Of a DNA stretch of 37,174 nucleotides, positions 1 to 37,174 are shown piece after piece. Location: positions 1 through 37,174 of IMG/VR virus record IMGVR_UViG_2671181127_000013. The stretch is one strand, 5' to 3'. The DNA comes from a virus. Taxonomy: Duplodnaviria > Heunggongvirae > Uroviricota > Caudoviricetes. How positions within the stretch are numbered: the stretch's first letter is position 1; every line of letters starts with the position of its first letter. The position numbers and the translations under genes are program-made. Under the pieces are notes generated by a model that was not told the origin of the DNA, did no database searches, and worked only from the letters and a program-made list of their open reading frames with translations.

Positions 1-141
1 TTACTGCTTACACTGTAAGAACGCCGCAAACTCCGCTCCCCAGATGTTCATCCGTATTTCACACAGCGAACCATGTAACATCCAGATGATGAGGATTGCC
101 GTCACGCAGAACGTGATGGCCATAAGCGATTTTTGCGACAT
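1..141 (-). CDS. Hok/Gef-family type I toxin, 46 aa (copy A)
   Basis: My translation of the reverse complement: MSQKSLMAITFCVTAILIIWMLHGSLCEIRMNIWGAEFAAFLQCKQ; N-terminal TM helix plus SLCEIR...AAF motif as in plasmid R1 Hok (KSLCEIR...EVAAF); AAGGAG SD upstream; below the 60-aa ORF-track cutoff. Confidence 0.6.
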   Translation of the reverse strand: MSQKSLMAITFCVTAILIIWMLHGSLCEIRMNIWGAEFAAFLQCKQ

Positions 142-294
142 AGCGCTTGCTCCTTTGTTGGAGAGGCGCTAACCTGTCACTTGCTAAGGTTAGATGGTTA
201 GGGCCTCGGGTTAACGTTTAAGTTGACTCGGGGCCTTTCCACATCCGGCCTTCAGGTAATCCTTCCAGCCGTCAGCCGAAAGGCACCCACGTGT

Positions 295-323
295 AATCTA
301 CTGATTTCCCTTTGTGCGCGCAA
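295..323 (-). promoter_or_regulatory. Putative sigma70 promoter of hok-like copy A (TTGCGC-17 bp-TAGATT on minus strand)
   Basis: -35/-10 hexamers with 17-bp spacer upstream of the conserved leader; the same architecture recurs upstream of copy B. Confidence 0.4.
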
Positions 324-358
324 TGCTCAGTGTTGAAACTGTTTAGGGGGAGGGCGGC

Positions 359-381
359 AAAAAAGCCCGCATATTGCGGGC
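359..381 (-). terminator. Rho-independent terminator downstream of hok-like copy B
   Basis: Minus-strand hairpin GCCCGC-AATAT-GCGGGC followed by TTTTTT. Confidence 0.5.
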
Positions 382-472
382 AAATACGTCTGTAATCCAA
401 TGGAGAAAGGGGTGCCATATCGACTGAACCCGACAACCGGATAGCGGGGGCTTTCACCCCCGCTGCGGTTTC

Positions 473-613
473 TTACTGTTTACACTGCAAGAACGCCGCA
501 AATTCTGACCACATGATGTTAAGTCTGAACTCACACGGCGAACGGTGTATCATCCAGATGGCCAACAACATGGTTAAGCATAAAATGCTCACGATGATCG
601 TTTTTTGCGGCAT
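473..613 (-). CDS. Hok/Gef-family type I toxin, 46 aa (copy B)
   Basis: My translation: MPQKTIIVSILCLTMLLAIWMIHRSPCEFRLNIMWSEFAAFLQCKQ; about 60 percent identical to copy A, same C-terminal EFAAFLQCKQ. Confidence 0.55.
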   Translation of the reverse strand: MPQKTIIVSILCLTMLLAIWMIHRSPCEFRLNIMWSEFAAFLQCKQ

Positions 614-747
614 AGCGCTTGACTCCTTTTACAGGGAGGCGCTAACCTTCCACTTGTCTAGGGTAGGAATGGTTAGGGCCTCGGGTTAAACAATATGTTT
701 GACTCGGGGCCTTTCCACATCCGGCCTTCAGGTTTTCCTTCCAGCCG

Positions 748-1050
748 TCAGCCGAAAGGCACCCGCGCGTAATGTACTGGTTTTAAAGCCATACCGCAAT
801 CCTCCAGTTGTAGCGTTAACTGACTGCGTCCCTGATGGGATTTGCGCATTGTCTCCCGTGGAATATCTTTATCGTGGAAGATCAACTGAGGCTGGCCAAT
901 AATTCTGTGCACACTTTCCATTGTTGAAAATGTGGCGCTGCACTCAAGGTTATTGCACTGATAGTATTTGTAGCGGATGGTGCCGGTATCATTGGCGGCT
1001 TTACTGGTACGGATCCGGGCAGATGCGCCGCAGAATGGACAATGAAACAT
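748..1050 (-). CDS. ogr: Ogr/Delta-type zinc-finger late-gene transcriptional activator (100 aa)
   Basis: MFHCPFCGASARIRTSK...YYQCNNLECSATFSTMESV matches the P2 Ogr Cys4 zinc finger; start moved to the internal ATG at 1050 (upstream GGGGG SD); the ORF-track N-terminal extension was rejected. Confidence 0.85.
   Translation of the reverse strand: MFHCPFCGASARIRTSKAANDTGTIRYKYYQCNNLECSATFSTMESVHRIIGQPQLIFHDKDIPRETMRKSHQGRSQLTLQLEDCGMALKPVHYARVPFG
771..799 (-). promoter_or_regulatory. Putative sigma70 promoter of hok-like copy B (TTGCGG-17 bp-TACATT), lying inside the 3' end of the ogr ORF
   Basis: Same -35/-10 spacing as the copy A promoter; sits just upstream of the conserved ~160-bp leader. 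Confidence 0.4.
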
Positions 1051-1094
1051 TGATATACCCCCCTGGCTGAACTGGGGTTGAACTCGTCGCCATT

Positions 1095-2219
1095 CTAACC
1101 ATTGCTTTCCTTTTCGGCTATCCACTCGGGTATTCTTGCCTCCAGTTCAAGCCTTGTGGTGAAGCCGCTTCCGTCGATATTGTGTTCCACTTTTGCAATG
1201 AGCCAGTCCTGATTGTCTATCTCGGTTTTAAAGCCGGTTACCGTGCCATGCATTTCAGGGTAAAGCTCCGCTCTGCCCCGGGCCAGCGTGATGGAGAATT
1301 CAGCCGCACCGCGCTGTAATTGCTGCCACCTGGCGGCAGCTGCGCGCTGTGCAGCAATTTCGTTTGGGTAGGTTTTTCTCAGAACGAACACGTTACCTTC
1401 TGCCCCCTCCATGTAGCTGCCTTCCCGGCTGCTGCTCTTTTCAGCGTGAGTTTTTCGTTTTTTTATGTTGACGGCTTTCTTTTTGCCATGATTCAAATCC
1501 AGCCAGTACGCCTTCACCCCTGTGTATGCCTGGCGATCGGCTATTCTGAACTGGTGACTGTCTCCGTCACTGCGTGCCAGTGCAAATGAGGGGAGTGGGC
1601 GCCCGTCAGCTGTCACGCCGCCACCCGGCAGAATGAACAGCAGACAGCCATTTTTGACGGTAGTGATGGCTCCCAGCATATCAGCCATGCGGGTAAGGAA
1701 TGATATGTCGCTTTCTTCCGTCTGGTCGGCATGATCGATTTCAATATCCATAAGCATATCGCTTATCTGGGCTTTCAGTCCGTAACGGTGGGCAATAGCG
1801 GAAACCACGCGTTCAACAGTCACGTCGTGCCAGGATACTTCCCGTTTGACGTTAAATTCCTCCCTGAAGTCTGCGCTGTTTGCACTCAGTGTCAGCCGAT
1901 CCGGAGGTCCTTCATGAGCGACCTCATCAACAATGTAGGTGCCTTTATCAACCAGAGGCTCTCCCTTCCATCCCAGCATGACTCTGATGTGTGTTCCCCG
2001 CCCGGGGAGAGCCAGTTGCCCGTCGGCATCATCCAGCACAAGAGTGACCCTGTCTGCTTCAAACCCCCGGTTGTCTGTCATGGAAAGCGATATCACCCGG
2101 TTATTCAGTTCCTGAAGTGTGTTTTTATCCTGCTCCCTGTCCAGTGAAACGCTGAAATCAGGCATTTTCACCAGTTCTTTCAGGGGGGAATAAACCGTGT
2201 TACCGTTCAGCAATACCAT
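1095..2219 (-). CDS. D: Tail protein D (late control gene D family)
   Basis: LSMTDNRGFEADRVTLVLDDADG motif typical of Phage_GPD; start set at ATG 2219 with GGAGG SD; the longer ORF-track N-terminus overlaps FI and is not credible. Confidence 0.9.
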   Translation of the reverse strand: MVLLNGNTVYSPLKELVKMPDFSVSLDREQDKNTLQELNNRVISLSMTDNRGFEADRVTLVLDDADGQLALPGRGTHIRVMLGWKGEPLVDKGTYIVDEVAHEGPPDRLTLSANSADFREEFNVKREVSWHDVTVERVVSAIAHRYGLKAQISDMLMDIEIDHADQTEESDISFLTRMADMLGAITTVKNGCLLFILPGGGVTADGRPLPSFALARSDGDSHQFRIADRQAYTGVKAYWLDLNHGKKKAVNIKKRKTHAEKSSSREGSYMEGAEGNVFVLRKTYPNEIAAQRAAAARWQQLQRGAAEFSITLARGRAELYPEMHGTVTGFKTEIDNQDWLIAKVEHNIDGSGFTTRLELEARIPEWIAEKESNG

Positions 2220-2373
2220 AATTCCTCCGTTTTTCCCGCCACAGTTGCATACCAGAAACACCACCGGAATGAGTTTGGGTTGTATGTGTATTGCGAGAAA
2301 CCGCAGTTCGTGAAAAAGCTCCCCGTGTTCGTAAAGATCTCTGCTGAACTCACACGAATGCAGGGTGAATAAT

Positions 2374-3561
2374 ATGGCTGAAACCCGTTTCCATGGCGTG
2401 CGGGTCCGGGAGAATGCGGATCTGGTCACGGCCATTAATGATATTGACTCCAGTGTGATTGGTATCGTGGCTGTTGCTGATGATGCTGATGCAAAAACAT
2501 TTCCGCTGGATAAGCCGGTGCTCCTGACGCGCGTTATGGATGTGCTGGGTAAGGCCGGGAAAACCGGCACGCTGTACAAAAGTCTGAAAGCTATTGCCGA
2601 TCAGGTCAGCACCAGAGTTGTTGTGGTGCGGGTTGCTGCTGCGAAGGAGGGGGATGGTCAGCCGACACAAACGCAGCTTGTTATTGGTGAGGTCAAAAAT
2701 GACGGAACCTATACAGGCATGCAGGCGCTCCTGGTGGCTGAACAGAATGAGGCTGTTGGTGTTCGTCCCAGGATCCTGGCTGTGCCATCGCTTGACACCA
2801 AAGAGGTGGTGGCGGCACTGGTAACCGTCGCGAAAAAGCTGCGTGCCTTTGTGTATGCGGGCTGTCCCGGCTGTAATACCGTGCAGGAGGCTGTCACCTG
2901 GCGCGCCGATCTTGCTCACCGTGAAGTTATGCTGATCTGGCCTGATTTTATCGCGTACAACCCTAACAGTGGCCAGAATGAGGCTTTTCCTGCATCTGCG
3001 TATGCGTGCGGGTTGCGTGCGAAGATTGACCACGAGCAGGGCTGGCATAAATCCCTGTCCAATGTGGCAGTGAATAATGTCCTGGGTATTTCTGTGCCGG
3101 TGTTCTGGTCGCTCCAGGCAGAGGACAGTGACGCGGAAACCCTCAATGACAAGGAGATCACCACACTCATTAAACGTAACGGCTTCCGTTTCTGGGGTAA
3201 CCGGACTCTCGACACCACTACCTACACCTTTGAGACCTACACGCGTACGGCGCAGTCGCTGGCGGATACCATCGCCGAATCGCAGTTTGAAACCGTGGAC
3301 AAGCCGCTGACGCCGTCGAACGTGAAGGATGTGTTAAGCGATATCCGGGCAAAACTGAGTGCCCTTGTGACAGCGGGTAAACTTATCGGGGCAGAGTGCT
3401 GGTATGACGTGGTGGATAACGGCACAACGGATCTGCGTCAGGGGATTGTGCGGATCCGCTACAGATATACGCCGGTACCACCGCTTGAAGATCTGGAGCT
3501 TCACCAGACGTTTACTGATGAGTTCTTTGACGGTGCATTTGCATCACTGGGAGGTGAGTAA
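2374..3561 (+). CDS. FI: Tail sheath protein FI
   Basis: Close similarity along its length to P2 gpFI (FPLDKPVLLT, RPRILAVPSLDTKEV, MLIWPDF, GFRFWGNRT, YTRTAQ, PVPPLE). Confidence 0.9.
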   Translation: MAETRFHGVRVRENADLVTAINDIDSSVIGIVAVADDADAKTFPLDKPVLLTRVMDVLGKAGKTGTLYKSLKAIADQVSTRVVVVRVAAAKEGDGQPTQTQLVIGEVKNDGTYTGMQALLVAEQNEAVGVRPRILAVPSLDTKEVVAALVTVAKKLRAFVYAGCPGCNTVQEAVTWRADLAHREVMLIWPDFIAYNPNSGQNEAFPASAYACGLRAKIDHEQGWHKSLSNVAVNNVLGISVPVFWSLQAEDSDAETLNDKEITTLIKRNGFRFWGNRTLDTTTYTFETYTRTAQSLADTIAESQFETVDKPLTPSNVKDVLSDIRAKLSALVTAGKLIGAECWYDVVDNGTTDLRQGIVRIRYRYTPVPPLEDLELHQTFTDEFFDGAFASLGGE

Positions 3562-4070
3562 TGGCGGTACCAAACAAACTTCGCGTTTTCACGGTGTACA
3601 TCGATGGCGAAAACAAGCTGGGGCGGGTGACGTCCTTCACGCCGCCTAAACTGACCCGAAAAACGGAGTCCTTCCGTGGTGCCGGGATGCCCGGCAGTGT
3701 TTCCGTCGACTTTGGTCTTGATGATGGTGCACTGGATCTCTCTTTTGCGGTAGGCGGCGCAGATGCCCACCTTTTCTCCCGTTATGCCGGGTCACTTGAT
3801 GAAGTCCGTCTTCGCTTTTCCGGTGAGTACTATTCGGATGCGGATATCAGATATGTGGATATTGAGGTCCGCGGGCGCATCACTGAAATCGATATGGGGG
3901 AGGCGAAGCAGGGTGAAGACACTGAGCACAGTTATTCGATGAAAAACACCTGGTACAGACTGAGTGTGGACGATCGGGAAAAAATCGAATTTGATGTGCT
4001 GAATTTTATCTGGCGCATTGACGGTAAGGATGTGCTGCCGGATCGCACCCGCTCGATGCTGGGCTTCTGA
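3561..4070 (+). CDS. FII: Tail tube protein FII
   Basis: 169 aa directly after FI with ATG overlapping the FI stop and GGAGGTGA SD; position and size match P2 gpFII. Confidence 0.85.
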   Translation: MAVPNKLRVFTVYIDGENKLGRVTSFTPPKLTRKTESFRGAGMPGSVSVDFGLDDGALDLSFAVGGADAHLFSRYAGSLDEVRLRFSGEYYSDADIRYVDIEVRGRITEIDMGEAKQGEDTEHSYSMKNTWYRLSVDDREKIEFDVLNFIWRIDGKDVLPDRTRSMLGF

Positions 4071-4117
4071 TTATTGTTTAACAGAGAACGGCGGGGATCC
4101 CGCCGTGGAGACTGAAA

Positions 4118-4507
4118 ATGGATAAAGAAACGGAAATGGCCACTGACACTGCCGTCAGTAACGGGGAGGCTTCCGCGGTGGCAGTTGCCGCTACGGCTGC
4201 ACCTAAGAACGTGGTGAAGCTGACGGTGCCTGTTGTGCGCGGAGATGTGTCGTACAGTGAAATTAAAATCGGACCGCTGGCGAATCAGGCCGGATCGCTG
4301 CGTGGGCTGTCTTTGCTTGCGCTTTACAACATGAACTGTGATGCCATGGTCACCTGGCTTGCGCGTGTGACAGAGCCAAAACTTAAGGAGGCCGAAATGT
4401 ATGCCATGAATACGGCGGATTTTACGGCGCTGAGCTCGGCGGCGGTTAATTTTTTCGCACCCTCGGGGTCGAATGCACCGGCACCGGAGAACACGGCAGA
4501 GCCGTAA
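4118..4507 (+). CDS. E: Tail assembly chaperone E (E/E' frameshift pair)
   Basis: Position between FII and T; slippery TTTTTTC near its 3' end with an open -1 frame running to the T start. Confidence 0.7.
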   Translation: MDKETEMATDTAVSNGEASAVAVAATAAPKNVVKLTVPVVRGDVSYSEIKIGPLANQAGSLRGLSLLALYNMNCDAMVTWLARVTEPKLKEAEMYAMNTADFTALSSAAVNFFAPSGSNAPAPENTAEP

Positions 4508-4654
4508 CCTGTCTTTGCTTTGACTGCATTGAAGATCCCGTTGCGGATATTGCTGTTATTTTTAACTGGCCGCCCGCAGAGATATTTGCAATGACGCCTG
4601 CAGAGGTGGTCGCCTGGCGTGAGCGGGCGGCTGCCAGAAGCGGAAGTCACAATC

Positions 4655-7447
4655 ATGATGAATAATCTGCATATCAGGGTTGCTCTGGCGGCGGCAGACA
4701 CCCTGACACAACCTCTCAGGCGCGCCCGCGAAACCGTGGGCGCGCTTTCTGATTCCCTCCGTGAAACTCAGGACTCCATCCGCTCGCTTGAACGGCAGAG
4801 TGAAGCCTTTGCTGCGGCACAGACTAAATTTGACGAAGCCACCCGGAAAATTGCCGCTGTTCAGCAGCAACTGAACCGTCTGCAGCAGGCGGAGCGTGAG
4901 GGTACCGTGCTCAGTGAACGGCAGCGTGAAATGATGGCTTCGCTGACCACCCGGCTTGAACGTCTGAACCGGGTGAGGGATGTACATCAGCGACGCCTGG
5001 AGGATTCACGCCGGGAGCTGGAGAGACACGGTATTGCCGCAGAGGGCAGCAGTCAGACCATACAGGCAGCCATTCGCCGGACGGCAGAGTATAACGAAGA
5101 GCTGGCGCGACAGCGGCAGGCACTCGCACAGGTGACCCGTGCACAGCAACGCTATGAACAGGCGCAGGAGCGACTCGGGCGGATACGTAATGCCGGTGCG
5201 GCGGCACTGGCTGCCGGTGCAGCAGGACTTTACGCTGGCGGGCGTGCTGTTGCGCCGGTGATGGATCTCCAGCGTCATGGTGCCGTCATTGCGGCTCAGG
5301 CAGGAGAGGGCGCGTCAGATGCCGTGGGGTATACCGGGGTTATAAACCACATGGTTCATACCGGTATCACACCGGATGCACAACTGGCGGCTGAAGCTGT
5401 GGGTGCTGTCCGCTCCACTCTGGGTGGGCTGGGGGCGGTTAGTGAGAATGAACTGACCCGAATCACCCGAAAAATGCTGGATATGCAGGCCGTGATGGGG
5501 GGCGATATCCCGCAGCACATTCAGGCGGCTGCCATCATGATCAAAAACGGTCTTGCACGCAGCAGTGACGAGGCGGTTGATCTGATGGTGGCGGGCATGC
5601 AGCGCATGGGGCCGGTTATGCGCGATGAGCTGCCTGAGATCCTTCACGAGTATTCGACCCATTTTCGTAACATGGGGCTGACAGGGTCGGAAACCATGAC
5701 GCTCCTTGCGGATATGGCGCAGCAGGGGAAGTTTGCGCTGGATAAAACCGGCGATGCCATCAAGGAGTTCAGTATTCGCGGCTCCGATATGTCAAAGGCG
5801 AGTGCTGAAGCGTATGCGCTTATCGGGCTGGATGCAGCCAGGATGTCATCGGCTGTAGCCAGTGGTGGAACGGCTGCACGGGCTGCGCTGCAGAAAACAG
5901 CCTCGGGTCTGTTGCAGATCGTCGATCCGGCTGAGCGGGCCAATGCGGCCATCGCACTTTTTGGTACACCGGTTGAAGATCTGTCTGTCGATCAAATCCC
6001 TGCCTTTCTTGGCGCGCTGGCGCGGGTGTCTGACCGTATGGCTGACGTGTCTGGTGTGGCGGACCGGATGGGGCAAACCCTGCGTGACAATCTGAGTGGT
6101 GATGTGGCGCGGCTTACCGGGACGTTCAGCGCGCTGAGAAGTGGGATTATCGGGGAGATTACGGACGATCTGCGTGGGCTTGTCCGGATGGCCACAGCGT
6201 GGGGTGAGCGTCTGCAGGCGTGGGTGAATGCGCATCCGGAACTGGTGCGAATGATTGCGCTGACGACGGGAGCGGTGCTGGCGTTAACCACAGCGATGGG
6301 GGCGTTGTCCGTTGCGGCCTGGATGGTTGTCGCACCGTTACTGAAACTGCGTCTGGGGCTTGCCCTGCTTCGCGCGATCCCGGCCGGACTCTCTGTTGCC
6401 GGTACGCTGTTTGGCGGACTGACGGGTGTGATTTCAGCCGTGGGGGCTGCGCTGGGGGCGCTGACCTGGCCGGTTGTGGTGGCGGTGGGAGCCCTGGTCG
6501 GTGGTGCTCTGCTGATCTGGCGCTACTGGGATCGGGTCAGGGCGTTTGTGAGCGGATTTATTGAAGGGGTACAGTCAGCACTGGCGCCCTTCATGGCGAC
6601 AGCCTCCCGTTTTGCGCCGCTGCTGGATCTGGTTTCAGGGGCACTGTCCCGTATTCTGGGATGGTTTAAATCCCTGTTAACGCCGGTCTCCTCCACGCGT
6701 GATTTGCTTGAGCAGTGCACCTCTGCCGGGCAGACGTTCGGGAGCACTCTGGCCGGTGCGTTAGCCACGGTTTTTTCGCCCCTGAAAGCTCTGATTGACG
6801 GTCTGGCGTGGGTGCTGGAAAAACTCGGTGTTCTGCCCGGTGAAGCTGAGCGGGTTAAGCGAAAACTGGATGAGGCCCGTAAAACGCCGGTGGCATGGGA
6901 GTGGGATCCGGAACAGAAAAAAATGGTTCAGAAGGCGTGGCACTGGTCGCCTCCTGGTGGGGCCAGTGTGCCTTCCGGCGCCTCCGGTACACAGCCTCCG
7001 CCGGTGGCGCTCCCTGCGGGGATAGCGCCGGACGGTAACCGTAACGTTCTCCGTCACCTGAAAGGCATTGAGGGGAATACCGGTGGTCTGCTGGCTGAAA
7101 ACCGTAAACGTATCGGACCCGGAGATATTGTGTTTAAACATCTTCCACGGGCGCTGGCGGTCCGGGGGCAGTGGCATGAACCTGTCGTTGCGCCGTCTTC
7201 CGGCGGAATGCGCGCGCTGCCACAGGAGGAGATTCAGGTGCAGCAATGGCCGACGGCACGCCCGGCGCCACGAATGCACCAGCAGGAAACCTTCGCCAGC
7301 GCCTTTCAGGGGGAGATACATGTGCATCTTCACGGGGTGAGTTCGTATAATCCCCGGGAACTGGCGCGCATGGTTGGTGACGCTGTCAGGGCGGAAATGA
7401 ACAGAATGGCACGTGCCGGAACCGGCAGCTTCCGCGATCGCGACTGA
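4655..7447 (+). CDS. T: Tail tape measure protein T
   Basis: About 930 aa, coiled-coil N-terminal region, central Ala/Gly-rich hydrophobic segments; start chosen at ATGATG 4655 rather than the GTG at 4619. Confidence 0.85.
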   Translation: MMNNLHIRVALAAADTLTQPLRRARETVGALSDSLRETQDSIRSLERQSEAFAAAQTKFDEATRKIAAVQQQLNRLQQAEREGTVLSERQREMMASLTTRLERLNRVRDVHQRRLEDSRRELERHGIAAEGSSQTIQAAIRRTAEYNEELARQRQALAQVTRAQQRYEQAQERLGRIRNAGAAALAAGAAGLYAGGRAVAPVMDLQRHGAVIAAQAGEGASDAVGYTGVINHMVHTGITPDAQLAAEAVGAVRSTLGGLGAVSENELTRITRKMLDMQAVMGGDIPQHIQAAAIMIKNGLARSSDEAVDLMVAGMQRMGPVMRDELPEILHEYSTHFRNMGLTGSETMTLLADMAQQGKFALDKTGDAIKEFSIRGSDMSKASAEAYALIGLDAARMSSAVASGGTAARAALQKTASGLLQIVDPAERANAAIALFGTPVEDLSVDQIPAFLGALARVSDRMADVSGVADRMGQTLRDNLSGDVARLTGTFSALRSGIIGEITDDLRGLVRMATAWGERLQAWVNAHPELVRMIALTTGAVLALTTAMGALSVAAWMVVAPLLKLRLGLALLRAIPAGLSVAGTLFGGLTGVISAVGAALGALTWPVVVAVGALVGGALLIWRYWDRVRAFVSGFIEGVQSALAPFMATASRFAPLLDLVSGALSRILGWFKSLLTPVSSTRDLLEQCTSAGQTFGSTLAGALATVFSPLKALIDGLAWVLEKLGVLPGEAERVKRKLDEARKTPVAWEWDPEQKKMVQKAWHWSPPGGASVPSGASGTQPPPVALPAGIAPDGNRNVLRHLKGIEGNTGGLLAENRKRIGPGDIVFKHLPRALAVRGQWHEPVVAPSSGGMRALPQEEIQVQQWPTARPAPRMHQQETFASAFQGEIHVHLHGVSSYNPRELARMVGDAVRAEMNRMARAGTGSFRDRD

Positions 7448-7457
7448 GGTGAAAAAG

Positions 7458-7949
7458 ATGATGATGATTTATGGGATGTTTGTGTTTCAGTTAAGTACCC
7501 TGCCGCATCAGCAGGTGGAACAGAGTAAACGCTGGCGACACGTCAGTAATGAACGGGTTAACCGTTCATCCTCCTGGCAGTATATTGGCTCTGGTGAAGA
7601 TCACATCACGATGTCCGGTGTGCTCTGTCCGGAAATCACCGGCGGGGAGGTGTCACTGACTGCCCTGAACACCCTGGCCTACACAGGATTACCCTGGCCA
7701 CTGATTGATGGTGTCGGACAGATTTACGGGATGTATGTCATTACGGAAATCAGGACCACCCGTCAGGAGCTGGATCGCTATGGCATGGCCCGCAAAATTG
7801 AGTTCACTGTCAGCTTTCAGCGATGCAATGAAGATCTGCGTGAGCGTCTTCAGTCGGGCTCGGTGGGTGATCTGATGGCAGGATTAAAAAACAGCGCGTC
7901 GTCGGCCCTGTCGTCGGCGTCCTCTGCGCTGTCTGGTCTCATGTTGTGA
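7458..7949 (+). CDS. U: Tail protein U
   Basis: MMMIYGMFVFQLSTLPHQ...PLIDGVGQIYGMYVITEI...IEFTVSFQR resembles P2 gpU; start at 7458 with GAGGTG SD. Confidence 0.85.
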   Translation: MMMIYGMFVFQLSTLPHQQVEQSKRWRHVSNERVNRSSSWQYIGSGEDHITMSGVLCPEITGGEVSLTALNTLAYTGLPWPLIDGVGQIYGMYVITEIRTTRQELDRYGMARKIEFTVSFQRCNEDLRERLQSGSVGDLMAGLKNSASSALSSASSALSGLML

Positions 7950-7959
7950 AGGTCACTGT

Positions 7960-8547
7960 TCAGGCTTCGGCTTCTTTTCCCCAGCCAACCTTATAGTCCA
8001 GAATCGCCGCCGTATCGTTCAGGGCGGCGATCTCTTTTTTCATGTTACGCTGGCGAATGTGAATTTCCATCCCTTTGGCAAACAGGGCTTTTGCGGCTGC
8101 ATCGCTGAGGGCAATCAGCTCATCAGCAGAAACAGGAACATCGTTGTTCTGTGCATCAGTCCAGAAAAAATCCAGCGGCAGGATCCCCGCTTTTGCGGCA
8201 GCAACGGAAGGCTCAAGGCGGGCCTGCGTTGACTTCCCGTAGTCCCATTTCCTGCCGTTATGTTCAAAGGTGTAACTCGCCGCTTCCATCGCATTACGCC
8301 AGGCGTTGATTTCGTCGTTTTTCAGGCGTCTGGCGTTTTCCCTGTCAGTGTCGTTTTCCTGGTATTCAGATACAGAGCCGTGATTTCCTGCTTTCAGTTC
8401 GCCCCAGAGTTTTTTGCCGTGTGGCGAGTTGTCATATTCGGTTGCCGTATAGGGCAGCCAGCTCTCCTCCCCTTCAAACTGGATCTCACAGTCGATAGTG
8501 CCGTCACGGTTATAAGCGGCATTTCTTGCTGATTTGATTGTGTGCAT
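7960..8547 (-). CDS. G: Tail fiber assembly protein (gpG/Tfa-like)
   Basis: 195 aa immediately downstream of tail fiber gene H; GGAGAG SD. Confidence 0.75.
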   Translation of the reverse strand: MHTIKSARNAAYNRDGTIDCEIQFEGEESWLPYTATEYDNSPHGKKLWGELKAGNHGSVSEYQENDTDRENARRLKNDEINAWRNAMEAASYTFEHNGRKWDYGKSTQARLEPSVAAAKAGILPLDFFWTDAQNNDVPVSADELIALSDAAAKALFAKGMEIHIRQRNMKKEIAALNDTAAILDYKVGWGKEAEA

Positions 8548-8558
8548 GAGTCTCTCCG

Positions 8559-17979: not shown

Positions 17980-18702
17980 TCAGTTTGTTTTGCGCGCGGC
18001 TTTTTTCTGGCTGGCAGCGCTTTTCTTTTTTGCGCTGCTCTTTTTCCCGCCGGTGGTGGTTTTCCTGCCCGTTGTGGATGCAGGCACCACCTGATTTCCG
18101 TCTGCCAGTTTCCTGACCGCGCGCTCCAGCGTGGCAATTTCACGCTTCACTCCCGAAGCCGGATTGATCCGCATGGCTTCACGTAACAGGTTCAGCGACA
18201 GATGCAGATCATCGGGAGAGGAGGAGGCGCGGCGGGAAAATGCGCGTGCCTTGTGCAGTTTTGACCTGACCTGGTCCGGCATATCCTGCTCACTGACCTG
18301 GTGGTTCAGCTCATCAAGCATGGCGGTGTACACAGACAAATCCGCCTCGCTGTCCGTTGTGGCCTGCGTCAGAACGGCGTCAGTAATCTCTTCAGCCAGT
18401 ACCGTGGCGGCGTCACGGCAGTCAATGGCCCACACCATCATGGTGGTGATGACCTCATCCTGGCGTCCGCTGTCTCCTGCCAGGGTGCCTTCAATCCACC
18501 CTTCAAAGTCAGGCAACAGATGTTTTTTAAGCTCTGCCCTGGCGACGTTTGACTGAATACCCTTCAGCTGCATCTGTGCCAGCCTTAACTGGTGAAGGAC
18601 CTGTTCATGTGCGGTTCTTTCCCGTTGTGTTTCCCGGGCGTTCATGGTCACCCGGTTGCGGGCCACCGCCTGTTGCACATAGCGTTGTGCCGGTGTCAGC
18701 AT
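17980..18702 (-). CDS. M: Terminase small (endonuclease) subunit M
   Basis: 240 aa between N and L, basic C-terminus; gpM-like. Confidence 0.8.
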   Translation of the reverse strand: MLTPAQRYVQQAVARNRVTMNARETQRERTAHEQVLHQLRLAQMQLKGIQSNVARAELKKHLLPDFEGWIEGTLAGDSGRQDEVITTMMVWAIDCRDAATVLAEEITDAVLTQATTDSEADLSVYTAMLDELNHQVSEQDMPDQVRSKLHKARAFSRRASSSPDDLHLSLNLLREAMRINPASGVKREIATLERAVRKLADGNQVVPASTTGRKTTTGGKKSSAKKKSAASQKKAARKTN

Positions 18703-18742
18703 TTCTCAGCTCCTGTTAACGGGCGCGGCGCGCCCGTCCGGG

Positions 18743-19843
18743 TTATGCTTCGGGTTGCGGCTGTCCGCTTTCGGCGTTGTTGTCCGGATCTTCACCTGCG
18801 AAGGTGATCCCCTCAATCAGCGCGCATTTTCCGTAGTCTTCCACCACGTAGCAGTCATTCATGGACTGGTAAGTCGCGATACGGTTGTATTCCGGCTCCT
18901 CGCGAATGAAACGGCGCAGTGAGCCTTTCTGGAAGTAGATCGACAGGTTTTTCAGCGACGTGATGAGCATGGCGTCTTTCGGGAAGTACGGCGCAAGATA
19001 CGTCTGAAGACCACCGACGGTACGGGACGCCACAATCAGCTGCCCGGCAACAAGCTCAGTGTTCGGGTTGGTGGTGCTGATGGCGTTAATCATGGGAAGA
19101 CGCAGTGTATTGAACAGATCCCGCCCCATCAGTACGACCAGATCCGGTGCGTCCTTATGCCATTCATCCAGCACGGATGAGCGGATGTCGTGCACCATGG
19201 CATCCGGGTTACCATAGTCACCTTTTGCCACCAGTTTGTTTTCATCATCGCGACGGGTCAGGGTCATCCCTTTCACCACGCGGGTGGCTGCCTTGTCGCG
19301 GATGTGTTTCAGCCAGCCCGGGTTGACGTCCTGCAGGAGAGGGTTGGTGGCACGATCGGAAATCAGCGCGTGTGACTCCCCGTTGAAACCAATCATGATT
19401 CGATCCAGGGCTATCTGGCGGGTGATTTGCGCGCTCAGCAGTTGCTGAAAGTTTTTCTGGCTGCTCCATGCGTCAATCTGTGCGTAGCTGATGAAGGTAT
19501 CGTAGTTCACCTGCTCGCAGCGGTAACGGCGTGCATCCAGATCAGCAACTGATGCAGGGTTGCGGCGTTTCACTCCGTCGCTCGTTGCGTTCGTGCTGGC
19601 AATGGTGCCGCTGGTGTCAATCAGGACTTTTTCACCTTCCTGGTCATCCACACCGATAAAATTGATTTCCTGTAACAGTCCGGCGCTTTCCTTGATGGCG
19701 TTCTCCATCTTCTGCTGAATGGATGGATCCACGTTGAAGGTTTTACCCAGGCGCTCTGTTGTGATACCAGCCAGCGATGCCTGCTGAATCATATAGCGTT
19801 CCAGACTGTCACGTCCTTCACGGGAAAGGGATAAACGGGCCAT
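18743..19843 (-). CDS. N: Major capsid protein N
   Basis: Similarity to P2 gpN along its length (PDLVV, DAMLITSLKNLSIY, YVVEDY). Confidence 0.9.
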   Translation of the reverse strand: MARLSLSREGRDSLERYMIQQASLAGITTERLGKTFNVDPSIQQKMENAIKESAGLLQEINFIGVDDQEGEKVLIDTSGTIASTNATSDGVKRRNPASVADLDARRYRCEQVNYDTFISYAQIDAWSSQKNFQQLLSAQITRQIALDRIMIGFNGESHALISDRATNPLLQDVNPGWLKHIRDKAATRVVKGMTLTRRDDENKLVAKGDYGNPDAMVHDIRSSVLDEWHKDAPDLVVLMGRDLFNTLRLPMINAISTTNPNTELVAGQLIVASRTVGGLQTYLAPYFPKDAMLITSLKNLSIYFQKGSLRRFIREEPEYNRIATYQSMNDCYVVEDYGKCALIEGITFAGEDPDNNAESGQPQPEA

Positions 19844-19860
19844 AAATTACTCTTCTCCTG

Positions 19861-20697
19861 TCAGAATTCAGCCAGTGTCTGGTCAGTGCCGCCAGCGGAA
19901 GTAAAACGCTGCTGTGGATCGGCATCCTGGTTTCTCAGTTGCGCTTTCAGTGCTGCAAGCTCGTGACTGAGCTCATCCAGCGCCGTTTTGTCGAGGGCAT
20001 GTTTCTGCTCCAGAGTGCTGAAACGGTCGATAAGATCTGCATGATCGGATGCGATGTTTTCCACAACGTCGCGCAGCTGGCTGAACTGCTCGCCATCCGC
20101 TGTGCGTGTTTTGCTGATGAGTGCCATGACGCGGCTGAACCACTGACGGCTCTCTTCCGTTCGCTGTTCTGTGGTGGTAAGCATCTCTGCTTCCATGGCG
20201 ACGGTGAACATGGGGGGTTCTGTTGTGCACTTACTGAACTGCATGATGCTGGCGCGTTGCTGTGCGGCAAACTCCAGGCGTTCAGTGCCCAGACTTGCTG
20301 GCGTGTCGGTCATTGCCAGACCCACAATGTAAGGCCCCTTGACGGCGTCCAGCTCAGGCAACATCTCAATGCTCGAATACACTTTTTTCCCGTCAGCAAT
20401 CATGTTTTTCATGCGGTCGGTGGGTTCAATTTCGGCATATAACGCTGTACGCCCTGCCAGTTTCCCTTCGGTGATTTCATCAGTTGACAGAGCGATCAGA
20501 TCACCCACTGCGCAGAGTTCACTGGATGGCCATATCGAAAGGACGTGCTCAATGTTCACCCGGGAGGCGTAAACGGACGGGTCATAGTTTTCTGCGGCCT
20601 GACGCAGCATTTCACCAGAAATTTCACGTCCGTCGATGGTTGAACCGGAAACGGCAACGCGAAATTTTTTGCGCTCTGGCGTGTTTTTGCTTCCCAT
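19861..20697 (-). CDS. O: Capsid scaffolding protein O
   Basis: KKFRVAVSGSTIDGREISGEML...YDPSVYASRVNIEH resembles the gpO N-terminus; start at ATG 20697 with GGAGA SD. Confidence 0.85.
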   Translation of the reverse strand: MGSKNTPERKKFRVAVSGSTIDGREISGEMLRQAAENYDPSVYASRVNIEHVLSIWPSSELCAVGDLIALSTDEITEGKLAGRTALYAEIEPTDRMKNMIADGKKVYSSIEMLPELDAVKGPYIVGLAMTDTPASLGTERLEFAAQQRASIMQFSKCTTEPPMFTVAMEAEMLTTTEQRTEESRQWFSRVMALISKTRTADGEQFSQLRDVVENIASDHADLIDRFSTLEQKHALDKTALDELSHELAALKAQLRNQDADPQQRFTSAGGTDQTLAEF

Positions 20698-20852
20698 GGA
20701 AATTCTCCATAACCTGGTCGTTTTTCCCATGATGGCGGCAGATAACGGTGTGTCTCAAGGTGCTTAAGTTGTATGGCGACGGGGACAACGCGGGCTGGTA
20801 TCAGGCGGTATTGCTGAGGCTTAATCTTGCCCTGTTAATGTCAGGGGGTGCA

Positions 20853-22586
20853 ATGATCCAGGATGTCTTTATTCGTATGCGGGCGAAACAGCTTTACTGG
20901 CAGGGGTATACCCCGGCGGATATCGCTCAGCTGATGGGAATAAACCAGAACACGATTTATTCGTGGAAAAAACGCGATGAGTGGGATGCCACTCCCCCGA
21001 TCCAGCGGGTCACCCAGTCCATTGATGCACGCCTGATACAGCTCACCGCCAAACCGGATAAAAGCGGCGGTGACTTTAAGGAAATTGACCTGCTGACGCG
21101 CCAGCTGAAAAAACTGAATGACGGTCAGGGAGAACAGGCTGTTTCCGGTAAGAAGCCCCGCAGGCGCAAACTGAAAAATCACTTCACCGAAGAGCAGATT
21201 GTCGCACTCAGGGAAAAAATCCTGCCGTCACTGGCCTGGCATCAGCGCGAATGGTACGACAACCGCCATCACCGCAACCGCATGATCCTGAAGTCGCGTC
21301 AGATTGGTGCGACCTGGTATTTTGCGCGCGAAGCACTCCTTGATGCACTGCGTGATGATGTCTCCGCCGGGTACCAGCGCAACCAGATATTTTTGTCCGC
21401 ATCCCGTCGCCAGGCGTATCAGTTCAAACACTTTATTCAGCAGGCGGCGCTGGAAGTTGATGTCGAACTGAAAGGGGGTGACAAGATTGTTTTGTCTAAC
21501 GGTGCAGAGCTTCACTTCCTTGGCACATCGGCAGCAACCGCTCAGTCGTATACCGGACACCTTAAATTTGATGAATTTTTCTGGGTCAGTAATTTTGTGC
21601 AGTTGCGAAAGGTGGCTGGCGCAATGGCGACCCTGAAAGGGCTTACCCGTACCTACTTTTCAACGCCATCGGGTGAAACGCATGAAGCTTATCAGTTCTG
21701 GACGGGGGATCGCTGGAACAGTGAGCGTCCCCGCTCAAAACGCACTGAATTCGATGTGTCTCATTCGAACCTGAAAGGGGGCGTGCTCTTCCCGGATAAA
21801 ACATGGCGGCAGATTGTCACCATTGAGGATGCAGTCGCGAACGGGTGGGAATATACGAGCATTGACGATATCCGGGATGAAAACACCGAAAGCGAATTTC
21901 GTAACCTGTACATGTGCGAGTTCGTGCGTGATGGTGAGGCGGCGTTCAGTCTGAATGCGCTGATCGGCTGTGGTGTGGATGGATACGACGAATGGCCTGA
22001 CTGGAAACCTTTTGCTGCGCGTCCGATGGGCGTGCGGGAAGTCTGGCTCGGGTACGACGCCAACGGCAGCAGCGGGAAGGGGGACTGCGGGGCGCTGTCG
22101 GTCTGCGTACCTCCACGGGTTACAGGCGGTCGTTTTCGTACCGTGGAGACGGTCAGGGTGCAGGGTATGGAGTTTGAACAGCAGGCGGCCCTGATTGAGG
22201 AATACACCCAAAAATATAACGTGAAACATATCGGCATTGATGTGACCGGCGGGAACGGGGAGGGGGTTTATCAGATTGTGAAAAAGTTTTTCCCGATGGC
22301 CGTACCGTACAACTTCAATATCGCCTCCAAGCGGGCACTGGTCATGAAAATGCTTCAGGTGGTGCGTGCCGGACGCTGGGAGTATGACCGCAGTGAACGT
22401 GACCTGATCCAGGCATTCGCATCGGTGCGAAAAATACAGACACCCGGCGGCTATATCACCTACGACACCGACCGCTCCCGTGGCGTCAGCCATGGTGACC
22501 TCGCCTGGGCAACCATGCTTGCTGTTATCAATGAGCCAATTGGTGCGGAGCGTGAGGATAATCGCGGCTTTGCAATGGAGTTCTGA
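20853..22586 (+). CDS. P: Terminase large (ATPase) subunit P
   Basis: About 577 aa, divergent from O as in P2; start at ATG 20853 with AGGGGG SD. Confidence 0.85.
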   Translation: MIQDVFIRMRAKQLYWQGYTPADIAQLMGINQNTIYSWKKRDEWDATPPIQRVTQSIDARLIQLTAKPDKSGGDFKEIDLLTRQLKKLNDGQGEQAVSGKKPRRRKLKNHFTEEQIVALREKILPSLAWHQREWYDNRHHRNRMILKSRQIGATWYFAREALLDALRDDVSAGYQRNQIFLSASRRQAYQFKHFIQQAALEVDVELKGGDKIVLSNGAELHFLGTSAATAQSYTGHLKFDEFFWVSNFVQLRKVAGAMATLKGLTRTYFSTPSGETHEAYQFWTGDRWNSERPRSKRTEFDVSHSNLKGGVLFPDKTWRQIVTIEDAVANGWEYTSIDDIRDENTESEFRNLYMCEFVRDGEAAFSLNALIGCGVDGYDEWPDWKPFAARPMGVREVWLGYDANGSSGKGDCGALSVCVPPRVTGGRFRTVETVRVQGMEFEQQAALIEEYTQKYNVKHIGIDVTGGNGEGVYQIVKKFFPMAVPYNFNIASKRALVMKMLQVVRAGRWEYDRSERDLIQAFASVRKIQTPGGYITYDTDRSRGVSHGDLAWATMLAVINEPIGAEREDNRGFAMEF

Positions 22587-22591
22587 ACACA

Positions 22592-23635
22592 ATGAGTAAA
22601 CGCAAAAAATACACCGGAAAGCGGGGGCAGGATTCGCTACACGATGCACTGAAATCAACGCCTGCACTCAGCGCATTCACCTTTGATGGGCCCTATGAAG
22701 TCAGCCGCATGGATCTCCTGGATAACATGTCATGTGCAGATAACGGGCGCTACTTTGATACCCCCATGGACTGGAACGCTATCGCCCGTGCATCCCGTCG
22801 TGCGTCCTGGCATCAGTCGGCTTTGTACTTCAAGCGCAACGCCCTGAACGGGTGCTTTGTTCCTCACCCTCTGCTGTCCCGCCAGGCGTTTTCAGCGTTT
22901 GCGCTCGACTGGTTTGTGTTTGGTAATGCCTATCTTGAAGTGCGGCGTAACAGGCTGGGGGAACCACTCCTGCTTCGCCCGGCACTGGCAAAATATACAC
23001 GCAGGGGAAGTGACCTGGATACCTACTGGTATCTCAACGACGACGGTACGGAGTTCAGTTTCAGGAAAGGGACTGTGTGCCACGTGCTTAATCCTGATAT
23101 TAATCAGGAGATCTACGGGATGCCGGAATATATCGGCGGGTTGCTGTCTGTCAGCCTGTCAAACTCAGCGGATACATTCCGCAAACTCTACTACGATAAC
23201 GGCTCGCATGCCGGGTGTATTATCTATGTAGGCACATCTCAGGCGAATGCGGAAAGTGTCGAGGCCATTAAAAAAACGCTTACGGATTCCCGTGGTCGCG
23301 GGGCGTTTAAAAACCTGTTTCTACATGCACCGGGTGGTGGCAAGGATGGTGTGCAAATACTGCCGTTCCAGCAGATAACCGCAAAGGATGAATTCCTGAA
23401 CATCAAGGGGAGCGCCCGCGACGATATCCTTGCTGCCCATCGTGTACCACCTCAACTGATGGGGGCAATGCCTGACGGGAATGCGGCGTTTGGTGACGTT
23501 GAAAAAGCGGCGAGAGTGTTTTTCATCAACGAGTTGCAACCTGTCATGGAGGCCATGAAGCATGTCAATGAATGGCTTGGCGTTGAGGTGATGCGCTTTA
23601 ACCCCTATGCCCTGCTTCTGGATAACGCCAGCTGA
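22592..23635 (+). CDS. Q: Portal (capsid vertex) protein Q
   Basis: 347 aa following P; gpQ-like size and position next to cos. Confidence 0.85.
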   Translation: MSKRKKYTGKRGQDSLHDALKSTPALSAFTFDGPYEVSRMDLLDNMSCADNGRYFDTPMDWNAIARASRRASWHQSALYFKRNALNGCFVPHPLLSRQAFSAFALDWFVFGNAYLEVRRNRLGEPLLLRPALAKYTRRGSDLDTYWYLNDDGTEFSFRKGTVCHVLNPDINQEIYGMPEYIGGLLSVSLSNSADTFRKLYYDNGSHAGCIIYVGTSQANAESVEAIKKTLTDSRGRGAFKNLFLHAPGGGKDGVQILPFQQITAKDEFLNIKGSARDDILAAHRVPPQLMGAMPDGNAAFGDVEKAARVFFINELQPVMEAMKHVNEWLGVEVMRFNPYALLLDNAS

Positions 23636-23663
23636 CGCGCTTCGCTTGTCTGCTGCTTCGCCG

Positions 23664-23685
23664 GGGCATAAAAAATTTATGCCCC
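23664..23685. terminator. Palindromic hairpin between convergent Q and the 167-aa gene, in the expected cos region
   Basis: GGGGCAT-AAAAATTT-ATGCCCC inverted repeat; no clean U-run, so terminator function is uncertain. Confidence 0.35.
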
Positions 23686-23700
23686 GACTCTCCAGCTCTC

Positions 23701-24204
23701 TTAACGGAATGCGGATGGCGTTCTTCTTTGCAGCTTGCTGATAATATGCATCTTCATACTGTTTACTATCGGCAGCCATTCCCTGTCACCGTCTCCGTTG
23801 ATGACCACGCGAATGGAGGTATCATCTTCCACGCGAACCCGAAGAGATACACCGTCTTTTCCGACGGAATGTAACTCCATTGCCAGGACTATGTTTACCG
23901 ACTCTCCTTCATCGTGTGAGTCAACCCATGTTCTTACAGCCATCCGGAATATGTTATCTGTGTCGGTTGCAATCATATTTACCGGAAATGGCCTGAAGTC
24001 CCGATCGTTTCTGCACGGAAACCCCGTATCAACGTAACGATGATGCTCGCCGTCTTTGTCTTCCCATGTCTCTGAAGGCAATTCCAGCCACTGCTCATAA
24101 AAAGCAACCAGCTTTTCAGCCTGATTGCGCAGAATCCCTGTAACCTCCCGCCTCGCGTCCCGGCTCTTTTTGTTTGCCAGGTACAAATCGCGAAAATGGC
24201 TCAT
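23701..24204 (-). CDS. Hypothetical protein (167 aa), cos-proximal accessory gene
   Basis: Clean ORF with no family I recognise; sits where P2 carries old. Confidence 0.5.
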   Translation of the reverse strand: MSHFRDLYLANKKSRDARREVTGILRNQAEKLVAFYEQWLELPSETWEDKDGEHHRYVDTGFPCRNDRDFRPFPVNMIATDTDNIFRMAVRTWVDSHDEGESVNIVLAMELHSVGKDGVSLRVRVEDDTSIRVVINGDGDREWLPIVNSMKMHIISKLQRRTPSAFR

Positions 24205-24704
24205 GTCGCTCTCCTTTGGTCTGTTTATGCCAGCCTGTATTCTGCGCTCACCTCATATTGTGCGCAAGTTTTCACCCGTGAATGACTGATACTTTAAATT
24301 CTATTAACTTTATGATTTCAGTGATTTTTGTCTCTCTTTTTTATCCCGTTCGTCACGTCCGTTTCCCTCCCGATCTCCGACCTCGCCAGACGCAATCAGA
24401 CGCATTCTGACGGCCTGTTTCCCTGACCATGTTTTGATGTGGTTTTTCAAAACTGACTTTACTGCGTGCGTATCACGCGCCATACGACCCCAAATAAAGC
24501 AACCCGCCTTCCATCCCTCAATTCGGGCGCCCTTCCCTCGTCGCCTGCGCGCAGCGATCGCCTCGTTTTTCGTGCACCGTGCAAAGTGGCTTCAGCCAGC
24601 GCCGTTACTGGGCTGAAAGGGTAAAAAACACATAAGAAAAATTGTGCAATTTCGTGCACTTTTGTGCGGTTTTCCAGGTGGTGTTTATGCGGGAATCGCA
24701 GGCT

Positions 24705-24734
24705 AAAAAAAGCATGAGCGGGGATTGCCCCCGC
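24705..24734 (-). terminator. Rho-independent terminator of the two-gene module
   Basis: Minus-strand GCGGGG-loop-CCCCGC hairpin just after the stop at 24740, followed by a T7 run. Confidence 0.5.
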
Positions 24735-24739
24735 GATAT

Positions 24740-25117
24740 TCATGCCGCCCGATGAGCTTCACCTACTGACGGGTCTATTATGATTTCAAAATCCGTGAAC
24801 AACGCTTTCGGCTGTACGCAGTTACCTTGTTTTTCCAGGCTGACAAAGCCGTATCGACTCAGCATTTTTAACGTTGCTGACAAATTACTTAACTGCCTTC
24901 CTGAAAGACTGGCAAGTTCTGTCATTGTCTGCGGTTTTTCCGCATCCATGATACGCAGAAGCGCGATATTTTCGTTGCTCAGCGCCTGACCCAGAGCGTT
25001 CAGAGATGAAAACCAGACTCGCGGTTCGTCAGGTTCTGGTTTTAGTTTCCCTTTGGCTATATCCAGCATTCTCTGGCGAAGGACTTTCTCCGGGATAATG
25101 CCGATACGGGCTTTCAT
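24740..25117 (-). CDS. Winged-HTH DNA-binding protein (125 aa), second gene of two-gene module
   Basis: TMTELASLSGRQLSNLSATLKMLSRYGFVSL is a typical wHTH recognition segment; start overlaps upstream stop (ATGA). Confidence 0.6.
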   Translation of the reverse strand: MKARIGIIPEKVLRQRMLDIAKGKLKPEPDEPRVWFSSLNALGQALSNENIALLRIMDAEKPQTMTELASLSGRQLSNLSATLKMLSRYGFVSLEKQGNCVQPKALFTDFEIIIDPSVGEAHRAA

Positions 25118-25488
25118 TTCTTCCCCCTTTGCTGTTCAGCAATCACTCTGTCTACATGGTTAAAGAAATCCAGTAAAAGCTGTTCCGCAGAAGTGAATTC
25201 ATATGGATAGCCTTTATCGGACGATGTTCTGTGAATATGGTCATAAACGGTAATGCGCCCGGTAAATTTCCCTTTCTTTGGTGGCTTTATTCCGTGAGCG
25301 TTATCCATTCCAAAAACCCGGGAGTTATAAGGATCGTGCAATGTCAGGTTGTAGCGTATTCCATGTGGTCTGAACTGGCTTGGGCTAACCCTGTATGCTT
25401 CAATCTTCCACCAGTAACCATTATCCATGTGGTGCTGGTATCCATGCATATCCAGAAGGGTGTTCAGCCCATGATCATTGTTTTTCAT
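25114..25488 (-). CDS. Hypothetical His/Tyr/Trp-rich protein (124 aa), first gene of two-gene module
   Basis: Clean ORF translationally coupled to the wHTH gene; preceded by an AT-rich intergenic region; family not recognised. Confidence 0.55.
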   Translation of the reverse strand: MKNNDHGLNTLLDMHGYQHHMDNGYWWKIEAYRVSPSQFRPHGIRYNLTLHDPYNSRVFGMDNAHGIKPPKKGKFTGRITVYDHIHRTSSDKGYPYEFTSAEQLLLDFFNHVDRVIAEQQRGKK

Positions 25489-25671
25489 AACTGATTCGTA
25501 TCACCTTACTTATGACCAAATCATAACATCGTTTTTTTCTTTATCAAGGTGGGTTATTGTGCTGTTCTTGTGGTTATCGACGTTAACTTATGTACATATT
25601 TGAATTCGTAGTGGTTAATATGAAAAAAGTGTCTGACGAATTTGACGGCTTCTGAATACGTAAAACTGTGT

Positions 25672-25703
25672 CAGGCGGAGTATGTTTCTCCGCCTTTTTG
25701 TTT
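25672..25703. terminator. Hairpin plus T-run between the SSB-like gene and the two-gene module
   Basis: GGCGGAG-TATGTTT-CTCCGCC followed by TTTTTGTTT on the plus strand; orientation ambiguous. Confidence 0.4.
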
Positions 25704-25742
25704 GTGCCAGCCCGGCGTCTCACATCATTACTCACATATTGA

Positions 25743-26060
25743 TCATATTGCGGTTCTTGAGCTGATAATGCTTTGTGCCAGCAACTGCCAGCCTTCTTTC
25801 ATCTGTCCGTATTTGTCCTGATATCTGTTTACCTGCAAGTTCCCGTGCACCTGTACCAGGTCGCCTTTTTTGTGTTTTGCCAGTTCTTCGTGCTGCTTCC
25901 CGAATGCGATAAGGTAAAGCCACATTGTGGTTGACTGTTCTGCGCCATGGCCGGGCAGTGATATCGCCAGTCGTGCAGCTGTTACATCGGTGCCTCTGGA
26001 TGATTTTCTTGTCGTCGGGTCTTCCGCCAGTCGTCCCCGTGTTGCAATCTGCGTTGTCAT
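25743..26060 (-). CDS. SSB-like OB-fold protein (105 aa)
   Basis: Pattern L..DP..R......V...RLA.S.........W....AFGK.AE....KKGD.V.V.G.L....Y.DK.G parallels E. coli SSB OB-fold core; start at ATG 26060 with GGAGA SD. Confidence 0.5.
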   Translation of the reverse strand: MTTQIATRGRLAEDPTTRKSSRGTDVTAARLAISLPGHGAEQSTTMWLYLIAFGKQHEELAKHKKGDLVQVHGNLQVNRYQDKYGQMKEGWQLLAQSIISSRTAI

Positions 26061-26083
26061 ATTTGTCTCCGTTGGTGGTTTAG

Positions 26084-26431
26084 TTATTGGACTGATATGA
26101 CTGGCAGATCTCCGCCAGCGCCGTAGATAAACAGAATTCGCTTCATGACTTCGCTGCGCTTGCAGACTTCGATGACTGATTTTTCCTGTTGCCATTCAGC
26201 CCGTTGCGCCAGCTCCAGTCGTTCCTCTTCCGTTGGCTTCCGGTAATGCGTTATCTTGTCCGTGTACCCGTCCACAACCAGCAGGCCTTCCCGTACCATT
26301 TTTCCGGCGGCCTGATTGATGACGGTTCTTTTCACGCCCAGTTTTTCTACCAGTTCCGGTGCGCTGAAGCGTGCGTGCGTTTCCAGGTAGCGTAAAATGA
26401 TTTCCTTTCCGGTCATTCCTGGGGTCTTCAT
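26084..26431 (-). CDS. Putative winged-helix DNA-binding protein (115 aa)
   Basis: Start at ATG 26431 with AAGGAG SD; EIILRYLETHARFSAPELVEKLGVKRTVINQAAGKMVREGLL resembles a wHTH. Confidence 0.45.
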   Translation of the reverse strand: MKTPGMTGKEIILRYLETHARFSAPELVEKLGVKRTVINQAAGKMVREGLLVVDGYTDKITHYRKPTEEERLELAQRAEWQQEKSVIEVCKRSEVMKRILFIYGAGGDLPVISVQ

Positions 26432-26679
26432 TTGGTGGCTCCTTCGTTGTTCCGGCGCTCCCGGAGTTCGGTCAGTGCTGCCAGTAAATTTTCCCACCAT
26501 GTTTCTTCCACGACCGGATTTTGGCGTGAAAGCAGCTGTTGCGCCGACTCAATCATGCTGTTCAGGTCCCTGTCGCTGATCGCCCTGGTGCTGTTAATGG
26601 TGTGTTGCTGTCTGGTGCTCATGATGTCTGTGGTTCTCCTGTTACTTGCGGTGCTGCTTTCTGGCGGCTGAATGTACAT
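26428..26679 (-). CDS. Hypothetical protein (start uncertain; alternative ATG at 26622)
   Basis: ORF with ATGA overlap to the downstream gene. Confidence 0.35.
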   Translation of the reverse strand: MYIQPPESSTASNRRTTDIMSTRQQHTINSTRAISDRDLNSMIESAQQLLSRQNPVVEETWWENLLAALTELRERRNNEGATK

Positions 26680-27043
26680 AACTTGCTATGGCCGCCTTGC
26701 GGTTAATGCGCTTCATCGCCCTGGCTAAATCTTCGTTGTGTTTCCTGATATCCTTTTCGTGATATGCCTTCATGATCCTCCCGGCTGGCGTCAGTGGTTC
26801 TGGTGCTCCCGTGTTCCTCAGTCTCAGGGCTGCGATAAAGTCGCCGCTGTCTCCCCATGGTCTGGCGTTCAGGATGTCGGCAGTCATACTTTCGGTACTC
26901 CTGTCTGGACGGGCTATGGTGATTTCCAGCTGGTCACCTGGCTGCGGTCTTCTTATCAGTCCTCTCAGCGTCAGCGCCGGTAATCTCTTGGTCATGACGA
27001 CGCTGAACTCTCGTTGCTGAAGCGTGCAGTTGAATCGCGTCAT
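26642..27043 (-). CDS. Hypothetical protein (133 aa) downstream of A
   Basis: ORF overlapping the end of gene A by 4 nt. Confidence 0.4.
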   Translation of the reverse strand: MTRFNCTLQQREFSVVMTKRLPALTLRGLIRRPQPGDQLEITIARPDRSTESMTADILNARPWGDSGDFIAALRLRNTGAPEPLTPAGRIMKAYHEKDIRKHNEDLARAMKRINRKAAIASYVHSAARKQHRK

Positions 27044-29562
27044 TCATCCCCCTTCAGCTGTGCTACTTCCTTCAGGCTTCCGGTGCTTTCATCCCAGTGA
27101 ACAATCCGCCCGTCAGGCAGGCGAACGCGCGCCCCGCGATACACGGAAAGCGCCGCACTACTGTGTAACTCCTCGCCCGTTGTACTCAGAGTACTGGCGA
27201 TCAACCTGGTGGTCATATCCGGTTTTGCGAGTGCCGCACCGGCATATACCACGCCTTCAGGTGCGGGGAACCCGCCGCTGTTTGCGGTTTTTGTGGATTT
27301 CTGGTCATTTTTCAGCTGTTGGGTGAGCTGTTTTCTCTGTACTGGAGTCAGTGACCTTAACCACTCACCCGGATCACCTTCCGGTACGATTAGTTTTTGT
27401 TCTTTCCTCCCTTCCGGTGGTGGTGTTTTGTCCGTTTCGTTGTTTGTTTTTTCATCATGGCGACAGTTATTGCCACGAGTCCAAGGTGCGGCGAAGCCGC
27501 CCCCAACGTCAAAATCCTCGTCCGTGCTGTTGTCGGCTTTCGCTTCTTTTCTGACCAGTTTCCACTCGTCCGGATGGGTGCAGATGGTGTAGCGCTCGCC
27601 GAGCGACGGGGCACAAATTCCGTAGATGCGCTGCGGGAATTCGCCGTAGTCGTTGGCCTCATCTGCGGTTTCGTATGCGGTGCGGATCAGGTACAGGTTG
27701 CGTGGAATGAGCACGCCGCCCTGACGGTTGATGTAGGTGGCAAAACACCCCACGTCAGCGGCGGCCAGAATGGCGTCAATGTCGTCATGGTCCAGGCGCT
27801 TCGGTGATGCGGGGTTACGCTCCATTTGTCCGGCAAGGCGGCGGAGTTCACGCCATACCTGGCGGGGCGGGATACCGAAGAACTGGAACTGCCGGATGCG
27901 GTGGAGACTCGCCCAGGCAATGGCGTTTTCCACGGTTTCCGCCATGGTTTTTCCCGATTCTTTATCGGCGTAAGGTTTGCCGGTTTTCGGGTCATTGTCG
28001 TGAAAGGTGCTGGCGTCCAGGTTCTTGCCAATATAGGTTGCGATGTAGCTTGCCGGTGTGCCTTTTGCCGGGTCGATTTTTTCGCACTTGAAGCGCGGAG
28101 AAATATCATTCCCCAGTTCTGCGCGATCTGATTTGATTGCTGCGTCACGCATGATTTCAATGATGCGTTCTTCATTGTCCGGGGCGGTGAATACCAGCAT
28201 GTGCCAGTGCGGTGTGCCGTCATGGTGTGGCTCAACGGTGCGCACCCCGTACCAGCTCAGGCCTTCTTTGTTGAGTTTTTTTCTTGCAGCTGCAAAGACG
28301 TCGTAAACCAGATAATCACTGGCATCGCGCACGGTGGCACCGTTGTATTTCGGGTTCAGGCTGCCGTCCTCGTTTACGCTGTGAAAGCGGGAAGGGCAGG
28401 TCACTGTCACGAAGAACGCGGAGTCACCACGCGATTCGGCGACCTGTTCCATCCCTCTGACGCAGGCCATCATCTCGTTGCGGCGGTTGCGCGGATTCCC
28501 CAGCCCTGACCAGTACACGTCCTCCAGGCTCAGGCGTTCACCGTCTTCGTTTTCAATGTCCCAGCTTTTGAGAAAATCACGGGTGCGCTGGCGTTTCTCC
28601 CGGAATTCCTGGAGTGACTCATGGCTGATGTAGGGGGATGCCTTGCGCGATACTCTTCCGGCGGCACGCAGTAATTCCTCCCGCCAGAGATCAGCGAGGT
28701 GGCGCAGCTGGTTGTTCCACCAGGTGGCGCAGGTGATACGCATTACCGCGCCCGGTACCAGTTCAGGGTCTGGTGCCGTGCGGCGGTCACGTCTGATCTC
28801 GAGTGACGGCCAGTATGGTGGGTTCACGCCCAGTTTTATTGCCATGCGCGCCAGCTGCTGGTAAGTCAGCAACCAGGTAAACAGGTTATCGTCGCCTTTT
28901 CCTGTCCGCTCAGTAACTTCATCACATATGCGTTCCAGTTCGGTGGAAAATGCCGCCGCCGTTAGTGTGGCAAGGCGCTGAATTTGATCACGGTTGAGTT
29001 GTGGCAGCATGAGTAATTCATCAAGGCGATGACGCGCTGCGGTGGCTTTGAATGCCGTCGTGGCGAAGCATTCATTCACCTGTTCGATGCGTTTCAGGCG
29101 TGTGCGCAGTCCACGGCGAACGAAGTTATCGGCCACGTGAGTGTTGTTGTTTTTCACGCCTTCATTGCGGGCGCTTTGTTGTTTGCGGTTTAAACGCGCC
29201 AGATCACGAATGAGCACGTTGCCAAGAAACGAGGGCAGGGTGCGAAGTTCTGCCATGGCTTCCGATACCAGCGTTGGCGGATTTTCTCGTTTGTGTCTCG
29301 CCAGTTTTTCCAGTCTGATCCGGCGCTCTTCGTCGTGGTGAAGATGCGAATTAATTCGCTTGCCTTCGTCTGTGTTTGTCAGGAAGGAGACGGTTTCTTC
29401 ATCCAGTCTGGCATCAATGCGAATGTCTTCGTTGATGTAGCTCTGAATGGCCTGGCGTAATGCGGTTGGTTGCGCTCTGCCGAACGTTTCAGGATCGATA
29501 ACCGGTAGCGGGGCGTTCCACGGGTACGCCAGTTGTGCGTTATGGTCGCTCATGCGTCGCAC
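27040..29562 (-). CDS. A: Replication initiation protein A (rolling-circle nickase)
   Basis: 840 aa with GTPHWHMLVF (HxH metal-binding motif of gpA-type initiators). Confidence 0.9.
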   Translation of the reverse strand: MRRMSDHNAQLAYPWNAPLPVIDPETFGRAQPTALRQAIQSYINEDIRIDARLDEETVSFLTNTDEGKRINSHLHHDEERRIRLEKLARHKRENPPTLVSEAMAELRTLPSFLGNVLIRDLARLNRKQQSARNEGVKNNNTHVADNFVRRGLRTRLKRIEQVNECFATTAFKATAARHRLDELLMLPQLNRDQIQRLATLTAAAFSTELERICDEVTERTGKGDDNLFTWLLTYQQLARMAIKLGVNPPYWPSLEIRRDRRTAPDPELVPGAVMRITCATWWNNQLRHLADLWREELLRAAGRVSRKASPYISHESLQEFREKRQRTRDFLKSWDIENEDGERLSLEDVYWSGLGNPRNRRNEMMACVRGMEQVAESRGDSAFFVTVTCPSRFHSVNEDGSLNPKYNGATVRDASDYLVYDVFAAARKKLNKEGLSWYGVRTVEPHHDGTPHWHMLVFTAPDNEERIIEIMRDAAIKSDRAELGNDISPRFKCEKIDPAKGTPASYIATYIGKNLDASTFHDNDPKTGKPYADKESGKTMAETVENAIAWASLHRIRQFQFFGIPPRQVWRELRRLAGQMERNPASPKRLDHDDIDAILAAADVGCFATYINRQGGVLIPRNLYLIRTAYETADEANDYGEFPQRIYGICAPSLGERYTICTHPDEWKLVRKEAKADNSTDEDFDVGGGFAAPWTRGNNCRHDEKTNNETDKTPPPEGRKEQKLIVPEGDPGEWLRSLTPVQRKQLTQQLKNDQKSTKTANSGGFPAPEGVVYAGAALAKPDMTTRLIASTLSTTGEELHSSAALSVYRGARVRLPDGRIVHWDESTGSLKEVAQLKGDE

Positions 29563-29966
29563 TCCCCGGCAGTTGCCACCTGAAACGCCGCGCGGTACAG
29601 CACGAGAAGGCGCTGATATTCACCGATAAAGTCTTCTGCGGTGTATATGCCTTTCACGGCCACGCTGTGGGTTGTCATTTCCAGAACCAGCGCCATCTCT
29701 GATGACGACCAGCTGATGGTGGTGCTGTCGGTGCCGTTGATGTGAAATAAACCCAGTCCATCACCATCACCTTTCACGTCCACGCGGTAACGACCGTCAA
29801 CGGTGAAGGAGAAATCCCCGGATGTGGTGATGCTGCGGGCAGCCTGTTTACAGGCGCGGCGGTAATAGTCGTGCCAGTCGTTCAGGCGGGAAGCCAGCCG
29901 GGGATCCACTGCCCACATCCAGTTAAAAAAATCCTGAATATCTGAAAGTCCCTTAACGCTCTTCAT
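29550..29966 (-). CDS. Hypothetical protein (138 aa) upstream of A
   Basis: ORF overlapping the A start. Confidence 0.45.
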   Translation of the reverse strand: MKSVKGLSDIQDFFNWMWAVDPRLASRLNDWHDYYRRACKQAARSITTSGDFSFTVDGRYRVDVKGDGDGLGLFHINGTDSTTISWSSSEMALVLEMTTHSVAVKGIYTAEDFIGEYQRLLVLYRAAFQVATAGECDA

Positions 29967-30034
29967 GAGAACCTCCGGTAACAGATGTGCGGAAGCCTCC
30001 CGCGTACGGGTGCGGGATGGCTTCAGGATGTTGT

Positions 30035-30262
30035 TTAGTGGTGGTGTTGCTGGTTGATAAGGTCCTGCAGCTCCGCGAGATCATCCGCCAGGTAGCTGAA
30101 AACAGCGGCACAGTAACGGTTTGACAGAGCGTGAGTGCGCTCATGCAGCATATTGATGTGCATGATTTGCGCGACGCGTGAGGCGCGGAAAAGTCTGCGG
30201 TTGATTTCAGTGCGGATGTGAAGACGCTCAGCGCGGGCGCGCTGTTGCTTGCGGTTTGCCAT
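30035..30262 (-). CDS. Hypothetical basic protein (75 aa)
   Basis: ORF; Arg-rich N-terminus, His-rich C-terminus. Confidence 0.35.
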   Translation of the reverse strand: MANRKQQRARAERLHIRTEINRRLFRASRVAQIMHINMLHERTHALSNRYCAAVFSYLADDLAELQDLINQQHHH

Positions 30263-30441
30263 GGTGTGGCCTCTTTGCTAGTAAGTTCTGAAAACTCACC
30301 ATCCAGAGCTGCGAAACTGTGGGTGGCGAGACGTACGAGGTTCGCAGTACCGGCTAGCAAAGAACCCGGCCCGACCGAAGTCGGCCCCGTACGCCCCGCC
30401 ATTATTCTGACGCGAAAAAGACGTGGCGATACAGTACGCAC

Positions 30442-30462
30442 AAAAAAACCGCTGGCGCGGTT
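30442..30462 (-). terminator. Putative rho-independent terminator separating early-left genes from the replication module
   Basis: Minus-strand ACCGC-GCCA-GCGGT hairpin followed by T7. Confidence 0.4.
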
Positions 30463-30645
30463 GTGCGCTTTGCTAGTCGGCGGGCTGCGAAACCCGGCAC
30501 CCGTTTTATGAGATGCGGGAAAACTGTAACCCGACCAGACGAGCGCTGGCAAGCGGTTTTTGTGTTGCGTGCTGATGTGGTTAGAATGTGGCGAATTAAT
30601 ATCACCTGGCAACTGGTGATTGTCTGCATACGCGGGGTGTTTCTG

Positions 30646-31110
30646 ATGAGTGATAAGCTCCCTTCTGATTACGACATTCTTTTTGACCTGTGGTACAGCT
30701 ACTGGCTTGAACGTATTACATGTGTGTTTCACCGACGCGTTTCTGCTGCTCTGCGAATCAGCGCCTTTCTGGTTGGTGTTGCGGCGTTTGTCCTGTGTGA
30801 TTTTGTTGTGTTGGTACTCTTCAGTGTGGTTCTGTTTCTGCTCTGGCAGTGCATGGCTGCCAGTTTTGAACGCAGGGCTGAAAAGGCTGAATGGCAGACA
30901 GTCAGTTACCAGCGCCTTATCAGTCAGCGCCATGTGATTAGTAAGGAATGCATGATTGCGCGCCTCTCCTTTGTTGAGGAAAGTGACAGTCCCATCATGG
31001 AGTGCATGATTAATCTTGCCTGGAATAAAGCCTGTGAGGCGGTTGGCAGCTCTTCGCGCAATCATGTTTCGATCTCCGGTCGGTTACTCAGTCGCCTGTG
31101 CGGCTTTTGA
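30646..31110 (+). CDS. Putative membrane protein (about 154 aa) encoded opposite to the early operon
   Basis: ATG at 30646; 30-residue hydrophobic stretch ISAFLVGVAAFVLCDFVVLVLFSVVLFLLW; possible TTGTGT-16 bp-TAGAAT promoter upstream. Confidence 0.35.
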   Translation: MSDKLPSDYDILFDLWYSYWLERITCVFHRRVSAALRISAFLVGVAAFVLCDFVVLVLFSVVLFLLWQCMAASFERRAEKAEWQTVSYQRLISQRHVISKECMIARLSFVEESDSPIMECMINLAWNKACEAVGSSSRNHVSISGRLLSRLCGF

Positions 31111-31434
31111 TTTGCCAAACAGCTGTGCGACAGTTTCGCCGGCCGCCCGATTTTCCGGGAATGACACCGGCATGTTCAGCTTGAGTGCCATTGCGTACTC
31201 AGCCCGTGCGCCAGCGGACTCTTCCCATCCATCCAGTAAGTAAATGGCATCGGCACACATGAGCATCGGAATACAAATGCTCATGTACTGCTGCTGGCTT
31301 AATCCGTCAGGCAGCACGGCAGGATTAAGAACGATGTTTCCGGCGCACCGAAGTTTCAGGTCCTCCACGCAAAATGCCGTCCTGTTGTGGTCTTTGCATC
31401 CGGTCATGGGACCGGCGATATAAATCACTGCCAT
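31084..31434 (-). CDS. DUF4406-family protein (nucleoside 2-deoxyribosyltransferase-like fold)
   Basis: N-terminal VIYIAGPMTG motif typical of DUF4406. Confidence 0.5.
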   Translation of the reverse strand: MAVIYIAGPMTGCKDHNRTAFCVEDLKLRCAGNIVLNPAVLPDGLSQQQYMSICIPMLMCADAIYLLDGWEESAGARAEYAMALKLNMPVSFPENRAAGETVAQLFGKSKAAQATE

Positions 31435-31643
31435 GCTTTACCTCCCGTATTGCGTGTTGCTGTCAGCACGCGTACTTCTTCCACGTTTGTGGCGCAGAAG
31501 TGCGAACCGTTGATAAGGCGGATGTGATGCATCTCTGGATTGCGTGAGCCCTGGCGTGTCATGCCGGGGTCAATCAGGCTTTCGTCTACCTCGTACTGAC
31601 GGCCGTTGGCTGTGAATCTGATAACGGTTGACTCCTGGATCAT
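31425..31643 (-). CDS. Hypothetical protein (72 aa)
   Basis: ORF with overlapping start/stop in the early operon. Confidence 0.4.
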   Translation of the reverse strand: MIQESTVIRFTANGRQYEVDESLIDPGMTRQGSRNPEMHHIRLINGSHFCATNVEEVRVLTATRNTGGKAWQ

Positions 31644-31876
31644 TGCTGACCCCTTTGTCCGGCAGATTTCTCGTTGAGCTGCTTTTTAAGGGCGGCGATT
31701 TCACTTTCCTGATCCTGAATCACCCGGATTGCTTCCATGGTGATCCTCAGTAAGATTGCTGAAGTGATAACGAGCTCTGGTCTTCCAGCAGCTGCGACAA
31801 CTTTTGCTGTTTCCTCGTGTGCACGGGCGATGAGACGCAATTCCCGCAAAAGCTCTTTGTTGTTTTCGCTATTCAT
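31640..31876 (-). CDS. Hypothetical coiled-coil protein (78 aa)
   Basis: ORF in the early operon. Confidence 0.4.
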   Translation of the reverse strand: MNSENNKELLRELRLIARAHEETAKVVAAAGRPELVITSAILLRITMEAIRVIQDQESEIAALKKQLNEKSAGQRGQQ

Positions 31877-31911
31877 TTTCTGACTCCGGTGTTACTGATT
31901 CATCTGTTTAT

Positions 31912-32892
31912 TCACGTACTGGCAGGGGTAAACATCACGCTGTAAGTTGCATCTCCCGTCACAGGTCCGCAGTCCGGGCAGTAGCCACCGCCATAGTGAC
32001 CGCAGGCGTTGCACTGTCTCAGGGTGGCGATAACTTCCGGTGCTGGTTCGCGGGTTCTTGCTCCAACGCTTCGTGGTGCCTGTATGCAGTTCATCCGGTA
32101 ACCCCGATAAATGCGTCTGGTTTCCGGTGTGTCGGAATTGGAGATGGTGATTCTGGTCATGCCGCCCGTTTCCTGCGAAAGGCGGTCAAGTGCTGCCCTC
32201 AGGCGAACGTGCTCGTGTTCATCGAATGGTTTTCCGTAGGCGGTGAAATTGCCCTCGCCACTGAACCGCAGGTAAGGGGGATCGCAGTACACGCAAAGCG
32301 TGTTGCCCATGCCGAACAGGTGACTGGCAGAGCTCAGCGTATCCTTAAAATCTGCGTGGATAAGCAGCGTTTGGGTGCTGTTTGCCTTGTCTGCAAATGC
32401 GCGGATTTCCCGCTCAGGGAAGTAGGGTTTTCGGTAGCCGCCGAAAGGCACGTTAAAATCACCTTTTCCGTTCACCCGGTACAGGCCATTAAAACAGTGC
32501 CGGTTGAGGTACAAAAACATGGCGGCCAGTCGCAGTTCACGGCGGTCGCTTATTCCCGTTCTGCTACTCAGGAAGGCATGATTCTCTGCGTTAAAGGTTT
32601 CGCGAATGATGAGATAGTCACCCCTGTTGTTGTGGTTCAGGAACAGGGTTTTCGCCTCGTCGATCAGACTGTCGGTGTTGTCCCGTGCTGCCCGCCAGAA
32701 ATTAATCAGCGCACCATTGGAATCACCCAGGATGTAACGCTTGTAACTGGTGTTCATGAATACCGATGCGCCACCCACGAACGGTTCAACCAGGCAGTCA
32801 GCTTCTGGCAGATGCGCCTTCAGTGTGTTCATGATGCGGCTTTTGCCACCCACCCATTTCAGCGGTGTGCCGGATAACAGTTCTTTGCTCAT
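31912..32892 (-). CDS. DNA adenine N6-methyltransferase (Dam/D12 class) with C-terminal Cys-rich extension
   Basis: LKWVGGK N-terminal motif and DPPY catalytic motif; C-terminal CNACGHYGGGYCPDCG. Confidence 0.85.
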   Translation of the reverse strand: MSKELLSGTPLKWVGGKSRIMNTLKAHLPEADCLVEPFVGGASVFMNTSYKRYILGDSNGALINFWRAARDNTDSLIDEAKTLFLNHNNRGDYLIIRETFNAENHAFLSSRTGISDRRELRLAAMFLYLNRHCFNGLYRVNGKGDFNVPFGGYRKPYFPEREIRAFADKANSTQTLLIHADFKDTLSSASHLFGMGNTLCVYCDPPYLRFSGEGNFTAYGKPFDEHEHVRLRAALDRLSQETGGMTRITISNSDTPETRRIYRGYRMNCIQAPRSVGARTREPAPEVIATLRQCNACGHYGGGYCPDCGPVTGDATYSVMFTPAST

Positions 32893-33116
32893 AACGCGGC
32901 CTCTTTGTTATAGGTTTCGTGCGTTAATAAATCCCATGACTTCCCGTTGTTTTTGCTCAGTAATCGCCAGCGAAAACCGATTCTTATTACCAGGTAGTCG
33001 TGGGGTTTTATACGTGAAAAATTCCGCACGCCGTCGCGGAATAAACGCAGCGATGCGCGGGCTTTTCTTTCCACGTTCAGGGGGGGGCAGCAACACACAT
33101 TCAGGATGGCGGCCAT
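32889..33116 (-). CDS. Hypothetical protein (75 aa)
   Basis: ORF coupled to the downstream methyltransferase. Confidence 0.35.
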   Translation of the reverse strand: MAAILNVCCCPPLNVERKARASLRLFRDGVRNFSRIKPHDYLVIRIGFRWRLLSKNNGKSWDLLTHETYNKEAAL

Positions 33117-33125
33117 GGCTTCACC

Positions 33126-33716
33126 TCATATGTTCAGGAATGGTGTTGTGAAGCGCTGCCAGATTTCTGACACGACCTTTGCCTGGTAAACGGCGTCGCC
33201 CAGCGCGGTGTGAGCAATGGTCTCTTTGCCTGATCGGCCTGGCATTCTCCAGCCGGTTGATTCAGCCATGGCGATAAGCGGACGCATACAGCGCTCGTCC
33301 CAGTAGCACCAGGGGATGCTTTTTTCTCCGGCTGTGCGTGTTATGGCGGATTTCAGGATTGGGAAATCGAAGGATGCGCCTTTGCACCATATGGTCAGTG
33401 AATTGCCCGGGCTTTCGTCATGCATATTGCGTGAAATGAACGCCAGAAATTCGGTCACTGCTGCCAGCTCTGTTCCATCTGCGTTGCGCAGGCAGGCTCT
33501 GGCTTCCACGGATTGTCCGGCCCACCATACAGCGGTGGCTGCATTGACGGTTCCGCCGTTGCGTTCTGAATCCACCGGGTCGATGAATTTCTCAAACTGC
33601 TTGCCCAGCTTTCCGGTGAACGGGTCGAAAAACACCGCCCCAATCGCGAATATGGCTGCGTCCGGTCCGTTACCCAGTGTTTCGGTGTCAATCATGAGAT
33701 GGTTCATTATGCGCAC
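33126..33716 (-). CDS. DEDDh-family 3'-5' exonuclease (DnaQ-like)
   Basis: Exo I motif MIDTETLG and Exo III motif HTALGDAVYQ. Confidence 0.75.
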   Translation of the reverse strand: MRIMNHLMIDTETLGNGPDAAIFAIGAVFFDPFTGKLGKQFEKFIDPVDSERNGGTVNAATAVWWAGQSVEARACLRNADGTELAAVTEFLAFISRNMHDESPGNSLTIWCKGASFDFPILKSAITRTAGEKSIPWCYWDERCMRPLIAMAESTGWRMPGRSGKETIAHTALGDAVYQAKVVSEIWQRFTTPFLNI

Positions 33717-33979
33717 CCCTTCAGTTCGTCTGGGTTGGCGAGTATTGCAATCAGTCGTTCAATGGCTGCGCAGGTTTCCTGTGGACAGGTGTGTGTCTCT
33801 TTCGCTGTCTCAGTCAGCTCGCGCAGTAATTCGCAGATATGTGCACGCTCGGCTTTTCTTGCGGCCATGCTGATATGCGCATGATGGTTAGCTGGTCTGG
33901 CGGTTATTTCTCTGCCGGGTGATTCGGCTGTTCTCATTTGTTGACTCCTGAAAAAAAGACAAAGGGAACCCGAAGGCAT
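33707..33979 (-). CDS. Hypothetical protein
   Basis: ORF in the early operon. Confidence 0.35.
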   Translation of the reverse strand: MPSGSLCLFFRSQQMRTAESPGREITARPANHHAHISMAARKAERAHICELLRELTETAKETHTCPQETCAAIERLIAILANPDELKGCA

Positions 33980-34273
33980 GAATGCCTTAATTAATTGCTC
34001 GTGTGTTTTCTGGTGTTATTCCGCGCCTGCTTTCGGCTTCAGGTTATTCCCAGATCTTCAGGGCTAACCAGATAAGCGCACTCACCTGAAATATCACCCA
34101 TACAGTGGCGATGGTGTGTATTGCTTTTACATTCTTCATAAGGTTTTCGCTTTATTTACGGCGTTTATCGCCGGTAAAGAATAATTCGATATCCTTCAGT
34201 GTGTAGATAATTCGCATAATGCCGATTGCCATAAGCACGGAGATAATCAGAATTACCCATGAAAGAAATATGC

Positions 34274-34516
34274 TCATGCGGCTACCCCTGTGAAGTAAGG
34301 CTCAACAATTTCACCTTCAAACAGTTCTGTCATAATCGACTTTAATTCTTCCAGCGCTTCACGGTCATCGCTGCCCAGTGCGCAGTTGTATAGCCCCATA
34401 ATTGCGCCGCGCAGTGAGTTACGAAGGCTTTCATCCTTAGTTACGCCCCGGTTTGCGAGTTCAAAGTGATAACGTTGCAACGCGTTATTGATAAGTATTT
34501 TGTAGGCTTCGATCAT
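34274..34516 (-). CDS. Hypothetical protein (80 aa)
   Basis: ORF in the early operon. Confidence 0.4.
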   Translation of the reverse strand: MIEAYKILINNALQRYHFELANRGVTKDESLRNSLRGAIMGLYNCALGSDDREALEELKSIMTELFEGEIVEPYFTGVAA

Positions 34517-34534
34517 GGCTGAATCCTTTATTTA

Positions 34535-34870
34535 TCAGTGCTTGCTTCCCGGATATTGAAAACGCAGGCCGCTGATTAATCTGTCTGCCGTTCTTAAGGC
34601 TTCAAAAAATGTGAAGTCCTGTCCGAAGTAATCATCCCCGCGAGTCAGGGTGAAATTAAATCTGCCAGTAACAGGGCTGCGAAAACTTTTGTGAATAACG
34701 ATGCCAGTGTCGCCAATCGTCCAGGTGTGCTTGCCGGTTTGTTTTACCGGGTGACCGTCTGGTGTGGTATGGATTTCAGTGGTTGCGGTCGCACTATTTT
34801 TACGGAAGTGCTGGCGTGCAACGTGGCGTTCGGTGTTGTTATTGATGCGTGCATTTCGTTGTTGCTTCAT
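34535..34870 (-). CDS. Hypothetical protein (111 aa)
   Basis: ORF in the early operon. Confidence 0.4.
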   Translation of the reverse strand: MKQQRNARINNNTERHVARQHFRKNSATATTEIHTTPDGHPVKQTGKHTWTIGDTGIVIHKSFRSPVTGRFNFTLTRGDDYFGQDFTFFEALRTADRLISGLRFQYPGSKH

Positions 34871-34895
34871 TCTTCACTCGGTCCTTATGCGATGA

Positions 34896-35090
34896 TTACA
34901 GTGATTCGTCTCTTGTCAGCCTAAAAATCACTTCAGCCATGACTTCGCTAATTACATCGATCCCCTGATCGGTAAGGGCTTCTTTCCAGGCCTTGCTTGC
35001 ACGTGTTGGATCCATCCTGCCTGATTGCTGTTGTATGATGATGAAGCGTAAATCGCTGTATAAGTCTTTTGTTTGAGTGGAGTCAGTCAT
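34896..35090 (-). CDS. Hypothetical protein (64 aa)
   Basis: ORF in the early operon. Confidence 0.4.
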   Translation of the reverse strand: MTDSTQTKDLYSDLRFIIIQQQSGRMDPTRASKAWKEALTDQGIDVISEVMAEVIFRLTRDESL

Positions 35091-35141
35091 GTCAACACCT
35101 TCAAATCCCGATGCTCTTAATGATCCCGGTTTGTTTTGATG

Positions 35142-35666
35142 TCACTGGTTGCCTCCACTGTATTGGTGTTGCTCCAGTTTTGACTTTCTTCCTGTGTAAA
35201 CCCGCTTTCCATTGATGGTCTGGCAGTCTTCTTTGTTTGCCGGGGAAAACTTTCTTTTCTGTCGGTCGTATGTCCAGTAGCTTTTCCAGTTGTGCCATTC
35301 TGGCGGCTCGCATTCTGGTAGTTCGTCAGCCAGCTTGTCCCACTCTCTGGCGTTAAACCACCACACGCCATCCGAATTTTCATCTTCAGGGTTTGAACGG
35401 GTCTTGTGTCCAGGCATCTGATTTCGCTGAAGCGCCACGCGCAATGCAGCTTTTGTCAACCCGATATAGGCTGCCCCTTTTTCAAGTGAGCAAAGTCCGG
35501 CTACCGGGCCATCCAGTCGCAAGGTTGCCCCTTTTTTGTAGGTGCGTTTTTTCTTTTCCTCTTGGTGTTCATCGTCGTTTGTCGCGCCAACGGATTCGGT
35601 GATGCTGTCGTTTTCCTGAAGGGCTTGTGTGTCAGATAACTCTTTATCGGCAATTGACTTCCGCAT
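35142..35666 (-). CDS. Cox-like excisionase/regulator with extended acidic N-terminus (174 aa)
   Basis: First gene of the early operon, divergent from C; AAYIGLTKAALRVALQRNQMPG...VWWFNAREW resembles the Cox HTH region. Confidence 0.5.
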   Translation of the reverse strand: MRKSIADKELSDTQALQENDSITESVGATNDDEHQEEKKKRTYKKGATLRLDGPVAGLCSLEKGAAYIGLTKAALRVALQRNQMPGHKTRSNPEDENSDGVWWFNAREWDKLADELPECEPPEWHNWKSYWTYDRQKRKFSPANKEDCQTINGKRVYTGRKSKLEQHQYSGGNQ

Positions 35667-35725
35667 TTGCTATCCTCTTGCGTTGGTGCGCTTGTCGCGC
35701 CTCATGAAGGTTTGTTTAGGTTTAT

Positions 35726-35749
35726 AAAAGATACTCGCACGAGTATCTT
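35726..35749. promoter_or_regulatory. Perfect palindrome in the C/Cox switch region, candidate operator
   Basis: AAAGATACTCG-CA-CGAGTATCTTT (11-bp arms) between the divergent Cox-like and C genes, next to TATAAA. Confidence 0.5.
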
Positions 35750-35770
35750 TCGCGAGAGGTTAATACTCAA

Positions 35771-36112
35771 ATGGTTATCTTGTCAATAGACTATGCAAAA
35801 AAGCTACGTCAAATACGCAAGGCTGAAGGGCTAACGCAAAAGGAATTTGCGGATATTACGGGGTTGTCTTTAGCTGCCATAAGGAACTATGAATCAGGGC
35901 AAAAAAGCGCCAGAGCCAAAATTGTTGAGATGGTTCTCCAAGTTGATCGGTTTGAAAAATACATGATGTGGCTAATAAAAGATAAGACAATGCCTGCTGC
36001 CGGTCAGATAGCCCCGGCTCTCTCTCTTGATGGCTCCATTCAGTCGGAGGGCGATCAGGTTTCAATCGGCATTACCCAAAAATCACCCCAATCTCGTCGC
36101 AATGCTGGCTAA
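35771..36112 (+). CDS. C: Immunity repressor C (HTH)
   Basis: LTQKEFADITGLSLAAIRNYESG HTH and the GQIAPAL segment shared with the P2 C repressor. Confidence 0.8.
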   Translation: MVILSIDYAKKLRQIRKAEGLTQKEFADITGLSLAAIRNYESGQKSARAKIVEMVLQVDRFEKYMMWLIKDKTMPAAGQIAPALSLDGSIQSEGDQVSIGITQKSPQSRRNAG

Positions 36113-36181
36113 CGCTGTACATCGAGCGGGTTTCATCCCGTAGAGAGTGTACGGCTGATTCATCCGTTGGAGGGGCTAATC

Positions 36182-37174
36182 ATGTCGATTAAGCAACTCA
36201 AAGACGGGCGTTATAAGGTTGATGTAAGACCGCAAGGGACGGAAGGAAAGCGGATCCGTAAGATTTTTACCCTGAAGTCAAAGGCACAGGAGTTTGAAAG
36301 GTATGTTTTGCAGAATTTCCACGATAAACCGTGGCAGGCCAAGCCAGCTGATCAGCGTCGGTTATCCGAACTGATAGATGCCTGGTGGGTGCTTGATGGC
36401 CGGAATCAGCCTTACGGGGATACTTACAGGGTCAGGCTGGAAAAAATAAACCGTGAGATGAGGGACCCCCGCGCCAGTGAGATGACGCGAAAGTTTATGC
36501 TCGGGTATCGTTCAGATAAATTACAGGCCGGATTAATGCCCTCCAGTGTTAATCGTGATTTGTGTGCCTTGTCTGCAATGTTTACCTCGCTGATTGATGC
36601 GGATGTTTTCCATAACGAAAACCCGGTGCGTGGAATACGTAAGCTCAAGGTCAGGAATACAGAAATGGCCTTTCTTTCAGATGATGAGATTGATCGGCTG
36701 CTTGAACGACTCGAGGGGGATGCGCGTCGCGTTGCTGTTCTGTGTCTTTCCACTGGCGCAAGGTGGGGGGAAGCAGCTGGCTTACGTGGTGAGCATATCG
36801 TTGGTAACCGCGTAATGTTCTTTAACACAAAGAATGGAAAATCCCGCGCGGTTCCTGTTTCTGATACGGTGCTTTCGTTGATAAAAACCCGAAAAACCGG
36901 GCTATTGTACCAGGCTGATTACATCCGTTTTCGGGATATCCTTCAGGAGGTGAAACCGGATTTACCCAAAGGTCAGGCGACTCACGTTATGCGTCACACG
37001 TTCGCCACGCATTTCATGATGAACGGCGGAAATATCGTTACGTTACAGCGAATCCTTGGGCACGCCACGATTCAACAAACGATGACGTATGCGCATTTTT
37101 CACCGGACTTTTTACAGGATGCGATTAGCTTTAATCCGCTGGCTGATAGTGTCCATAAACTGTCCATTGACTAG
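36182..37174 (+). CDS. int: Tyrosine integrase (P2 Int family)
   Basis: 330 aa with R...HxxR...Y catalytic-domain features (LSTGARWGEAAGLRGEHI, HVMRHTFATHF, TMTYAH); ATG 36182 with GGAGGGG SD; stop is the last codon of the window. Confidence 0.9.
   Translation: MSIKQLKDGRYKVDVRPQGTEGKRIRKIFTLKSKAQEFERYVLQNFHDKPWQAKPADQRRLSELIDAWWVLDGRNQPYGDTYRVRLEKINREMRDPRASEMTRKFMLGYRSDKLQAGLMPSSVNRDLCALSAMFTSLIDADVFHNENPVRGIRKLKVRNTEMAFLSDDEIDRLLERLEGDARRVAVLCLSTGARWGEAAGLRGEHIVGNRVMFFNTKNGKSRAVPVSDTVLSLIKTRKTGLLYQADYIRFRDILQEVKPDLPKGQATHVMRHTFATHFMMNGGNIVTLQRILGHATIQQTMTYAHFSPDFLQDAISFNPLADSVHKLSID

Follow-up and report, generated by a model that had tools for sequence, protein, structure and literature searches.

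Two small ORFs for predicted single-helix membrane peptides in the early operon of a P88-like Escherichia coli prophage

Two minus-strand ORFs of 41 and 31 aa (ORF41 and ORF31) were identified in the early operon of an E. coli prophage that carries integrase, C repressor and cox and is P88-like (Xuanwuvirus, P2-family). Each was predicted to encode a peptide with a single transmembrane (TM) helix. At the level of sequence, conservation and substitution patterns show selection on both reading frames. By the same criteria ORF41 is a real gene under purifying selection and a homologue of phage P88 gp07, and ORF31 is probably a genuine orphan microprotein, also under purifying selection. On the best reading, the two products would be accessory proteins that are expressed early, cross the inner membrane once and act on a host membrane target that is conserved.

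Position and coding capacity of ORF41 and ORF31

The window (the whole 37,174-nt stretch of DNA that was analysed) was recognized as the above prophage, with its early (Pe/cox) operon on the minus strand in the order cox-like gene, 64-aa gene, DUF4761, DUF4754, ORF41, ORF31, 76-aa gene, 3′-5′ exonuclease, ParE-like and Dam. Inspection of the sequence and of the ORF list placed the two ORFs exactly where an initial annotation had claimed them (34277–34152 and 34139–34044), and both were within the Pe/cox operon, in agreement with its proposal of a location in a prophage early operon. The features of the region are as follows.

34274–34516, minus strand: DUF4754 gene, 80 aa (Pfam match PF15946), its stop codon overlapping the ORF41 start codon
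34285–34289, minus strand: Shine-Dalgarno-like AGGGG, read from the sequence, 7 nt 5′ of the ORF41 ATG and within the 3′ end of DUF4754
34152–34277, minus strand: ORF41, 41 aa, sequence MSIFLSWVILIISVLMAIGIMRIIYTLKDIELFFTGDKRRK; PGAP CDS WP_234630929.1; member of the P88 gp07 family
34044–34139, minus strand: ORF31, predicted orphan single-TM peptide of 31 aa, sequence MKNVKAIHTIATVWVIFQVSALIWLALKIWE
34020–34151, minus strand: indel module of ~132 nt with ORF31, from the ORF41 stop to the 5′ UTR of the next gene, with AATAA at both edges
33973–33988, minus strand: hairpin AAGGCAT-TC-ATGCCTT, within the UTR that precedes the 76-aa gene
33937–33707, minus strand: 76-aa gene, the next operon member after ORF31

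The ORF41 ATG (34277–34275) shared bases with the TGA stop codon of DUF4754 (34276–34274) to form an ATGA overlap, as had been noted initially for the 80-aa gene. Every IMG/VR locus checked kept this overlap, 79 of 79 when ORF41 was the anchor and 80 of 80 when DUF4754 was used independently (159/159 in total, the two sets overlapping), and other lineages had GGAGG or GGGGA at the position of the Shine-Dalgarno sequence. Given its own Shine-Dalgarno sequence in the 3′ end of DUF4754 and the ATGA overlap, ORF41 should be co-made with DUF4754. The ORF31 ATG was located 12 nt past the ORF41 stop and had no Shine-Dalgarno sequence.

The best 19-residue Kyte-Doolittle windows scored 2.75 for ORF41 and 2.01 for ORF31, bearing out the claim of a single TM helix in each. 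The TM segment of ORF41 was predicted at about residues 3–25, and AlphaFold2 modelled the peptide as one helix (residues 2–38) with pLDDT 86–95 in the first three 10-residue blocks. Residues S2, S6, S13 and A17 formed a small-residue stripe on one helical face, and the C-terminal tail was basic with the motif I30-E31-x-x-F34-T-G-[DE]. In ORF31 it was the N-terminus that was basic (K2 and K5).

When the 214-nt gap was shuffled, 18% of the shuffles contained an ATG ORF with 31 or more codons, which makes ORF length alone unremarkable, but only 0.03% contained such an ORF together with a hydropathy window of at least 2.0. Across the whole window, only 5 of 150 ATG ORFs of 25–50 aa had a hydropathy of at least 2.0, namely ORF41, ORF31, two genes of the Hok/Gef family and an ORF that runs antisense to an annotated gene.

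The ORF41 family and its proposed role

P88 and other Xuanwuvirus phages encoded peptides with 66–68% identity to ORF41 over 41/41 residues (tblastn, E 5e-10 to 8e-10). The P88 homologue, gp07 (YP_009113050.1), is annotated as “membrane protein”, and the UniRef clusters of the family are named “Prophage membrane protein”. Like ORF41, gp07 is of the 37- or 41-aa length class, has the motif MS[IV]F[LI]SW..LIIS...AIGIMRII...K.IE..FTG[DE] and directly follows DUF4754 in the cox early operon with the ATGA overlap; the window allele belonged to the 41-aa subgroup with a ...GDKRRK tail. ORF31 had no counterpart in P88. The initial annotation had described such peptides as often unannotated. This did not hold for ORF41, which has a PGAP protein record (RefSeq label, hypothetical protein) in addition to the P88 entry, but it did hold for ORF31, which is usually missed and almost never annotated, KGM81220.1 being a rare gene call.

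A profile search with ORF41 yielded 140 clusters at 90% identity, nearly all from Escherichia, with profile E-values of 1e-16 to 1e-23. A cluster containing “DUF4754, partial” proteins hinted at an ORF41-DUF4754 fusion, but its sequences revealed a clustering artefact. At least 1090 of the 5426 complete E. coli genomes (~20%) contained DNA matching ORF41, ST131 and O157:H7 strains included. When genome contigs were scanned with the ORF41 profile, only two loci were obtained, one in E. albertii and one on a contig of enterobacterial appearance that carries the label “Vagococcus sp.”

A check of conservation, which had been suggested together with the initial annotation, was positive for both ORFs (dN/dS of ~0.1–0.3 for ORF41; pN/pS of 0.29 in frame vs ~1.5 out of frame for ORF31). 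Between the ORF41 window allele and P88, dN was 0.21 and dS saturated, giving an omega of ~0.08–0.15, and the summed pN/pS was 0.32 in frame vs 0.82 and 2.68 out of frame. ORF41 was far more conserved than the flanking phage genes on both sides, with the TM segment as its best-conserved portion. Homology breakpoints fell exactly at the ORF41 start in one locus (L002) and exactly at its stop in three others (L003, L012 and L013), and DUF4754 partners that were mutually 24–41% identical were nevertheless accompanied by ORF41 peptides 66–95% identical. This conservation far beyond that of the neighbours, together with the exchange of modules between divergent DUF4754 types, suggests that ORF41 most likely acts via its TM helix. 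Some alleles had a frameshifted tail (45 aa) or were truncated (30 aa), and these occurred in viable phages and many genomes, indicating that the tail, or the entire gene, is dispensable. ORF41 is thus a common, already annotated and functionally unstudied prophage gene; a literature search revealed no functional study of the ORF41/P88 gp07 family, ORF31 or DUF4754.

The DUF4754 protein was modelled by AlphaFold2 as a three-helix bundle with a disordered C-terminal tail (pLDDT 81). Searching the PDB with this model by Foldseek gave generic helical bundles (best E = 0.73), and a PDB profile search gave designed helical repeats as sole matches; these matches being uninformative, assignment of a DUF4754 function from structure was rejected. 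A protein homologue search for DUF4754 found 5 near-identical proteins or fragments only, and no locus was confirmed when genome contigs were scanned with its single sequence. The ORF41 profile matched nothing meaningful among PDB sequences.

From the existence of the two ORFs, their coding selection, their position in the operon, the coupling to DUF4754, their distribution and the absence of toxin-antitoxin hallmarks (below), a model was drawn up in which topology, expression timing and target are predicted. We give about an even chance to the proposal that both ORFs are protein-coding early lytic genes for bitopic inner-membrane microproteins, with ORF41 as a modulator of a host target and ORF31 as a lineage add-on. 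ORF41 would be the conserved downstream partner of DUF4754, and the two would be made together once the C repressor is lifted, at infection or induction. By the positive-inside rule, ORF41 would be inserted N-out/C-in with a short cytoplasmic tail, and its TM helix would act on a conserved host inner-membrane component or self-associate. Such an activity would be a non-essential early host-modulation function rather than that of a stand-alone toxin-antitoxin toxin. ORF31, on its ~132-nt indel, would add a second TM peptide, probably of the opposite topology (N-in), and its translation would probably be low-level, by re-initiation 12 nt past the ORF41 stop.

Two groups of characterized proteins were compared with this model. 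AcrZ, MgrB, MgtS, SgrT and PmrR are small regulators of larger membrane proteins; they are chromosomal and stress-regulated, and their partners are known. They resemble ORF41 in size (30–50 aa), in having one TM helix with a conserved face and in having no enzymatic domain, and by analogy an action of the AcrZ/MgrB type is judged the most likely mode for ORF41. ORF41 and ORF31 differ from this group in being phage early genes, and the analogy is one of function only, not of homology. Lambda Kil and cIII, Rac KilR, Qin DicB, T7 Gp0.4 and T4 Imm/Sp are products of small non-essential genes of early operons which alter host division, proteolysis or DNA entry upon infection or induction. ORF41 and ORF31 resemble them as small genes of a phage early operon; however, Kil, cIII, DicB and Gp0.4 are not integral TM peptides, and no sequence similarity to Kil, cIII, KilR, DicB, Gp0.4 or Imm/Sp was seen.

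A more specific form of this idea, which we hold tentatively and consider rather unlikely, is that DUF4754 and ORF41 make up a two-gene early cassette of P88-like phages, occurring in at least a fifth of complete E. coli genomes, for host reprogramming through binding of a conserved inner-membrane protein, and that ORF31 is a TM microprotein gene recently born in a UTR. The 37–41-aa TM component would, for example, block superinfection, division, transport or a membrane-based defence, and ORF31 would have arisen within the operon UTR and already be under purifying selection.

Comparison with type I toxins

Type I toxins (Hok/Gef, Ldr, TisB, IbsC, ShoB and ZorO) are very small proteins that have one TM helix each, are common in prophages and frequently escape annotation. 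As tiny single-TM peptides in a prophage setting, the ORF41 and ORF31 products resemble them, and the initial annotation had proposed small membrane toxins or host-targeting peptides as candidate roles.

Neither peptide matched a Pfam family at E ≤ 1. Under the same search both 46-aa Hok/Gef genes of the window (1–141 and 473–613, at the opposite end of the same prophage; PF01848 above cut-off) were detected, and served as a positive control for the detection of toxin families. NCBIfam gave nothing for ORF31, and its only matches for ORF41 were weak, off target and nowhere near the cut-off (E 0.022 and 0.2); PHROGs gave no family for ORF31 at E ≤ 1 and a sub-threshold match for ORF41 (E 0.31); and among the PADLOC defence models there was no family for either.

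No RNA family was found by Rfam over 33500–35200 at E ≤ 10. Promoter-like sites (4 vs 3.0 expected) and terminator-like sites (1 vs 3.1 expected) were at background and none was suitably placed, and neither the whole region (z = 0.03) nor its antisense strand (z = −0.56) folded better than shuffled sequence. Within the reach of this test, described or structured RNAs, no antisense RNA antitoxin was found for either ORF. With Rfam empty and folding z about 0 on both strands, a structured non-coding RNA in place of ORF31 was also rejected. Neither ORF had its own promoter with a long regulatory 5′ UTR, both being internal to the operon. ORF41 and ORF31 thus differ from type I toxins in that they match none of the families, have neither an antisense nor an overlapping sRNA, and lack both their own promoter and a long structured 5′ UTR; they differ from type I toxin loci in being embedded in an operon directly behind the preceding ORF. 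Membership of a type I toxin-antitoxin system was rejected on the absence of a family match, an antisense RNA, a promoter or terminator and an autonomous locus, and neither ORF looks like a classical toxin-antitoxin toxin.

One or both peptides might still damage membranes as type I toxins or holins do, forming inner-membrane oligomers that depolarise or permeabilise the membrane and arrest growth once the early operon fires. In outline (size, single TM helix, charged ends) both match Hok, TisB, Ldr or Ibs-type toxins; a best-conserved TM segment with a dispensable tail would fit self-assembly of ORF41 in the membrane, and the low-level translation suggested by the missing Shine-Dalgarno sequence of ORF31 would suit a potent peptide. 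The strong conservation of the ORF41 TM helix could equally be caused by self-assembly into a pore. However, the negative family, RNA and promoter/terminator results argue against such toxins, as does the location of both ORFs close behind a preceding ORF in a long operon instead of at autonomous loci, and an intact ORF41 is carried by about 20% of E. coli genomes, which have no dedicated antidote gene beside it. We regard a membrane-damaging toxin as improbable, and a host-targeting peptide would be the most plausible of the roles proposed.

ORF31 and the significance of the two ORFs

The indel module with ORF31 was missing from related prophages (that of strain 2013C-3033, the L003 type and the P88 type), and close relatives without ORF31 displayed no visible consequence. 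ORF31 was limited to a small sublineage (~21–26 of 5426 complete E. coli genomes), and a single relative was found among 1.84 billion representative proteins. Such a restricted spread would fit the view that ORF41 is real and ORF31 only a fortuitous open frame in variable UTR or intergenic DNA, its apparent constraint being a small-sample artefact. Also in favour of a fortuitous frame are the missing Shine-Dalgarno sequence, the 18% of gap shuffles with an ORF as long, a 1-nt indel that alters the C-terminus to give two alternative endings, and the resemblance of the first 21 nt of ORF31 to non-coding UTR of the P88 type. As 20 of 2000 shuffles scored equally well, this resemblance is only suggestive, and a de novo origin of ORF31 is not claimed.

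The substitution pattern pointed the other way. Among the eight DNA variants of ORF31 the frame was open in all (8/8), one of them having an in-frame 3-nt insertion, and pN/pS was 0.29 in frame vs 1.43 and 1.54 in the other two frames. Third codon positions accounted for 11 of the 21 variable sites. Of the minimal changes, 13 were synonymous and 11 non-synonymous, whereas neutrality would predict 22% synonymous (binomial P = 7e-4, for only ~24 substitutions in closely related, non-independent sequences), and the amino-acid replacements were conservative only. A TM-grade hydrophobic ORF of this length is, moreover, the rare outcome of shuffling given above. Weighing these data, we consider a fortuitous origin of the ORF31 frame doubtful.

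It is very unlikely that ORF31, or a terminating ORF41 ribosome in phages without ORF31, serves as a cis-acting leader or upstream ORF whose peptide is unimportant and whose translation controls the downstream hairpin, and through it how the distal early genes are transcribed, processed or translated. All lineages do have a hairpin 33–55 nt past the last upstream stop, and between them there is one compensatory pair change (TCCGC/GCGGA vs TCCGT/ACGGA) and one complete sequence replacement that kept the folding. The hairpin of P88-type phages, at the equivalent position, shows a compensatory base-pair change, and in the window type the hairpin has a T-rich run behind it. However, the hairpin fails intrinsic terminator scoring, its T-run begins ~13 nt past the stem and is missing in P88-type phages, and the whole region folds no better than shuffled sequence. 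A leader-peptide or attenuator role for ORF31 in particular was considered unlikely since the hairpin exists with or without ORF31, and selection on amino acids and hydrophobicity would be unexpected for a pure spacer ORF.

ORF31 was also compared with described microproteins. A survey of Enterobacteriaceae reported 67,297 clusters of intergenic smORFs (15–70 codons) on which purifying selection acts; most are hydrophobic or potentially TM, and 99.9% lack Pfam domains (“The Cryptic Bacterial Microproteome”, PMC11188072). ORF31 fits this description of intergenic hydrophobic microproteins exactly; the ORF41 and ORF31 peptide sequences were absent from those supplementary files of the survey that were examined.

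Phage proteins that are small and hydrophobic form a large class, most of it unexplored. ORF41, being more conserved than its phage neighbours and strictly coupled to DUF4754, is a well-defined and cheap target for phenotyping, and ORF31 is a tidy case of a microprotein gene that is unannotated and lineage-restricted and whose selection signal can be measured; it may also exemplify gene birth within a UTR. Neither alters current understanding, and the finding is an ordinary one of modest interest; what it offers in practice is improved annotation and a pair of concrete candidates for small-protein research.

Position and hydropathy of the two ORFs

Within the P2 family (Peduoviridae), the prophage that makes up this DNA falls in the P88-like group (genus Xuanwuvirus); in related complete genomes it is inserted between dmsA and serS. 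The right end of the window encoded an integrase and a C-type repressor on its plus strand, and the early operon ran on the minus strand. P2-like phages turn on this early operon on infection or derepression (P2 Pe/Pc switch). From the gene order (cox end first), ORF41 and ORF31 were internal to the operon:

35666–35142, minus strand, cox-like regulator
minus strand, 64-aa ORF
minus strand, DUF4761 gene
minus strand, DUF4754 gene (80 aa)
34289–34285, minus strand, Shine-Dalgarno-like AGGGG, 7 nt 5′ of the ORF41 ATG
34277–34152, minus strand, ORF41, MSIFLSWVILIISVLMAIGIMRIIYTLKDIELFFTGDKRRK
34139–34044, minus strand, ORF31, MKNVKAIHTIATVWVIFQVSALIWLALKIWE
33973–33988, minus strand, hairpin AAGGCAT-TC-ATGCCTT with a T-rich run after it, in the UTR that separates ORF41/ORF31 from the next early gene
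minus strand, 76-aa gene (phrog_22206)
minus strand, DEDDh 3′-5′ exonuclease
minus strand, ParE-like protein
minus strand, Dam methylase

The ParE-like toxin-family protein (75 aa, 32889–33116, minus strand; PF24732 in the precomputed annotation) lay between the exonuclease and Dam, its end overlapping the Dam start, and no antitoxin gene was obvious adjacent to it. Also inside the prophage, a P1/P7-type c4 antisense element (C4 antisense RNA, RF01695, 82 bits, 30319–30406, minus strand) was found beside an isrK Hfq-binding RNA (RF01394, 64.5 bits, 30442–30516, minus strand), both at gathering level in Rfam.

A minus-strand reading of 33600–34800 and a mechanical ORF list recovered both peptides of the initial annotation at identical coordinates. 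The ORF41 ATG shared bases with the TGA of the DUF4754 gene (ATGA, 34277–34274). ORF31 started 12 nt past the ORF41 stop in A-rich surroundings, and no Shine-Dalgarno sequence could be read in the A-rich stretch before it. Each peptide contained one hydrophobic segment of membrane length (best 19-residue Kyte-Doolittle windows 2.75 for ORF41 and 2.01 for ORF31), and AlphaFold2 modelled ORF41 as a single helix over residues 2–38 (21-sequence alignment), bearing out the single transmembrane (TM) helix initially proposed for each. Length by itself was unremarkable for ORFs in the 214-nt gap holding the pair, an ATG ORF of ≥31 codons being present in 18% of its shuffles; ORFs of this length with TM-grade hydropathy occurred in 0.03%. 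The same hydropathy was reached by just 5 of the 150 ATG ORFs of 25–50 aa in the whole 37-kb window, i.e. ORF41, ORF31, two genes of the Hok/Gef family and a single ORF that runs antisense to an annotated gene. An extremely hydrophobic 38-aa ORF (MLFRSLSLIALVLLMVCCCLVLMMSVVLLLLAVLLSGG, 26555–26671, plus strand), positioned antisense to a 64-aa gene annotated on the minus strand, is most likely spurious.

Distribution, constraint and modularity of ORF41

RefSeq (PGAP) called ORF41 a hypothetical protein (e.g. WP_234630929.1, WP_001537134.1 and WP_000110304.1), and its exact sequence occurred on at least 1000 contigs in a protein collection. Homologues 66–68% identical were detected by tblastn in Xuanwuvirus/P88-type phages, including P88, P884B11, 520873, vB_EcoM-569R5 and Citrobacter phage Shae_phiSM; the P88 homologue, gp07, is labelled “membrane protein”. 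The “unannotated” label holds for ORF31, which is called just sporadically, but not for ORF41. At 90% identity, a profile search yielded 140 clusters, almost entirely Escherichia (E. albertii and E. fergusonii among them), with members also from Salmonella and Shigella. By blastn, ORF41 DNA was present in at least 1090 of 5426 complete E. coli genomes, and the annotation at all matches was “hypothetical protein / DUF4754 family protein”. A P88-type DUF4754/gp07 region near-identical to E. coli prophage regions was seen on a 226-kb contig (NZ_JBQPOM010000071.1) labelled Vagococcus sp. WN89Y, a Gram-positive genome, probably through contamination or mislabelling of that assembly.

Conservation of the reading frame, initially proposed as a check on both peptides, was found for ORF41: pN/pS summed over 16 alleles was 0.32 in frame versus 0.82 and 2.68 for the two alternative frames. 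Against P88 (Nei-Gojobori), dS was saturated, dN was 0.21 and omega was ~0.08–0.15. Residues F4, S6, W7, L10, I11, A17, G19, I20, M21, I24, I30, E31 and F34 were (nearly) invariant, and S2, S6, S13 and A17 all lay on one helical face. The family to which ORF41 belongs is known but uncharacterised; the gene itself is real, widespread and has already been annotated, and we are almost certain that it is translated.

The ATGA overlap between DUF4754 and ORF41 was found in 79 of 79 IMG/VR loci retrieved by the ORF41 profile and in 80 of 80 retrieved independently by a DUF4754 profile. The DUF4754 partners were 24–41% identical among themselves and the ORF41 peptides after them 66–95% identical; between the window and P88, pN was 0.46 for DUF4754 and 0.19 for ORF41. 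Judged from their sequences, the two do not co-vary despite this coupling. DNA homology to mosaic relatives ended exactly at the ORF41 start (locus L002) or immediately after its stop (L003, L012 and L013). These breakpoints, together with the identity contrast, indicate that ORF41 is an exchangeable module under tighter constraint than its phage neighbours, which argues for the membrane or a conserved host partner, rather than the variable DUF4754, as the source of the constraint.

The tail of ORF41 was frameshifted in PhiR44_2 and in 45-aa forms common in genomes, and the peptide was cut at residue 30 in phage Chuche and one IMG/VR locus. In E. coli SCU-106 (NZ_CP053234.1, ~1879–1983) the ATGA-coupled slot after DUF4754 was filled by an unannotated 34-aa hydrophobic peptide, MSSTLIIIASWVILLASFVVSYFVVKLLTQYLNL, whose sole likeness to ORF41 was an SWVIL motif; this peptide is a functional replacement or else a homologue that has diverged very far. 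These altered alleles suggest that the functional core of ORF41 is the TM segment, and that loss of the tail, or even of the whole gene in prophages, is tolerated.

ORF31 and the downstream hairpin

Homology to relatives without ORF31 restarted at 34020/34019, placing ORF31 on a ~132-nt indel (34151–34020) with AATAA at both borders. This indel was missing from strain 2013C-3033, the type represented by L003 and all P88-type phages compared. ORF31 DNA was present in 26 of 5426 complete E. coli genomes (21 at full length), and a degenerate pattern scan of a metagenome collection gave 13 contigs, every one with the same context. When 1.84 billion representative proteins were searched exhaustively with phmmer, one relative was returned, a 33-aa allele; sporadic gene calls were KGM81220.1, DAR61386.1 and DAU42316.1.

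The frame was open in all eight distinct DNA alleles, one of them with an in-frame codon insertion, and a 1-nt indel three codons ahead of the stop produced the endings KIWE/KIWG or KNLGII. Here too the frame was conserved, pN/pS over 28 shared codons being 0.29 in frame versus 1.43 and 1.54 for the two alternative frames. Third codon positions accounted for 11 of 21 variable sites. The minimal changes numbered 13 synonymous and 11 non-synonymous, whereas 22% synonymous would be expected under neutrality (binomial P = 7e-4); the count covers few events in related sequences, and its path choice slightly favours synonymous steps. All replacements were conservative (V/A/I/T, V/L, I/V, S/C, T/S, H/L, N/H and T/N). 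ORF31 looks, from these patterns, like a rare coding orphan, new but of a kind already familiar, and we consider it fairly likely to be a real translated gene. A survey of Enterobacteriaceae described tens of thousands of intergenic smORF families, mostly hydrophobic, under purifying selection and with no Pfam domains (PMC11188072); ORF31 belongs to this common class.

The hairpin is conserved: P88-type loci (e.g. L111, L075 and L052) carried one ~50 nt past the gp07 stop, as TCCGC-ATTC-GCGGA (~40 loci) or TCCGT-ATTA-ACGGA (~23 loci), with a compensatory pair change between them. It could mark a site of processing, pausing or protein binding, and one alternative for ORF31 is a cis-acting leader ORF working with it; another is that ORF31 is non-functional, to be weighed against the in-frame constraint. 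The first 21 nt of ORF31 (TATGAAGAATGTAAAAGCAAT, 34119–34139, minus strand) were similar to a P88-type non-coding UTR sequence, TAAGAAAATGTAAAAACAAT, just upstream of the hairpin (score equalled in 20 of 2000 shuffles), a hint that this UTR gave rise to ORF31 or else lost it.

Toxin searches and a proposed role

Tandem 46-aa Hok/Gef genes (1–141 and 473–613, both minus strand; PF01848, E 3e-7 and 5e-6, above threshold) were located at the ogr/serS end of the prophage, opposite ORF41/ORF31. Both are genuine type I toxin genes, and no Sok-type RNA was found by Rfam at gathering threshold in the whole window. In Pfam, PHROGs, NCBIfam and PADLOC, ORF31 had no family at E ≤ 1 and ORF41 had sub-threshold matches only (phrog_36024, E 0.31; NCBIfam, E 0.022 and 0.2, far below cut-off). 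Since Pfam detected both Hok/Gef genes, these negatives are meaningful for described small-toxin families. Rfam gave no match in 33500–35200 at E ≤ 10; no suitably placed promoter-like or terminator-like sites were found around the two ORFs, such sites occurring at background frequency; and the gap folded no better on either strand than shuffled sequence. A type I toxin-antitoxin locus was rejected because, with these searches negative, “small hydrophobic peptide” was the sole defining feature found. The initial “toxin” label is therefore unsupported (no described toxin family, no Rfam match, no promoter-like site of their own), and a pore-forming toxin is a less probable alternative. No functional literature was found on DUF4754, P88/Xuanwuvirus early genes or the two sequences.

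We infer instead that ORF41 would be made together with DUF4754 from the early promoter and inserted in the inner membrane N-out/C-in, from the positive charges on its C-terminal side (R22, K28 and K38–K41). It may act by helix-helix packing, whether self-packing or packing against a conserved inner-membrane protein of the host. ORF31, for which K2 and K5 at the N-terminus suggest an N-in orientation, is probably a later add-on, weakly translated by re-initiation after ORF41. ORF41 would thus provide a non-essential early-phase host-modulation function, comparable in logic to the small TM regulators AcrZ, MgrB and SgrT and to the early phage modulators Kil, DicB and Imm.

Follow-up and report, generated by a model that had tools for sequence, protein, structure and literature searches.

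The window, by which I mean the whole stretch of DNA analysed here (37,174 nucleotides), is a P2-like prophage of Escherichia coli, near-identical copies of which adjoin dmsA in E. coli chromosomes. It opens with two hok-like genes and ogr, followed by late genes (portal, terminase), and closes with a leftward cox-like gene, a gap of 104 bp (35667-35770), and the rightward genes for C and the integrase (int); the same int coordinates are found in the RefSeq annotation of a relative (L002). The gap is exactly the range singled out in an earlier note on this DNA, which was made from the sequence alone and had called it a lysis-lysogeny switch region, and the order of cox, gap, C and int bears this out. 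P2-type switches generally encode a C protein of about 100 amino acids with a single helix-turn-helix (HTH) domain and have a gap of about 100-150 bp, and the features present here are of that type: a small C homologue, a C-int operon divergent from a cox-led operon, and the 104-bp gap.

The C protein consists of a single HTH domain in 113 amino acids and aligns without gaps, over residues 9-89, with the structure of P2 C (2xcj/2l49; E=1.6e-13), which places its recognition helix opposite helix 3 of P2 C, Tyr31-Ser39 (PMC2995052). By tblastn it is 48% identical to the C protein of WPhi (residues 10-96) and 35% identical to that of P2, and it is weakly similar to the controller protein C.AhdI (E=0.004), a match too weak for family membership. 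The 174-aa product of the leftward gene matches Phage_Cox at 25.3 bits against a Pfam cut-off of 27.5, and over residues 58-129 only; its relatives are named "Cox family DNA-binding protein" in RefSeq, and it is probably both a repressor of Pc and an excision factor. The features of the region, both annotated and predicted, are collected in Table 1.

Table 1. Genes, predicted sites and candidate elements at the right end of the window
Feature	Position	Strand	Basis or remark
Cox-family gene, 174 aa, first of early operon	35142-35666	-	Phage_Cox, E=1.3e-5
Two tandem 10-bp repeats, AGGTTTGTTT and AGGTTTATAA, candidate Cox boxes	35708-35727	+	tentative, from sequence
Exchangeable immunity cassette, ~300 bp	35718-36020	none	identity of L036/L037 to the window
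Site 1, distal operator unit (predicted)	35727-35750	none	position equivalent to P2 O2
Likely ribosome-binding site of C, GAGAGG, 11 nt before ATG	35754-35759	+	read from sequence, putative
Predicted Pe -10, TAACCT, 18-bp spacer	35757-35762	-	weight-matrix promoter scan
Site 2, proximal operator unit (predicted), GTTAATACTCAAATGGTTATCTTG	35759-35782	none	position equivalent to P2 O1
Gene for P2-type immunity repressor C, 113 aa	35771-36112	+	HTH_3, 3e-10
Predicted Pe -35, TTGACA	35781-35786	-	TGTCAA within codons 4-6 of C
Recognition helix 3 of C, residues 34-42, LAAIRNYES	35870-35896	+	ungapped alignment to P2 C
Tyrosine integrase, second gene of lysogenic operon	36182-37174	+	Int_N, 7.7e-28; Phage_integrase, 7.1e-20

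The inverted repeat between cox and C

Within the gap lies the inverted repeat AAAGATACTCG-CA-CGAGTATCTTT at 35727-35750, with 11-nt arms (35727-35737 and 35740-35750) that are 100% complementary and a 2-bp centre. The element had been described as a perfect 24-bp palindrome at about 35726-35749, centred between the divergent genes; the perfect 11-bp arms are real and the position was essentially right, the true span lying one base to the right, but because the central CA is not self-complementary the symmetry extends to 22 of the 24 positions, and the centre of the palindrome, at 35738.5, sits 20 bp nearer to C than the middle of the gap. Each arm contains a half-site core, GATACTC at 35730-35736 and GAGTATC at 35741-35747, and these stand 11 bp apart from centre to centre. 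The TATAAA reported next to the palindrome is present at 35723-35728, in fact overlapping its first two A's; since it is not conserved in close relatives, which carry TTGTAAAG in its place, it was dropped as a promoter element.

The 37-kb window has just two inverted repeats whose arms reach 11 nt or more and whose spacer does not exceed 6 nt, the second being a terminator-like hairpin after the portal gene, and first-order Markov shuffles yielded a mean of 0.05 such repeats per 37 kb, with any at all in 7 of 200, so that about 1e-4 would be expected by chance in a gap of 104 bp. That the palindrome is nonetheless a chance or non-functional repeat, such as the remnant of a template-switch mutation, would accord with the capacity of hairpin-templated mutation to create palindromes and with the flipping of its centre between CA and TG among near-identical prophages; this is highly improbable given the low expectation, the recurrence of the half-site in a second site nearby, and a dyad position that is conserved over 41-100% C identity while the sequences themselves are lineage-specific, as described below.

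A second unit and the predicted early promoter

The second site stands 32 bp away from site 1 and has its centre on the start codon of C. As a dyad it is imperfect, with two mismatches to the dyad motif: its right arm is an exact half-site and its left arm is poor. The 9-mer AAGATAMYC is found three times in 37 kb, where 0.63 copies would be expected, namely once in each arm of the palindrome and once in the right arm of site 2, and nowhere else in the window. Just inside C, the motif TGTCAA is present near the start of the gene in 39 of 39 related loci and 11 of 11 reference phages, and its equivalent in the P2 record is annotated as the Pe -35. Read on the minus strand, TTGACA-N18-TAACCT was the best promoter in a weight-matrix scan (score 11.0) that also recovered the annotated or published Pe of P2 and of WPhi as top matches, and TAnnCT at N18 can be read in other lineages as well; the candidate ribosome-binding site of C overlaps this -10 on the opposite strand. 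Transcription from Pe is predicted to begin near 35750, so that roughly the first 24 nucleotides of the early RNA (+1 to +24) would be those of the palindrome. From this predicted geometry, site 2 would occupy the spacer of Pe, with the palindrome immediately beyond the -10 in the direction of transcription and the two sites standing on either side of the predicted -10. Read in this way, the palindrome is most likely one half of a two-part operator, whose other half the earlier note had missed, along with the layout as a whole, which is the classical one of P2 and WPhi.

P2-type operators are built from two directly repeated units that flank the -10 (or the -35) of Pe at a distance of 2 to 3 helical turns, in switches whose Pe and Pc promoters stand face to face and give overlapping transcripts. 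The repeats are 8 bp long and 22 bp apart in P2, and 10 bp long and 34 bp (three turns) apart in WPhi, on both sides of the Pe -10 in each phage (PMC1904268). For Pc, a consensus promoter scan of 35400-36200 found no promoter, and the weight matrix gave only weak and non-conserved candidates on the plus strand, none of them convincing: TTTATA-17-TATCTT, which lies inside the palindrome, and TTGTCG-19-TAGGTT, with TTGGTG-17-GATGGT in relatives. No credible further copy of the dyad motif and no distant operator were found in the 37-kb window.

This arrangement bears on a piece of background that accompanied the first description of the palindrome, namely that P2 C binds direct repeats and 186-type repressors inverted ones, which is confirmed in the literature (PMC1904268) and which lent the switch a 186 flavour. 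The switch of 186, with CI acting at pR, resembles the present one in belonging to a P2-like phage, in having convergent promoters and in being read through inverted repeats. It differs in that its CI is a two-domain protein of 196 amino acids that forms a 14-mer, in its three inverted repeats and additional distant sites, and in its cII gene. A CI-like repressor acting on inverted repeats with the help of distant sites is barely conceivable here, the presence of an inverted repeat between the switch genes being all that speaks for it: C is a single-domain protein of 113 amino acids homologous to P2 C (2xcj, E=1.6e-13) and 186 CI has 196 amino acids and two domains (PMC1904263), the 37-kb window contains no further dyad sites, and the predicted operator has one unit on each side of the Pe -10, an arrangement shared with P2 and WPhi. 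Since C is small and homologous to P2 C, and since none of the hallmarks of 186 (two-domain CI, distant sites, cII) was seen in the window, the switch is of the P2 type and the 186 flavour is abandoned.

Cassette exchange and variation among relatives

Nature has already performed an exchange that separates C from Cox. Two relatives, the contigs L036 and L037, match the window at about 100% identity over 35121-35720, which includes cox, and again from 36021 through int, and at only 44-74% in between; the boundaries are approximate, having been drawn from 50-bp bins, with the left break at about 35717-35720. The divergent block thus begins about 8-10 bp before the palindrome and ends at about residue 83 of C, where the conserved C-terminal AGQIAPAL region starts. 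Besides the palindrome it takes in the Pe -10, site 2 and the codons for roughly the first 83 residues of C. The Cox proteins of these relatives are 98-99% identical to that of the window and have an identical HTH (DNA-binding) region, and their C proteins are 72% identical, with VGTIGNYES as helix 3 and CTTCACC-N4-GGTGAAG as the palindrome. Conversely, one and the same Cox type occurs with both palindrome types. Across the relatives, helix 3 and the arms covary: IRNY or VRNY is accompanied by TATCT, IGNY by GTGAAG and VKNY by ATACC. With a near-identical Cox standing beside a different palindrome, the palindrome goes with the DNA-binding half of C and not with Cox. The palindrome is very probably an operator, as the earlier note had proposed; of the two proteins named there, these comparisons assign it to C, and the Cox-like protein is not supported, given the cassette swap.

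The Cox-like protein did have some claims, since the palindrome adjoins the cox promoter region, where Cox might repress Pc or autoregulate Pe; the protein itself is atypical, with 174 amino acids and a Cox domain at residues 58-129 only, and P2 Cox at high concentration spreads toward Pe (PMC3936717). A Cox site is nevertheless very unlikely, as the swap pairs identical Cox HTH regions with completely different palindromes, and as proteins of the Cox family bind arrays of at least four to six repeats spaced every 10-11 bp, and not one isolated dyad (PMC3936717). Repeats of that kind exist just upstream, at 35708-35727, where two tandem 10-bp repeats abut the palindrome. Three copies are present in two other lineages (L033 and L071) and only two are evident in the window, in distant lineages GGATT is repeated three times at 10-bp intervals in the same place, and 10-bp periodic repeats upstream of the palindrome are kept in all lineages that share this Cox. 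Cox-box arrays comprise at least four to six copies of a box of about 9 bp, and the palindrome is a single dyad whose sequence is independent of the Cox type. The Cox boxes of P2 recur every 10-11 bp across Pc (PMC3936717), and my guess from the sequence is that the tandem repeats would be better candidates for a Cox site than the palindrome. A search for AGGTTTRT-type repeats near the att end, downstream of int in L002 and at the start of the window, found none.

For a broader view, 20 distinct lineages with 41-100% C identity, drawn from E. coli, E. albertii, Yersinia, Symbiopectobacterium and uncultured viral contigs, were anchored on TGTCAA. Measured from this Pe -35, the best dyad is centred 41-43 bp upstream in 16 of the 20, with 8-12 of 12 pairs matching, and the best direct-repeat offset, among offsets of 20-44 bp, is 32-33 bp in 19 of the 20. 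The position of the dyad is thus conserved while the operator sequences differ from lineage to lineage, and site 2 changes together with site 1, the two having the same arm sequence within each lineage. The commonest palindrome among the relatives is AAAGATAACC-AAAA-GGTTATCTTT, the UTI89 type is the CTTCACC-N4-GGTGAAG already mentioned, and others read CAATGGTCG-N8-CGACCATTG or GGGGTGG..CTACCCC. Dyad symmetry is not obligatory, since two lineages (L047 and L049) have clear, near-identical direct repeats and no dyad. Nor is the perfection of the window palindrome a conserved feature: arms of the AAAGATA group vary at two positions only (CT, AC or AT), and often the two arms of one element are of different kinds (L021, L024, L032), from which the half-site consensus is AAAGATAMYC. 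Site 2 is identical in the window type and in the commonest type, and contains one arm of each.

A further possibility is that the element works only as a nucleic-acid hairpin and not as a protein site, whether as a stabiliser of the 5' end of the early RNA, as a stem-loop in the C leader upstream of the ribosome-binding site, or as a pause or roadblock between the convergent promoters. The palindrome folds on both strands, at -11.5 and -12.9 kcal/mol (z -2.6 and -4.1), and the predicted Pe start near 35750 would set the stem at the extreme 5' end of the early RNA. Strong hairpins occur at the same position in many lineages, with freely variable centres of at least 4 nt, and the flip of the centre between CA and TG suggests that the DNA does form a hairpin at times. 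An inverted repeat is likewise centred 42 bp from TGTCAA in WPhi and in the Yersinia phage P37, where it does not coincide with the mapped C half-site and its arms differ from that half-site, and swapping the phage DNA that flanks the WPhi operator changed a Pe reporter about 100-fold, the cause being left open (PMC1904263).

A hairpin and nothing else is unlikely all the same, as it gives no account of site 2, which lies 32 bp away, shares the half-site and changes in step. L021, the nearest relative and one with the same C helices, is instructive: its element has a C.T mismatch and folds at only about -5 kcal/mol (z -0.6 to -1.2), and both of its arms still fit AAAGATAMYC, so that what is conserved is the half-site and not the pairing. 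The hairpin is also absent in L047, L049, P2, P88, 720R8 and pro483, and where non-Watson-Crick positions occur they are a mixture of G.T, C.A and C.T, which favours neither transcribed strand. Intrinsic terminators consist of a G+C-rich stem followed by a U-tract; the stem of the palindrome has only 3-4 G-C pairs and its tails are CGCGAG (plus) and UAUAAAC (minus), and no terminator-like site was found on either strand of 35400-36200. A search of 35300-36300 against Rfam 15 returned only a spurious lncRNA match (E=0.48, well under the gathering score), leaving the element without a terminator-like tail and without an Rfam family. Covariation of the arms was considered as proof of an RNA structure and rejected as a discriminator, because symmetric protein sites yield the same signal; the behaviour of site 2 and of L021 was used instead. 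An RNA or DNA hairpin role in addition to that of an operator is possible, and the palindrome might also be the 5' stem-loop of the early transcript and a hotspot for the hairpin-templated inversion seen as the CA/TG flip.

A probable C operator, its counterparts and its immunity class

Now considering the anatomy of the palindrome, its rarity, its conserved position, its co-inheritance with C and not with Cox, and the homology of C to P2 C, I would put at roughly three in four the probability that the prophage's own P2-type repressor C acts through a two-part operator in which the palindrome is the promoter-distal unit. P2 C is a symmetric dimer suited to two consecutive major grooves (PMC2995052), it leaves four protected patches in its footprint (PMC1904263), and two of its dimers bind cooperatively and bend the DNA (PMC2995052; PMC1904263). 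By analogy, a symmetric C dimer would set its two recognition helices into consecutive major grooves on the half-sites AAAGATACTC, and with cores 11 bp apart, one helical turn, both helices of the dimer on the palindrome would read specific bases. A second dimer would sit on the weaker site 2, three turns away and on the same face of the DNA, and would occupy the spacer between the Pe -35 and -10, the perfect distal site serving as the high-affinity site of nucleation. Since the two dimers would flank the -10 and cover the start site, wherever exactly that start proves to be, they would exclude RNA polymerase from Pe and block transcription of cox and the lytic early operon, and this shut-off would maintain lysogeny and confer immunity to superinfection. 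Binding by C, the stoichiometry of two dimers and any effect on Pc are likewise predictions of this operator reading. Immunity specificity would then change through exchange of the cassette of about 300 bp, with the operator and the DNA-binding half of C, between otherwise identical prophages.

Some observations sit less comfortably with an operator. The compensation between arms and the variable 4-nt centres are equally expected of a hairpin; the inverted repeat of WPhi and P37 flanks the mapped half-site, for which an operator gives no account; and a symmetric element of 24 bp exceeds the 14-18 bp that are typical of operators for HTH dimers.

Symmetric HTH dimers that act on non-palindromic direct repeats have their textbook example in the P2 C family. 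The switch of P2 itself, with C, O1 and O2, shares with the window a homologous C, a symmetric dimer, units on either side of the Pe -10 and a -35 that overlaps the first C codons, and the four patches of its footprint match the four half-sites of the window. It differs in its 8-bp direct repeats (GTTTAGAT), which have no dyad partner and stand 22 bp apart. In the model for P2 only one helix per dimer reads specific bases (PMC2995052), whereas the window would offer a specific half-site to both helices of the distal dimer. Half-sites seem to be non-palindromic direct repeats in all seven classical P2 immunity classes (PMC2995052), in contrast to the distal unit of the window, which is an 11+2+11 dyad.

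The closest characterised repressor is that of WPhi (P2-type immunity class III), with the 48% C identity given above. WPhi has the same order of cox and C-int on either side of the gap, the same TTGACA Pe -35 at the start of C, and two units that flank the Pe -10 at about three turns, 34 bp in WPhi and 32 bp in the window. Its mapped half-sites, however, are 10-bp non-palindromic direct repeats (GTCACCAATA), unrelated in sequence to those of the window, where the distal unit is a dyad of 2 x 11 bp and the proximal unit has weak dyad symmetry; the inverted repeat that flanks the distal half-site of WPhi is a separate element. Outside the phages, the controller (C) proteins of restriction-modification systems, such as C.AhdI and C.Esp1396I, are small HTH dimers structurally like P2 C (PMC2995052), and their cooperative binding puts a dimer on each of two neighbouring palindromic C-boxes, an arrangement that the predicted operator of the window resembles. 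Their sites are 15 bp apart as compared with 32 bp in the window, and they serve restriction timing, not immunity. A literature search on P88 and Xuanwuvirus found nothing on their switch.

A wider reading, which I offer tentatively and hold to be rather less probable than not, is that P2-family C repressors in general read dyad sites, with one symmetric dimer for each unit of roughly 20 bp, and that the direct repeats of P2 and WPhi are the better-kept arms of decayed palindromes, both arms having stayed intact in the present group of prophages. The palindrome itself is most likely an ordinary switch element, unusual only as a dyad in a family of repressors that read direct repeats, and earlier papers on immunity classes may mention dyads.

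Relatives of the switch region were found in 351 of 5,426 complete genomes, at 95% identity or more in 16 of the 351, and they are common in ST131 and in UTI89-type strains. PhiECO5 of E. coli UTI89 was tentatively assigned to P2-type immunity class IX, with the operators not given (Nilsson et al. 2011, PMC3448106). It has in common with the window the prophage family, the integration site beside dmsA, the long Cox-family gene, the integrase family, the layout and the place of the dyad, and it differs in its immunity cassette, which is the alternative one: the palindrome reads CTTCACC-ATGT-GGTGAAG, and its C shares about 70% identity with the C of the window. Identity of C within a class is 95% or more (PMC3448106). 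The C of the window is 91% identical to that of the commonest type, the difference A36T falling on a base-contact position; with about 70% (UTI89 type) and 91% (commonest type) both under the 95% mark, the window probably represents an unnamed immunity class, and it may be heteroimmune to the 91% type, although the two have site 2 in common. The suggestion that its immunity specificity is not that of P2 has held up, given a C only 35% identical to P2 C and sites unrelated to the P2 repeats.

The palindrome reveals no new kind of regulatory system. What it provides is a set of widespread E. coli prophages with a predicted full-palindrome operator unit, which would allow a simple test of the one-helix model for P2 C, and if the view of decayed palindromes is true, the group would be a natural system in which to settle a long-noted discrepancy, that of a symmetric P2 C dimer acting on DNA that lacks symmetry. 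The natural swaps of specificity are a ready set for mapping helix-3 residues to bases, and the immunity groups of these prophages may be predictable from their sequence.

Symmetric elements and the two states of the palindrome

In prophages that are otherwise almost the same, the palindrome predicted to be the distal operator unit of the C repressor has either CA or TG as its 2-bp centre (35738-35739), two states that are reverse complements of each other and that are each found in at least four independent contigs (L002, L019, L070 and L072 compared with the window and L073-L075). An adjacent C/A SNP at ~35701 co-occurs with both states, and the pattern looks as if either the centre or the entire palindrome had been inverted repeatedly via hairpin-templated switching. 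The only other inverted repeat in the window with perfect 11-nt arms lies 27 bp past the stop of the portal gene (23635) and precedes a convergent ORF; this repeat probably serves as a bidirectional terminator. The prophage carries a tandem pair of Hok/Gef-family toxin ORFs at its late-gene end, adjoining the gene for the Ogr/Delta activator.

Positions of features in the window
Feature	Position	Strand	Sequence or E value
Hok/Gef-family toxin ORF, 46 aa	1-141	minus	Pfam, 3e-7
Hok/Gef-family toxin ORF, 46 aa	473-613	minus	Pfam, 5e-6
Ogr/Delta zinc-finger late activator	~748-1050	minus	7e-16
Inverted repeat, perfect 11-nt arms	23662-23686		CGGGGCATAAAAAATTTATGCCCCG
Convergent ORF	23701-24204	minus	
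Cox-family gene	35142-35666	minus	
Tandem 10-bp repeats	35708-35727		AGGTTTGTTT, AGGTTTATAA
Exchanged immunity cassette, ~300 bp	~35718-36020		
Second operator unit (predicted)	35759-35782		

Candidate Cox boxes and an enlarged Cox-family protein

The tandem 10-bp repeats immediately upstream of the palindrome are candidate Cox boxes; they occur in two or three copies (three in the related loci L033 and L071), and the distant lineages L005, L006, L051 and L052 carry three GGATT repeats with the same 10-bp period at the equivalent position. The Cox-family protein itself has 174 aa, about twice the usual ~90, and its Cox domain occupies residues 58-129 only; the N terminus is extended by ~57 aa, acidic and lysine-rich in composition, and the C terminus by ~45 aa. 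A PDB sequence search with the 174-aa protein returned no match.

Inverted repeats in WPhi, P37 and Chuche

In WPhi (TCAAAAGGT..ACCTTTTGA) and in Yersinia phage P37 (CCCGAAAAGGT..ACCTTTTCGGG), an inverted repeat located 24-63 bp upstream of TGTCAA surrounds the distal C half-site, with its dyad centre 42 bp from the -35 element of the early promoter Pe, which is the position of the palindrome in the window; this enclosing repeat is left unexplained by the operator model. The near-perfect palindrome of Escherichia phage Chuche is the proximal unit, ATTTCTCATATGAGAAAC, symmetric at 17 of 18 positions. The annotated start of Chuche C (MRLNISQ...) is probably too far upstream, and the alternative start MRNVSIDY would fit both the family and the conserved TGTCAA.

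Exchange of the immunity cassette and possible overlap in C specificity

The immunity cassette, which comprises the predicted operator and residues 1 to ~83 of C, is swapped between prophages (the window compared with L036, L037 and UTI89), with flanks of ~100% identity on the left and right and a right breakpoint within the C gene, ahead of the conserved AGQIAPAL tail. Two arm types are combined in the second predicted operator unit, a hybrid whose left arm, ATACTC, is that of the window type and whose right arm, GGTTATCTT, is that of the commoner related immunity type. Since the sequence of this unit is identical in both types despite the A36T difference between their C proteins at a base-contact position, the comparison suggests that window-type and commoner-type C overlap in specificity.
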